Origin: Nitrospirota bacterium
GTDB taxonomy: Bacteria; Nitrospirota; Nitrospiria; 2-01-FULL-66-17
Length of the DNA: 64,000 nucleotides
Assembly (NCBI GenBank): GCA_049325335.1
Contig: JBMOMC010000001.1
Span: forward strand, 320,001 to 384,000
Direction: 5' to 3'
In this document: positions 1 to 64,000 of the stretch, piece after piece
How the letters are laid out: every line of letters starts with the position of its first letter
Position numbering within the stretch: position 1 is the stretch's first letter
The notes under the pieces: model-generated
The model's database searches: none
Seen by the model: only the letters and a program-made list of their open reading frames with translations
Told to the model about the DNA's origin: nothing
Position numbers and translations under genes: made by a program

Positions 1-99
1 CGCGCGCGTGTGAAATAGGGGCGATCGCCGCCCCGATGAACGGCCTGTCTTACCATAGACGGGGGCCTTTTGCAAGGCGTATACTCGCGTCGAACGCTG

Positions 100-897
100 A
101 TGGAGAGCGCCCCCGACATACTGAACGGAGATGCCGTCGCGGTGCGCCCTCCGGAGGACGTCACGACCTGGAAGACGCGCGTCCGAATCGTGCTGGTGCG
201 GCCGGAACACGCGGGCAACATCGGCGCCGCGGCGCGCGCGCTCAAGAACTTCGGGCTCTCTCGATTGGACCTGGTCGCGCCCGAGTGTGGACACCTCACG
301 TCCGATTCGCTGAAGATGGCCTACGGCGCGCGCAATGTGATCGAAGGCGCCCGCATCCACGCGACTCTGCGCGAGGCGCTCGCGGACGCGCGATGGGCCG
401 CGGCCTTCGGCATGGCGCGACCCGACCGGCCCGACGCCCGCTGGCTGGCCGACGCCGCCCCCGCGCTCGCCGAGCAGGCGCACGCTCACGACACCGCGTT
501 GGTGTTCGGCCCCGAGCGCTCCGGTCTGTCCAACGACGAGCTCGCCCTGTGCCATCAACTTGTGGCCGTGCCCACCGACCCGGCGCAGCCCTCGCTCAAC
601 CTCGCCCAGGCCGTGTTGCTGGGCTGTTACGAACTCACCCGCGCCGCGAGTCCGCCGCCCGCGTCACCACGAGCGTTGGCCACCGGGGAGGAAATCGACG
701 GTCTCACCGATCACCTGGACACAACGTTGCACGCCATCGGCTTTCTCCAGCCGCCGCAGGGGCGTCGCCTGTTGCACGAACTGCGCGGATTCATCAGCCG
801 CGCGCAACCCTCCCCGCGTGAAGTCCGCGTGCTCCGCGGCATCCTTCGTCAGATCGGCTGGGCCATGAAGGGTGGGCGCGGGATGGACCACTCGTGA
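100..897 (+). CDS. trmJ: tRNA (cytidine/uridine-2'-O)-methyltransferase, TrmJ/LasT (SPOUT) family
   Basis: IVLVRPEHAGNIGAAARALKNFG, ALVFGPERSGLSNDEL and PSLNLAQAV motifs; ATG at 100 preferred to TTG at 70. Confidence 0.85.
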   Translation: MESAPDILNGDAVAVRPPEDVTTWKTRVRIVLVRPEHAGNIGAAARALKNFGLSRLDLVAPECGHLTSDSLKMAYGARNVIEGARIHATLREALADARWAAAFGMARPDRPDARWLADAAPALAEQAHAHDTALVFGPERSGLSNDELALCHQLVAVPTDPAQPSLNLAQAVLLGCYELTRAASPPPASPRALATGEEIDGLTDHLDTTLHAIGFLQPPQGRRLLHELRGFISRAQPSPREVRVLRGILRQIGWAMKGGRGMDHS

Positions 898-915
898 GGG
901 AATTACCTCGCACGC

Positions 916-1668
916 TCACTCCGGCCTGACCGCGAGCCCATACCGAGCCTGAATCTCCGCGATGCGCGTTCGACAACGCGTCACGAGTTCTGGATCCCGC
1001 TTCGCTTCGTAGACCGCCACCAGCCCCCGCAGCGCCTCAGCCTCGCCCGTGGGGTCGCCCAGGCTGATGAAGTGGCTGGAAGAGAAATTAAAGCACGTCT
1101 CGGCCTGATCGAGCGTCCCGATCTGGAGGAACGCCCGTCCGAGTTGCCCCCAGGTTCCGGCCAACCCTTCTTCAAATCCCGAGCGTTTGTGAAAGTCGAT
1201 CGCGGTCTTGAGCGCAATAATCGCGTCCTCGAGCTTTCCGGCGTCCAGTTCCAGCAATCCCACGTTGCTGTGCAGGACGCCGAGCGACCGAGCATCGGCC
1301 AACGGCGTCAGCAGGTCCAGCGCCTCCAAGTAGTAGGCCCGCGCCCGCTCGCGCGCTCCGGACTCGCGCGCGAGATTGCCCAGGTTCACCAACGCCTGCC
1401 CCGCCACCCGCGCGTCCGGCGCTTCGCGTTGCAGCGCGAGCACCTCCTGAAAACACGCCCGCGCCGCGTCCCGATTTCCCAGCGCGGCCTGGACGCTGCC
1501 GACGTTCAACAAGACCGGCATCACCCGCTCCGGCTGCCCCCGCCGCCGTTCCTCGGCCAACGCCTCCTCAAAACACCGCCGCGCCGCCTCCAGTTGCCCG
1601 CGATGCCAGAAAATCTCGCCGCGACGAAACGCGGGAGAATGGTTGTCAACCGGGTCATCGTCCGCCAT
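916..1668 (-). CDS. Tetratricopeptide repeat protein
   Basis: Repeated helical motifs (LNVGSV..ALG..AARACFQEVL; NLGNL..GARERARAYYLEAL); ATG at 1668. Confidence 0.8.
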   Translation of the reverse strand: MADDDPVDNHSPAFRRGEIFWHRGQLEAARRCFEEALAEERRRGQPERVMPVLLNVGSVQAALGNRDAARACFQEVLALQREAPDARVAGQALVNLGNLARESGARERARAYYLEALDLLTPLADARSLGVLHSNVGLLELDAGKLEDAIIALKTAIDFHKRSGFEEGLAGTWGQLGRAFLQIGTLDQAETCFNFSSSHFISLGDPTGEAEALRGLVAVYEAKRDPELVTRCRTRIAEIQARYGLAVRPE

Positions 1669-1727
1669 ACCCAGCCTGTAACACCCACGTGGAATGCCTG
1701 TCAGACCTGGAAGTGAACATGGCGTAT

Positions 1728-3404
1728 TCACCCCAGCTCGCCGAGCGTGAAATACATGGTGGCGCCTTTCCCCACCGCGCCCTCGGCCCAGACGCGCCCG
1801 CCGTGGCGCCGAACGATGCGCTGCACGATCGCGAGCCCGATCCCGGTGCCCGGGAATTCGGCAACGGGGTGCAGGCGCTGGAACGCTGTAAAGAGTCGTT
1901 CGGCATATGCGTTGTCGAACCCGGCGCCGTTGTCGCGCACCCAGTACACCGCCTCGGGGTCACGGCGCACCCCGAGTTCGATGCGGGGATGCTCGGTCCG
2001 CCCGGTAAATTTCCACGCATTGCCCAGCAAATTCTCCAGCACGATCCGCAGCAACCCTAAGTCCCCTCGCGCCGTCACGTCCGTTTCGATGACCACCTCG
2101 ACCGCCCGGCCCGGATCACTTGCGCGCAGCGCCGAGGCCACCCCCTGCGCAAGGGCGCTCAGGTCCACCGGATCCCGGCGCAGGGTCGCCCGGCTGACGC
2201 GGGCCAGCGCCAGCAGATCGTCAATGAGCACGCCCATCCGCTGGGCCGCCGCTCGGACGCGCCGCAAATGATCCTGTGCCGTCGCATCGAGCCGTTCGCA
2301 GTGCTCGTCGAGCAGCAGTTTGCTGAACCCGTCGATCACCCGCAGCGGGGCGCGCAAATCATGCGACACGGAGGAGCTGAAACTCTCCAATTCCTGGTTG
2401 GCCGTTTCGAGCTGGGCGGTCCGCTCCGCGACCCGTTGCTCCAGGTGTTGGTTCAGCCGCTGGATCTCCTCCTCCGCCCGCTTGCGGTCGGCAATCTCCC
2501 GCTCCAGTTCGGCCGTTCGCGTCTTCACTTTTTCTTCGAGCAATGCGTTGGCCGCCTTCAACTCCGCCTGGAGTCGCACGTTCTGGTGATCGAGGTGAAA
2601 CCGCGCCACCGCATGTTCAACCGCGGAGGGAAGCTGCATCAGATAATTCTCGCGCTTGACGATATAGTCGTACGCTCCCAGACGGAGCGCGGCCACCGCG
2701 GCGTTTTCATCGCCCTGTCCGGTCACCACGATGCAGGGCACTGCACGTTCCCACCGGCGCAGCTCGGATAAGAAATCCAGCGCATTGACGCCGGGCATGC
2801 GCAGATCGATGACGACCACATCGTACGGCGTCCCGCCTCGGATGAGCTCAAGCGCTTCCTCGCTGCTGCGCGAGACGTTCAGCACACAGCGGGGCGCGTG
2901 GTCCGAAAGATACCGCGTCGTCAAATCGACGTCCGTCTCAATATGCTCGACCAACAGCATCCGGATCGCGGCGGGCCGCCGCATGGTTGCCCGCTTCTGA
3001 TGCTCCTGATAGACCGACTTGAGAAGGACCGGGAGGCCGGGAAGATAGTCGCCGCGCTTTGGAACGTACTGCGCTGCGCCCAGCCGAAGCGCCTGAACCA
3101 CGAGGTCCTCGTCGCCCCGGCCGGTCACCATCACGATGGGCTGATCGATGCCGAGTCGTATCGCCGCCGTTAACACATCCAGCCCATCCATGTCGTGCAA
3201 ATGATGATCGAGCAGGAGCAGGTCGAATTCGCCGCCGCGAATCCGGCGCAGACACTCCTCGCCGGTGGCCACGACCTGAAGGACGACGTCCGGCGCTTCG
3301 CGAGCGAAGGCGGCCTTGGTCAGGTCCGCGTCCACGGGATTATCTTCGGCGTAGAGCACGCGCATCGGATTCGCTGCCCCGCCGGCACTGGCCTGCGGCG
3401 TCAT
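1728..3404 (-). CDS. Hybrid sensor histidine kinase (REC-REC-HisKA-HATPase_c)
   Basis: Two receiver domains ([16 protein letters not shown]), H-box [11 protein letters not shown]-box [10 protein letters not shown] boxes DNGAGF and GTGIGLAIV. Confidence 0.92.
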
Positions 3405-3898
3405 TGCATGGCGTCCCGTTCCTCCCCTAACCTATTGCTGGAATTCGGCGCCTCATTGGTCAGCACCCAATACAGTTTGAGCATCTTGGTCAGCTCGGAG
3501 AATTGGGGGAAATCCACCGGCTTGACGATGTAGGAATTCACCCCCAAGTCGTACGCGCGGTTGATGTCGGTGTTTTCGCGGGAGGTCGTCAACACGATGA
3601 ACGGGATCCGCTTCCAGATCGGATGCTCACGGGCCTGCCGCAGCACCTCGATCCCGTCCACCTTGGGAAGCCGCAGATCCAGCAGCACGATCAGCGGCAG
3701 ATCGGGATCATCCGGCGCGTGGTGCCGTTCGATGAATTCCAGCGCCTCCTCGCCGTCGCGGCAGATCAGGATCGGATTGGTAATCCCCTGCTCCTTCATC
3801 GCCTTCACGGTGAGGTCCAGGTCCATCGGGTTGTCGTCGACCAACAAAATGGGTTGCAGGCGCCCCATGTGCTCGGTCGTTCCGGATTGCCGCTCCAT
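3401..3898 (-). CDS. Single-domain response regulator, Rcp1-like
   Basis: [37 protein letters not shown] and C-terminal YW, typical of Rcp1-type receivers; 4-nt overlap with the downstream kinase. Confidence 0.92.
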
Positions 3899-3926
3899 CC
3901 ATACCCTCCTGAGGCGCCGGTGACGA

Positions 3927-6893
3927 TTACCCGTTTGGGTTCACCGAACTCTTCTTTGGCCATTCCGCGAAAAACGTGGCGCCCTGGCCTTTCGCCGACT
4001 CGGCCCACACCCGGCCGCCCATCTTGTCGATCACCTTCTTGACGATCGCCAGGCCCGCGCCGGTCCCCTCGAACTCGTCCTGACGCACCAACCGATTGAA
4101 CAGGCCGAAGATCCGGTCGTGATACTTCATGTCGAACCCGATCCCATTGTCCGTGACCGTGATCCGGTACCAGTCCGGCGATTCCTTCCCCTGTATCTCG
4201 ACGCGAGGCGAGGCGGCCTTGCGGCTGTACTTGAGGGCGTTGTCAATGAGGTTGGCCAAAACCTGTCGCATGCCCTGCTCCCAGCCTCGGACCCGGGTCA
4301 GAGGCATCGCGACCGACAGGTCGGTCTGTTGCTCGGCGATGATCGGTTCACGGTCCTTGAGAATCGCCGAGACCATTTCATTCAGATCGAGGTCCGTGAT
4401 CGTGGGCGTCTCCCGGTCCAACTGGGAATAATGCAGGAGATCTTCGATCAGGTGGCTCAGATTGTTCGAAGCCGTCACGATCTGGTCCAGGCAAAACATC
4501 GCGCGATCGGCCAGCCCGGTGTTGTGTTCCCGAATCAACTCCTGGGCATAGCCGGTGATCCCGCGCAGCGGGGCCTTGAGATCGTGCGAAACCGTGTAGG
4601 AAAAGGCCTTGAGCTCGTCGTTGCGGGCCCGTAACAGGGACTCCAACGCTTTCCGTTCGGTGATATCTCGAGCAACGGCGTAAATGGTCTCGGTCTCAAC
4701 GTGGGTCGTCGCGGCCCAGAGAAACCAACGGTAGGTCCCGTCTTTCCGGCGGTACCGATTTTCGAACGCGACCGTGACACCCCCTTGGGCCAACTTCGCC
4801 GCCTCGGCGGCGGTCGCCGGCCGATCCTCGGGATGGACGAAGTCCAGGAACGGCCGGGACAACAGTTCGTCGGTGGAATATCCCAAGACGTGTTCCCAGG
4901 CGGGGTTCAGCTTCTTGAAGGTGCCGTCAAACCCGGCCAGACAGATAATATCTAACGCGAGGGTGAAAAAACGATCCACTTGCGCGTGGGCGGCGGCCGC
5001 CTCGGCGGTCCGCTCCAGGACGCGTCGTTCCAATTCGTCGTGCGACCGCTTAAGCGCCGCCTCGGTCCGACGCTGCTCGATGGCGATGCCCGCCAGCCGC
5101 GCCGCCCGCTCGATGAGAAACAGCTCCCATGCGCCGGGCGCCTTGGGCTCGCGGTAATAGATCGCGAAACTGCCCAACACATGACGACCGGCCGAAAGAA
5201 TCGGCTCCGACCAACAGGCCCGCAAATCGTGCTGGAGCGCCACGTCCTTATAGTCCGCCCAGAGGGGATCGGTGGCGATGTCCGTCACGATCACCCGCTC
5301 GCCCCGATACGCGGCCGTCCCGCAGGAGCCAACCGACGGCCCGATCGCCACGCCGTCGATCGCCCGATTGTAGGCCTCCGGCAGATGCGGCGCCGCCCCC
5401 TGGAGAAGGTGCTGCCCGTCTTCATCCAACAGCAGGACGGAACAGACCATGGCCGTGTTCTGCTCCTCGATGCCGAGCGCCAGCGTGCGGAGAATCTCCG
5501 GGAGCGCCCCGCCGGTGACGATCAGCTCCTGAACCTGGTGCTGCGTGGCCTGGAACCGTTCCATCCGCTTGCGTTCGGTGATATCGCGGATGGAACTCAT
5601 CACCAGGAGGCCTTCCGCGGTCGGCAACGGGGCGAGACTGATCTCGACCGGAAACTCGCTCCCATCGTTTCGCCGCCCGGAGAGCGTCCTCCCGTTTCCC
5701 ATCGGGCGGGTCGTCGGATCGGCCGCAAACTGTGACCGGTGGCCGATATGGTCCTCCCGAACGCGCTCCGGCAGCAGCATCTCGACCGACCGGCCGATCA
5801 TCTCCTCCCGCCGGTACCCGAACAACGCTTCGGTCTGCCCGTTGACCACCAGAATTTTCCCACCGGCATCGGCCACCACGATGCCGTCCGGCGCGTGCTC
5901 GATCACGCCGCGAACACGTGCCTCGCTCTCGAGCAACGCCGCGTTGGCGCCGGCCAACTGGCTGGTCCGTTCCCGCACCAGTTCCTCCAACCGTTCCTGC
6001 GCGGTGGTGAGCGCCTCATCAGCCCGCGTGCGTTCGGTGATATCCCGAAAGATGCTCTGGGTGACGCAGACGCCGTCGGGCCCCACCCGGCCATTGGCGT
6101 TGCCCTGAACCCGGATCGTTCGACCGGCCTTGGTGACGAAGGTGGCCTCAACGTTCGCCACCGCCTGGCCCGAAAGGACGCGCTGAAAAGCCTCCATGCA
6201 GTGCGCGCGGCTCTCCGGATGGATCACGTCGAAGAGACTGAGCGCGCCGACCTCCTCCTCGCGATAGCCCAATGCCTCGCGCCAGGCCCGATTCACAAAG
6301 GTAAACCGGCCGTCGGGCGTCACGCTCTGGATCAAGTCATGGGCATCCTCAAGGAATCGTTTCAGATCCTCTTCGCGCCGCCCCAGCCGAGCGTTGGTGC
6401 GATTGAGGCTGATCTGAGCCATCTCGTCGCCGGCGATCCGACTCAAGTCGAGCAACGTCCGCCGTTCCGCCTCGCTGAGCGTGCGGGGCCGGCGATCGAT
6501 GAGACAGAGCGTGCCGAGGCGATGGTCGTTCGCATCGAGCAGGGGCTGGCCGGCGTAGAAGCGGATGTAGGGCTCGCCCGTCACCAGCGGGTTGTCGGCA
6601 AAGCGGGCATCCTGTGCGGCGTCCGGCACGATGAAGACGTCGTCGCTGAGGACGGCATGGCCGCAAAAGGAGATCGACCGCGGCGTCTCCTTCGCGGAGA
6701 GTCCCACGCAGGATTTGAACCACTGGCGGTCCGAGTCCACCAGGCTCACCAGCGCGATTGGCACATCGAAGATCCGCGCCGCAAGCCGGGTGATCCGGTC
6801 GAACCGCTCCTCCGGCGGCGTGTCCAGAACCGACAGGCTCTGCAAGGCCCGCAGCCGCTGGTCTTCGTTGAGGGGGCGGGGCGGCGCGATCAT
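3927..6893 (-). CDS. Multi-sensor histidine kinase (GAF-PAS-PAS-GAF-PAS-HisKA-HATPase_c)
   Basis: N-terminal GAF (EDQRLRALQSLSVLDTPPEERFDRITRLA), PAS/PAC repeats ending in RDITERK, SVGSCG GAF, SHDLKAPL H-box; start ATG at 6893. Confidence 0.92.
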   Translation of the reverse strand: MIAPPRPLNEDQRLRALQSLSVLDTPPEERFDRITRLAARIFDVPIALVSLVDSDRQWFKSCVGLSAKETPRSISFCGHAVLSDDVFIVPDAAQDARFADNPLVTGEPYIRFYAGQPLLDANDHRLGTLCLIDRRPRTLSEAERRTLLDLSRIAGDEMAQISLNRTNARLGRREEDLKRFLEDAHDLIQSVTPDGRFTFVNRAWREALGYREEEVGALSLFDVIHPESRAHCMEAFQRVLSGQAVANVEATFVTKAGRTIRVQGNANGRVGPDGVCVTQSIFRDITERTRADEALTTAQERLEELVRERTSQLAGANAALLESEARVRGVIEHAPDGIVVADAGGKILVVNGQTEALFGYRREEMIGRSVEMLLPERVREDHIGHRSQFAADPTTRPMGNGRTLSGRRNDGSEFPVEISLAPLPTAEGLLVMSSIRDITERKRMERFQATQHQVQELIVTGGALPEILRTLALGIEEQNTAMVCSVLLLDEDGQHLLQGAAPHLPEAYNRAIDGVAIGPSVGSCGTAAYRGERVIVTDIATDPLWADYKDVALQHDLRACWSEPILSAGRHVLGSFAIYYREPKAPGAWELFLIERAARLAGIAIEQRRTEAALKRSHDELERRVLERTAEAAAAHAQVDRFFTLALDIICLAGFDGTFKKLNPAWEHVLGYSTDELLSRPFLDFVHPEDRPATAAEAAKLAQGGVTVAFENRYRRKDGTYRWFLWAATTHVETETIYAVARDITERKALESLLRARNDELKAFSYTVSHDLKAPLRGITGYAQELIREHNTGLADRAMFCLDQIVTASNNLSHLIEDLLHYSQLDRETPTITDLDLNEMVSAILKDREPIIAEQQTDLSVAMPLTRVRGWEQGMRQVLANLIDNALKYSRKAASPRVEIQGKESPDWYRITVTDNGIGFDMKYHDRIFGLFNRLVRQDEFEGTGAGLAIVKKVIDKMGGRVWAESAKGQGATFFAEWPKKSSVNPNG

Positions 6894-7165
6894 CACATGC
6901 TCATGACGGAGAGGGACTGTCTCGCTCCAAAGACTGGAGGCGCGATGAGGGAGCCTCGTTCGGTGGAACCGACCGACAACCCATTCGTCCCCCCTCCCGA
7001 CCGGGAGATGGTGACGGAACCAGCAGACCTTCTTTGGAGAGGCGAAGACTATAACACAACGTCTCGTCCAGCGGCTACGGACTCGGACGTTCCCGCACCG
7101 GGGGGGGCGTGTCCTGGAACGGGTCCGCCTGTTATACCGGGACTGTCCGCCAGGGCCGCCTCGCC

Positions 7166-7195
7166 TTGCGCCTCGGCGCGCCGGTTTGGTATGAT
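7166..7195 (+). promoter_or_regulatory. sigma70-type promoter placing the TSS at the helicase GTG start (leaderless)
   Basis: TTGCGC-18bp-TATGAT, then 7 nt to GTG at 7203. Confidence 0.55.
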
Positions 7196-7202
7196 GCGCG
7201 GC

Positions 7203-8630
7203 GTGATTGACACTCCGTCTGTTCCCGAGGCCGAGTCGGCCCCGGGTGAGTCCGGCGAACCGGCCGTTCCCCGCCTCACGACCTCGACCACGTTTCATTC
7301 GCTGCCGATCGCGCCCGAGGTCCTGCAAGGGCTCGACCAACTGGGGTACACCCACTGCACCCCGATCCAGGAGCGTACGCTGCCGATCACGCTTTCGGGT
7401 AAAGACGTGGCGGGACAAGCGCAGACCGGCACCGGCAAAACCGCCGCGTTCCTGGTGAGCGTGTTTACCCGGCTCTTGCGCACGCCGCCCTCACCCAAGG
7501 GCCCGCGGTCCAGTCCGCGGGCATTGGTGATCGCTCCCACGCGCGAACTCGCCGTGCAAATCGAGCAGGAAGCCCGTGTGGTCGGCGCCTTCACCGGCCT
7601 GTCCATGATGGCGGTGTTCGGCGGGGTGGACTACACCAAGCAGCGCGACGACCTCGCCGCGGGCGTGGATCTCTTGGTCGGGACGCCGGGCCGGCTCATC
7701 GACTATTTCAAACAAAAGGTGTACGACCTGCGGCGCACCGAAATCATCGTCATCGACGAGGCCGATCGCATGTTCGACATGGGATTCATCGCGGACATTC
7801 GTTATCTGCTCCGGCGCATGCCGCCGTATGACAAGCGCCAGTCCATGTTGTTCTCTGCCACCCTGTCCATGCGGGTGATGGAACTCTGTTACGAGCACAT
7901 GAACAACCCCGAAAAAGTGTCCATCACGCCACGGCGGCTCACCGCGGATAAAATTCAGGAAGCCTTGTACCACGTGGAACGCTCCCGCAAGTTCTCCTTA
8001 TTGGCCGGATTGCTCAATCGCGAACCCTGGGAACGCGTCCTTATTTTCGTGAACACCAAACACGTTGGCGAGCGCCTCGCGGACCAGATCAATCACCACG
8101 GGTACACGGCGCGGGCGATCACCGGCGACATCCCTCAACCCAAGCGCCTCAAATATCTTGAGCGATTCAAGAAGGGGGAGATCAAGGTCCTCGTGGCCAC
8201 CGACGTGGCCTCGCGCGGGTTACACATCGAGGGCGTCTCGATCGTGGTCAATTACGACATTCCCCAGGACCCGGAAGACTACGTCCACCGTATCGGGCGC
8301 ACCGCGCGCGCCGGCGCCGCGGGCAAGGCCATCTCCCTGGCATGCGAAGAGTACGTCATGGCGCTGGAGGCCATCGAGGAGTATATCGGGCACAAGATTC
8401 CGGTGGAGTGGGCGGAAGACGAGTGGTTCGCCAAGGTCACCGCCGTGCCGCGCCGTCCCCGCCGTCCGGAGGGCGAGGGCCTGCGCCGCGCAAGCCACGG
8501 CCCCGCTGCCCGCCAAGGCGGACGGCCAGCCGCGGCTTCCGGGGCCGGTTCAACGTCGGCTTCATCCGGTCGCCCGCGCCGCCGACGTCGTGGTTCCAAG
8601 TCCGGCACGCCGCCGCCCGCGGCGTCTTGA
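7203..8630 (+). CDS. rhlB: DEAD-box ATP-dependent RNA helicase, RhlB-like
   Basis: Q motif (CTPIQ), AQTGTGKT, PTRELA, TPGRL, DEADRM, SAT, YVHRIGRTAR and a basic C-terminal tail. Confidence 0.85.
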   Translation: MIDTPSVPEAESAPGESGEPAVPRLTTSTTFHSLPIAPEVLQGLDQLGYTHCTPIQERTLPITLSGKDVAGQAQTGTGKTAAFLVSVFTRLLRTPPSPKGPRSSPRALVIAPTRELAVQIEQEARVVGAFTGLSMMAVFGGVDYTKQRDDLAAGVDLLVGTPGRLIDYFKQKVYDLRRTEIIVIDEADRMFDMGFIADIRYLLRRMPPYDKRQSMLFSATLSMRVMELCYEHMNNPEKVSITPRRLTADKIQEALYHVERSRKFSLLAGLLNREPWERVLIFVNTKHVGERLADQINHHGYTARAITGDIPQPKRLKYLERFKKGEIKVLVATDVASRGLHIEGVSIVVNYDIPQDPEDYVHRIGRTARAGAAGKAISLACEEYVMALEAIEEYIGHKIPVEWAEDEWFAKVTAVPRRPRRPEGEGLRRASHGPAARQGGRPAAASGAGSTSASSGRPRRRRRGSKSGTPPPAAS

Positions 8631-8680
8631 CCCCCCCCTCCCTCGTTGTTTAAGATGCAACCCTGTCGCGGAGTGCTCCG

Positions 8681-8941
8681 ATGGCCGTGGTGAAATTTGA
8701 AGACGCGCTGGGACGCCTGGAAACCATTGTCCAGACCCTTGAGCGCGGGGACCTCTCCCTCGACGAATCCCTCAAGGCGTTCGAAGAAGGGGTCAAACTT
8801 TCCAAGAACTGCTTGAAACTCCTCGACGACGCCGAGCGGCGCGTGGAGATGTTGGTAGGCGAGCGGGGACGCAAGAAGACGCAGCCCTTTCCCACGGACG
8901 ATGCCGACGCAGAGACCGCCGATGCCGGTGACCAGCGCTAA
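8681..8941 (+). CDS. xseB: Exodeoxyribonuclease VII small subunit
   Basis: KFEDALGRLETIVQTLERGDLSLDESLKAFEEG; conserved xseB-ispA-dxs order. Confidence 0.95.
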   Translation: MAVVKFEDALGRLETIVQTLERGDLSLDESLKAFEEGVKLSKNCLKLLDDAERRVEMLVGERGRKKTQPFPTDDADAETADAGDQR

Positions 8942-9863
8942 CGCGCCGATCGCAACGTATCTGGACGACCAACGTGCGGTGGTGGATCACGCGTTGCGCA
9001 ACGCCTTACCCGGCTCCGAGACGCCCTCCATCCTTCGCGAGGCAGTGGCCTATAGCGTCCTGGCCGGCGGCAAGCGGATTCGCCCGATCCTGGCGCTCGC
9101 CGCGTGCGAGGCGGTCGGAGCGGACAGTCATCGCATCGTGCCGTTGGTCGTGTCCCTGGAATTCGTGCACACGTATTCGTTGATCCACGACGACCTTCCG
9201 GCCATGGACGACGATGATTTGCGTCGGGGGTGCCCCACGAACCACCGCGTGTTCGGGGAAGACATGGCGATCCTAGCCGGAGACGCGTTACAGGCCCTGG
9301 CCTTTGCCGCGCTCACGGACAGCCGGCACGGCGGCGACCTCCCGGCCGCGGTGCGGCTAGCGGCCGTCGCGGAATTGGCCGCGGCCGCGGGAGCGGCGGG
9401 ATTGGTGGGCGGACAAGCTTTGGACCTGCGCGCCGCGGCGCCGCCCTCCGTGGCGCCTGGCGATCAGGCGGCCCGCGCGGCCGCGCTCGCAACCTTGGAC
9501 GACATTCACGCGCGCAAGACCGGCGCGCTGATCCGCGCCGCGGTGCGCATGGGCGCGATCCTGGGTCGCGCGACCGAGGCCCAGCTTCCGGCGCTCACGC
9601 GCTACGGCGAGGCCGTCGGCCTGCTGTTTCAGATCGCGGACGACGTGCTGGACGTGGAAGCCACGGCCGAAGAAATGGGCAAAGCCACGGGAAAGGATCG
9701 AGACCGACGCAAGTGGGCGTATCCCGCAGTGGTCGGCGTAGCCGCGTCCCGCGAGATCGCGGACACGTGCCTGCACGACGCGCTGGACGCCCTGTCCGGT
9801 TTTCCCGAGGCCGCAGACCCGCTGCGGGGCATCGCGCGCTACATCTTGGATCGCCGGTCATGA
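8922..9863 (+). CDS. ispA: Farnesyl/geranylgeranyl diphosphate synthase
   Basis: [46 protein letters not shown]. Confidence 0.93.
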
Positions 9864-11770
9864 GACTGCTCGACCACATCAATGCGCCGGAGGACCTCCG
9901 TCGCCTGTCCCCGGAACAGCTCCCCCAAGTCGCGGCTGAACTGCGCGAGACGATTATCGCCACGCTCGCGGCCAACGGCGGGCATTTTGCCGGGCCCTTA
10001 GGCGCGGTGGATTTGAACGTGGCGCTGCACTACGTGTTCGACACCCCGCGCGACCGGCTGGTCTGGGACGTGGGCTACCAAGCGTACGCGCACAAATTGC
10101 TCACCGGCCGACGCGAGCAGTTCCACACCTTGCGCCAACTGGACGGCATCAGCGGCTTCCCGCGTCGCGCCGAAAGCTCATACGACACGTTCGGCACGGG
10201 CCACGCGGCCACGTCGATCTCGGCCGCGCTCGGCATGGCCGAAGGCCGCGACCAGCTCTCGGCAGACAGCGAGGCCGCGCCGCGCAAGGTCGTCGCCATC
10301 ATCGGCGACGGCTCGATGACCGCCGGAATGGCGTTCGAGGGCCTCAACCAGGCCGGCGCGCTCAAGACCGATCTGATCGTGGTCTTAAACGACAACTCGA
10401 TGGCCATCTCCGAAAACGTCGGCGCGTTGTCGAGTTACTTGACTCGGATCATCACCGGCAAGCTATACACCAAGGTCAAGGAAGAGACCGAAGCCATCCT
10501 GCGGCACATCCCCAAGATCGGCCCGCCCATGCTCAAGATGGCCAAAAAGGCGGAAGAGTCGATGAAGGGCCTGTTCGTCCCGGGATTGCTGTTCGAGGAG
10601 ATGGGCTTTCGGTACATCGGCCCCATCGACGGCCACCGGTTGGACCACCTGGTCACCACGTTCGAGAACGTGAAACGCCTGTCGGGCCCGTTGCTGGTCC
10701 ACGTCATCACACACAAGGGCAAAGGGTATGAACCCGCCGAACGCAACCCCGTCGCGTTTCACGGCGTCACCCCGTTTGACCCCGTCACCGGCGCGTCCAA
10801 GAAAAAAGCGGGGCGGCCGTCGTACACCGCAGTGTTCGCCAACACCTTGATCGACCTGGCCCGCACGCGGCCGGAAGTCGTGGCCATCACCGCGGCCATG
10901 CCAGAGGGCACGGGCCTGAACCTGTTCGCGAAAGAATTCCCGGACCGCTACTACGACGTGGGCATCGCGGAACAACACGCGGTGACGTTCGCCGCGGGCT
11001 TGGCCACCGAGGGGATTCGGCCGGTGGTCGCGATCTATTCCACGTTCCTGCAACGCGCGTACGATCAAGTGGTCCACGACGTGTGTCTGCAAAATCTCCC
11101 GGTCCTCTTCTGCCTGGACCGCGGTGGCCTGGTGGGCGAAGACGGCGCCACCCACCACGGAGTGCTCGACTTGGCCTATCTGCGTCACATCCCCAACATG
11201 GTCGTCATGGCGCCCAAGGATGAAAACGAATTGCGTCACATGTTGCTCACCGGCTTGTTGCACGAAGGCCCGTGCGCGATCCGTTATCCGCGCGGCGAAT
11301 CCGAGGGCGTCTCGCCCGACCCCACCATCGTTCCCCTACCCATCGGCCGCGGGGAAATCGTCCGCGAGGGCGACGACGTGGCGTTGGTGGCGATCGGCGC
11401 CATGGTGCCGGTGGCGCTCAAAGCCGCGGAACTGCTGCGGGATCGCGGCGTGGCCGCCACCGTGGTCAACGCCCGTTTCGTCAAACCCCTGGACCGTGAA
11501 CTGCTGCTGGACGTGGCCGATCGCGTGCGTCGGATCGTGACCATTGAAGACCACGCATTGATGGGAGGGTTCGGGAGCGCGGTGCTGGAGCTGTTCGAAG
11601 AGGCGGACGCGCGTGGCGTGGAGGTACGTCGGATCGGTTTGCCGGACGCGTTCATCGAACATGGCGCGCAGAAGCTCTTGCGACAGCAGCACCGGCTGGA
11701 CCCCGAAGGCGTCGCGAACCGCGTGGCGGCGTTCCTGAAGTCGCCGCTCGAAGTCTCGGAGCCGGTCTAG
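9860..11770 (+). CDS. dxs: 1-deoxy-D-xylulose-5-phosphate synthase
   Basis: [19 protein letters not shown] motif [37 protein letters not shown] at 9860 overlaps the ispA stop. Confidence 0.97.
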
Positions 11771-11884
11771 CGGGGCGCGTTGATGAAGGGGCATCCGACG
11801 CCTTCCTGACCGCGCTCCGACGCCGCACACTGCGCGACGCCGGGAACCATACTGCTGAACGATCTCTCCGGCCGCGAGAACCAT

Positions 11885-12880
11885 ATGGCCGCCGACTTCA
11901 TGACTGAACTCATTCAAATTTCCCGGGGACCGACGCGGCGCGGCAAGCGGCCGTCTCACCTCACGGCGTCCGTCGAGCGACCGCCGCTGCCGCCTTGGAT
12001 TCGCGTGCGGTTACGCCAAGGGACGGAGCTCGCCCGTCTGCGAAAAACCTTTCGGGACGCGACCCTGCACACGGTGTGCGAAGAAGCGCGGTGTCCCAAT
12101 CTCTGGGAATGTTGGAATCGCGGCACGGCAACATTCATGATCCTCGGTGATATTTGCACGCGCTCGTGCGGATTCTGCGCGGTCAAGACCGGACGGCCCT
12201 CCGAGGTGGATGCGGACGAGCCGCGACGCGTGGCCGACGCGGTTGCGGCCATGCGCCTACGACATGCGGTCGTCACCTCGGTCAACCGCGACGAGTTGGA
12301 AGACGGCGGTGCGTCCATCTTTGCGGAGACCATCCGGGCGATCCGTCGCGTCAAACCGGACTGCGCGGTCGAGGTCCTGATCCCTGATTTTCAGGGCTCC
12401 GAGTCCGCGTTGATGACGGTGTTGGCCGCTCGGCCCGATGTCCTCACCCACAATACCGAGACCGTCCCGCGTCTCTACGCCGCGGTGCGGCCGCAAGCGC
12501 GTTACGAGCGTTCGCTGGACGTGCTGCATCGCGCCAAGGCCGCGGGAGCGGCGACCAAAACCGGCCTGATGGTGGGACTGGGCGAGACGACCGACGAACT
12601 GTTCGCGGTGTTTGCGGATCTTCGCGGCGCAGGCTGCGACATCCTCACCGTCGGCCAATATTTGCAGCCCACGCGCGAGCATGTGCCGGTTGTGCGGTAC
12701 TACGACCCTCGGGAGTTTGACGCGTTACGCGAGAGAGCGCGCGCCATCGGGTTTGCGCACGTCGAAGCCGGTCCGCTGGTGCGCAGTTCCTACCACGCGG
12801 ATAAGCAGGCCACGGCGGCGGACGGCGGGGCGCCCCCCCGTTCGCCCCGCCCCACGCTGAACGAGGCCCCGCGTGGCTGA
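11885..12880 (+). CDS. lipA: Lipoyl synthase
   Basis: CEEARCPNLWEC, CTRSCGFC, GQYLQP and RSSY motifs. Confidence 0.97.
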   Translation: MAADFMTELIQISRGPTRRGKRPSHLTASVERPPLPPWIRVRLRQGTELARLRKTFRDATLHTVCEEARCPNLWECWNRGTATFMILGDICTRSCGFCAVKTGRPSEVDADEPRRVADAVAAMRLRHAVVTSVNRDELEDGGASIFAETIRAIRRVKPDCAVEVLIPDFQGSESALMTVLAARPDVLTHNTETVPRLYAAVRPQARYERSLDVLHRAKAAGAATKTGLMVGLGETTDELFAVFADLRGAGCDILTVGQYLQPTREHVPVVRYYDPREFDALRERARAIGFAHVEAGPLVRSSYHADKQATAADGGAPPRSPRPTLNEAPRG

Positions 12881-14342
12881 TCCATTGCGCGTTCTCTTCG
12901 CGGTGTCCGAAATCACGCCGTTTTCAAAAACCGGAGGACTGGGCGACGTGGCTGCGGCGCTCCCGCGGGCGCTCGCCGCGCTGGGACATGACGTACGGGT
13001 GGTAACGCCGCGGTATCGGTCGTTTGCGGGCTCGGCGGAACGGATCGCGGCCGTCCAAGTCCACATGGGGCGACGCGTCGTGACCGCCGCGATCGGCCGG
13101 ACGACCCTCCCCGACAGCGCGGTCCCGGTATACACCGTGGACGACGATCAGGGGTGGTTCGACCGCGACGGCCTGTACCAGTCGCGCACCGGCGAGTATT
13201 CCGATAATGTGGAGCGGTTCGCCTTTTTCTCGCGCGCCGCGCTGCAACTGACTGAGGCGCTGGACTGGTCCCCGCAGATCATCCACTGCCACGACTGGCA
13301 AACCGCGTTGATCCCGGTGTACCTGGCCGCCGGCAGCCGGCAGCCGACCGTGCGCACCGTGCTGACGATCCACAACATGGGCTTTCAGGGCTCGTTCCCC
13401 GGTGATCGTTTTCCCGCAACGGACCTGCCGTCCGCGTGGTTTTCCATGAACGGCGTCGAATTTTTCGGCCGCGTCAATCTACTCAAGGGCGGATTACTCG
13501 CCGCAGATCTGCTCACCACGGTCAGCCCCACCTACGCCCAAGAAATCCAGACCGAAGCCTTGAGCTGCGGGCTGCACGGCGTGTTGGCGACCAGACGGCG
13601 CGACGTGGTGGGCATCCTGAACGGCATTGATCGCGAGGTCTGGAATCCCGCGACCGATTCGCTGCTCGCGGCCCGATTCTCCGCCTCGCGCCTCGCGGGC
13701 AAAACCGCGTGTCGCGACGACCTCCTGCGCCGCGTGCGTCTTGACCCGGGCCCCACGCCGGTCGTGGCCATGGTCAGCCGCCTGACCGAACAAAAAGGCG
13801 TGGATCTATTGATCGACCTCCTCCCGGACTTGCTGCTGCTGGACCTTCGGCTGGTCGTGCTCGGAACCGGCGACGGTCCCTATGAAGCCGCGTTACGCAA
13901 CTGGGCCGCCAAACGCCCGGATCGGATCGCGGCGATGATGGCGTTCGACGAGACCTTGGCCCACCGCATCATGGCGGGCGCGGATCTCTTTTTGATGCCG
14001 TCTCGGTATGAACCCTGCGGCCTCAGCCAACTGTACGCGATGCGCTACGGCGCGGTACCGGTCGCGCACCACACCGGCGGGTTGGCCGACACGATCGTCG
14101 ACCTCACCCCGCGGTCGGCTCAGGACGGGAGAGCCACCGGATTTTTATTCCGGCCGTGTACGGCCGAACATTTCCTGCGCGCGATCCAGTTTGCGCTCGC
14201 CGCGCGGCGTGAGCGCGCCGCGTGGAAGCGGATTATGATCGCCGGCATGCGCGCGGATTTCGGGTGGGATCAGTCCGCCGCCCACTACGTGTCGGCGTAT
14301 CGTCGCGCGCTCAGTCAACCCCCAAGGAGACCCCTTGCCTAG
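12873..14342 (+). CDS. glgA: Glycogen synthase (GT5, ADP-glucose)
   Basis: KTGGLGDV, HCHDWQ, PSRYEPCGLSQL, TGGLADT. Confidence 0.95.
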   Translation: MADPLRVLFAVSEITPFSKTGGLGDVAAALPRALAALGHDVRVVTPRYRSFAGSAERIAAVQVHMGRRVVTAAIGRTTLPDSAVPVYTVDDDQGWFDRDGLYQSRTGEYSDNVERFAFFSRAALQLTEALDWSPQIIHCHDWQTALIPVYLAAGSRQPTVRTVLTIHNMGFQGSFPGDRFPATDLPSAWFSMNGVEFFGRVNLLKGGLLAADLLTTVSPTYAQEIQTEALSCGLHGVLATRRRDVVGILNGIDREVWNPATDSLLAARFSASRLAGKTACRDDLLRRVRLDPGPTPVVAMVSRLTEQKGVDLLIDLLPDLLLLDLRLVVLGTGDGPYEAALRNWAAKRPDRIAAMMAFDETLAHRIMAGADLFLMPSRYEPCGLSQLYAMRYGAVPVAHHTGGLADTIVDLTPRSAQDGRATGFLFRPCTAEHFLRAIQFALAARRERAAWKRIMIAGMRADFGWDQSAAHYVSAYRRALSQPPRRPLA

Positions 14343-15249
14343 TAAACGATCTCGAACAACGGCTCCGTCGTCCCGACCGAAAACCGCAGCCCGCGCACCC
14401 AAGAAGGCCCCGACGACCCGCGGGGTCCGTGGCGGCTCGACGAGCAAACCATCCGCGGCGCCGCCCGCGCGCAAGCCAGCGACACCCGCTCCCGCGGTCA
14501 AGACCTCGTCACGCGCCGTCGGCCCGCGGCGCGCGGACCTGATGGCCCAAGCCAAAGCCGCGGGAATCACGGGGCGCCAGCGAATGACCGTGGCGCAACT
14601 GCAGGCCGCGCTGGCGCGCGTGGCGACGCGTCCGACGCCCGCTCCGACCCCGGACGCCCAGATCCGCCCCGTGGTCGTGGCCACGCCGTCCCCGGTCGCC
14701 GGGCTTCCGTGGCGCTTCGGCGTCACCGAAGTGGTCGCCCTCCCCGTTGATCCGCTGTTGGTCTACGTGTACTGGGAGCTGCTGCCCGATGACGTCGCGG
14801 CCGTCCGCGCCGCGCTGGGCTCCTCGTGGGACGGCGCGCAGCAGGTGCTCCGGGCCTACGAAGTGTCCCCCGCGTTCGCGCCCACCGGGGACGGGATCGG
14901 GCTGGCGGCCCGCGCGCGGCATCATTTTGACTCGGACGTGGGCGGCGACGTGGGCAGCTACTATGTGCACCTGTGGAGCCCGGATCAGACGCTGGTGTTT
15001 GAACTCGGGTGGCGCGGCCGGACGGGTCGCTTCGTGGCCGCCGCCCGCTCCAACCTGGTCCGTACGCCCCGCAACGCGCCCTGCGGCGGGGAGGAACGGT
15101 GGATGACCGTGCGAAACGGCCGGATCGTGACCACGCCGGCCGGGGCGGTTCCGGGCGGCGACGCCGCGGACCGCGGACCCGAGTCGGTCGAACCCGCGCC
15201 TTGGTCCGCGACCTTTCCCACGCACCGCGGATGGGGAGGACGGCGATGA
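14335..15249 (+). CDS. DUF4912-type protein with a Rho-N-like helical motif and a basic N-terminus
   Basis: VALPVDPLLVYVYWE and ARSNLVRTP motifs; RADLMAQAKAAGITGRQRMTVAQL resembles Rho_N; lies between glgA and GH57. Confidence 0.75.
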   Translation: MPSKRSRTTAPSSRPKTAARAPKKAPTTRGVRGGSTSKPSAAPPARKPATPAPAVKTSSRAVGPRRADLMAQAKAAGITGRQRMTVAQLQAALARVATRPTPAPTPDAQIRPVVVATPSPVAGLPWRFGVTEVVALPVDPLLVYVYWELLPDDVAAVRAALGSSWDGAQQVLRAYEVSPAFAPTGDGIGLAARARHHFDSDVGGDVGSYYVHLWSPDQTLVFELGWRGRTGRFVAAARSNLVRTPRNAPCGGEERWMTVRNGRIVTTPAGAVPGGDAADRGPESVEPAPWSATFPTHRGWGGRR

Positions 15250-16871
15250 GCCTACGCCGAGGCTACTTGTGCCTGTTGCTGCACGCGCACCTGCCGTTCG
15301 TACGTCATCCGGAACACGAACATTTCCTGGAGGAAAACTGGTATTACGAAGCCGTCTCCGACACGTATTTACCCGTGCTGGACGCGCTTGAACGGCTGAC
15401 GGACGACGGGGTGCGCGTTCGGCTCACCATGACCTTGTCCCCGTCGCTGACCGCCATGTTCGACGACGGGCTCTTGCGCGAGCGCATGGTCCGATACTTC
15501 GACCAACGTATTTCGCTGGCGCGCGCGGAAGGGCACCGGTTGGCGGACGACGCCGCGTTCGGCCCGCTCGCCGCGTATTATCGCGATCGGTTCGAACGCA
15601 GCCGCGACGCGTTCGTCAACCGGTATCACCGGGATCTGACCGCCGCCTTCCGCGGGTTCCAAGATCAGGGCAGTCTGGAGATCATCACCTGCGGAGCCAC
15701 GCACGGGTTTCTTCCCTTGTTGAACGCGGTGCCGAGCGCCGCGCGCGCGCAAGTGCGCGTGGCCGCGGACTCGTACCGCCGCGCGTTCGGCCGCGACCCG
15801 CGCGGCATCTGGCTTCCCGAGTGCGCGTATACCCCCGGCTTCGACGAGGTGTTGCGCGACGAGGGCATTCGGTTCTTCATGATGGAGAGCCACGGCCTGG
15901 CGCACGCCAAGCCGCGGCCGCGCTTCGGGCTGCACGCGCCCGTGTACTGCGCGTCCGGCGTGGCCGCGTTCGCGCGCGACGTAGAGTCGTCCAAACAGGT
16001 CTGGAGCGCGAACGAAGGGTACCCCGGCGATTTCGCCTACCGTGAGTACTACCGCGACGTGGGGTTCGACCTGCCCGTGGAACGGCTGCGCGAGCACCTG
16101 CCGCATCTCGGTCCGCGGTACAACACCGGCATCAAGTACTACCGGATCACGGGTCGCACCGATCATAAGGAGCCGTATGTCCCGGCGCAGGCCCGGGAAC
16201 GCGCGGCCGAACACGCGGGGAATTTCCTGTTCAACCGAGGACAACAGATCGACTACCTCTCGGGCGGCATGGATCGACCGCCTTTGGTGGTGGCGCCCTA
16301 CGACGCCGAATTGTTCGGACACTGGTGGTTCGAGGGCCCGATCTGGATCGAACTGCTCGCGCGCAAACTCCACTTCGACCAGGACCAGATCGAACCCATC
16401 ACCCCGTCGGAATACCTGGACCGCCATCCGACCAACCAAGTGGTGGAACCGTGCGCGTCGAGTTGGGGGCACAACGGGTATTACGAGGTGTGGCTCAACG
16501 GCGCCAACGACTGGATCTACCGCTACCTACACCACGCCGCCACGCGCATGGAAACGCTCGCGGCGCGTCGGCCCACGCCCGGCAGCATGGAGCACCGAGC
16601 CGTCACGCAGGCGCTGCGCGAGTTGCTGTTGGCCCAGGCATCGGACTGGGCCTTCATCATGAAAACCGGCACCATGGTGCCGTACGCGAACAAACGCACC
16701 ACCGATCATCTGCTGCGCTTTTTCCGGCTGGCGGATCAACTCGACGCGGGCGCCGTCGACGCCGCGTGGCTCGCGGAGATCGAAGCCCGCGACACGTGTT
16801 TTCCCCACCTCGATGTCGCGGCCGCGTACCGCGACGCGCACGAGCCCGCCGCGCAGGCCGTGGGCCGGTGA
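15246..16871 (+). CDS. GH57 alpha-1,4-glucan branching enzyme (DUF1957 C-terminal domain)
   Basis: LLLHAHLPFV, GIWLPECAY (nucleophile), PYDAELFGHWWFEG, LLAQASDWAF. Confidence 0.92.
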   Translation: MSLRRGYLCLLLHAHLPFVRHPEHEHFLEENWYYEAVSDTYLPVLDALERLTDDGVRVRLTMTLSPSLTAMFDDGLLRERMVRYFDQRISLARAEGHRLADDAAFGPLAAYYRDRFERSRDAFVNRYHRDLTAAFRGFQDQGSLEIITCGATHGFLPLLNAVPSAARAQVRVAADSYRRAFGRDPRGIWLPECAYTPGFDEVLRDEGIRFFMMESHGLAHAKPRPRFGLHAPVYCASGVAAFARDVESSKQVWSANEGYPGDFAYREYYRDVGFDLPVERLREHLPHLGPRYNTGIKYYRITGRTDHKEPYVPAQARERAAEHAGNFLFNRGQQIDYLSGGMDRPPLVVAPYDAELFGHWWFEGPIWIELLARKLHFDQDQIEPITPSEYLDRHPTNQVVEPCASSWGHNGYYEVWLNGANDWIYRYLHHAATRMETLAARRPTPGSMEHRAVTQALRELLLAQASDWAFIMKTGTMVPYANKRTTDHLLRFFRLADQLDAGAVDAAWLAEIEARDTCFPHLDVAAAYRDAHEPAAQAVGR

Positions 16872-18940
16872 GGGCTCGGCGCCGCGTTCAGGATCGTCCG
16901 CGCCCGCGCGGGAATCACCTCATCACCGGCCTGCTGCAAGGGCATCCCGACGGGTACGGGTTCGTGATCCCGGACGAAGACCCGGCGCTGGGGAGACGCG
17001 ACGTGTACATCCCGGCGCGCGACATGGGCGCGGCCATGCACGGGGACCGCGTGGAGGCGCTGGTCGAGACGCGGCCCGCTCCCCGCGGCCGCGCGCGGCC
17101 GCGGACCGAGGAGCGGCGCCAGGGACGGATCGTGCGCGTGGTGGAGCGCGCGCGGCGCGAGGTGGTCGGGCGTCTCGCGCGCGGACCGTCGTTTCTGTTC
17201 GTGGTGCCCACGGACCCGCGAATCAGCCGCGACGTGGCGATCCCGACGGCCGAGTTGCACGGCGCGCGCGAAGGCGATCTCGTGGTCGCCGAGATCACCG
17301 CCTGCCCCGAGGCCCGGCAGGGATTTCTCGGCCGCGTCGTTCGCGTGCTCGGGCAATCCGGCGATCCCGCGTTGGACACCGACATGGTCGTCGCGGAATT
17401 CGATCTGCCCCGCGAATTCCCCTCGGAGGTGGAGCGCGAGGCCGCCGCGATCCCGGACCGGCTCACGCCCGGCCTGTTGGCGGGCCGTCGCGACCTGCGC
17501 GCGTTGACCACGGTGACGATCGACGGAGAACACGCCAAGGATTTCGACGACGCGGTGTCGATCGACCCGCTGCCGGACGGGGGCTTCCGTCTCTGGGTGC
17601 ACATCGCCGACGTGTCCGCCTATGTCGCGTGGGACAGCCCGCTGGACCAAGAAGCCAGGCGCCGCGGGACCAGCGTGTATTTTCCGGACCGCGTGGTGCC
17701 CATGTTTCCGGAGCGGCTGTCCAACGGATTGTGCAGCTTGAACCCCGGCGAAGACCGCCTGACCCTCACCTGCGAGATGACGTTTGACGCCGACGGGCAT
17801 CGCGCGGCGTATACGTTGTATCCCAGCGTGATCATCAGCGACGAACGCATGACCTACACCACGGTCGGACGGATCCTGGAACAGGACGACCCGGAGTTGA
17901 GCCGCCGTTATGCCTCCCTGCTGCCGATGTTCCGAACCATGCGCGCGTTGTGCGAACGGCTGTCCCGGCGCCGTCGCGAACGCGGGAGCATTGACTTCGA
18001 TCTGCCGGAACCGGAAATTTTATTGGACGTGCTGGGCGAGACCACGGCGATCGTCAAACACGACCGCACCATCGCGCACCGCATCATCGAAGAATTCATG
18101 CTGGCGGCGAACGAAACCGTGGCGCACCACCTGGATCGTCTCCGGATTCCCTCCGTCTACCGGGTGCACGAGCGACCGGACCCGGACAAGCTCCTGAACT
18201 TCGCCCAGGTCGCGTCGGGGTTCGGTCACCGGGTCGCGCTGGGCGACCCGGTGCATCCCAAACCCCTGGCGCGCGCGGTGGAAGCGGTTCGCGGGCGACC
18301 CGAGGAAGCCTTGTTGAACACGCTCCTGTTGCGCTCGATGAAACAGGCTCGATACGCGGTGGAGAACACCGGTCACTTCGGGCTGGCGGCGACGCATTAC
18401 ACGCACTTTACCTCGCCGATCCGACGGTACCCGGATCTAGTGATCCATCGCCTGGTGCGTGCCGCGTTGGCCGGCGGCGGGCTGTCGACCGAACGGCTCG
18501 AAGCGCTGTTGCCGGAGATCGCGCTCTGGTCTTCCACCCGCGAGCGCCTGGCCATGGAAGCTGAGCGGGAAGTCGTGGATCTCAAGAAGGCCCGCTTCAT
18601 GGCCAATAAGGTGGGCGAAGAATTCGCGGGCATCATTTCCGGCGTCACCGCATACGGGTTCTTCGTCCAACTCGCCGACGTGTTCGTGGAAGGCCTGGTA
18701 CGCGCCGAAACCATCGGCGGCGACTTTTACGTCCACGACGATGCGCGCCACGCGCTGGTGGGTCGGAAAACGCGCCGGGTGTTTCGATTAGGGGATCCCG
18801 TGCGTATCACGGTTGATCGCGTGGATCTGATCCGCCGACAGGTGGATTTCCGTCTGGCCGACCCGCCCGACGACGCACCAACGCCCGGTCCGCACGCCCG
18901 GCAAAAGCCCGCCCGGAAGCCTCGCCGAACCCGCTCATAG
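16868..18940 (+). CDS. rnr: Ribonuclease R
   Basis: CSD GYGFV, TIDGEHAKDFDDA, VHIADVS, IEEFMLAAN, YTHFTSPIRRYPDL, C-terminal S1; GTG at 16868 overlaps the upstream stop. Confidence 0.95.
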   Translation: MRARRRVQDRPRPRGNHLITGLLQGHPDGYGFVIPDEDPALGRRDVYIPARDMGAAMHGDRVEALVETRPAPRGRARPRTEERRQGRIVRVVERARREVVGRLARGPSFLFVVPTDPRISRDVAIPTAELHGAREGDLVVAEITACPEARQGFLGRVVRVLGQSGDPALDTDMVVAEFDLPREFPSEVEREAAAIPDRLTPGLLAGRRDLRALTTVTIDGEHAKDFDDAVSIDPLPDGGFRLWVHIADVSAYVAWDSPLDQEARRRGTSVYFPDRVVPMFPERLSNGLCSLNPGEDRLTLTCEMTFDADGHRAAYTLYPSVIISDERMTYTTVGRILEQDDPELSRRYASLLPMFRTMRALCERLSRRRRERGSIDFDLPEPEILLDVLGETTAIVKHDRTIAHRIIEEFMLAANETVAHHLDRLRIPSVYRVHERPDPDKLLNFAQVASGFGHRVALGDPVHPKPLARAVEAVRGRPEEALLNTLLLRSMKQARYAVENTGHFGLAATHYTHFTSPIRRYPDLVIHRLVRAALAGGGLSTERLEALLPEIALWSSTRERLAMEAEREVVDLKKARFMANKVGEEFAGIISGVTAYGFFVQLADVFVEGLVRAETIGGDFYVHDDARHALVGRKTRRVFRLGDPVRITVDRVDLIRRQVDFRLADPPDDAPTPGPHARQKPARKPRRTRS

Positions 18941-19029
18941 GATCTCCCTCCCCTCCGTACGGATGAGTCCGGCAACGCCCCTGAACAGTTGACAGCCCTC
19001 GGATCAGCGGTACCGTTCTCCCGTCCCGT

Positions 19030-21183
19030 TTGGGGTTTCTCCTGGTGGACGACCCGATTCCGAAGCCATCGCCGGTTGATCCGCGCGAGTTAACGCGCCT
19101 CTTGACCGATTTTCAAGTGGGTATCCGCAAGGTGTCCATGTATTCGGCCTCGCACCGCGTTGTCCCGGGGATCGTGGCCTCGCTGACCGCGCAATTTCAC
19201 GCGCTCACCCGATCACACGGCACGCTCCACATCGCGAGCACCAAAGACGAGATCCTTTATGCCGGCACCCCCATCGCGAGCAGCAACCCGGTTATTCGCG
19301 AATTGGCCCGGCTGTTGAACGGCCTCAACATCGCGGGTATCGATGTGTGCCCCGAGGTGACCGACGCGCATATCAGCAGTTTTCTTCGGTTGCTCGCCGG
19401 GTCCCGCGGGACGGCCTCGTCCGTTGACAGCGACCGCGCGCTCGATGAATTCGGCCGCGCCACCCCCACCATCGTGTTGCAGTTCATCAGTTTCCAGGGA
19501 GCGGTCAAGGACCGGACCGACTCGGACGGCGGGGAAGGGATCACCGCCTCGCACCTGTGGCGCGGCTTGGTGAGCCGCCTCACCGCCGAAGGAACGCCCG
19601 CGGCCGTGCAGACCGCGCTCGATGCGGCCGCCGCCGACCCGGCCAACGCGCAGCGGGTCGCCGCAGCCATCAGTTTGATCGTCCAACACCAACAGGCGAG
19701 TGAACGCTCCTACGAACGCACGATCGTGAAGTACCTGCGGGAACAAGCCGCCGCCCTCCCGGAAGAGGGGCCCGCGCGCGCGGAGCTCGGGCAGGAAATC
19801 AGCCGGATGTTCGGCGGTCTGACCTCCGACGTGCGTCAACACCTTCTTCGCACATCGATCGAAGCAAGCGAGGAGGATGCCGCGCCCGCCGACGCGCTCA
19901 TCGAGACCCTCCCCATGCCCATGATGATGGAAGTCCTGGACCAGATCCGCGGCGCCGGGAAAGACGTGTCCCTCCCGGGACTGACTTTGTTGAAAAAACT
20001 GGTGACCTTGAGCGGCACCGATCCCACCCTCGCCGCAACCCTTCAGGAAAAGCTGCCCGAACACCACGATCTGCTGCAAGACCTCCTCACCAAACGGGCG
20101 GAGCGGACGTATTATCCGACCCAGTACCGCGCCCTGCTCGATCAGGAATTCGCGGACCAAGCCGTGCCGACCAGCGCCGTCGCGCGCCCGGAGGCGATTA
20201 CCCTCGATGAGCACGCCATCGATCAGCATCTAGCCCTGATCCTTCTCGAGACCCTGGAGGCGCCGATCCGGTCGGAGGAACAATACCGGCAGACCGTCAT
20301 CGCGCTGAAGGAGTTGCTGATCCACAGCCTTGCCGAGCGCGCCGCCGGGGTTTTCAACGACGCGATCGCGATTCTCGCGGCCAGATACGGGTCGGCCGCG
20401 GACGCCCAACGTCCGTTCCTGCAAGACTGCATTCGCGAGCTGCTGCAGCGAGAGTTTCTGCCCCATCTCCTGGCCGCGGCGGATCCCGCTGACGAACAAC
20501 GGCAACGGGACGCGCTGGCGCAGATGATCCACATCGTGGGTCCGAGCGTGATTCCGTTGCTCCTGGACAAACTCGAGGACGAACAAAATTTGAAAATGCG
20601 CAAGCGGCTCTTGACGATCCTCCGCGATTGCGGAGACGCGGTCGTGCCGTTGGCGATCGGGCGGCTTGCGCACGCGCAATGGTACGTGGTGCGGAACATG
20701 CTCTCGTTGCTTCGGGATCTGCGGGCGGTGCCCGCGGTCCCCGCGATCGCGAAGTGTCTCGCCCATACCTCGTCACAGGTGCGGCTGGCCGCCTTCCAGA
20801 CCCTTGGCGCGTTGGCCCCGCAGGCGGCCGAATTCATCGGCGCGCTCAAACGGGCATTGGACGACGACGACCCCAAAGTGTTTCGGGCCGCGCTCACGCA
20901 CCTGGTGTCCAGTCACGACACCGCGTCATTACAGTTGGCGGCCCGGCTCCTGCTAGACGATGCGGGTGCGCGCCGCGAGCGTCAGGTCGCGGCGATCAAC
21001 GCCATCGGACAGGCCGGGAACACCGCGTTGGTCCCGCTCCTGCTGGCCGTGCAGCGCCGCCATCTCTTGCGCTTTTGGACGTGGCGGACCACCAGCGCAG
21101 TGCGGACGGCCGTCAATCGCGCATTGATCACCATTAGGGCCCGAGGAGGAGCGCCGGATGTCGGACACCAAGACGCCGCCTGA
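19030..21183 (+). CDS. HEAT-repeat protein with an uncharacterised N-terminal domain
   Basis: C-terminal HEAT/PBS-lyase-like repeats (QWYVVRNMLSLL, SQVRLAAFQTL, PKVFRAAL); start may be GTG at 19045. Confidence 0.75.
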   Translation: MGFLLVDDPIPKPSPVDPRELTRLLTDFQVGIRKVSMYSASHRVVPGIVASLTAQFHALTRSHGTLHIASTKDEILYAGTPIASSNPVIRELARLLNGLNIAGIDVCPEVTDAHISSFLRLLAGSRGTASSVDSDRALDEFGRATPTIVLQFISFQGAVKDRTDSDGGEGITASHLWRGLVSRLTAEGTPAAVQTALDAAAADPANAQRVAAAISLIVQHQQASERSYERTIVKYLREQAAALPEEGPARAELGQEISRMFGGLTSDVRQHLLRTSIEASEEDAAPADALIETLPMPMMMEVLDQIRGAGKDVSLPGLTLLKKLVTLSGTDPTLAATLQEKLPEHHDLLQDLLTKRAERTYYPTQYRALLDQEFADQAVPTSAVARPEAITLDEHAIDQHLALILLETLEAPIRSEEQYRQTVIALKELLIHSLAERAAGVFNDAIAILAARYGSAADAQRPFLQDCIRELLQREFLPHLLAAADPADEQRQRDALAQMIHIVGPSVIPLLLDKLEDEQNLKMRKRLLTILRDCGDAVVPLAIGRLAHAQWYVVRNMLSLLRDLRAVPAVPAIAKCLAHTSSQVRLAAFQTLGALAPQAAEFIGALKRALDDDDPKVFRAALTHLVSSHDTASLQLAARLLLDDAGARRERQVAAINAIGQAGNTALVPLLLAVQRRHLLRFWTWRTTSAVRTAVNRALITIRARGGAPDVGHQDAA

Positions 21184-22381
21184 GCGACCCGACGCGCCCG
21201 GCCCGGACGCGCCGACCGGTCCCGCGACTGCCAACCGCGTGGACGCCGCCGAGCGTTTCCTGCGCGCGCTCGCCAAGGTGCTGCACGATCGCACCCTCTA
21301 CCCTGCGCACCACCCCCAATCACTCGTGGGAATGCGCGCGTTGGGCGATGTCATCCCCGAACTGTTTCGGGAACGCAACGCGCGGATGCTCGTGGTCATC
21401 GACGATCAGATTTTCGCGGACGATCGGTTGCTCGGCGCGAGGGGCGCCGGCATCGCGGACCTGGCCGCCTCGTTCCGGGAACGAGGGGTGGAGGTCCTTT
21501 CGCTCAAGAGCGGGCTCACCGCCGACGAACTCAAGCCGCTGGTGGATCTGTTGGCCGCGCCGCGCGCCAAAGACGCCGACAAACCCCGCTTCCGTTCGCC
21601 TCACGTGGTGCTGGGCGATGTCGCGATCGACGATGACGCGGCCGCCGTGCCCGAGGCGGTCCGGGACCTCGGATTCGCGATCAACTCGTCGAAGCAGCAG
21701 CCGGGGCTCGATGACGCGGCCAAGATTTTACGCGACACCTATCTGGACTGGACCACGATTCAAGACGCGCTGGTCAACCAGGTGGAACGCATCATGGCGA
21801 ATCTCCAACGCAGCTTGTTCGCGAACATTCGCTCGTTGATTCCGCTCGCGGAATTAAAGGCCTACGACGAATACACCCATGTGCACGCCATCAACCTGTC
21901 GATTCTCACCATGGCGCAAGCTGAATCACTCGGCTACTCCAAGGAGGCCATCCACGCGTTCGGCATGGGCGCGCTGCTGCACGACGTGGGAAAAACCCAA
22001 GTGTCGGTGGACGTGCTCCACAAGGCCGGGAAACTCACCCCCGAAGAACAAGAGGAGATGAAGACCCACCCGGTGCACGGCGCGGCCCAACTGCTCCGCC
22101 ACCCCGAGATCCCCAAGGTCGCGGTGATCGTGGCCTACGAACACCACCTCAAATACGATCGCTCCGGGTACCCCAAGTTGACCCGCGATCGACCGCAACA
22201 CGTGGCCAGCCGGCTCGCCGCGGTCGCGGACCACTACGACGCCATGCGCAGCAACCGTCCGTATCGCGATGCCATGGAACCCGCGCAGATTTTCGAGATC
22301 ATGGGAAAAAACAAGGGCACGGAACTGGACCCGACCCTGGTGGATCATTTCTTCGCCATGATGAAGTCCCGCGCCGCGTAG
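21158..22381 (+). CDS. HD-GYP domain phosphodiesterase
   Basis: YTHVHAIN, LLHDVGK, HPVHG, EHHLKYDRSGYP, ADHYDAMRSNRPYR. Confidence 0.9.
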   Translation: MSDTKTPPERPDAPGPDAPTGPATANRVDAAERFLRALAKVLHDRTLYPAHHPQSLVGMRALGDVIPELFRERNARMLVVIDDQIFADDRLLGARGAGIADLAASFRERGVEVLSLKSGLTADELKPLVDLLAAPRAKDADKPRFRSPHVVLGDVAIDDDAAAVPEAVRDLGFAINSSKQQPGLDDAAKILRDTYLDWTTIQDALVNQVERIMANLQRSLFANIRSLIPLAELKAYDEYTHVHAINLSILTMAQAESLGYSKEAIHAFGMGALLHDVGKTQVSVDVLHKAGKLTPEEQEEMKTHPVHGAAQLLRHPEIPKVAVIVAYEHHLKYDRSGYPKLTRDRPQHVASRLAAVADHYDAMRSNRPYRDAMEPAQIFEIMGKNKGTELDPTLVDHFFAMMKSRAA

Positions 22382-22468
22382 CGCCCCCATAGAACGGCGC
22401 ACGACGCAACCGCGCGAAGGGTTCAGGGTCCGGCCGGTCGCACGCCGAACAGTTCAGACAGCCCCGCG

Positions 22469-23218
22469 TTACCGCAGCAATCCCTTGAGCGTATCCATCG
22501 TGGCCCCCGCGTTGCCCTTCAACGACTCAACCGCTCCGCCCAGGCTCTGCTTGGCGACCTCGCGGGTCACGTTCCTGGTCAACGCGCCCACGATCTGCTT
22601 GACCACGTCGCCCGCGGTCGCGCCGCCGGAGCGTTTGCCGATGTCGCGCAGGTGCACGTCGGGAATCGGCACCGCCACGGTGGAGGTCCGAACGACCGAC
22701 GTGCCGACCGTGGCTTTGGCGCCGCGGATGGATAGATCCTCGATCACGAACTTTGTGCCGTTGTCCGGTCCGGTTGTTTGCTTCGGTCCGCCGGCGCGTC
22801 CGCCCACGTAGCGGTCCACGTTGTGCTGAATCGCATCGAGGTTGCTGCCGCCGGGACCGAGTTCGTAGGTGACCTCCGGCTGTTCGATCGCGATCCGTTT
22901 GATAAGGATCACGTCGTGGCCGAGGGAGTCCAGGGCGAGCGTCAAACTGACTTCGCCCACGGAGAACGCCTGGTCGGTCTTAAATCCCTCGGGATTACCC
23001 ACCACGAGGCCGTGCAGCGTGGCACGGCCCTCCCGAACCGCGATCGTCACGCCCTCCAAGTCAACCGACACGCCGGTAATCCGCGGCCCCATGGTGCGGA
23101 TCGCCGACGCCACAATCGCATCGAGCGAGTGCGCGAGCCACCACATCCCCCCGGCGCCCGCAACAACCGCTGTGATCACCGCACCGATCAATACTTTCTT
23201 GGTTCGCGTGGTCACCAC
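22469..23218 (-). CDS. AsmA-like / DUF748-type membrane-anchored protein
   Basis: N-terminal TM helix; GLVVGNPEGF, PEVTYE..GGSNL and IPDVHLRDIG motifs. Confidence 0.65.
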   Translation of the reverse strand: MVTTRTKKVLIGAVITAVVAGAGGMWWLAHSLDAIVASAIRTMGPRITGVSVDLEGVTIAVREGRATLHGLVVGNPEGFKTDQAFSVGEVSLTLALDSLGHDVILIKRIAIEQPEVTYELGPGGSNLDAIQHNVDRYVGGRAGGPKQTTGPDNGTKFVIEDLSIRGAKATVGTSVVRTSTVAVPIPDVHLRDIGKRSGGATAGDVVKQIVGALTRNVTREVAKQSLGGAVESLKGNAGATMDTLKGLLR

Positions 23219-23324
23219 TCTCTCCAGGTTGGCCGCAGGTCGGACCTACGGTACCCAATCGAGGTCAAGCGCGCAAGCCGCGTGCGGGCTGATGCCGCAA
23301 CCGGTGAATGGCCGGCCCGTGGAC

Positions 23325-23651
23325 TTACGCGCGGGCGTACCCGTACAGCCAGCGCGTAATCCCGGCATGAACGTTCGTCACCGAGTGCATGGCGCGCCCG
23401 GGGATGAACAGTTCATCTCCCGGCTCCAGCTCCAGGGTCCGACCGCCCACGCTCACGCGCAAACGTCCCTCGATCACCGTGACCAGCTCGTCGGTCTCGT
23501 GCACGAAGTCGTTCCACTCGCGGCCCGGCGGGTCGCGGAACTCGTCGCACGAGTAGCCGCGGCGGGCCCAATCTTGGGCCACCTCGGCCCGGGCTACAAG
23601 GACGGCGAATTTATGCGTGGTGAGGAGAGGAGGATCACCCATGTCGATCAA
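23325..23651 (-). CDS. Cupin domain protein
   Basis: HETDELVTVIEG and PGDELFIPGRAMHSV cupin motifs. Confidence 0.85.
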   Translation of the reverse strand: MIDMGDPPLLTTHKFAVLVARAEVAQDWARRGYSCDEFRDPPGREWNDFVHETDELVTVIEGRLRVSVGGRTLELEPGDELFIPGRAMHSVTNVHAGITRWLYGYARA

Positions 23652-23783
23652 GCCCTGGCGCGGATGAACTGCGGCTGGCGAGGCATCGGTAATGCGTGTG
23701 GTTCGGTCAACTCTAAATCTTTAAACTACGCCCCAACAACGCCCACACGAGATCACAACGCCCCGGTCACACATGCTTAAATC

Positions 23784-23801
23784 TGTCGGTGGAGGATTCT
23801 A
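23784..23801 (-). repeat. Degenerate direct repeat of the tRNA-Met 3' end (possible relic att site)
   Basis: + strand TGTCGGTGGAGG-ATTCTA vs TGGCGGCGGAGGGATTCGA at 25817-25835; 15 of 19 aligned positions match. Confidence 0.4.
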
Positions 23802-23819
23802 CGGCGCGACGCAGCACGT

Positions 23820-25724
23820 TTAGATCTTCGTGCTTGCGACAATACGCGCACGCGCCTCGGCTTCCTCGACCTCTCGCTGCAATCGGCGGCGCTCTTCCGC
23901 CTCTTTTTTCGCCGCGACGTTCTTGACTTCCGCCTGTAGCCCGCGCGTGGCCATGTCGCTAAACTTTTTAAACTCAACAACAGCATGCTGGGCAAGGCGC
24001 TCCTGCACAGAAATTGTCGCGGTATTCCCCTGAAACTTGAATAGATGGGGATCAAGCCCCACGGTGGAACTATACGTTCCCCGTGGCTTCTGAAAGTAGT
24101 CGACCCACATGTATTCCGGCTCGCGATCGAGTTGAAGGATGAGCGCCCCACTCCTCCAATCGAGCCCTAGTACGTTCACCGGCGCAATTACGTCTGGCGA
24201 GTGGGCGGGGACCACCTCCCCGCGCTTCGCATCGAGCTCTTGGCGCGCTACGAATTCGGATCGACGCCCGATGAGTTGCTTTTTGATCTCATCAAGTGAG
24301 GCCAGTCGATTCTCTGGTGCATGTTGGCGCATGTGCTCAACTAAACCGTCCAGGTAGGCATACGCTGAAGCCACGGATGCGATTGTCGGGAAACCTGTTC
24401 CCTGCGGCACGGTCCGTGTATACATTTCGTTGAGTATGAGACCAAGCGCGAAGATGTCGGCGCGATGGTCGACCGTCTGCCCTCTGCTCCGTTGCTCGGG
24501 GGCGGCGTAGAAAAAGTTCGCCAGTCGCTCGTTGTCACGGGTTTCGACCGCTGTATATAGTTCTTCCTCTTCGAAGTGGGCGATTCCGAAATCCGCCACA
24601 ATAAGGGTGTCGCGCGGCGCGTCATAGAGAATGTTCTCGGGCTTCAAGTCGCGGTGGTAAACCCCTTTCAGATTCGCTGCTTCCACCCCAGCCATGACCT
24701 GAGAGAACAGGGGCAACACCCGGTCGTGTGCAATCCCGGCTTCCATTAGCGAACGCAGGGTGGTTGGTTGGAGCGGCTTATCCTGATGCGACGCGACATA
24801 CAACGGCATAACATAGAAGGGGACGTTGATCCGGTCCCACTTCGCCACACCTGAATCTACGACTTTGATGACGTTTGCGTGGTTGAACTTCGCGCAGAAT
24901 GCGACCTCATTCTTGAACCGCTTCCGGCGCAGGGTCGTAACCCGATCGGGGAACAGACACTTGAGAGCGAACGGTTGGCCTCCCGAATCCTTCACCGCGA
25001 ATACCCGCCCAGTCCCTCCCTCTCCGACGACAGCGGTGACCGAATACGTGTCGAACGCGGTTTCGAACTCGGTCGGAGATCCGGTCCGGTTTGACGTTGC
25101 AACAAGCTGAGGGGGTTCCTGACCTACAGCGGATGCCGCAGTCACGAAGGACCCCGTGGCCGTCGAAAAAAACATATCCGTGTAACGCTGGTTGTCTCCC
25201 TTTAGCTTTTCGAGGATGGCCGGAACCTGCTGCTCAATACTCTGAAACTCAAGAAGTTCTCGCACTGAATCTGCGTCAAGGGTTACCTGGGAATAGCTGC
25301 CGTCCGCTACGCCGCCATGACCCGAACCCCAGAATCGGCCAGCGCTCCCGACAGTTCCGAGGAGCTCCTCGATGCGCCGGGGTTCGAGCCGAAGGCGTTC
25401 GGCAAGTTGATCGGCGCTGATTTTTCCGATATCGGGCTGTGAGATCACTAGGCTTTTCATCGCGAGGATTACCTGCTCCACATCCCGCAGTAGATCGGCT
25501 TCGGGATCGAGTACCAACAAACCCAAGACGCCAAGCTGGGCGCCATAGACGAAACCTCGACGGAGCCTATCGGGTTTAAACCCCTTCGGCAATTTATCGC
25601 GGAGTGCGACCCGGATGTGGTTATCACCAACCGGCTCCTTCGCTCGATAACGCCGGTAAAACTCCTCTAACCACAGACGTTCGTCTCCAGTCAAGAACTC
25701 GGTGATGGCTCTTGGAGGTTTCAT
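23820..25724 (-). CDS. Hanks-type Ser/Thr protein kinase (soluble) with N-terminal extension and C-terminal coiled coil
   Basis: GEGGTGRV, ALK, RFKNE, HRDLKPEN, DFG, YAAPEQ and DIFALG all intact; visibly more AT-rich than its neighbours. Confidence 0.92.
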   Translation of the reverse strand: MKPPRAITEFLTGDERLWLEEFYRRYRAKEPVGDNHIRVALRDKLPKGFKPDRLRRGFVYGAQLGVLGLLVLDPEADLLRDVEQVILAMKSLVISQPDIGKISADQLAERLRLEPRRIEELLGTVGSAGRFWGSGHGGVADGSYSQVTLDADSVRELLEFQSIEQQVPAILEKLKGDNQRYTDMFFSTATGSFVTAASAVGQEPPQLVATSNRTGSPTEFETAFDTYSVTAVVGEGGTGRVFAVKDSGGQPFALKCLFPDRVTTLRRKRFKNEVAFCAKFNHANVIKVVDSGVAKWDRINVPFYVMPLYVASHQDKPLQPTTLRSLMEAGIAHDRVLPLFSQVMAGVEAANLKGVYHRDLKPENILYDAPRDTLIVADFGIAHFEEEELYTAVETRDNERLANFFYAAPEQRSRGQTVDHRADIFALGLILNEMYTRTVPQGTGFPTIASVASAYAYLDGLVEHMRQHAPENRLASLDEIKKQLIGRRSEFVARQELDAKRGEVVPAHSPDVIAPVNVLGLDWRSGALILQLDREPEYMWVDYFQKPRGTYSSTVGLDPHLFKFQGNTATISVQERLAQHAVVEFKKFSDMATRGLQAEVKNVAAKKEAEERRRLQREVEEAEARARIVASTKI

Positions 25725-25816
25725 TGTCCGGCGGCGCCCCTTTTGGGGAGGACGGCTAAAGGGTTCATTCTGCTCTGACGCCTACACGGCCTATTACGTG
25801 ATCTGAGAAGACCCAA

Positions 25817-25888
25817 TGGCGGCGGAGGGATTCGAACCCCCGGCCGAGTGATTATGATTCACCTGCTCTACCACTGAGCTACGCCGCC
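25817..25888 (-). tRNA. tRNA-Met (CAT), elongator type; CCA not encoded
   Basis: GGCGGCGTAGCTCAGTGGTAGAGCAGGTGAATCATAATCACTCGGCCGGGGGTTCGAATCCCTCCGCCGCCA folds as a cloverleaf; G1-C72 paired, so not an initiator. Confidence 0.9.
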
Positions 25889-25951
25889 GATGTGGTCTGC
25901 GAAGGGATGTTGCGAGGAGCGTGACCTTCTATCACGTTTGATCCGCGGGGG

Positions 25952-26818
25952 TCAAGGCGACCGCGCGCACCGCACGCCCGCGTCCGCAAAACTCATCTCC
26001 GGCTCGATTCTGAAGCGGTGCGCGCTACGGTAGAAATAATTGAGCGCGTAGTGGCCGGTGCCGCCCCAGCTCGATCCGCGCAGGACTTTGTGCTGTTGAC
26101 CGAAATCCTTACTCTCGTAGGTGCTCCCCGGATACGGCTGGTACCAGTCCGCGGTCCACTCCCACACGTTGCCCGCCATATCCTCCACGCCGTACGGGCT
26201 CTTGCCTTGTGGGAAACTGCCGACCGGCGCGAGGTCGTTTACCCCCGAACTCCCGGTGTTGGCTTTCTTGGCATCAAACTCGTTGCCCCACGGGTACTCG
26301 CGCGCATCCGTGCCGCGCGCGGCCTTTTCCCACTCGGCCTCGGTCGGCAACCGCTTGCCCGCCCACCCGCAGTACTGCTGCGCCTCGTACCAATTGATGT
26401 GCGTCACCGGATGGCGCTCCCGGCCCTTCGGGATCTCGCCGTTGGGCCACCCGCGCGGAGGCCTCGCTTTAGTCGCCTCAACGTACCTCTGGTACTGCGC
26501 GTTGGTGGTTTCGTACCGGTCGATATAGTAGGTCGGCAAGTCCACCGCATGTTGCGGGTGTTCGTCCAAATACAACGGTTTGGCCATGCCGAACTCCGAC
26601 CCCTTGCCCTCGGGGTCTTCCTTGTTGCTGCCCATCTGGAACGGGCCGGCCGGAATCTTGATCATGTCGCCGCCGGCGGGTCCTTTGGCGCAGGCGGTGA
26701 GCACGGCAAGGACCAAGACCGAGTGGGCGAGGGGGTGATGGGGGGAGGGGGTGAAAGGACGCAAAGATCGGATCTTTTTCGCCCATTCGCCCACTCTCCC
26801 CCTCGCCCCCTCGATCAT
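25952..26818 (-). CDS. FGE/SUMF1-family (FGE-sulfatase domain) lipoprotein lacking the catalytic Cys pair
   Basis: Lipobox LTAC, GPFQMGS, RLPTEAEWEKAARG, DMAGNVWEW, RGSSW, GVRCA; start ATG at 26818 or 26839. Confidence 0.88.
   Translation of the reverse strand: MIEGARGRVGEWAKKIRSLRPFTPSPHHPLAHSVLVLAVLTACAKGPAGGDMIKIPAGPFQMGSNKEDPEGKGSEFGMAKPLYLDEHPQHAVDLPTYYIDRYETTNAQYQRYVEATKARPPRGWPNGEIPKGRERHPVTHINWYEAQQYCGWAGKRLPTEAEWEKAARGTDAREYPWGNEFDAKKANTGSSGVNDLAPVGSFPQGKSPYGVEDMAGNVWEWTADWYQPYPGSTYESKDFGQQHKVLRGSSWGGTGHYALNYFYRSAHRFRIEPEMSFADAGVRCARSP
26723..26810. repeat. Palindromic array of degenerate octamers inside the 5' end of the FGE lipoprotein gene
   Basis: GTGGGCGA/GGGGGTGA/TGGGGGGA/GGGGGTGA, central AAAGATC-G-GATCTTT, then TCGCCCAT/TCGCCCAC/TCTCCCCC/TCGCCCCC. 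Confidence 0.75.
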
Positions 26819-26826
26819 TTCATCCC

Positions 26827-27768
26827 TCACTTCGCGCATCGGAACCCAAATCCGCTGTTTTTGGTTTCGCGTTTAAAAAACCCGCGATTAAACGTGGGCG
26901 CGGAGAGTCCGCAGCGGTAAAACGAGCAGTCCACGTACGACCCGCCCCGCACCACTTTGTATTGCGCGCCGAAATTGGGCGACGGGTGCGTGTTGCCGGG
27001 GTAGGCTTCGTACCAACTCTCGGTCCACTCCCACACGTTCCCGGCCACGTCGTAGAGACCATACGGACTCTTGCCCTTGGGGAAGCTGCCCACCGGCATC
27101 AGCCGTCCGATCCCGGCTTGCGGGGAATTCGATTTTTTGGCGTCGAACGTGTCCCCGTACGGGAACAGGCGGCCGTCGGTCCCCCGTGCGGCTTTCTCCC
27201 ACTCGGGTTCGGTGGGCAACCGCTTGCCGGCCCACGCGCAGTAGTCGTGCGCGTCGTACCACGTCACGTAGACCACCGGCAACCGCTCATCCCCCGGCGC
27301 AAACGCGCCGTTGCGCCAATGGTCCGGCGCCGGGCGGCCGGTGGCCGCGACGAATTTCGCGTACGCATCGTTGGTCACCTCATGGAGGTCGATCCAGTAC
27401 GGATGGTCGATCGCTTCGGTGTGCATGGGTCCTTCATCCGGGTGACGTTTGTCGTAGCCCATGATAAACGGACCCTCGGGAATCCGCGCCATGTCGTCAC
27501 GCACGGCCAGGGGCTTGTCCACGGACTTGTCCGCGCGCGGGCGCGCGTCGATGGGTGGCAACACGCGCGTATCCTCGCTGGCGCGCCGGCCGCCGTGGCA
27601 TCCGCCGCACGTCTGGGGATCGAACGCCAAAACATCCGCCGGGTGAGTCGGGACATGGCACGCCCGGCACGCTTCCTGTTCCCAGAACGGGTTCATGCCG
27701 TCATGCGGATCCGCCGACGCGCTCCCCGCGCTCAGCGCCAGCATCATCACCGCCCACGCCCACCGCAT
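26827..27768 (-). CDS. Secreted diheme cytochrome c fused to an FGE/SUMF1 domain
   Basis: Sec signal MRWAWAVMMLALSAGSASA, CRACH and CGGCH heme motifs, RLPTEPEWEKAARG, GNVWEW, RGGSYVDCSFYRC, GFRCA. Confidence 0.85.
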   Translation of the reverse strand: MRWAWAVMMLALSAGSASADPHDGMNPFWEQEACRACHVPTHPADVLAFDPQTCGGCHGGRRASEDTRVLPPIDARPRADKSVDKPLAVRDDMARIPEGPFIMGYDKRHPDEGPMHTEAIDHPYWIDLHEVTNDAYAKFVAATGRPAPDHWRNGAFAPGDERLPVVYVTWYDAHDYCAWAGKRLPTEPEWEKAARGTDGRLFPYGDTFDAKKSNSPQAGIGRLMPVGSFPKGKSPYGLYDVAGNVWEWTESWYEAYPGNTHPSPNFGAQYKVVRGGSYVDCSFYRCGLSAPTFNRGFFKRETKNSGFGFRCAK

Positions 27769-27775
27769 GCGGGGC

Positions 27776-27804
27776 AGAATACCGAGGCGCGGCCGCAAGG
27801 TCAA
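27776..27804 (-). promoter_or_regulatory. sigma70 promoter for the FGE genes (leaderless)
   Basis: TTGACC-17bp-TATTCT, then 7 nt to ATG at 27768. Confidence 0.6.
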
Positions 27805-27810
27805 GACGAC

Positions 27811-27839
27811 TTGCGGCGGTTGGCCGCGCTCGCTACAAT
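27811..27839 (+). promoter_or_regulatory. sigma70 promoter for the methyltransferase (leaderless)
   Basis: TTGCGG-17bp-TACAAT, then 6 nt to GTG at 27846. Confidence 0.6.
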
Positions 27840-27845
27840 CCGCGC

Positions 27846-28684
27846 GTGTCCGACACCTCGCTCCCGATCGCGCCCGCCCCGCCCGTCACCGACTGGAACG
27901 CGTTGGCCGCAACGTTCGACCGGTGGGTTCCCCACCTCCAACCCTTGGGCGATCACTTGATCAACCTCCTGGAGATGGAAGCGGGGTTGCGCGTGCTCGA
28001 CGTGGCGTGCGGAACCGGCGAGCCGTCGTTGAGTATTGCGCGGCGCTTCGGACCGAGCGTCACCGTCACCGGCGTGGACAATGCCGAAGCCATGATCGCG
28101 CGCGCGCGGGCCAAAGCCGCTTCGGAAGCATTACCGAGCGCCACGTACCGCGTGATGCCCGCGGAACGCCTCGACGTGCCGGATGCCGCGTTCGACCGTG
28201 TGGTGTGCCGGTTCGGCCTAATGTTGTTCGACGATCCCGTGGCCGGCGCGCGGGAAATGTGGCGCGCGTTGGCCCCCGGCGGCCGGGTGGCGATCGCGGT
28301 GTGGGGTCCCCTGCCCTTACTCGCGTCGGTCCACACGCTCTGGCGCCTGCTCCCGGACTACCTCCCCCCGGAACACGTCCCGCCCACGCCCAAGATGACC
28401 TCGCTGGGCGCGCCTGGCGCGTTGCAGCACGTGTTGGCCGCGGCCGGGTGGGCCGAGCCCCGCGTGCGGCCGTATCGCGTGATCTATCGGTTCGCCACGC
28501 CCCGCGAGTATTGGGACCTGGCCGTGGAGTCGGGCGTGTTCAAGGATCTCCTCGCCAAACTGTCCTGCCACGCGCAGGTGGCGTTCAAGGCCCGGGCATT
28601 GGCCGATATCGCCGCGTTCACCCGCGGCGACGCCGTTGAACTGCCGAACGACGCCCTGGTGGCGGTCGCGGACAAGCCCGCAAA

Positions 28685-28688
<4 letters not shown>
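27846..28688 (+). CDS. Class I SAM-dependent methyltransferase (UbiE-like)
   Basis: VLDVACGTG motif I, GVD, FDRVVCRFG, LAPGG. Confidence 0.88.
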
Positions 28689-30007
<1,319 letters not shown>

Positions 30008-30027
30008 TCTCATCGGAGGAACACAGC

Positions 30028-30444
30028 GTGTTCAAATGGCTCAGGGACTGGATGGCGGCCTTTCAAAACGAACCCGGCGAGACGCAGGCCTCGACCGCGT
30101 TCGGCGCCACGCGGCGCACGCTCAAAGAGCCGGCAAAAAAATTGGTCAAATCCGACCGCACACCCGAACAAGCCCAAACGCAGAAGGCCCAAGCCCTGAC
30201 CAAACTCGACGAGGCGAAAGCCTTGGGCTTACTGGACTCCTGGACGATCGAGGACGACGTCCCGATGCTCTATGTGGGCCCCGCCTGGAACAACGCCGAC
30301 CCGAAAGCCAAGAAGGCCTTTCTCCAACAGGCCAACTCCTACTTCTTGGACGGCCAAGAAGGCTTCATCGCCTTCGACATCTTCGACGGCCGCACCAAGA
30401 AGAAAATCGCGCGCTGGGGCAATTTCGAGCCGTACGTGGACTGA
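30028..30444 (+). CDS. Hypothetical protein
   Basis: GGAGGA RBS before GTG at 30028; natural-looking composition; no family recognised. Confidence 0.7.
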   Translation: MFKWLRDWMAAFQNEPGETQASTAFGATRRTLKEPAKKLVKSDRTPEQAQTQKAQALTKLDEAKALGLLDSWTIEDDVPMLYVGPAWNNADPKAKKAFLQQANSYFLDGQEGFIAFDIFDGRTKKKIARWGNFEPYVD

Positions 30445-30542
30445 CGGTTCGATCACCCCCAGTCATGGCCGGACGGGAACCGATACGACCCGCAACTCGT
30501 CTGGACGCGTACAACCGAGGACGCCTCTCGAACCGGTGAGTA

Positions 30543-33260
30543 ATGGCGCTCCATCCTGATTTCCCGAAATCGCCGTACGCCGCTCTGGTGCCGGACCAAC
30601 GATGGTTCCCCGCCGCGGAGGAGCTTCGCACCACGGCGTATGAGCGGCTCATCCCGCCTCTGGTTGCCAAGATTCGTCATGAAGTCGCTGCATGGCGAGA
30701 TGGCGGCTATGCCGGTGCCTCGGACACCTCGCGCGCGCTCCTGCAATGGTGGTTTGAGACCGAGCATCTGATCGAGCAGGCGGATGGCACGCTGTCGCCG
30801 TTCCGCTATTACTTCGCGCAGCGCGAAGCCGTGGAGACGGTCATCTGGCTGCATGACGTGCGCAAAGTCAGGGACAAGTTCGACCTCCTACGCTATTCGT
30901 CGCTGAACGAGATATCTCCAGGTGATTTTGACGAGGACTGGCCGCGGTACGTCGTTAAAATGGCGACCGGCGCGGGTAAAACCAAGGTCATCTCGTTGCT
31001 GATTGCCTGGAGCTACTTTCACAAACTGTACGAACCCGACTCGGCGCTCGCGCGAAATTTCCTGCTCATCGCGCCGAACATCATCGTGCTGGATCGGCTG
31101 CGCGCGGATTTCGATGGCCTTCGAATCTTCTTCAACGACCCGATTCTCCCGGACAGCGGGCACGCGGGCCGCAATTGGCGCGACGACTTCCAACTCACAC
31201 TGCACATCCAGGACGACGTTCGCGTCGTGCGCGAGACGGGCAACCTCTTTCTCACCAACATCCACCGCGTCTATCTCGGGGATGTGCGCGAGCCCTCGTT
31301 GGAAGACGACGACTTGCGCGATTATTTTCTGGCCCCCTTCGGTCCCAAACCGGTCGGCAGGACGACCGACAGCAAGGCAGACCTGGGAGAGATGATTCGC
31401 GAGATCGATGAACTGGCCGTGTTCAATGACGAGGCCCACCACATCCACGACCCTAAGATGGCGTGGTTCAAGAGCATTCAGGACATCCACCATCGGATGC
31501 TGCAAAAGGACGGCCGCTTGGCCTTGCAAGTGGACGTGACCGCCACACCCCGGCACAACAACGGCAGCATCTTCGTGCAAACCGTCTCGGACTATCCGTT
31601 GGTCGAGGCCATTCATCAGAACGTCGTGAAGCACCCGGTGCTGCCGGATGCCGCCAGCCGAGCCCGGCTGCAGGAGCACACGAGCGCGATCTTCAGCGAG
31701 CGGTATGCCGATTACCTGCAACTGGGCATCGAAGAATGGCGCAAGAGCTATCCCGAGCACGAGCAGCTTGGGAAGAAAGCGGTGTTGTTCGTGATGGTGG
31801 ACGACACCAAAAACTGCGACGAGGTCGGCGCCTATCTGGAGAAGACCTGTCCGGAGCTGCAAGGGGCCGTACTGGTCATCCACACCAATCGGTCGGGCGA
31901 TATCTCCGAGTCCGCCTCCGGCAAGGCCAACAAGGACGAACTGGTGCGGCTGCGCGAACAGGCCAACAAGATCGACACCTGGGCCAGCCCGTATAAAGCC
32001 ATCGTCTCGGTCCTGATGCTCAAGGAAGGCTGGGACGTGCGTAATGTGGCAACCGTCGTCGGCCTGCGCGCGTACTCTGCCCAGAGTAACATCCTCCCCG
32101 AGCAGACCCTGGGTCGCGGTCTGCGCCGCATGTATTTCGGTTCGGACATTCCGGAGACCGTGTCGGTCATGGGCACGCCGGCCTTTATGGAGTTTGTCGA
32201 ATCCATTCAGAGCGAGGGCGTCACATTCGAACGGGTGCCGATGGGGCCCGGCTCCGAACGCAAGGAGTCGCTCGTGGTCGAGGTGGATACCCGAAACGCC
32301 GACAAGAATCTCGACACGCTCGACATTGCGATCCCGAAACTGACCCGGCGCTTCGACCGGGCATACAAGAACCTCGATGCCCTCGACCCGGAGACATTTG
32401 GCAATCCCAAACTCCCGCTCAAACCGTTCACGCCGGAGCAAACGCGTGAGATTGTCTTCAAAACCATGCTGGATGCCGAAGTACACCATACGATTTTGCT
32501 CGACGGTGCCGGCCCCGCGGACTACCGTTCCGTCGTCGCGTTCTTTGCTCGCCAATTGTTGAAGGACTTGCGCCTGGTTGGCGGTTACGAGTTGTTGTAT
32601 CCAAAGGTGAGGGACTTCATGGCCGGGTATTTGTTCGCCGACTCGCCGGTCACGCTCGAAGACCCGGTGGTGCTCCGCAATCTTTCCGAGCCCGAGGCCG
32701 GAAAGATTTTGTTCGACTCGTTCAAAAAGGCCATCAACGCGCTCACCGTCCAGGAGGCCGGCACATCCCGGATCGAAGACCGCATTCGTCTCCGCGACAC
32801 GCGGCCCTTTCGGACCGAGAACCGGCCCTACCTCGCGCCGAGGAAATCGGTCTTCAGCAAGATCGTCGGCGAGGCCCACGCCGGGGGCTTCGAGCTGACG
32901 TTCGCCGGATTTCTCGACGCGGCGCCCGATGTCGCAGCCTTCGGGAAGAACTACGACCTCGTCGGCTTCAAGATCGACTACGTAAAAGCCGACGGCGACC
33001 TCTCCACCTACACGCCCGACTTCCTGCTGAAAACCGTCGACGGCACGGTTTGGATTGTCGAGACTAAAGGCCGCGAGGAACTCGACTTGCCGCAAAAGAT
33101 GGCCCGCTTGCGCCAGTGGTGCGAGGATGCAACCCGCGCAAGCCAATCCGAGGGCGGGCCAGCATACCGGTTTGTATACGTGGACCAGGAAGGCTACGAG
33201 CGCAACCCGCCGCGCACCTTTGCCTCGCTGGTCGCCGGTTTCACTGAATACCAGACCTAG
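30543..33260 (+). CDS. res: Type III restriction enzyme Res subunit (SF2 helicase plus PD-(D/E)XK nuclease)
   Basis: MATGAGKT, DEAHH, TATP, MLKEGWDV, EQTLGRGLR, YTPDF...VETKG. Confidence 0.88.
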   Translation: MALHPDFPKSPYAALVPDQRWFPAAEELRTTAYERLIPPLVAKIRHEVAAWRDGGYAGASDTSRALLQWWFETEHLIEQADGTLSPFRYYFAQREAVETVIWLHDVRKVRDKFDLLRYSSLNEISPGDFDEDWPRYVVKMATGAGKTKVISLLIAWSYFHKLYEPDSALARNFLLIAPNIIVLDRLRADFDGLRIFFNDPILPDSGHAGRNWRDDFQLTLHIQDDVRVVRETGNLFLTNIHRVYLGDVREPSLEDDDLRDYFLAPFGPKPVGRTTDSKADLGEMIREIDELAVFNDEAHHIHDPKMAWFKSIQDIHHRMLQKDGRLALQVDVTATPRHNNGSIFVQTVSDYPLVEAIHQNVVKHPVLPDAASRARLQEHTSAIFSERYADYLQLGIEEWRKSYPEHEQLGKKAVLFVMVDDTKNCDEVGAYLEKTCPELQGAVLVIHTNRSGDISESASGKANKDELVRLREQANKIDTWASPYKAIVSVLMLKEGWDVRNVATVVGLRAYSAQSNILPEQTLGRGLRRMYFGSDIPETVSVMGTPAFMEFVESIQSEGVTFERVPMGPGSERKESLVVEVDTRNADKNLDTLDIAIPKLTRRFDRAYKNLDALDPETFGNPKLPLKPFTPEQTREIVFKTMLDAEVHHTILLDGAGPADYRSVVAFFARQLLKDLRLVGGYELLYPKVRDFMAGYLFADSPVTLEDPVVLRNLSEPEAGKILFDSFKKAINALTVQEAGTSRIEDRIRLRDTRPFRTENRPYLAPRKSVFSKIVGEAHAGGFELTFAGFLDAAPDVAAFGKNYDLVGFKIDYVKADGDLSTYTPDFLLKTVDGTVWIVETKGREELDLPQKMARLRQWCEDATRASQSEGGPAYRFVYVDQEGYERNPPRTFASLVAGFTEYQT

Positions 33261-33262
33261 AG

Positions 33263-34903
33263 ATGCTGACCGCCCATGACGAGATTGCCCGCTTATTGAC
33301 CGAGCCGGAAGGGGAACGGCTCGAATTCAAATCGGCATCCGGTAATTTTCACTTCGAAAAGCTGGTGGACTACTGCGTGGCCCTTGCCAACGAAGGCGGG
33401 GGAAAGATCGTATTCGGCGTAACGGATCGCCGGCCTCGCGAAGTCGTCGGAACCGCGGCGTTTGCGGAGCCCGGCCGTACCGAAGCCGGTCTATACGAAA
33501 GACTCGGCCACCGAGTGCGTCTCGAAGAAACACGGTATGACGGCAAGCGCATTCTGATCGCGCATATTCCAAGCCGGTTGCCGGGAACGGCCTGGGAGCA
33601 CGAGGGACGTTATCTCCGCCGGGCCGGCGACGATATTGTCTCGATTCCTCCAAACGAACTGCGTGCCATCTTCGCGGAGGCGGGACCTGACTACACGGCC
33701 GAACCCAGTGCAGCCGTGCTATCCGATCTGTCGCTCGAAGCGCTTTCGGAATACCGACGGCGCTGGTCCAGGAAGGCCGCAAACCCGCGCATCATGGACT
33801 GGAATGATGCTGAACTGCTGACCAATGCCGAACTGTTGGTGGAGGGACGCCTGACCAATACCGCTCTCATCCTGTTCGGAACACAGCAAGCGCTCGGCCG
33901 GTATCTGCCGCAGGCGGAAGTCATCTTCGAGTACCGGTCATCGGAGGCCTCCGGACCCGCGCAGGATCGCGCCGAATTCCGGGAAGGCTTCTTCCTCTTT
34001 CACGACACGATCTGGCAGCGCATCAATCTCCGCAACGACCGGCAAAGCTATCAGGACGGCTTGTTCCGGTACGACATCCCCACCTTCGACGAAACCTCGA
34101 TCCGCGAGGCGCTGCTGAATGCGGTTGCCCATCGCGATTACCGGTTGGGCGGCTCGATCTTCGTGCGCCAGTATGCTCGTCGGCTGGAAATGGTCAGCCC
34201 CGGCGGCTTCCCGCCCGGCATCTCGGCTGAGAATATCCTGGACCAGCAAAATCCTCGCAACCGCCGACTGTCAGAAGCTCTGGGGCGCTGCGGTCTGATA
34301 GAGCGTTCGGGTCAGGGCATGAATTTGATGTTCGAGGCGGCGATCCGTCATAGCAAACCGCTGCCCGATTTTACCGGTTCGTCATCCCATGAGGTCCGCC
34401 TGACGTTGAAGGGTACGGTACAGGATGCCGCCTTCATCCGGTTTCTGGAACGGGTGGGCGAGGAGCGTCTGCGGGCTTTTTCCACGCACGATTTTCTGAT
34501 CCTCGATGCACTACGACGCGAACAGCCATTGACAGGCGCACAAAAAACGAGAATCCCCGCCCTGATTGATGCCGGTGTTGTGGAGTCGCACGGCCGCGGC
34601 CGCGGCGTGCGCTACTTGCTGTCGCGGGGCCTGTATGCCGCACTTGGCAAACGAGGCGCCTACACGCGCAAGCGGGGACTGGATCATGACACGAATAAGG
34701 AATTGCTCCTCAAACATATCCGCGAAAACCATACGGATGGCAGTCCCTTGCGGGATCTTACGCAGGTGCTTCCCGCCCTCTCCAGCTCAAAAATTCAGGC
34801 GTTGCTCCACGAATTGCGCCATGAAGGGCGCATCCAGGTTCGCAGCACGAGACGGTGGGCTCGCTGGCATTTGGCCTCACCCAAAGCGGCAAACCCGGGA
34901 TGA
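33263..34903 (+). CDS. Schlafen/AlbA_2 domain protein with HATPase_c_4-like and winged-helix domains
   Basis: EGERLEFKS, VALANEGGGKIVFGVTD, REALLNAVAHRDY, SPGGFP, PRNRRL, IERSGQG. Confidence 0.85.
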   Translation: MLTAHDEIARLLTEPEGERLEFKSASGNFHFEKLVDYCVALANEGGGKIVFGVTDRRPREVVGTAAFAEPGRTEAGLYERLGHRVRLEETRYDGKRILIAHIPSRLPGTAWEHEGRYLRRAGDDIVSIPPNELRAIFAEAGPDYTAEPSAAVLSDLSLEALSEYRRRWSRKAANPRIMDWNDAELLTNAELLVEGRLTNTALILFGTQQALGRYLPQAEVIFEYRSSEASGPAQDRAEFREGFFLFHDTIWQRINLRNDRQSYQDGLFRYDIPTFDETSIREALLNAVAHRDYRLGGSIFVRQYARRLEMVSPGGFPPGISAENILDQQNPRNRRLSEALGRCGLIERSGQGMNLMFEAAIRHSKPLPDFTGSSSHEVRLTLKGTVQDAAFIRFLERVGEERLRAFSTHDFLILDALRREQPLTGAQKTRIPALIDAGVVESHGRGRGVRYLLSRGLYAALGKRGAYTRKRGLDHDTNKELLLKHIRENHTDGSPLRDLTQVLPALSSSKIQALLHELRHEGRIQVRSTRRWARWHLASPKAANPG

Positions 34904-35008
34904 ACTCTTTAGAAAATAAAGGAACACAAAGAAAACAATATGTTATATAGCAGAAACACTAGGCAGTTCATTCAAGACCGACTCTTTAGCGACGGACCGT
35001 ACTGACCG

Positions 35009-37352
35009 ATGCCCCGACCGCCCAAACAGTCCTACGACCTCTCGGACGCCGAGAAGCGCGACCTGATCCAGCTCATCCAGCAGGGCAAGTCGCTGCCGGA
35101 GAAATACCGCTTCCTCCTGTTCGAGGACAAGCGCGAGGTGGAGTTGGTGTGGAACGGCAAGACCCGCGAGGTCTGCACCACGGTGCTGCCGTTTCAGTCG
35201 TTGGAGCACGTGGACGAACCGCGTCAGGACGCGCCAGAAGACCCGCAGCTTGGCTTGTTTGATACGCGCGGCCGCCAGATCAAGGGCTGGACCAATAAAC
35301 TCATCTGGGGCGACAACAAACTGATCCTCTCCTCGCTCAAGAGCGGCGCCCTGCGCCGGCAGATCGAAGACGCGGGCGGTTTGAAGCTCATTTACATCGA
35401 CCCGCCGTTCGACGTGGGCGCCGACTTTTCCATGGACATCGAAATCGGCGGCGAAACCTTCCATAAGGAGCCGAACCTGCTGGAACAGATCGCCTACCGC
35501 GACACCTGGGGGCGCGGGGCTGACAGTTTTATTTCGATGATCTATGAGCGGCTGATCCTGATGCGTGATCTGCTCCACGAGGAAGGGAGTGTCTATGTTC
35601 ACATCGGCTCAAGAGTCAGCCACCTCGTAAGGCAGGCAGCCGAAGACATATTTGGCAGAGAAAACAGTCGCGCAGAACTAATCTGGAAACGCACGTCGGC
35701 CCACGCAAACGTTACAAATAACTACGGCGCTGTTCATGACACGGTGCTCTTTCTCACGAAGGGCGATCGATGGACGTGGAATCAGCAACACGCTGATTAC
35801 GACAAAGCATACGTGGACCTTTTCTTTGACCAAGTAGACGAGACCGGTCGTCGATACGCGCGTCGCGATCTCACGGCATCCATGACGCGGGCGTCAAGTG
35901 GCCAGATTTACACTTGGAAAGGAATTACCCCTACCGGTAGCCGGTGCTGGGCGATGACAAAAGAGAAAATGGATGAGCTTGATGCGCAGGGACGCATTCA
36001 TTGGCCAGCGAATAAGGGAGGAATGCCACGGCTCAAATTCTATGCCGATGAAGCGTCCGGCGTCCCGCTTCAAGACATTTGGTGATGATGTCGGCGCAAT
36101 GCACAATCTCTCCAGTGAGCGTCTCGCTTACCCGACGCAGAAGCCCGAATCGTTCGTTGAACGGTTCATTCGCACATCATCGAATGAAGATGATTTGGTA
36201 GCCGATTTCTTCTGCGGCTCAGGCACCACGGCGGCGGTCGCGGAGAAGCTCGGGCGCAAGTGGATTTGCACCGACCTCGGTAAGTTCGCCATCCACACCA
36301 CGCGCAAGCGGTTAATTCAAATCCAGCGCGAGTTGAAGGAGACGGGCAAGCGGTTCCGCGCCTTCGAGGTGCTGAACCTCGGGCGCTATGAGCGTCAAGC
36401 CTATCTCAACGTCGGCGGCCGGCTCAGCGGCACGCAAAGGGAACAGGCGCTGGCGCAGAAAGAACGTGAGTTCCGCGAGTTGATCCTGCGCGCCTACCGT
36501 GCCCAGCCGCTGGAGGATGCGAGCTTTTTCCACGGCAAGAACGCGGGTCGGCTGGTCGTGGTCGGCCCGATCAACCTGCCAGTGGGGCGGCTGTTCGTCG
36601 AAGAGATCATCACCGAATGCCGCAAGCGCGGCGCCTCGCGCGTGGACCTCCTCGCTTTCGAGTTCGAGATGGGGCTCTTCCCCGCGGTGCTGGAGGAGGC
36701 CAAGCAGAAGGGCATCGATCTCGTGCCGAAACAGATTCCTCCCGAGGTATTCGACAAACGGGCGGTCGAGAAAGGGCAGGTGGTGTTTTTCGACGTCAGC
36801 TTCATTGATGCCACGCCGCGCTACAACAAGAAAGACAAGTTCACGGTCCAGATCGAATTGACGGACTTCTCTGTTTACTACACCCAAGGCGCGGCCGAGG
36901 CCGCCGCCGCGAGCCTCAAAAACGGCAAGAGCGAAGTGGTCTGCGAACAGGGCCAGCTCATCAAGGTGAGCAAGGACAAAGAGGGCGTGGTCACGCGCGA
37001 CACGCTCACCAAACACTGGACCGACTGGGTGGACTACTGGGCCGTGGACTTCGACTACATGAGCCGCAAGGAAATCATCAAGGTACCGGTGGGCAGCGGC
37101 GTCGAAGGACACTTACCCGGCATAGAACCGCCGCAAGGCGAACTCGCATTGCCCGAGTTCGAAGAACGCTGGACCGGAAGCTACATCTTCGAAAACGAAT
37201 GGCAAAGCTTCCGAACCCGCAAGGACCGCACGCTGGAACTGACCTCCGCGCCGCACACCTATCCCAGTGCCGGCCGCTACACCGTAGCCGTGAAAGTGAT
37301 CGACATCTTCGGCAACGACACCATGGTGCTCGTGCCGGTGAACGTGGGGTAA
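35009..37352 (+). pseudogene. mod: Type III Mod (beta-class adenine) DNA methyltransferase split by a +1 frameshift at about 36083
   Basis: 5' ORF carries motif IV (IYIDPPF) and the TRD and ends QDIW-TGA; the +1 frame continues DDVGAMH..YPTQKPE..DFFCGSGTT (motif I); removing one T restores QDIWDDV. Confidence 0.8.
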
Positions 37353-37361
37353 GCTTCGCCC

Positions 37362-37400
37362 TCCGGGATCATATTGCCGACACTGGCAATATGATCCGGA
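37362..37400. terminator. Perfect hairpin between the convergent mod and galT genes
   Basis: GGATCATATTGCC-GACACT-GGCAATATGATCC (13-bp arms). Confidence 0.65.
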
Positions 37401-37413
37401 TCGCGTCAATCGC

Positions 37414-38415
37414 CTACAGATCCACCTCCCGCAAGAACTTCGCGGTTTCCTCGGGCGGGGTCGGATTGATGTAAAAACCTGATCCGCGTTCGAATCCCGC
37501 CAGCTCGGTGAGTTTGGGCATGATCTCGAAGTGCCAGTGGTGGTAGTCGTCGGTTTTGTCGCGCAAGGGCGCGGTGTGGAGGATGAAGTTGTAGGGCGGC
37601 GAGTCCAGCGCCCGATCCAGACGGCGCAACACTTCGGAAAAGATCCGCGCGAGCGATTCCACGTGGGACTTTTGCGCTTCTTCGAAGTTGGACGCATGCG
37701 TCTTGGGCAGGACCCAGACTTCAAACGGAAACCGCGGCGCAAACGGGGCCAGACAGACGAAGTCGCCGTTCTCGCACACGATCCGGCTGCCGTCGGTCAT
37801 CTCTTGCTTGAGGATGTCGCAGTAGATGCACCGCTCCTTTTCCGCGAAGTGTTCCTTGGCGCCGTGTAACTCCTCCAGCACGTGGCTCGGAATGATAGGC
37901 AAGGCGATCAACTGGGAATGCGTGTGCTCGAGCGACGCCCCGGCTTCGGCGCCGTGGTTTTTAAAGATCAGGATGTACCGAAACCGAGGGTCTTTGCGCA
38001 GGTCGAGGATCCGATCGCGGTACGCCCAGAAGATGTCCTCGAGCGATTTTTCCGGCATGGTGGAAAACATCGCCTTATGATCCGGCGTTTCGATGATGAC
38101 CTCGTGGGCGCCGATACCGTTCATCTTGTCGAACATGCCCACGCCTTCGCGATTGAGTTTGCCCTCGATTTGCAACGCCGGGAATTTGTTGGGCACCACC
38201 CGCAGGGTCCACCCCGGCGTGTTGGCGCGACCGGAGTCGGCGCGGTACGCCAGCACTTCGGACGGCGTGAGCTGTTCGTTGCCCGGACAAAAGGGGCAGA
38301 GCGAGCCCCGCCCGGGCACTTCTCGGCTGATCTTGAAGTCCGACGGCCGTTTCCACCGCTCGGTGGAAATGATCACCCACCGTTCCACAATCGGGTCTTT
38401 GCGTAGTTCAGGCAT
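37414..38415 (-). CDS. galT: GalT-family nucleotidyltransferase (Gal-1-P uridylyltransferase or ADP-glucose phosphorylase-like)
   Basis: ELRKDP, CPFCPGNE, VVPNKFPAL, GAHEVIIE, GASLEHTHSQ (HxHxQ), AGFERGSG. Confidence 0.88.
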   Translation of the reverse strand: MPELRKDPIVERWVIISTERWKRPSDFKISREVPGRGSLCPFCPGNEQLTPSEVLAYRADSGRANTPGWTLRVVPNKFPALQIEGKLNREGVGMFDKMNGIGAHEVIIETPDHKAMFSTMPEKSLEDIFWAYRDRILDLRKDPRFRYILIFKNHGAEAGASLEHTHSQLIALPIIPSHVLEELHGAKEHFAEKERCIYCDILKQEMTDGSRIVCENGDFVCLAPFAPRFPFEVWVLPKTHASNFEEAQKSHVESLARIFSEVLRRLDRALDSPPYNFILHTAPLRDKTDDYHHWHFEIMPKLTELAGFERGSGFYINPTPPEETAKFLREVDL

Positions 38416-38433
38416 TGCGATGCATCCTTTCGG

Positions 38434-40593
38434 TTACACGCTCCACATCCGCGATTCAAAATCCCGTCCCGGAACCACGAACGAACACGGCCGGTCGGGC
38501 GGATACCGCCCCAGCTCCACGCCACCTTCCCAGACTTCCACGAAAAACTCGATCCGTTCGCCTTCTTTGACATCGAGGTCGGCGAACGGGACCGCCACTT
38601 CCACCACCCGGTCGATCGCCACACGCGACGCGGTCGGCACCGTTATAGTATCCGCTCCGTCGCCCCGTGTCAGGGTACAGGCGCCGTCGCGCCGGCAAAG
38701 CGGAAACGCGAGGCTCAGCGGCCGCGGGGCGACCACGTGGCACCGCCCGGCGAACGTACCGGGGGACGACCTGAGCACGCCCGGCGACACGTCCAGCCGC
38801 AGGTACAAGTTCTCCAGGTCGAATCCGAAGAAAAACGCGGACGCGTACGCCACCGGGCAGTACATCTGCCCCGCGTCGCTGCGCACCATGTACCGGCTCG
38901 CCGAGGACCATTCGTAAAACGAGGTCGCCCGGCCGTCGATCGTCGGGTGCATGAGCCCCACCGGTTCGCACATCCGCTCCTGATCACGTTCGATCTTGAT
39001 GGCTTGTCGCAACGCGGGCGGGACCGGCTGATTGAGGAGTTCGTATACCCGGGCGAGGTGCAGGCGAAAAATTCGGTCAAATTCCGGCGACAACATACTG
39101 GAAAATTCGTCGCCGTACCACCAGAACCAATCGCTGCCCTCGGCCGCGTACAACGCGTCCCACGCGTCCTGCAGGGCGCCGGCAGTCGCGTGGCTGGCGC
39201 GGGCCGCCAAAAAGTTTCGCGTCCGACGCAACACCGTCCACGCCTGGTTGTCCTCCGGATGCCCGATCCAAATCCGAAAGTTCTGGTTGATCCACGACCC
39301 GGAGTGCAGGTGCGTCAGCTCCGCGACGTCCGATGCTTCCCGGATCGCTTCCCCGACGGTGGCCGACCGGACGTCGCGCGCCTCCGCCAATCGGCGGTAC
39401 ACCGCGGACAAAAACCCTTCGCCCCCGTCCGGATACGCTTCCCAGGGATTTTCCCCGTCCAACATGACCGCCACCACCGGCTGGGACGACGCATCGCGCG
39501 CCGCAACAGCGCGGACCCGCGCGCAAAAGTCCTCGGCGGCCGCGTGGGGCGCGTTGTGCGCGTAGGTAAACCCGATCAGATCCGACAGCGTGCGGTCGCG
39601 AAACACGACGTGCACCGACGCGCCGTCCACCGTGACCCGATACGGCGCGTGGGGCGCGGCCGGCGATCCCCGCGCCACGCTCGAGCGCGCCAACACGCCT
39701 TCGTCGCTGGCCATCCACCGGATGCCGTGGCGCGCGGCAAGGGGCACGACTTCGGGCGACACCGACCCCTCGGGCGGCCACAACCCCTCGGGACGGCGGC
39801 CGAACACGCGTTGGTGATGGTCCACGGCGCGCGCCAGTTGCGCTTCCGCGTCCTCCGGCGCGGCGAACCGCTCCGGCAACTTCGCGTCCGGCGCAGCCCG
39901 CCGGGCGGATTCGCTGTCGATCAACAACGGCAAGATCGGATGATAATACGGGCTAGTGGTCAACTCCGCCGTCCCGGCGTCCGCCAAGGCACGGTACCGC
40001 GGGATGAGTTCGCGCAGCACCGCGGCCTGCGTGTCCACGACCACGCGTTTGTCCGCCTCGCTGAAGCGCTCGCCCTTGGTCCGCAACTGGTCGATGACCG
40101 GATACCGCTGCCGCGCCGCATACCCGAACCATGCCAGATTGAACCACATCTGGAGATCGAGCAGTTCCTGCGTGGAAAATCGGCGCGCCACCGACGGCCA
40201 CTCCTCCGATTCCACCGCGACCCCGCGCTTGAGCAGCAGGCTCCAGTATCGCGGCGCGGGCCGGATCATGGATTCCCAATGCGCCATAAAAAAGTGCTGC
40301 AACACGAACACGCGATCGTCGGGTTCAAGATCCGCGGCCGGGCGACTCGTCACCTCGAGAAAACGATCCTGCACGCGTTCCTCGACCAGGTCCTGGATCT
40401 GGGCGATCAGGGACGGCACCAGGTTGAAGGTCTGACGCACGTCCGCGAATCGCTCGGCCAACACCGCCATGTCGTAGTACGCCTTGGTGCCGTGCAGCCG
40501 CACCCACGGTAATCGGACGCACTGGGTCTGGCGATCAAGGTAGGACGGCTGGTGCATGTGCCAGAGAAACGCGACGATCGGCGGCCTGCTCAT
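38434..40593 (-). CDS. GH57 glycoside hydrolase (amylopullulanase-like)
   Basis: WHMHQP, HPILPLL, GLWPPEGSVS, LDGENPWE, AEGSDWFWW. Confidence 0.9.
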   Translation of the reverse strand: MSRPPIVAFLWHMHQPSYLDRQTQCVRLPWVRLHGTKAYYDMAVLAERFADVRQTFNLVPSLIAQIQDLVEERVQDRFLEVTSRPAADLEPDDRVFVLQHFFMAHWESMIRPAPRYWSLLLKRGVAVESEEWPSVARRFSTQELLDLQMWFNLAWFGYAARQRYPVIDQLRTKGERFSEADKRVVVDTQAAVLRELIPRYRALADAGTAELTTSPYYHPILPLLIDSESARRAAPDAKLPERFAAPEDAEAQLARAVDHHQRVFGRRPEGLWPPEGSVSPEVVPLAARHGIRWMASDEGVLARSSVARGSPAAPHAPYRVTVDGASVHVVFRDRTLSDLIGFTYAHNAPHAAAEDFCARVRAVAARDASSQPVVAVMLDGENPWEAYPDGGEGFLSAVYRRLAEARDVRSATVGEAIREASDVAELTHLHSGSWINQNFRIWIGHPEDNQAWTVLRRTRNFLAARASHATAGALQDAWDALYAAEGSDWFWWYGDEFSSMLSPEFDRIFRLHLARVYELLNQPVPPALRQAIKIERDQERMCEPVGLMHPTIDGRATSFYEWSSASRYMVRSDAGQMYCPVAYASAFFFGFDLENLYLRLDVSPGVLRSSPGTFAGRCHVVAPRPLSLAFPLCRRDGACTLTRGDGADTITVPTASRVAIDRVVEVAVPFADLDVKEGERIEFFVEVWEGGVELGRYPPDRPCSFVVPGRDFESRMWSV

Positions 40594-40754
40594 GGGGAAC
40601 GCCCTCGCGAGCGCCCGAGGATAACAAGCGGTGGGACCGAATTCAAGAACGTGGATTTCAGCCCGTTAATTCACTATAATCGCTGCGCGGCCTGTGCTGC
40701 GGCTCAGCCCGTGTGCGCCGACTCGACGCAAGACGCTCGGAAGGAGAGGGAGTG

Positions 40755-41636
40755 ATGGATCAGGGAACGTGGAAGGTCAAGGTCGGCTTCGCCGAAATGC
40801 TCAAGGGCGGCGTGATTATGGACGTGACGACGCCGGAGCAGGCGCGCATCGCGGAAGAAGCCGGCGCGGTCGCGGTCATGGCGCTCGAGCGCGTGCCCGC
40901 GGATATTCGCGCGCAGGGCGGCGTGGCGCGGATGGCCGATCCCAAGATCATCAAGGGGATCATGGCGGCGGTTACGATTCCGGTGATGGCCAAGTGTCGG
41001 ATCGGACACCTGGCCGAAGCCCAGATCCTCCAGCAGTTGGGCGTGGATTTTATCGACGAGAGCGAGGTGCTCACGCCCGCCGACGAACACTACCACGTGG
41101 CCAAACAGGCCTTCACCGTGCCGTTCGTGTGCGGGGCCCGCGACCTGGGCGAGGCACTGCGGCGCATCGGGGAAGGCGCGGCCATGATCCGCACCAAGGG
41201 AGAAGCCGGATCGGGCAACGTCGTGGAAGCGGTGCGGCACATCCGCCAGCTCACGGACCACATGCGCCGACTCACCGTGGCGCCGCCGGAAACCCTGATG
41301 GCCGAAGCCAAAACCCTGGGCGCGCCGTACGAACTCCTGACCGAGGTTGCCAAAACCGGCAAACTACCCGTGCCCAATTTCGCGGCGGGCGGGGTGGCCA
41401 CCCCGGCCGATGCCGCCCTGCTGCGCCTGTTGGGCGCCGAGGCCGTGTTCGTGGGCTCCGGCATTTTCAAATCCAGCGACCCCAAGGCCCGCGCGCGGGC
41501 TATCGTCGAGGCCACGACGTATTACGACCACCCCGAGGTGTTGGCACGCGTGTCTGAAGACCTTCCGGGCGCCATGGACGGCCTCGACATCCGCCGCCTC
41601 GACGAGAAAGAACTGCTCCAGAGCCGCGGATGGTAG
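40755..41636 (+). CDS. pdxS: Pyridoxal 5'-phosphate synthase subunit PdxS
   Basis: [40 protein letters not shown]. Confidence 0.97.
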
Positions 41637-42232
41637 CAGACTCGCCGCGCCGAATCGGCGTGCTCGCGTTGCAGGGCGACGTGGACCCGCATCGCGCGGT
41701 CCTGACCCGATTGGGCGTCCAGTCGTCGCCGGTCAGAGCACCGGCCGACCTGGACGGACTCGACGGCCTGATCCTCCCGGGCGGGGAAAGCACGGCGATC
41801 GGCCTGCTCCTGGTCGCGAGCGGGCTTGACCAAGCCATCCGCGATCACGTTGCGCGGCGCGGGCTTGCACTCTTCGGCACGTGCGCCGGGCTGATCCTGC
41901 TTGCGCGGACCATCAAAGAAACCCCGAATCAACCCCATTTGGCGCTGCTCAACGTCGTGGTGCAACGCAACGCGTTCGGCCGCCAGCAACAGAGTTGCGA
42001 AGCGCTGGTGGAGGCCCAGCGCCTCGGGCCGAACCCGGTCCGCGCCCTATTCATCCGCGCGCCGCTGATCACGGAAACCGGGCCCGAGGTTGACGTGCTG
42101 GGTCGGTGGAACAACCGCATCGTCTTGGTCCAACAAGGACCGATTCTGGCCGCAGCGTTCCACTCGGAATTGACCGACGACGACCGGGTGCACCGCTACT
42201 TTCTCGATCGCGCGCTTGCGACGCGCGCCTGA
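41630..42232 (+). CDS. pdxT: PLP synthase glutaminase subunit PdxT
   Basis: GVLALQG, PGGEST, GTCAG, RNAFGRQ, FIRAP, FHSE. Confidence 0.96.
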
Positions 42233-42355
42233 CGCGCGACTCCCCTCCTCGCCCTCACCGGCAGACAATACCTTTTCGGAATTACCTGGACCCATTGACA
42301 GATTCTTTCGCCGTGTGGTACAAGCTGGCCTTCTTTTTCGGATCGGCTGCGTTCG

Positions 42356-43030
42356 TTGCTCCCTATGCTCGCTCGCTCCAAACCAAAATCCGCTGCCCGC
42401 CGCGACGCCAAACCCCTACGGATGCTGGTGCTCAACGCCACGCCCCAGTTGCGATTCGCGTTTCCCGAGGATCAGAACGGCATTACCGTCACCAGGAAAC
42501 GGCTGGCGCAGGTGCCGTCGGCCGACGGGGATTTATACGGCTTAATCGTGGCCGAAACGCCCAACGAGTGGGACAAGGACGGCGCGCGGATCCAGCGGCT
42601 GCTGGACCGTCGGCCCACCGGTTGTATGATTCTGGCGCCCGCGCCGCTGTTGCAGCGGACCATACCCGCCATTCATGCATTGGGCCGGGCTCTGTGCGCC
42701 GACCCACAGCTCCAATCAGGACACGGCCCGGAGACGGCCGCCACGGAAGCCGAACCGGCCGCGGACGGGGATTTTCTTCACGGGCACGTCCAGCGAAGGT
42801 TGCTGCGTTTCGTCAAGGCCTACAGCGAAAGCGGCGGACGCGACCTCTACGGATTCGTGATGAAGGAGTTCGAACGCCCCTTGTTGGAGTTCGCGTTGGC
42901 GCAAACCCGTGGCAACCAACGCAAGGCCGCGGACCTACTCGGCATGAGCCGCAACACGCTGCGAAAACGCATGCAGGAATGCGGGCTCGCAGAGCCGTCC
43001 TCCACGCGCAAACGCCGACGCGCGCCGTAA
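42356..43030 (+). CDS. Fis-type HTH DNA-binding protein with N-terminal extension
   Basis: C-terminal ERPLLEFALAQTRGNQRKAADLLGMSRNTLRK; start uncertain. Confidence 0.75.
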   Translation: MLPMLARSKPKSAARRDAKPLRMLVLNATPQLRFAFPEDQNGITVTRKRLAQVPSADGDLYGLIVAETPNEWDKDGARIQRLLDRRPTGCMILAPAPLLQRTIPAIHALGRALCADPQLQSGHGPETAATEAEPAADGDFLHGHVQRRLLRFVKAYSESGGRDLYGFVMKEFERPLLEFALAQTRGNQRKAADLLGMSRNTLRKRMQECGLAEPSSTRKRRRAP

Positions 43031-43043
43031 CCGCACCCCGGCC

Positions 43044-43559
43044 TCATCGACCGTCGTCTTGCCCCTCCACGCGCGCGAGGCCCGACCGCGCCTCCTCGTT
43101 GCGCGGGTCGTCGGTGAGCACCCGTTGAAATTCGGCGCGCGCGCGTGTGGCGTCGCCCAGGCCTTCGAACGCGCGCGCGCGCACCAACGTCGCTCGCCAG
43201 CGCCACTCCAACCGATCCCCGATCAGCCGCAGCACCCGATCCGCATAAACGACCGCGGCGCGGAACTCGCCTTGTCGAACCTTGGCGTCGGCCAGGGCCA
43301 AATTGGCGTGCGGGCTGGACGGCGCCAACGCAAGAGCTTTCTGAAACGTGGCGACCGCCGACGCGGCGTTCCCTCCGTCGAGTTGGCGACGACCGTCTTC
43401 GACCAGGTGGTACGCCGCCACCTCTTGCGGCGGCGAGCCGGCGACCGGCTCGATTGCGCCGGTGGGCGCGCTGACCTGGGTCGCGCCGCACCCCCACGCG
43501 ATCGCGGCAAGGCACGCCGCCATGCGCGCACCCACGGACCGCCCCGCGGGATGTCTCAC
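43044..43559 (-). CDS. TPR lipoprotein (LpoP-like candidate PBP1B activator)
   Basis: AIAWGC lipobox-like motif, TPR helices, GTGA overlap with the mrcB stop. Confidence 0.65.
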   Translation of the reverse strand: MRHPAGRSVGARMAACLAAIAWGCGATQVSAPTGAIEPVAGSPPQEVAAYHLVEDGRRQLDGGNAASAVATFQKALALAPSSPHANLALADAKVRQGEFRAAVVYADRVLRLIGDRLEWRWRATLVRARAFEGLGDATRARAEFQRVLTDDPRNEEARSGLARVEGQDDGR

Positions 43560-45868
43560 CCCAATACCCGCCGCAGCCACCGCAAGAGACCGGGACCGCG
43601 TTGCTTGGGATCCGCGCACGTGGCGGTCGGCTCCGTGCCCTCCAAAAACGCTTCCGCGATCGCGTCCGGGCACTGACGCGCGCTGAGCAGCCCGGAGGCC
43701 GGGTCAATCTGCCGCACCACGATTCCGGGGGGCGGGACAAACGCGCGTTCAGGCTCGGTCTCGGTGACCCGTTTCATCATGGCGGTCCAGATCGGCAACG
43801 CGGCCTCGGCGCCGGTGAGATTAAGCGGCTGGTTGTGGTCGAACCCCACCCACACCAATGCCAGGGTCTCGGGCGTGTAGCCCACGAACCACGCGTCGCG
43901 AAAGTCGCTGGTCGTGCCGGTTTTTCCCGCGGCCGGCCTGGTAAACCCCAACGCGCGCACGGCGCGGCCGGTGCCTCGTTCGATCACCCCCTGCAGCAAC
44001 GCGGTCATCAAATACGCTTCCTCCGGGGCAATCACCTGTTCGACCGCGATGTCTTTTCGACTCACCACGCGTCCGTCACGGTCCACCACCGCTTTGATCA
44101 CCAACGGTTCGGTGCGCGTGCCGAAATTCGCGAACACCCCATACGCGCCGGCCAGTTCGATTGGGCTCACCTCCGAGGTCCCCAGCACCAACGACGGGAC
44201 CGGCTGTAACGGGCTCCGTACGCCCAACAACCGCGCGGTCTCCGCGACCCGTTCGGGCCCGATGTCCTGGCCCACCTGCACCGCCGCGACGTTGAACGAG
44301 TACTCCAAGGCGGTCCGGAGCGTCACCGGACCGTGGAACCGCTTGTCGTAGTTTTGGGGCGTCCACGGACCCGACGGGGTCTGGATGGTGAGGCGCTCGT
44401 CCTTGACCACGCTGACCGGGGTATACCGCGGCGCGCCCGTGTGTTCGTCCTTTCTCAACGCGGCCAAATACGCGATCGGCTTAAATAACGAGCCCGGTTG
44501 CCGACGGGCCTGCGTGATGCGGTTAAACTGCGACGCCGCGTAATCCCGCCCTCCGACGAGGGCACGCACGTACCCGGTTTGCGGCTGCAACACGATCGCG
44601 CCCCCTTGCAGCGGGTCGCCCGTTTTGGGAGCACGGCGGTCCAAGTCCGCGAGCCCGGACCGAAGCGCCTCTTCCGCGGCGCGCTGCGCCTCCACGTCCA
44701 GGCTGGTGAAAATCCGCAACCCCTCGGACGCCAACGCATCCCGCGAGTACAACCGTTCGAGTTCATCCCGCACGAGATCCGCGAAATACGGCGCCCGAAC
44801 CGCGGCGCGCGCCTTCGGCCGCGAAGGCATCGCTTCGTTGATCGCGGCCTCGGCCTCGTCGGCGCCAATCATGTTCAGCGCCGCCATCCGACGCAACACC
44901 CGATCCCGCGTGGCCCGGGCCCGAGCCGGCGCGGCCTGCGGATTGTTCCCGCGCGGGGAACGGATCATGGCGGCCAACAACGCGGATTCCGCGGTGGTAA
45001 GCCGCTCGACCTCCTTGCCGAAGTAGAAAATGGACGCTTCGCCGACGCCGTACACACCCATGTCGCCGCGCTGGCCCATGTAAATTTCATTCAGATACGC
45101 TTCCAAAATTTCGTGTTTGGTGTATCGCGCTTCCAACATGAGCGCCATGACGGCCTCAAGACATTTCCGATAGATCGTGCGTTCCTGCGTCAGATAGAAA
45201 TTCTTGACCAACTGTTGGGTGAGCGTGCTCCCTCCTTGGACCCACTCGCCCTCCTTGAGGTCGGTCCAAAGCGCCCGCGCCACGGCTCGCGGGTCGATCC
45301 CCCAGTGTTGGTAGAACCGCGCGTCTTCGGCCGCCACGATGGCGTCGATCAACGCGCGCGGCACCGCATCGACGCGCACCAGCCGACGCCCTTCCCAACT
45401 GTCGTCGAAGAGCCCGGCGATGACCTCCGGTTCAAGGTCTACGCTGGTCAGCGGCGTCCCATCCTCTTCTCGGGTGAGCGCGCTCACCCGCGCATCCGAC
45501 AGGTCGGCGGCCACCAAAAATCCTTGCACGCGATGATCGGGATAGGAAAAATCTTGGAGGAAAATTTCCAGCCGGGTGTCGGTCCACCGAAACTCTCCGG
45601 GGCGCACGGGGGAGGCGGCCACCGGCCCGTACCCGAGACGGAGCAGCCGGTCGCGCAACCGTCCGGCGGTCAGATCCATCCCCGGATAGAGCGTCACCGG
45701 CTCGGCGTAGACGGTCGAAGGAAGTTTCCAGCGTGGCCCTTCAAACCGCGAGGTCACGGTGAGGTACACGGACGCAAGATATCCGACGCCCGCGGCTAGC
45801 AGGATCGCGCTCAACCACGGAAATCCGCGCCGGCGGCGTCTCCGGCGAGAAGGGCGCACCCGTCTCAT
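43556..45868 (-). CDS. mrcB: Class A penicillin-binding protein 1B
   Basis: TM helix, UB2H-like region, EDARFYQH, GGSTLTQQLVKN, SLFK (SxxK), SFN, KTGT; start at 45868 or 45907. Confidence 0.9.
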   Translation of the reverse strand: MRRVRPSRRRRRRRGFPWLSAILLAAGVGYLASVYLTVTSRFEGPRWKLPSTVYAEPVTLYPGMDLTAGRLRDRLLRLGYGPVAASPVRPGEFRWTDTRLEIFLQDFSYPDHRVQGFLVAADLSDARVSALTREEDGTPLTSVDLEPEVIAGLFDDSWEGRRLVRVDAVPRALIDAIVAAEDARFYQHWGIDPRAVARALWTDLKEGEWVQGGSTLTQQLVKNFYLTQERTIYRKCLEAVMALMLEARYTKHEILEAYLNEIYMGQRGDMGVYGVGEASIFYFGKEVERLTTAESALLAAMIRSPRGNNPQAAPARARATRDRVLRRMAALNMIGADEAEAAINEAMPSRPKARAAVRAPYFADLVRDELERLYSRDALASEGLRIFTSLDVEAQRAAEEALRSGLADLDRRAPKTGDPLQGGAIVLQPQTGYVRALVGGRDYAASQFNRITQARRQPGSLFKPIAYLAALRKDEHTGAPRYTPVSVVKDERLTIQTPSGPWTPQNYDKRFHGPVTLRTALEYSFNVAAVQVGQDIGPERVAETARLLGVRSPLQPVPSLVLGTSEVSPIELAGAYGVFANFGTRTEPLVIKAVVDRDGRVVSRKDIAVEQVIAPEEAYLMTALLQGVIERGTGRAVRALGFTRPAAGKTGTTSDFRDAWFVGYTPETLALVWVGFDHNQPLNLTGAEAALPIWTAMMKRVTETEPERAFVPPPGIVVRQIDPASGLLSARQCPDAIAEAFLEGTEPTATCADPKQRGPGLLRWLRRVLG

Positions 45869-46042
45869 CCAGCGGTCATCGCCCCATCCAGAATTCGCCC
45901 CCGCCACAACGATCGTCCCTGATCACCCTGGGTTGTTGGATACAAGATCCACGTGGTGCACCGCCATTCTTCGGTCACCGCCTTGACACCCCTGCTTCGC
46001 GGGTGGGATCATACCACGGTCCATGCCGCGAACGAAGCTCTG

Positions 46043-47209
46043 ATGCCATTTGACCCGCCACACGACGGTCTGCCGTATGACGCGGCCCTCGGTCTCTATA
46101 TCCACATCCCGTTTTGTGTGAGTAAGTGCGCGTATTGCGCGTTCAGCTCCGTGACGGGGGGAGCACGGCTGATGGAGCCCTACGTCAACGCCGTGCTCCG
46201 CGAGATCACGGTGCGCGCGCCGATGGCCGAGGGGCGAGCGGTGTCATCGCTCTACCTGGGAGGCGGGACTCCCTCGCTGTTGCCGCCGACCGCGGTGACC
46301 GCGCTGGTGCGTGACTGTCGCCGGGCCTTTTCCTTCGTCCCGGACGCGGAACTGACGATTGAGGCGAATCCGGAGACCGTCACCCCGGAACGCGCGAACG
46401 CGTGGCGTGACGCGGGAATTACCCGGGTCAGCATGGGGATCCAATCGCTCGACGATCAGGAACTGTTGTCCTTACACCGCCCGCACACCGCGGGCCGCGC
46501 GGTCACCGCGTTTCACGCGATCCGCGCGGCCGGTCTCCACAACATCAACGTGGACCTGCTCTACGGGCTCCCGGAGCAAACCCTCTCGGGCTGGCGGGAC
46601 ACCCTGCATCTCGCGCTGAATCTGGACCCGAAACACCTCTCGGCATACGCGCTCACCCCGGAATCCGGCACACCGATCGGGTCCGCGGTGTCCGAAGGCC
46701 GGTTGGCGCTCCCATCGGACGAGGTCGTCCTGGCCCAGGAAGACGCGCTGCACGAAGAGCTGGCTCGATCCGGCCTCGAACGCTACGAAATCTCCAACTA
46801 CGCGAAGGCAGGATTCGCGTGTCGCCATAATATGCTGTATTGGCGGTGCGACGACTGGCTGGGGTTCGGTGCGAGCGCCCACTCCCACGTCCAAGGACAC
46901 CGCTGGTGGAACCGGTTCGACGCCGCCGATTATATGCAAGGGATTGATCGCGGAGACGCGGTTGCCGGACGCGAGGTTCTGAATGTTGACGAACGGCTGG
47001 GAGAAACGTTGGCCTTCGGGCTTCGCATGATCCACGGGGTGCCTCGGCGCCTCCTCGTGGAACGTTTTGGGAGCGAGGCGTGGACTGCACGCGGGGATGG
47101 GCTCAGACAACTCGTGGACCACGGCCTCATTGAAGACACCCCTCAGGCCATCCGGCTCACCCCTCGCGGCCTGTCATTTGCCGATTCCGCGGCCGCGCTC
47201 GTTCTGTAA
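46043..47209 (+). CDS. hemW: Radical SAM heme chaperone HemW (HemN-like)
   Basis: YIHIPFCVSKCAYC, GGGTPS, YEISNYA, HNMLYW. Confidence 0.88.
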   Translation: MPFDPPHDGLPYDAALGLYIHIPFCVSKCAYCAFSSVTGGARLMEPYVNAVLREITVRAPMAEGRAVSSLYLGGGTPSLLPPTAVTALVRDCRRAFSFVPDAELTIEANPETVTPERANAWRDAGITRVSMGIQSLDDQELLSLHRPHTAGRAVTAFHAIRAAGLHNINVDLLYGLPEQTLSGWRDTLHLALNLDPKHLSAYALTPESGTPIGSAVSEGRLALPSDEVVLAQEDALHEELARSGLERYEISNYAKAGFACRHNMLYWRCDDWLGFGASAHSHVQGHRWWNRFDAADYMQGIDRGDAVAGREVLNVDERLGETLAFGLRMIHGVPRRLLVERFGSEAWTARGDGLRQLVDHGLIEDTPQAIRLTPRGLSFADSAAALVL

Positions 47210-47224
47210 GAGCCCCTTATAACG

Positions 47225-47259
47225 CAAGCGCCCCTCGGAGTTCATCCGAAGGGCGCTTG
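47225..47259. terminator. Hairpin between the convergent hemW and cold-shock genes
   Basis: CAAGCGCCCCTCGGA-GTTCA-TCCGAAGGGCGCTTG. Confidence 0.7.
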
Positions 47260-47287
47260 GATTCTTCACGCTGGAGGGGCGGACGCG

Positions 47288-47500
47288 TTAGGCTTTCACC
47301 GTGGTCTTGACGACATTGGCGGCTTGCGGGCCCTTGGCCCCTTTGACAACGTCGAATTCCACTTCCTGGCCTTCATCCAAGGTCTTGAACCCGTCACCCT
47401 GAATCGCCGAGAAGTGGACAAAGACGTCACTGCCGTCATCCTGGGAGATGAACCCATACCCCTTGCTTGCGTTGAACCACTTGACCTTTCCTCTTGCCAC
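47288..47500 (-). CDS. cspA: Cold-shock protein
   Basis: [34 protein letters not shown] start with AAGGAGG RBS. Confidence 0.95.
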
Positions 47501-47581
47501 CGCGCACGCCCTCCTTTCGGACCAAAACAAAATCGAACCGTCCCAACTAGCAGGGGACAACTTACCACACCAACAGGCTCG

Positions 47582-47612
47582 CTTATATCACAAATAACCC
47601 ACATCGTGTCAA
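47582..47612 (-). promoter_or_regulatory. Putative csp promoter
   Basis: TTGACA-19bp-TATAAG with extended TGn, in an AT-rich intergenic region. Confidence 0.45.
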
Positions 47613-47814
47613 GCAATTTCGATTTTTTATGGAATTTTTCGTCTCCATCACTGGTTATTAATTTTCTTCGCAATGTTTCACGACCGCAAAAACCTCATGC
47701 GAGGAGAATTTTTTCCCAAAAACCCTTGCAGTCAGATACAACCAACGTCAAGGAGAAAAAACCCTCAATTGATTCCCTTCTTGGGAATGCCCGTACACCC
47801 GGCGTGAGAGACTA

Positions 47815-48366
47815 TTACAATCTGGGAAGGGTAATGCCTTGTTGGGCCTGATATTTTCCCTTCCGGTCAGCGTAGGAGGTCTCGCAGCTCTCGTCGCTTT
47901 CGAAAAACAACACTTGGGCGATCCCCTCGAAGGCGTAGATTTTTGCCGGCAACGGCGTGGTATTCGAAATTTCCAACGTGACGTACCCCTCCCACTCCGG
48001 CTCAAACGGCGTGACATTGGTGATGATGCCGCAGCGCGCGTAGGTGGATTTTCCCACACACACGGTAATCACTTTCCTCGGAATTCTGAAATATTCGACG
48101 CTGCGCCCCAATGCAAACGAATTGGGGGGGATAATACACACGTCGCCCTTAAAATCCACGAACGACTTGATGTCGAAATCCTTGGGATCAACGGTCGTAT
48201 GGTTGATGTTCGTGAAGATTTTAAAATCATCGGAAATACGCAGGTCGTACCCATACGAGGACAAACCGTATGAGATGGTTCCGGCCCGCACCTGTTTTTC
48301 CTCGAACGGAGCGATCATCCCGTATTCTTTGGCCATGGTGCGGATCCAGCGGTCGTTCTTGATCAT
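47815..48366 (-). CDS. dcd: dCTP deaminase
   Basis: [35 protein letters not shown]. Confidence 0.96.
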
Positions 48367-48455
48367 TACGGCTCCCTTGTTGTGAGACAACGTGTGGGGG
48401 TCAACGCGGCCGACCAGCCGAACGCGTCGTCGGTTTTGCCGGTACGTGCGTTCGC

Positions 48456-49616
48456 CTACGGCGAACGACGAAGCGGGATCAACCCGCTGGCAGCGGTTGG
48501 GGCGGGCGTCGGATCGTCACGGCAGGCGTCAGGCCCCCGTCGTTGCACCGACTCCGCCTGAACCTGCGGATAGCGGTACACCTGATCCTCGTAGTTCTTG
48601 AGGATCACTTCTTTGGAATTGATGTCGAGCACAAAATCTTGGGGCATCACCGTAACCTTGCCGCCGCCTCCCGGCGCGTCGATCACGTATCGTGGGATGG
48701 CCATGCCGGAGGTATGGCCGTGCAACGCACGGATGATGGCCAATCCAGTCTCGACCGGCGTGCGGAATTGATTCGTCCCCGTGACCAAATCAGCCTGATA
48801 CAAGTAGTACGGCTTGACCCGCGCCCTGAGCAGTTTTTGAACCAGGCGTTTCATAGTCTCCGGGTCGTCATTGACCCCCTTGAGCAATACGGTCTGGCTC
48901 CCCAAGGGAATCCCCGCGTCGGCCAACCGCCCGCACGCGGCTTCGACCTCCGGGGTGAGTTCGTCGGGATGATTAAAGTGCAAATTCATATAGAGCGGGT
49001 GGTACCGCCTCAACATCGCGCACAATTCAGGGGTGATTCTGGACGGCAGCGTGCCCGGCACCCGCGATCCGAGCCGGATAATCTCCAAATGCGGAATGGC
49101 CCGGAGCGTCGATAACACGCGCTCCAACAGATTGTCCACCAAGAGCAACGGGTCCCCGCCGGAAAAGATGATGTCTCGAATCTCCGGATGCGAACGAATA
49201 TACCCGGCCACCACGTCGATCGCTTCGGGCGTGATGGTGCCGCCCGGAGACCCCACGAACCGCTTACGCGTACAGAACCGACAATAGATGGGGCACTGAT
49301 TGGTGACGAACAAGAGCACGCGATCCGGGTACCGATGGACCAGGTGCGGCACCACCATATCGCCCTCTTCGTTGAGCGGATCGTCCTGCATGTCGAATTG
49401 CAGGTCGAGTTCCTCGGTGGTGGGGACAACCTGCAACCAAATCGGGTCCCCCGGATAACGAATCGTGCCGAGCACGTGCGGGGTGATCCGCATCGGGTAA
49501 CGGGCCACCACCTCGCGCAGACGCTCGGCGTCGCGCGACGAAAGCCCGAGGCGTTTGACGAGATCTTCAACCGCCTCGAGGCTGTCTCGTATGTCATATT
49601 TCCACTGGTCGTTCAC
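48456..49616 (-). CDS. kamA: KamA-family radical SAM/PLP enzyme (lysine 2,3-aminomutase-like)
   Basis: [57 protein letters not shown]. Confidence 0.9.
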
Positions 49617-51058
49617 GGTAACTCTCCTCGTGTGAGCGGCAACGGTCGGACCGCGCAGGGCGCGAGCACCGCGTCCCGCATGCCGTGGAGGATCTTTTTG
49701 TCCAGCCCACAGGTGGTGGCGAGCACGCCGCCCAATCGCGCCTCCTCACCGGAGACCACATAATACGGGGACAGGCGAGTGCGCCCGCCCATCGGGCGGA
49801 TGGTTCCGGTCGCTTCATCGAAAAACGACACCTCGTCCCGGCGCGCCACGTGAAACTCCTGCAACACGGACGGCGTTGCGGGGAAGGCATCCAACGCGGT
49901 CTCGATGGCGCGCCGCCAAGCCGTCGCGGGCTCGTCATGCCCCACCACCACCCCGCGCCCGCCCCACGCCAACGCGGAAAAGCCAGAGGGTTTGATCACG
50001 AACCGTCGTTCGCGCTGGGTGGCGTCGGCCAAATCGAGCCAGTGCCGGACCGGCCTCCCGCCGAGCGTGAACCCGGCGATCGCCGCATGCGGCGGCACGG
50101 GCGAGGGGTCCAGAATCCACGTGGCGGGAAACAACGCGGTCAACACCTCCGCGGTCTGAGCGCCCACATCATCGCGCCACCACCTGCGCAAAGCCGGGTG
50201 GTGCCACAAGGCCATCGCAAGTTTCTCTTCCAAAAACGCCTTGGCCGGAGGCGTGAACCGAACCGTCCCCTTTTTTGCGGCGTAGAGAAAGAGTTCGGAC
50301 TTGGGCACGTTTTTCAGGTCGAACAGCTCAAAAAACCGATACAAGACATCGATCCGCTCGGACCCGGTCGGCGCGTCGACGAACAACCCGTCTTCGTGAA
50401 AGACAACCTCCGACGGCGAGACGGCCCGAGCCCACAGGCCCGAGGCCTCCAACGCCCGGGCCATGAATCGCATTTCCGGTCGATAGTCGGCCGACTCGTC
50501 CGACACCACGATCGCAACACGCGCGTGCCGGCCGAACGCGGCGGCCAACTCGCGCGTGATCCCGTCCGCCCCGCCGACCAATGGCCCGGCCTCCGCGTAG
50601 AGTGATTGGAACGCCGCGGTCACGCCGAACCCGCCGGGCACCGCGTCCAATTCCGACGCGACCCACCCGTGGTCCGTCACGAACAAATCGGGCCGGATGA
50701 TCAACGGCACCTGGTCGCGTACCCGTCGCATCCGCCCGTACTCGACCACGGATGGCGGCTTTCCCTGGTCAAGGTAGTCCGCCACCCATCGCAACGACGG
50801 GGTTTTCAAGCTGTGAACGTAGAGTCGATTGAGCGATTGATAAAACGCCAGGAGAACCGACCCTAGGTGTTCTAAAAACGCGGCGTCATCCGGGGTCAAC
50901 CAGAACGGTTCCGCACTCACCCGCCAGGACGGCAACCCGTCGCCTTCGTGACTCGCGTATAACCCGTCGGCCCGCAATCGTTGCACGCGCCGCGCCGAGG
51001 CCGCCCCGCTGGTGAACGGGGACGCCGAGCCAACGGTTTCGCTCGCCGGGACGGTCAA
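49613..51058 (-). CDS. ATP-grasp-type ligase (glutathionylspermidine synthetase-like)
   Basis: IRPD..SELD..PGG, IDVLYRFFE, EEKLAMAL, VIKPSGFS..WGGRGV, VLQEF; 4-nt overlap with kamA; start uncertain. Confidence 0.65.
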   Translation of the reverse strand: MTVPASETVGSASPFTSGAASARRVQRLRADGLYASHEGDGLPSWRVSAEPFWLTPDDAAFLEHLGSVLLAFYQSLNRLYVHSLKTPSLRWVADYLDQGKPPSVVEYGRMRRVRDQVPLIIRPDLFVTDHGWVASELDAVPGGFGVTAAFQSLYAEAGPLVGGADGITRELAAAFGRHARVAIVVSDESADYRPEMRFMARALEASGLWARAVSPSEVVFHEDGLFVDAPTGSERIDVLYRFFELFDLKNVPKSELFLYAAKKGTVRFTPPAKAFLEEKLAMALWHHPALRRWWRDDVGAQTAEVLTALFPATWILDPSPVPPHAAIAGFTLGGRPVRHWLDLADATQRERRFVIKPSGFSALAWGGRGVVVGHDEPATAWRRAIETALDAFPATPSVLQEFHVARRDEVSFFDEATGTIRPMGGRTRLSPYYVVSGEEARLGGVLATTCGLDKKILHGMRDAVLAPCAVRPLPLTRGELP

Positions 51059-51064
51059 CGCGCG

Positions 51065-51172
51065 TCAGGGGGAACGCCGCTCGCCGACAACGCGGGCGGG
51101 ACACACAACAAGGGGCTGACTGAAGATGGTTCGAATCAGCCCGGCCCGATGACAACTGCCATCGTCCGACAT
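51065..51172 (-). other. Structured 5' leader or 35-codon leaderless ORF (MSDDGSCHRAGLIRTIFSQPLVVCPARVVGERRSP)
   Basis: ATG lies 7 nt after a TAAGAT -10; two hairpins, the second followed by a U-rich tract. Confidence 0.4.
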
Positions 51173-51210
51173 GGCCCGTATCTTACCACGGGCCTAATCG
51201 CCATCGTCAA
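51173..51210 (-). promoter_or_regulatory. Promoter of the ATP-grasp/kamA operon with a dyad around the -10
   Basis: TTGACG-19bp-TAAGAT; inverted repeat GGCCCGT-N8-ACGGGCC at 51173-51194. Confidence 0.5.
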
Positions 51211-51246
51211 GCAACCAGGGCCGAACGGACGCGTTCGCCGTGCGCC

Positions 51247-51555
51247 CTACGTGCGAACGGTCCGTTTTAACCGCCGTTCCACGCTCGCGATCTTGGAGTC
51301 CAGCCGACCTTTAGCGCCTTTGCGGTAATCGACGCGAATGCCCACCGAGATCCGTCGGCAATCCTTGCGCATGCGCTCATAACATCGCTTGACCACCCCG
51401 AATACCTCGTCCCACTCCCCTTCGAGCACCGTCCCCATCGGGTTCAAGCGGTACGCCACGCCGCTCTTGTCGATGATGTCCAACGAGCGCGCGACGTAGC
51501 GACCCACGCTCTCACCCTTGTCCAACGGGGACATACTGAATTCCAACAGCACCAT
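51247..51555 (-). CDS. MTH1187-family thiamine-binding protein
   Basis: EFSMSP..ESVGRYVA..YRLNPMGTVLEG..VDYR; AAGGAG RBS. Confidence 0.88.
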   Translation of the reverse strand: MVLLEFSMSPLDKGESVGRYVARSLDIIDKSGVAYRLNPMGTVLEGEWDEVFGVVKRCYERMRKDCRRISVGIRVDYRKGAKGRLDSKIASVERRLKRTVRT

Positions 51556-51641
51556 ATGCGGCATGCTCCTTATGTGGTTTTCGTTCGTCGGGGCGCACGG
51601 TCGTGCGCCCCTGCCTCCCGCGTGACAACGACGCCCGTGCG

Positions 51642-53195
51642 TCACGCGGCCAGATACCGGGTCACGTAGCCCTCGCGCGCCTCGGCGTCCCACCCCAACA
51701 ACGCACCCATCCGCTCAGCCACCAGGCGGGTGACGACGCGGTTGAACCGGTGCGGGCCGAGCGCGATCGGCAACCGTCGCCGCAGCACGTCTTCCACGGT
51801 GCGGGCCATCTCGTGTTGGACCGCAAAATCCACCTGCACCCCCACCCAGGGGAGATCCGGGTGGAGCCGCCCGCCCGTCCCGTGTCGCGCCGCCAGATCC
51901 AACAACGACCCGAACCGCGACCCGTACATCGCCGATAACGCGTCGGCCTGCGCATCCGACAACCCCAGGCTTAACGCCCGTGCGCGCCAGGCGTGCGCTT
52001 GGTCGGTCGGTACGGGATGCCCTCCCACCAGCGGCGCGGTCGCGGTCCGGCACGGGGACAAATCGGTCCGTCCGATGCGCGCGGCGACCCGGGTCACGGC
52101 GCGTTCGGCCACGGCTCGGGCGGTGGTGAATTTTCCGCCCGCGATGGCGATCACTCCGTTGGGATCTTCGGCGACGAGATCCTCCCGGCTGACCGCGGAC
52201 GCGGTCCCGCCCGATTCGTAGGCGAGTGGACGCACCCCGGCAAATTCCGCGAGGACGTCGGCGTCAGGAATCACCGAGCCGGGAAGCGCTTTGCGCGTCT
52301 CGTCCAAGAGATACCGCCGTTCTTCATCGGAACAGACGACCGCGGAGGGATCACCCGAATAGTCCACGTCGGTGGTGCCGACCAGGCTGTACCCTCGCCA
52401 CGGGATCACGAAAAACACGCGGCCGTCCCGACGCGCGGCGAGAACCAGCGCGTGCTCGCGCAGCAACGGCGGCAACACCAGGTGTGCGCCCCGCGTCATC
52501 CGAATGCGCGCCGCGGGGCCGTCGGCCATCGCGCTCACGCGGTCCAGCCACGGCCCCGCGGCGTTGACCACCACCCGTGCGAAGACCTCCCGCGTTCCCA
52601 CGCGCACGCCGATCACCCGTCCGTCCCGCCGCAGCAGTCCGTCGACCCGCGCGCCCGTCTCGATGCGCGCGCCTGCCGCCGCGGCGCAGAGCCCTACTTC
52701 GAGGCACGCCCGCGCGTCGTCCATCTGCGCGTCGAAAAACCGGGCGGCGCCCACCAGGGTCGCGTCGCGAAGCGACGGCTCCAGCCGCTTGGCCTCTGCT
52801 GCGGAGAGCATGCGATGCGGCTCGACATTGCGGTACCAGGACAGGACGTCGTACAGCGTCATCCCCAGTCGAACCATCCAAGGGGACCGCCCGGCGCCGC
52901 GATACAGCGGGAACAAAAAGGGCAACGGCCGCACCAGGTGCGGCGCGATCCGCAGCCACACCGCGCGCTCGCGCGTGCCCTCCGCCACCAGCCGAAACGC
53001 GCCTTGCTCCAGGTACCGCAGCCCGCCATGGATCAACTTGGACGTGCGGCTGCTGGTGCCGCTGGCCAAATCCCCCTGCTCGAACAACGCGACCCGCAAC
53101 CCGCGTTGGGCCGCGTCGCAGGCGACCCACGAACCCACGACCCCTCCGCCGATTACGATCACGTCATACGGTTCTTGCGGCGTTTCGCCCGGCAT
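51642..53195 (-). CDS. glpD: FAD-dependent glycerol-3-phosphate dehydrogenase
   Basis: IGGGVVG, GTSSRTSKLIHGGLRYL, VNAAGPW, GTTD, AGVRPL, GGKFTT. Confidence 0.93.
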   Translation of the reverse strand: MPGETPQEPYDVIVIGGGVVGSWVACDAAQRGLRVALFEQGDLASGTSSRTSKLIHGGLRYLEQGAFRLVAEGTRERAVWLRIAPHLVRPLPFLFPLYRGAGRSPWMVRLGMTLYDVLSWYRNVEPHRMLSAAEAKRLEPSLRDATLVGAARFFDAQMDDARACLEVGLCAAAAGARIETGARVDGLLRRDGRVIGVRVGTREVFARVVVNAAGPWLDRVSAMADGPAARIRMTRGAHLVLPPLLREHALVLAARRDGRVFFVIPWRGYSLVGTTDVDYSGDPSAVVCSDEERRYLLDETRKALPGSVIPDADVLAEFAGVRPLAYESGGTASAVSREDLVAEDPNGVIAIAGGKFTTARAVAERAVTRVAARIGRTDLSPCRTATAPLVGGHPVPTDQAHAWRARALSLGLSDAQADALSAMYGSRFGSLLDLAARHGTGGRLHPDLPWVGVQVDFAVQHEMARTVEDVLRRRLPIALGPHRFNRVVTRLVAERMGALLGWDAEAREGYVTRYLAA

Positions 53196-53367
53196 ACTCC
53201 GTTGCGGAATTCACGACCCGACGCGCGCTACTATAACATAGGGTCACGGGAGCGTCGAGGCGCGTGGCGGGGGGACGGTTGATGCGCGGCGACGCCACCC
53301 CCTCGCCATGCCCGTTCGTTGACACCCTCTCGCAGCCACGGTAAGATGCCCCTCCGCTGGAGGCGAG

Positions 53368-53871
53368 ATGGGACACGCCGAACACCGGGCCGCGGCGCCC
53401 AAGGAAGTTGCGTGTTACGTGGTGACGTGCAGCGACACCCGCACGCAGGCCGACGACCGATCGGGCAACGTGATCCGCGAGTTGCTCAAGGCGCACGATC
53501 ACCGCATCACCGGGTCAACCATCGTCAAAGACGACCCGAACAGCATCCGGGACGTGCTCGACCGGGTGGGCGGTGACGCGTACACCCAGGCCATCATCCT
53601 CACCGGGGGCACGGGATTGACCAGCCGGGATTCCACCTTCGAGGTGATTGATCAGTTGCTGGAGAAACGAATCGACGGCTTCGGCGAGTTGTTTCGCGCG
53701 CTCTCGTTCCAGACGATCGGTCCCGCAGCCATGTTGAGTCGGGCCACGGCAGGCCTGTTTCAAGGAAAGGCCATGTTTTCCCTCCCGGGATCGGAAAGCG
53801 CGGTGCGGCTCGCCATGGAAAAACTGATCCTTCCCGAATTGGGTCACGTGGTCTGGTTGGCGGGGCGATAA
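53368..53871 (+). CDS. moaB: Molybdenum cofactor biosynthesis protein MoaB/MogA
   Basis: VTCSDTR, DRSG, TGGTGLTSRD, AMLSRA, SLPGS. Confidence 0.92.
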   Translation: MGHAEHRAAAPKEVACYVVTCSDTRTQADDRSGNVIRELLKAHDHRITGSTIVKDDPNSIRDVLDRVGGDAYTQAIILTGGTGLTSRDSTFEVIDQLLEKRIDGFGELFRALSFQTIGPAAMLSRATAGLFQGKAMFSLPGSESAVRLAMEKLILPELGHVVWLAGR

Positions 53872-54146
53872 TGTTGTTCGCGATCATCGGCACCGACGGT
53901 CCTCGCGGGCAGGCCTTGCGTCCGTCCCTGCGCCAGGCGCATCTGGACCGCATTGACGCGCTCGCGCGCGATGGCCGCCTGGTGTTGGCCGGCCCGTTCA
54001 GCGACGGCAGCGGCAGCCTGGTGGTGATTGAGGCCCCGTCGTTGGAGGAGGCGCGCGCGTTCGCGGAAGGCGACCCGTACGTGACCGGCGGGGTATTTCA
54101 GTCCATCGACGTCCGCCCGTTTATCCAGGTGCGGCCCGTCCCATGA
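53871..54146 (+). CDS. yciI: YciI-family protein
   Basis: RQAHL, LAGP, GSLVV, EGDPY. Confidence 0.9.
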   Translation: MLFAIIGTDGPRGQALRPSLRQAHLDRIDALARDGRLVLAGPFSDGSGSLVVIEAPSLEEARAFAEGDPYVTGGVFQSIDVRPFIQVRPVP

Positions 54147-55240
54147 GCGACGCGCGCGCGGCCACACCCGACGGGACCGCGGCGTTTGTCGCGCAGCTTC
54201 GCCGCCGCGGGGTCACCGACGTCCCGCGCGGGTTCGATGGCCTCACGCTCTCGTCGGTCGGGATCGGCACGTACCTCGGCCCCGCGGACACCGTGACCGA
54301 CCGGATCTATGAAGCCGCCGTGGCCCGGGCCCTGGATCTGGGCTGCAACGTCATCGATACCGCGATCAACTACCGCTGCCAACGCAGTGAACGCGCGATC
54401 GGCCGGGCCCTGGCCGCGAGCCGTATCCCGCGCGAGCAGATCGTCCTGGCGACCAAGGGCGGGTATCTCCCGTACGACGGGGAACCGCCCGCGGACCCCG
54501 CCGCGTATGTTCGGCAGACCTTTGTCGCGCCCGGCCTGATTGATCCCCAAGACATAGTCGCCGGGTCCCATTGTTTGGCGCCGCGGTTCCTGGCGCACCA
54601 GGTTGATCGCAGTCTGGCCAACCTTGCCGTGACTTGCGTTGACGTCTATCTGTTGCACAACCCCGAGACCCAACTCGAAGAAATCGCCCCCGACCGGTTT
54701 TACGATCGGATGCGCGCGGCCTTTGAGACGCTCGAGGCCTGCGTCGCGGGCGGCCGTATCCGCTGTTACGGCGTCGCCACCTGGAACGGTCTTCGCGCGT
54801 CACCCACCGCGGCCGGACTGCTGTCGTTGGAACGCCTGACGGACCTGGCGCGGCGGGTCGCGGGGGACCGCCACCATTTCCGGGTAGTGCAATTGCCCTA
54901 CAGCCTGGCCATGCCCGAAGCTTACACGCGCAAAAATCAGACCGTACGCGGCACGCTCATGACCGCGCTGGAAGCGGCCTCGGCCCTCAACCTATACGTG
55001 ATGGGCAGCGCGGCGCTCTATCAGAATCGGCTGGCGCAAGACCTGCCCGCCGACATCCGGAGCCGCATTCCCGGCCTCGCGACCGATGCGCAGCGCGCGA
55101 TCCACTTTGTCCGATCCACGCCCGGAATCGGCACCACGCTGGTCGGCATGAAAGGCGTGAGCCACGTGGAGGAGAACCTGCTGACGCTCGCGGCGCCGCC
55201 GTTGTCGCGCGCGGATCTTGATCGATTGGTGCCCCGCTGA
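54143..55240 (+). CDS. Aldo/keto reductase
   Basis: SVGIGTYLG, IDTAINY, ATKGG, YLLHNPE, QLP, HVEEN. Confidence 0.9.
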   Translation: MSDARAATPDGTAAFVAQLRRRGVTDVPRGFDGLTLSSVGIGTYLGPADTVTDRIYEAAVARALDLGCNVIDTAINYRCQRSERAIGRALAASRIPREQIVLATKGGYLPYDGEPPADPAAYVRQTFVAPGLIDPQDIVAGSHCLAPRFLAHQVDRSLANLAVTCVDVYLLHNPETQLEEIAPDRFYDRMRAAFETLEACVAGGRIRCYGVATWNGLRASPTAAGLLSLERLTDLARRVAGDRHHFRVVQLPYSLAMPEAYTRKNQTVRGTLMTALEAASALNLYVMGSAALYQNRLAQDLPADIRSRIPGLATDAQRAIHFVRSTPGIGTTLVGMKGVSHVEENLLTLAAPPLSRADLDRLVPR

Positions 55241-55302
55241 ACGCGTGATGGCGACCGTGGTGGGGGGGCACCCGCCACTGTTCACGAGAGGAGGAGCCCG
55301 GC

Positions 55303-55683
55303 ATGAGCGAAACCGGAGAGTTGGTGAATCTCAAAAACGTGACCGAAGCCACTTGGGACTCGCTAGTTGGGCAAGCCGAGTTGCCGGTGGTGGTCAATTT
55401 TTTCGGCCCCGCCTGTGAGCACAGCCAAAAGCTGGCCCCGGTGTTCGGAGCCCTGTCGCATCGTTTCGTCAACAAGATGCGGTTTGCCAAAGTGGATGTA
55501 ACCGCGGAACCCGGCCTGGTCGCGCGGTTTGCGGTCAAGAGCACGCCCACCTTGCTCTTTTTTGCGTCCGGGCGGCCGTATTTTATGACGATCGGCGACG
55601 CGCCCAAACACCAACTCGAATCCGAATTGGATCACATCCTGGCGCAGCAAAAGCGGTGTATGGCGCGCTCGGTCCCGCTGTAA
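55303..55683 (+). CDS. Thioredoxin-fold protein with CxxS active site
   Basis: PVVVNFFGPACEHS, FAKVDV, VKSTPTLL; GAGGAGG RBS. Confidence 0.85.
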   Translation: MSETGELVNLKNVTEATWDSLVGQAELPVVVNFFGPACEHSQKLAPVFGALSHRFVNKMRFAKVDVTAEPGLVARFAVKSTPTLLFFASGRPYFMTIGDAPKHQLESELDHILAQQKRCMARSVPL

Positions 55684-55761
55684 CAGTTTGTCCGTTCCGG
55701 CTGACCCGCGCGATCGAACGGTCGCTGGCAACGGGAAGGCGCTGTGCAGATGGACGGCGGG

Positions 55762-56586
55762 TCAGCGCGTGCTGCCGAGTTCGCGCGACCGCTGGGTGGC
55801 GGCTTGGACCGCGGCGATCACCGCCTCGCGAAATCCCTTGGCCTCCAACGCGCTCAGTCCGGCCATGGTTGTCCCGCCCGGCGAAACGACTTGATCACGC
55901 AGTGCGGCGGGTGACACCCCGGTTTCGGCGACCAACCGCGCCGCGCCCACCGCGGTCTGCACGGCCAGATCCCGCGCCACATCAGCCGGGAGCCCGGCTT
56001 TGATCCCGCCATCGATCAGCGCCTCGATCATGGAAAACACGAACGCCGGACCGCTTCCGCTGAGGCCAGTCACCGCATCTAGCAAGTCTTCGGGCACGCG
56101 GACCGCCAGCCCCAACGCGCCGAACAACGCGTGCACCGTCCCAGCGTCATCCGCTCGCGCGCACGGCCCCATGGCATAACCCGCGGCGCCGGCGCCGATC
56201 ACCAGCGGGGTATTGGGCATCACGCGGGCCACACGCACGTTGGGAGGAAGATGCGCCGCCACGCGCGCCAACGGCACGCCGGCCGCGATCGAGATAAGCA
56301 GGTGCTCCGCGGTCACCGCGTCGCGAATTTCATCCAACACGTGGTCGAGGATTTGGGGTTTCACCGCCAACACCACCACGGACGACGCCGCGACCGCAGC
56401 CCGGTTGTCCGACGTCCCCGACACCCCGGTCTCGGCCGCGAGCGCTTGCACCGCGTCCGCCGTCGGATCCGCCACGACCACCCGCTTGGGGACGCACAGG
56501 CGCGCGCGCAACGCGCCGCGCACCAGGGCCGCGCCCATTCGGCCGGCGCCCAGCACCCCCAACCGCTCGATCACGCGACCCGTCAT
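55762..56586 (-). CDS. proC: Pyrroline-5-carboxylate reductase
   Basis: [34 protein letters not shown]. Confidence 0.96.
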
Positions 56587-57620
56587 TCGTACCCGGAGTT
56601 GATGCGGTCGATCAATTGGCGCAACCGTCCCGAGTTTTTCCGATTGAACCACAAGTGCAGCCGGGGCAGGTGCAGCACCTCGTGTTCATTGCGCTCCTCG
56701 GGTAATGCCGCGCCCTGTTCGATGCTCCCTTGGCTCACCAGGTCTGCGAATTCCACGTTGATCGCGTCCAGCAACGCGTCCGGTACCGGCCGATTCAACC
56801 GGAGGACCAACCGGCCATGCACGTAGCGCGAGGAATGGTAATTTTTGTAAAACGCGACGATCTCCTGAACCGCGACCTCCGGACGATCCGTGATGGCAAA
56901 GAGGTGCAGGTCCTCCGCGGAAATCAACCCGCGGTTCAGTAGGTGCCGGATGTTGTACTCTCGCCACTCGGCCCAATACGACCCGCCGGGCTCGTCCACG
57001 AACACGATGGGCATGGGCGGGCTCTTGCCAGTCTGCTGCAACGTCAGCACCTCGAACCCCTCGTCCATGGTCCCCCACCCGCCGGGAAACAGGGCCAGCG
57101 CGTGGCTCTCCTTGACGAAGATCAGCTTGCGGGTGAAGAAATATTTGCACCCGATCAACTTGGGGTCGTCGTAGATAAATTCATTGGCCATTTGCTCGAA
57201 CGGCAGTTCGATGTTCACGCCGAAGCTTTGCGCGCGGCCCGCGCCTTCTTGCGCGCCTTTCATAATGCCGTCGCCCGCGCCGGTGATCACCATATACCCT
57301 TGCGCCACCATACCGCGCGCGAACGCCGCCGCCTGCCGGTACGCGGGCGCGTCTTCCTTGGTCCGCGCGGAGCCGAACACCGTGACCTTGCGGATATTTC
57401 GGTACGGGGTAAACGTCTTGAACGCGTACCGTAACTCGCGAAACGCCTTGGCGATCAGTTTGACGTCACCCCGGTCCGCCTTCTCCGTAAGCAAGCGATA
57501 CATGGTGCCCGCGAGGTCCGCGAACAAGTCCGTGTCGCCGGAGGCCTGCGCCAGTTGCGAGAATTCGGCGGCGAGGGTTTCGAGTTCCTTCACGGCCTGC
57601 GGTTTAGTCTTTTTTGCCAT
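56583..57620 (-). CDS. LOG-family nucleotide phosphoribohydrolase (long form)
   Basis: [30 protein letters not shown]. Confidence 0.9.
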
Positions 57621-58065
57621 CAGCCTCCGTAGGGTCGGGCCACGATGCGGCCAAGCGCCGCACCGCGTCCTTGAGTTCCGGAATATCCGCGGCGTTGTGT
57701 CGGATTGCCCCCAGGATGTTTTCCAGCCGCGCGCGCCGCCCCAACTCGCGATCGCGCGCCGCCAAACGATCGAACTCGGCGTATCCCGCGGAGTGGACGC
57801 GCTCCAATCGCGGCCGGGCCTCGGCCAGCGCGGCTACCACGGCGGCGGGATCCAACTCCCGCGACGGAACAAGCGCGAACGCGCCGTCCGTGAAAATCAC
57901 GACGCGCGCGTCTCCGCTTTCGACGATCGTGTCCACGGTTTTCCCACGCGCGTCCGCCCATTCGCGGATGAGGCCGGGAAAGGTCATGGCGAATTCGACC
58001 TTGGCCCGATTGGCCGCCCACTTCTCCTCGGGCGACGGCGCGGCGGCACACTCTTCGGAACTCAC
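57604..58065 (-). CDS. Hypothetical protein
   Basis: Fills the thyX-LOG gap with tight spacing; natural composition; no family recognised. Confidence 0.7.
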   Translation of the reverse strand: MSSEECAAAPSPEEKWAANRAKVEFAMTFPGLIREWADARGKTVDTIVESGDARVVIFTDGAFALVPSRELDPAAVVAALAEARPRLERVHSAGYAEFDRLAARDRELGRRARLENILGAIRHNAADIPELKDAVRRLAASWPDPTEADGKKD

Positions 58066-58071
58066 GGGATC

Positions 58072-59634
58072 CTAGACCAGGCGCTGGAATTCCGATAAAT
58101 CGAGTCGCCACACCTTCACCCCGCAATACCGTTCCCCTTCCGGGCACTTGGGCAGCGCCTCGGCCATATCGCGCAGGGTGCAGGGCGGCAGGAGGAACTT
58201 GCCGATCCGTGGATTGACCTCGCGGACCTGGATGGCTTCATCCAACGACGCGCACCAGATTTCCTCCTGCGCGTTGTAGCAGAGGCGCATGGCGTGTTTG
58301 TGGCGAAGGTTCAACAAATCGGCCGACTCGGTGAAACGCACCGCCGCGGCATTGGGCAGCAGGTACATGACGAATTCGTCGGGCGTTCCCAGCCGTCGCA
58401 ATTGTCCGATCGCGTCCCACGTCTCGGCCATCACGGCGTGGTAGTCGCGTTCCAACGCGGAGTCCTCGCGAATCAGTTCCGGCACGATGACATCGGGCGC
58501 GTCAAAGAGATGTGCCGCAAGCACGGGCCGCGACGCGGGCGTCATTCGGTGGCGCTGATCCTGCGAATCCGCGGTGTGGCTCAGTTTCTTCTTGAACGTG
58601 TACGAGGGATGAACCATGGCGCGCGTGAGTTTGCCGTGCGTGGTGAGGTTGAGCGATTCCCCCAACAACGGGTTCCGGGCCGGGTTGAGCGCCAAGTCGA
58701 TCGCGTCATCGTCGCTCATCCGCGACGCGGGCAGGCCCAGCACCTCGCGCACCGCATCGGCCAACACGTGCTCGTTCTGGGTTTTATAGTCGACGAGCTT
58801 GGAGGTGCGGCCACCAAGTTGTGCGTCGAACTCCGCGCAGAAGGCGCGGGCCGTGGCTGGATCAAGCGGCGAGCCGGCGAAAAACGCGGCCTCCGGCGTC
58901 TCGGCCTCGTCCAACGGTTCTTCCAGAATCGTCCGGTAGCGCGGATCAACGTCCAGCACCGCGTCGACCATCTTTTGCACCACCAGGCGTTGCTCGAACG
59001 GCGCGTCGAACTGCCGGCACAGGCGGTAATACCGCAGTAATGTGATGCCGCTGACCGTGTGGTACAGGTACGACAACGCGGCCACCGGCGCCACGTACCG
59101 CGCCACTTCCTGGGCCTTCTTTTTCACGTCGCGCGCAAAATTCTTGCGCGCGCGGGGAAACCGCGCGGCCCATTCGCGATCCGCGAGCGGCAGCAACCGT
59201 TCCGAAAACTCCGCGTACGCCGCCATCTGCCGCGCCACGGTCCGGCGATACACCGCCAGCGCCTCGCCCTCCAACGGCGGCACCGCCACGCTTTCCTGCT
59301 TCATGGTGACGTAGCGCTGGCTGACCTGCTCGGAGTTGTAAAACGGATGGCTGTGCAGGAACGACCAGATGAACTGCCGCGACACGTTGGAGAGCGCAAA
59401 CTGAAAGTGGGCGTGTTGCAGCGTGGTGTGGTGCCCGGCCTGATAAATGCTGCGCGCCAGCGGTTCGTACCCGTTGGTCACCTGCTCGTCGCTGACGATC
59501 CCACTGCCGGAATAACACGTCTTAGCCGTGGCGATCGCGTTACGAAACGGCTCGACAAACGCCTTGGTCAGCACCACGTCGGGTTCGGGGGACAAAAATC
59601 GAGGGAACGTGGCGGTCAACGGCATGGTCCGCAT
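58072..59634 (-). CDS. thyX: Flavin-dependent thymidylate synthase, tandem double-ThyX form
   Basis: GHHTTLQH, SQRY and ARYV in the first half; QDQRHR, LLPNA and AQEEI in the second half; about twice the length of canonical ThyX. Confidence 0.8.
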   Translation of the reverse strand: MRTMPLTATFPRFLSPEPDVVLTKAFVEPFRNAIATAKTCYSGSGIVSDEQVTNGYEPLARSIYQAGHHTTLQHAHFQFALSNVSRQFIWSFLHSHPFYNSEQVSQRYVTMKQESVAVPPLEGEALAVYRRTVARQMAAYAEFSERLLPLADREWAARFPRARKNFARDVKKKAQEVARYVAPVAALSYLYHTVSGITLLRYYRLCRQFDAPFEQRLVVQKMVDAVLDVDPRYRTILEEPLDEAETPEAAFFAGSPLDPATARAFCAEFDAQLGGRTSKLVDYKTQNEHVLADAVREVLGLPASRMSDDDAIDLALNPARNPLLGESLNLTTHGKLTRAMVHPSYTFKKKLSHTADSQDQRHRMTPASRPVLAAHLFDAPDVIVPELIREDSALERDYHAVMAETWDAIGQLRRLGTPDEFVMYLLPNAAAVRFTESADLLNLRHKHAMRLCYNAQEEIWCASLDEAIQVREVNPRIGKFLLPPCTLRDMAEALPKCPEGERYCGVKVWRLDLSEFQRLV

Positions 59635-59956
59635 CAGCAGGCTCCGGGAGGCTCATTGTAATCCTCTTGGGACGACGGACTCAAGGGCACGCAACCTTCC
59701 CCCTCTCGTTGAGGCTATACGGGCACCCAAGCAAGTGACTGCGTATGGAGAACCAGCCGATCGGAAATCGACCCACGCGTGATGTCAGATGAAGCGCGAG
59801 TATCCCACGAGGCGCAATCTTCCTTCAGTGCTTCCCCTGGGGTTGGATGGGCTCCCCAATCTTTGGGTACGCCACGGTGGAGGCTCGTGATCCCCCACAA
59901 GGGAGGAGGCCCAGAATACACGCAGCAGTCTCTTACCAACCAGGAAGATTGGACGT

Positions 59957-59999
59957 AAAAAGACTCGGGCCTCTATTCTATAAATAAAGGCCCGAATCT
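59957..59999 (-). terminator. Rho-independent terminator of the PEP-CTERM gene
   Basis: AGATTCGGGCCT...AGGCCCGAGTCT stem followed by a T run on the minus strand. Confidence 0.75.
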
Positions 60000-60020
60000 T
60001 AGTACGATTGTGCTGGTGTG

Positions 60021-60902
60021 CTACTTCTGGAGCAGTCGTCGTGACAATCGCAACCCAACCAGGCCGGATCCCAAAAGGAGCAACGCTGACGGTTCCGGAA
60101 CTTCTTGGGGAGGCTCCGGCGTGAAATCTGGTCGCAAACCCATCAGGCCATTGATCTCATCATCACCGTCATCCCACAAGGCACCGGGGCCACCATGGAT
60201 GACCGATGCGTAGCGGAACGTCCCGCTGGTCCCGGTCCCCACCGCGTACGAGAAACCGTCCCACAGGATTCCGAGGTTCGCCTCGTGTCCTTCAAGCCAC
60301 ACTCGTTGAACCACTGCTTGGCTCCAATTCACGAGATCATTGGACAGATATACGGTAGACTCGATCGCCTCCTGCGGCAGGGGGCCATGGTCGATCGAAT
60401 TGGCCACCATGGCGTAAGTGGCGTCAAAACCGAGGTCAAACACCGTGTCGCCGACGCGTGCACTGGACTGAAACCAGTAGTTGTCAATTGCGTTGGCGTT
60501 CGAGAATAAGTCTCCTCCCGCTGCGTAGCCGTAACTGCCGGTGCCAATGGTATCGCCGGAGAAACAGACACACCCCCCGCCACCAACGGTCCAAGGAGTC
60601 GCCACCAAGGTCGCGTTCGTGAATCCGGCAGGGCTGAACACCCCGTCGTCCAACAACTGGTTGTCGATCACCAACTGCCGGTTGGCTGCGGTATTGGCCC
60701 CGTAAAAAAGCGCTGCAAACGTCCCCACCGTCGCGCCCTGCCATGATCTGGGATCGTTGGGGTCCGTCAACATAACCGCACCCGCAGGCTTACCCACACC
60801 AAGCAATGCGAGCATCAGGGCACTGGATGCGATGAAAACAGAAATCGCACGTTGCGTGTGTGACTCTGATCGGAAAATCCTCGTATGTTGTAACCGGTCC
60901 AT
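60021..60902 (-). CDS. PEP-CTERM sorting domain surface protein
   Basis: Signal peptide; C-terminal VPEPSALLLLGSGLVGLRLSRR; GGGAGGGAG RBS before ATG at 60902. Confidence 0.92.
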   Translation of the reverse strand: MDRLQHTRIFRSESHTQRAISVFIASSALMLALLGVGKPAGAVMLTDPNDPRSWQGATVGTFAALFYGANTAANRQLVIDNQLLDDGVFSPAGFTNATLVATPWTVGGGGCVCFSGDTIGTGSYGYAAGGDLFSNANAIDNYWFQSSARVGDTVFDLGFDATYAMVANSIDHGPLPQEAIESTVYLSNDLVNWSQAVVQRVWLEGHEANLGILWDGFSYAVGTGTSGTFRYASVIHGGPGALWDDGDDEINGLMGLRPDFTPEPPQEVPEPSALLLLGSGLVGLRLSRRLLQK

Positions 60903-60996
60903 CGCTCCCTCCCAAGAGTGTTGATTCTTCGCCTCGAGGCTTGAATCAAGAGCAGATACAAAATACAGACCTTCTATGCTTAGGAAAATTAACTTA

Positions 60997-61012
60997 AGCA
61001 ATAATCGTGCAA
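60997..61012 (-). promoter_or_regulatory. sigma54-like -24/-12 promoter
   Basis: TTGCACGATTATTGCT vs consensus TGGCACG-N4-TTGCW; one mismatch, in the GG. Confidence 0.55.
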
Positions 61013-61122
61013 CAAAAAAACAGAACCTATCAATTTCCAAGTAACCCATTGAAACTTCTCGTATCTGGATTAAAATCCCCTCCCACGCACCGAGCGGCAA
61101 CGGTGCATCATCCACTACGGAC

Positions 61123-61232
61123 TGTTAATAATTTCGACAAGTCTAATCTATAGTCGATCGAGTTGATCGTAATAACTATATATTTAACAAATAGTTATGA
61201 TGATAATATTCAAAGTGTAAGGTGATCCGACA
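61123..61232. promoter_or_regulatory. Two enhancer-like boxes (TGT-N11-ACA)
   Basis: TGTTAATAATTTCGACA at 61123-61139 and TGTAAGGTGATCCGACA at 61216-61232. Confidence 0.6.
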
Positions 61233-61255
61233 CCTTCGTTTCGTCGCGCCAACTA

Positions 61256-61285
61256 TTTACTCGCGCGTAGGTCGCGTGACATAAT
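61256..61285 (+). promoter_or_regulatory. sigma70 promoter for gltX (leaderless)
   Basis: TTTACT-18bp-CATAAT, then 6 nt to ATG at 61292; no SD. Confidence 0.55.
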
Positions 61286-61291
61286 GCCGCG

Positions 61292-62764
61292 ATGCCATCA
61301 TCTGTTTCGTCACCCGACGCACGTGATCCCAGCGTGCGCGTGCGCTTTGCGCCCAGCCCGACCGGGTATCTCCATGTGGGCGGGGCGCGCACCGCGCTAT
61401 TCAATTGGTTGTTCGCGCGGCACCACGGCGGGAAGTTTTTCCTACGCATCGAAGACACCGACCGCACCCGCTCGACCGAGGAGGCCATTGCCGCCATTTT
61501 GGACGGCATGACCTGGTTGGGTTTGAACTGGGACCAGTGGGAGAAAGCACCCGGCCCCCCGGTCCGTCAGACCGAGCGACTCACGCTCTATCAAACCAAG
61601 GCGTGGGACCTGTTCAACCAGGGCCTGGCGTATCGCTGTTACTGCACGGCCGAGGAACTTGAGGCCCGGCGCCAGGCCGCATTGGCCAGGGGCGAGGTGC
61701 CCAAATACGACGGCCGCTGCCGCGCGCTGACCGAACACGATCCGAACCGACCGTTCGCGCTGCGGTTCAAAACGCCGCACGAGGGCGAAACCGTGGTGGA
61801 TGACTTGGTTAAGGGCCGCGTCCTGTTCGAGAACCGTCAGCTCGACGACCTCATCATCCTGCGGTCGGACAATACGCCCACATACAACTTCTGCGTGGTG
61901 GTCGATGACGTGGACATGGCCATCACGCACGTGATCCGCGGCGACGACCACTTGAACAACACTCCGCGGCAGATTCAACTCTATAAGGCGTTCAACTACC
62001 CGATCCCGCGCTTCGGCCACCTTTCGATGATTCTGGGCGCGGACAAAGCTCGCCTGTCCAAACGGCACGGCGCCACCTCGGTCCAGACCTATCGGGACAT
62101 GGGGTACCTGCCGGACGCGCTGATCAACTACCTCGCGCGGCTCGGGTGGTCGCACGGAGACCAAGAAATTTTCACTCGCGAGGACATGGTCGCGAAGTTC
62201 ACATTGGATCACATCACCAGTTCCGCCGCGGTCTTCAATATGGACAAGCTGCTGTGGCTCAACGCCACGTACATCAAGACCGTGGAGCCTAAGGCACTGG
62301 TGCCGCACGTCGAAACACTGCTCAACGCACGTTATCCGGCGCTGGAGATCTCCACCGGGCGTCTTGAAGAAGTGCTCGTGGCTCACCGCGAGCGCAGCAA
62401 AACCCTGGCGGACATCGTGGATGCGGCCGTCATGTACCTGCCGGGCCGCCGCGAGTTTGACCCGGCTGCGGCGTCAAAATGTCTGACCGCCGAGTCCCTG
62501 CCGTTTCTGAAGCGCTTCCACGCGCTGCTGGATCAGACCCCTTTTTCGAAAGACGCGCACGAGGCGATGTTTGCCGCGCTGATCGCGGAGACCGGTCAGA
62601 AAATGGCCGCGCTCGCCCAGCCCCTGCGCGTGGCGCTCACCGGCAAAACCGTGAGCCCCGGCATCTACGACGTGCTGCGGTTGCTCGGCAAGGCCGAGGC
62701 CCTCACTCGCATCGACGAAACCATCCGCGCCATCGAGTCCAGGCGTTTCGCGCCGCAGTCTTGA
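61292..62764 (+). CDS. gltX: Glutamate--tRNA ligase
   Basis: RFAPSPTGYLHVGG (HIGH), LRIEDTD, HVIRGDDH, RLSKR (KMSKS). Confidence 0.97.
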   Translation: MPSSVSSPDARDPSVRVRFAPSPTGYLHVGGARTALFNWLFARHHGGKFFLRIEDTDRTRSTEEAIAAILDGMTWLGLNWDQWEKAPGPPVRQTERLTLYQTKAWDLFNQGLAYRCYCTAEELEARRQAALARGEVPKYDGRCRALTEHDPNRPFALRFKTPHEGETVVDDLVKGRVLFENRQLDDLIILRSDNTPTYNFCVVVDDVDMAITHVIRGDDHLNNTPRQIQLYKAFNYPIPRFGHLSMILGADKARLSKRHGATSVQTYRDMGYLPDALINYLARLGWSHGDQEIFTREDMVAKFTLDHITSSAAVFNMDKLLWLNATYIKTVEPKALVPHVETLLNARYPALEISTGRLEEVLVAHRERSKTLADIVDAAVMYLPGRREFDPAAASKCLTAESLPFLKRFHALLDQTPFSKDAHEAMFAALIAETGQKMAALAQPLRVALTGKTVSPGIYDVLRLLGKAEALTRIDETIRAIESRRFAPQS

Positions 62765-62789
62765 CACCCCATCGGCTTTTCCGTAGAGT
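62761..62789 (+). promoter_or_regulatory. sigma70 promoter for tRNA-Gln
   Basis: TTGACA-17bp-TAGAGT. Confidence 0.65.
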
Positions 62790-62838
62790 CAGCGCCGATC
62801 GCGTCCGGGCGCCACTGGTCGCGGGGGGCCTTGGGTTT

Positions 62839-62912
<74 letters not shown>

Positions 62913-62917
62913 CCCCC

Positions 62918-64000
62918 ATGGCGACCCGTCCAGCACGCACGCCGTCCCAATCAGCGCCTGCTCGTCCCGACAGCGGGCTTGAGCGATACCTCAAGCTCAG
63001 TCGCCTGTCCTACCCCGTGCCCGCACACGGCAACACCTTGCCGTACACCTTGGGCGGCATCGCGTTGTTGGGGTTTCTCCTGCTGTTCGTCAGCGGGTTC
63101 TTGCTCGCGCAGTTCGTGGATCCGAGCCCGGAGCGGGCGTATCAGAGCGTCAAGGCCCTGGGCGAGCGCGTGCCCGGCGGGGCATGGATTCGCGCGCTGC
63201 ACTATTGGACCGCGCAAGCCGTGGTGGCGGCATTGGCCCTACACGTGGCGCGTATCGTGTTCTCGGGCGCGTACAAGGCCCCACGCCTCGTGACCTGGTA
63301 CGTGGGGCTGGCGCTCCTGGGTCTGGGCGTGTTCGGCTCGTACTTTTCCGGCACCGTGCTCAAGTGGGACCAGGAGTCGTTCGACGCCTTGAAGCACTAT
63401 GAGGCCGGGCTCACCTGGCTCGGTCCATTGGGAACTTTCATGGGCGCGACCGACGCGGTGTCGCTCAACGTGAAGTTGTATGCCTCACACGTCTCGATCC
63501 TCCCGCTGGTGATCGTCGCGTTTCTGATCGCGCACTTTTACCTGGTCAACACGCACAGCCTGTCGCCGCTGCCGTACGGCGAGGACTCGGCCCGCGAGTC
63601 CGTGCCCGCGGAACGCATGACCGGCACCATGGTCGAACACGTCAAAGCCATCGCCCTGTTCGGGGGCATATACTTCGGCGCGGTCGCAATGCTCGCCGCC
63701 GTCGTGCCCGCGCCGCTGGGCGACCCGGTCACCGGGGAGGAAATGAGCCTGAAGCCGCCGTGGCCGTTCTTGTGGTTGTACGGGCTGGAAAACCTCACGG
63801 GGAAGATGGACACGATGTTTCACGCGCTGGGCGCCCTGTTCCTGGCCTTGGCCGCGTTGCCGCTGGTGGATCGCGGCGCGGAGCGCCACCCCGCCCGCCG
63901 CAAGGGCGTGCTTGCGGTGTCGGGAACCGTCATGGTGGCCATGATCGGGCTGACTGTGTACGCGGCGGCGACCCCGCCGCAATTGCATCATCACGAGCAT
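62918..64000 (+). CDS. Cytochrome b/b6-family protein (runs off the window; absent from the ORF track)
   Basis: Open frame from ATG at 62918: TLGGI, IRALHYW..LHVARI..GAYKAPR..W, GTVLKWDQ, SHVS..IAH (four heme His), KPPWP. Confidence 0.88.
   Translation, partial: MATRPARTPSQSAPARPDSGLERYLKLSRLSYPVPAHGNTLPYTLGGIALLGFLLLFVSGFLLAQFVDPSPERAYQSVKALGERVPGGAWIRALHYWTAQAVVAALALHVARIVFSGAYKAPRLVTWYVGLALLGLGVFGSYFSGTVLKWDQESFDALKHYEAGLTWLGPLGTFMGATDAVSLNVKLYASHVSILPLVIVAFLIAHFYLVNTHSLSPLPYGEDSARESVPAERMTGTMVEHVKAIALFGGIYFGAVAMLAAVVPAPLGDPVTGEEMSLKPPWPFLWLYGLENLTGKMDTMFHALGALFLALAALPLVDRGAERHPARRKGVLAVSGTVMVAMIGLTVYAAATPPQLHHHEH

Follow-up and report, generated by a model that had tools for sequence, protein, structure and literature searches.

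To our knowledge, beta-lysine has few recognised cellular uses, which comprise EF-P modification, an osmolyte, fermentation and antibiotics. The osmolyte, N-epsilon-acetyl-beta-lysine, is made by AblA and AblB following a two-gene logic of aminomutase and acylation. In the EpmA/EpmB system, as described in PMC12856214, an ATP-dependent amide ligase receives its beta-lysine from an enzyme of the KamA family, and EF-Ps of unknown modification type are found in almost half of the genomes considered in PMC11388002. Homoglutathione synthetase ligates a beta-amino acid according to PMC12568646, in which YjfC and YgiC are cited as peptide-spermidine ligases.

The locus described here lies in a 64-kb window, the whole stretch of DNA analysed, and joins kamA, which encodes a KamA-family aminomutase, to an ORF without annotation that encodes a predicted ATP-grasp ligase. 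This is a real, conserved and undescribed pairing of known enzyme classes. A literature search on titles and abstract openings, with most subscription papers and supplementary tables outside its scope, found no published account of it; the operon could already be listed in such tables or in a survey from 2009 on the gene neighbourhoods of amidoligases.

The pair resembles EpmA/EpmB in that a KamA-family aminomutase accompanies a predicted ATP-dependent amide ligase. However, this ligase is a predicted ATP-grasp enzyme rather than a LysRS paralogue, and its KamA does not reach the cutoff for EpmB. In addition, none of 160 ligase loci contains efp, and most of the ligase-bearing Verrucomicrobiota examined (17/18) have an EF-P without the lysine. 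The likeness to AblA/AblB lies in AblA being the best-scoring equivalog of KamA, but here the predicted ATP-grasp enzyme replaces the GNAT acetyltransferase, and AblB is missing from the ligase genomes searched (0/5). Eukaryote-type glutathione and homoglutathione synthetases (2HGS, 8FBZ, 3KAL, 5OES) and the fungal Cp1B (9CJN) provide the best Foldseek matches of the ligase which, unlike glutathione and homoglutathione synthetases, has many conserved acids and occurs in genomes without glutamate-cysteine ligase (0/5, two models). Compared with YjfC/YgiC and glutathionylspermidine synthetase from Escherichia coli (7UK6, 7UKA, 2IOA), the ligase shows 11-14% identity and no PF03738 match, carries an Asp in place of the Asn of the catalytic quartet, has an aminomutase partner, and lacks an amidase domain.

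Organization of the locus

Both genes are on the minus strand, the ligase ORF (481 aa) at 49613..51058 and kamA (386 aa) at 48456..49616, and the 4-nt overlap between them reported in the original prediction was confirmed: the stop codon of the ligase ORF and the start codon of kamA lie within one GTGA sequence, which is preceded by a GAGGAG ribosome-binding site. The ligase ORF begins with TTG; close homologs span 99% of the protein, so that this start is about correct. The genome hosting the window (G000) has one KamA match, its only KamA.

The gene for dCTP deaminase, dcd (47815..48366, minus strand; TIGR02274 above cutoff), starts 65-89 nt past the kamA stop, depending on the choice of start codon. 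It is on the same strand here, as previously noted, but it is a local neighbour rather than a conserved part of the locus, adjoining kamA in 3/30 genome loci with short flanks and only 5/48 kamA-bearing metagenome loci. The same holds upstream of the ligase for an MTH1187-family thiamine-binding protein (51247..51558, minus strand; TIGR00106 above cutoff), present in 2/30 genome loci (those of the source genome and of a second member of its genus) and in 0/80 metagenome loci. A glpD-like gene (51642-53195, minus strand) lies upstream of the latter.

Elsewhere in the window, a 520-aa protein (58072-59634, minus strand) contains two Thy1 (ThyX) stretches and is about twice the usual length. Between this double ThyX and a LOG/SLOG-family gene there is a 153-aa ORF (57604-58065, minus strand) with no Pfam match.

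The aminomutase

KamA is a PLP/radical-SAM 2,3-aminomutase of the family defined by TIGR00238 (284 bits, cutoff 199) and aligns to PDB 2A5H with an E value of 1.7e-114. The alignment identifies C108, C112 and C115 as the Fe-S cysteines (CxxxCxxC) and pairs D276 with D293, D313 with D330 and K320 with K337, whereas the position of C268 in 2A5H is occupied by Asp251 and the tail holds one Cys and no Cys cluster. It thus bears out the earlier reading of this protein, in which the CxxxCxxC motif, the PLP Lys and both Asp residues are kept and the C-terminal Cys cluster is absent. The amine of lysine is presumably held by D293 and D330, two residues that differ in glutamate aminomutase. When 44 KamAs from 45 loci are aligned, both Asp residues are kept in every ligase-associated row, and the KamAs of G209 and G126 keep the clostridial-type Cys tail.

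The score of KamA is below every substrate-specific cutoff: 433 bits against 525 for lysine (AblA, TIGR03820), 385 against 650 for glutamate, 342 against 600 for arginine, and 235 against 369 for EpmB. As judged from its sequence, the predicted substrate is L-lysine and the predicted product beta-lysine. The ligase-linked KamAs form separate clades in Nitrospirota and Verrucomicrobiota, which indicates that the two genes were not transferred as one unit throughout.

The predicted ligase

Searches of the ligase protein against sequence libraries returned no Pfam, NCBIfam or significant PDB match. PF03738 (GSP_synth) and PF14403 (CP_ATPgrasp_2) gave no match above threshold, although each is weakly matched by 3 of 108 ligase homologs (best E values of 4e-4 and 2.5e-3, respectively). 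The closest named homolog is a Nitrospirota bacterium protein with 85% identity, and the family comprises 5,040 matches among 8,000 candidates scored.

Foldseek on the predicted model ranks glutathione and homoglutathione synthetases first, with a TM of about 0.6, while ordering by Z places YjfC and YgiC at the top and GspS close behind, the top families reaching 24-27. The predicted fold and the structure matches support the Gsp-synthetase-like ATP-grasp originally proposed, for which sequence libraries alone gave no call. The protein is predicted to adopt the circularly permuted, three-domain ATP-grasp fold of Gsp and glutathione synthetases, and would catalyse ATP-dependent amide formation. 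The fold does not point to a particular acceptor, because Z differs little among the top families and Foldseek puts glutathione synthetases first.

The catalytic quartet R-x-D...E-x-N of Cp1B consists of R139, D141, E163 and N165 (PMC12568646). Its counterparts in the ligase, matched by motif spacing rather than superposition, are R122, D124, E136 and D138, conserved in 98-99 of 100 rows with Asp for the Asn. Besides the metal ligands, a further set of acids (E188, E195, E244, D247, E277 and E278) is conserved in 94-98 of 100 ligase rows, which fits a cationic substrate, a role assigned to these acids by the spacing of motifs, rather than by superposition, and by known residue functions. The position of glutathione synthetase R450, which we take to be the binder of the acceptor carboxylate, appears from motif mapping only to be T448 in the ligase.

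Distribution of ligase and kamA

Among 201 Nitrospirota genomes, the ligase is found in 90 (91 matches less G025, a weak partial match with an E value of 7e-5) and kamA in 94; 89 have both, 5 have kamA only and 106 have neither. The adjacency expected from the window is conserved and far above chance, with kamA downstream of the ligase on the same strand and within 1 kb in 82/89 genomes holding both. The seven unlinked pairs all belong to family f8, and the sole ligase-only genome is 77% complete and has the ligase at a contig end. EpmA (TIGR00462) is above cutoff in one of the 201 genomes, where kamA is present and the ligase absent.

In Verrucomicrobiota (201 genomes, completeness not given), the ligase is present in 58, kamA in 177 and an EpmA-like protein in 117. 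The latter count uses a cut of E 1e-75 or better, below which a divergent EpmA could fall, and 83 of the 117 are above the TIGR cutoff; at E 1e-20, five Opitutales genomes gave one LysRS-sized match each. Alongside the ligase, kamA is found in every one of the 58 genomes and EpmA in none of them, and kamA occurs in 105/117 EpmA genomes. The ligase and EpmA are both absent from 26 genomes, 14 with kamA and 12 without it (triple-negative); their place in the sampling order and an EF-P type that they share with G220 and G286 suggest that the triple-negatives are losses nested among ligase-bearing relatives. As kamA is present in 177/201 genomes anyway, the 58/58 is weaker than it looks and, because related genomes are not independent, the co-occurrence counts represent few events.

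Over both phyla, kamA is found in 147/148 ligase genomes, and the 0.9-Mb Verrucomicrobiota genomes G295 and G319 retain the two genes. They are unlinked in the Verrucomicrobiota loci checked, and kamA is near the ligase in only 1/80 Opitutales-type loci, where the ligase follows prfB in 62/80. On the kamA side, carA is the neighbour in 4/5 Verrucomicrobiota loci, as read from ORFs. In G295 (L287:18417-L288:2468), genes recognised from sequence as type III/flagellar export-like are directly upstream of kamA.

Metagenome loci add further gene orders. Fifteen of the 60 with at least 1 kb downstream of the ligase have no adjacent kamA, judged on the locus alone and not on the whole genome. One set of these shows the order serA-ligase, and in another the ligase is followed by a LarE-like gene and then def (order ligase-larE-def); the two arrangements come from loci L078, L099 and L118, and L109, L112, L117 and L120.

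A distant homolog of the ligase (26% identity) is encoded, without kamA, in a Streptomyces plasmid cluster (NZ_CP109170.1, L425:7297-15664), together with a B12-type radical SAM protein, an arginine-deiminase-family protein, an extra ValRS (valS), a hydrolase and a methyltransferase. It alters four of the six conserved acids (E188, E244, E277 and E278), a difference that counts in favour of the pathway proposed below. The cluster itself may make a ValRS inhibitor, against which the extra valS would be a self-resistance copy.

Proposed pathway and its alternatives

KamA and the ligase very probably work together on a basic beta-amino acid. In the proposed pathway, KamA would turn L-lysine into beta-lysine, whose carboxylate the ligase would convert into an acyl phosphate at the expense of ATP. 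Attack by a small amine, with a polyamine or another beta-lysine molecule as the likeliest, would then give a beta-lysyl-polyamine or a beta-lysine oligomer. Lysine would thus be the substrate, beta-lysine the acyl donor and an amine the acceptor, in a housekeeping, polyamine-like role. That the ligase is almost never without KamA in two phyla, even in very small genomes, makes a beta-lysine amide with a housekeeping role likely. The specific product, a beta-lysyl amide of a polyamine or a second beta-lysine, is put forward tentatively, as the best of several candidates. In nitrifiers as in Verrucomicrobiota, and in genomes as small as 0.9 Mb, the ligase tracks the aminomutase, which points to a further and apparently core use of beta-lysine.

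A beta-lysyl amide of a small amine is favoured in part because no other use of beta-lysine was found. The absence of EpmA and AblB, noted earlier for the locus, extends genome-wide: the only strong match to TIGR00462 in G000 is LysRS, no ligase genome of Nitrospirota or Verrucomicrobiota has EpmA, and AblB (TIGR03827) is missing from the five ligase genomes searched, with a positive control. The beta-lysine 5,6-aminomutase KamD (PF09043) was matched in 0/5 genomes by a search whose control also gave no match anywhere.

It is favoured also because the peptide-spermidine ligases YjfC and YgiC are the top matches by Z, and because a triamine route is present in the three ligase genomes tested, as SpeE in G000 and as agmatine deiminase with a deoxyhypusine-synthase-like gene in G201 and G295. 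The triple-negative G283 yielded no such route and, of the three families tested, has only agmatine deiminase. On the other hand, SpeE also occurs in G102, a genome without the ligase, and the deoxyhypusine-synthase-like gene in just 25/58 ligase genomes of Verrucomicrobiota, along with 10 others and 0/12 triple-negatives, a distribution that is suggestive of tracking the ligase, though not strictly. The metagenome loci without adjacent kamA and the separate KamA clades weigh against this product as well.

A subtraction of gene sets (present in G000 and G295, weak or absent in the 88% of G102 used) left 122 genes, ligase and kamA included. Among the 36 scanned with Pfam, no dedicated third pathway enzyme was recognised, which fits a self-contained two-gene route. 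One pair common to G000 (C45:135253-136774) and G295 (L271:11245-12946), and not found in the 88% of G102, consists of a PLP-enzyme gene and, beside it, a small MoaD/ThiS-like gene, the latter recognised from sequence.

The lack of a third gene would also suit a ligase with a different target, namely a conserved protein (EF-P excepted), RNA or envelope precursor. The ligase would then form a beta-lysyl amide with a lysine, or couple beta-lysine by its amine to a protein carboxylate. This is unlikely, but there is essentially one locus per genome, its presence is near all-or-none by family, the two genes are kept in 0.9-Mb genomes, and the neighbours are housekeeping genes such as prfB in Opitutales-type loci and serA or larE-def elsewhere.

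In another reading, also unlikely, beta-lysine would instead take up a small acid or peptide on its amine, in the way that beta-alanine does in homoglutathione; the product could be, for instance, a thiol used by a neighbouring glutaredoxin. The Foldseek ranking of glutathione and homoglutathione synthetases agrees with such a reaction, a CxxC glutaredoxin-like ORF is near the pair in 44/48 kamA-bearing metagenome loci, and on chemical reasoning beta-lysine has two amines at putrescine spacing. However, no glutaredoxin-like ORF was found in the window or in the Opitutales loci, the apparent T448 lacks the presumed carboxylate-binding Arg, and a search with two models (PF08886 being outside it) found no glutamate-cysteine ligase in five ligase genomes (PF04107 0/5, PF04262 0/5; controls positive).

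Possible replacement of EpmA

The ligase and EpmA never occur together (0/58 against 117 EpmA genomes in Verrucomicrobiota, and a ligase-free genome for the sole EpmA of Nitrospirota), and G000 has one EF-P with a PGKGG tip, one kamA and no EpmA. In view of this complete exclusion and of the PGKGG tip, it was tested whether the ligase replaces EpmA and beta-lysylates Lys34 of EF-P, at least in Nitrospirota. PGKGG is found in 8/8 other ligase-bearing Nitrospirota, but also in 5/12 without the ligase, a count made on 20 of the 29 EF-Ps located. Among the EF-P tips of Nitrospirota (L405-L424, L360) are PGKGG in five genomes without EpmA or ligase, MGRGG in four and MQQR in three.

Verrucomicrobiota argue against replacement. 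Of the 58 ligase genomes, 19 were examined and 18 yielded an EF-P, and the tip lysine is absent in 17 of these (PGN 13, PPR 2, QGR 1, PPN 1). The exception is G209, the sole PGK (PGKG), which has the ligase and kamA but no EpmA, as replacement would require. The PPR loop is common to the ligase-bearing G220 and G286 and to all 11 examined of the 12 triple-negatives, efp is absent from the 160 ligase loci but present in 3/6 EpmA loci, and the exclusion of ligase and EpmA probably follows clades. EF-P, one of the acceptors originally proposed, thus fails as a general target of the ligase, though it may be one in Nitrospirota. EF-P tips vary widely across Verrucomicrobiota (L219-L248), and G244 has a second, divergent copy.

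Replacement of EpmA by the ligase at EF-P Lys34 is improbable. No more probable is the wider version, in which the part of EpmA as beta-lysine ligase in translation has passed to an ATP-grasp enzyme, acting on EF-P in Nitrospirota and on another conserved target in Verrucomicrobiota with lysine-less EF-P. If true, it would be a new route of EF-P modification and would explain why EpmA is completely excluded and why the genes are retained in 0.9-Mb genomes; any ligase target in translation would bear on those EF-Ps whose type of modification is unknown.

It is improbable that KamA acts on another amino acid, such as arginine or ornithine, or that the genes are merely co-located housekeeping genes, as the sub-cutoff KamA scores, the unlinked pairs in both phyla and the kamA-less Streptomyces homolog would allow, given that lysine 2,3-aminomutase is the best equivalog, both Asp residues are kept in every ligase-associated KamA, and kamA accompanies the ligase almost without exception in two phyla.
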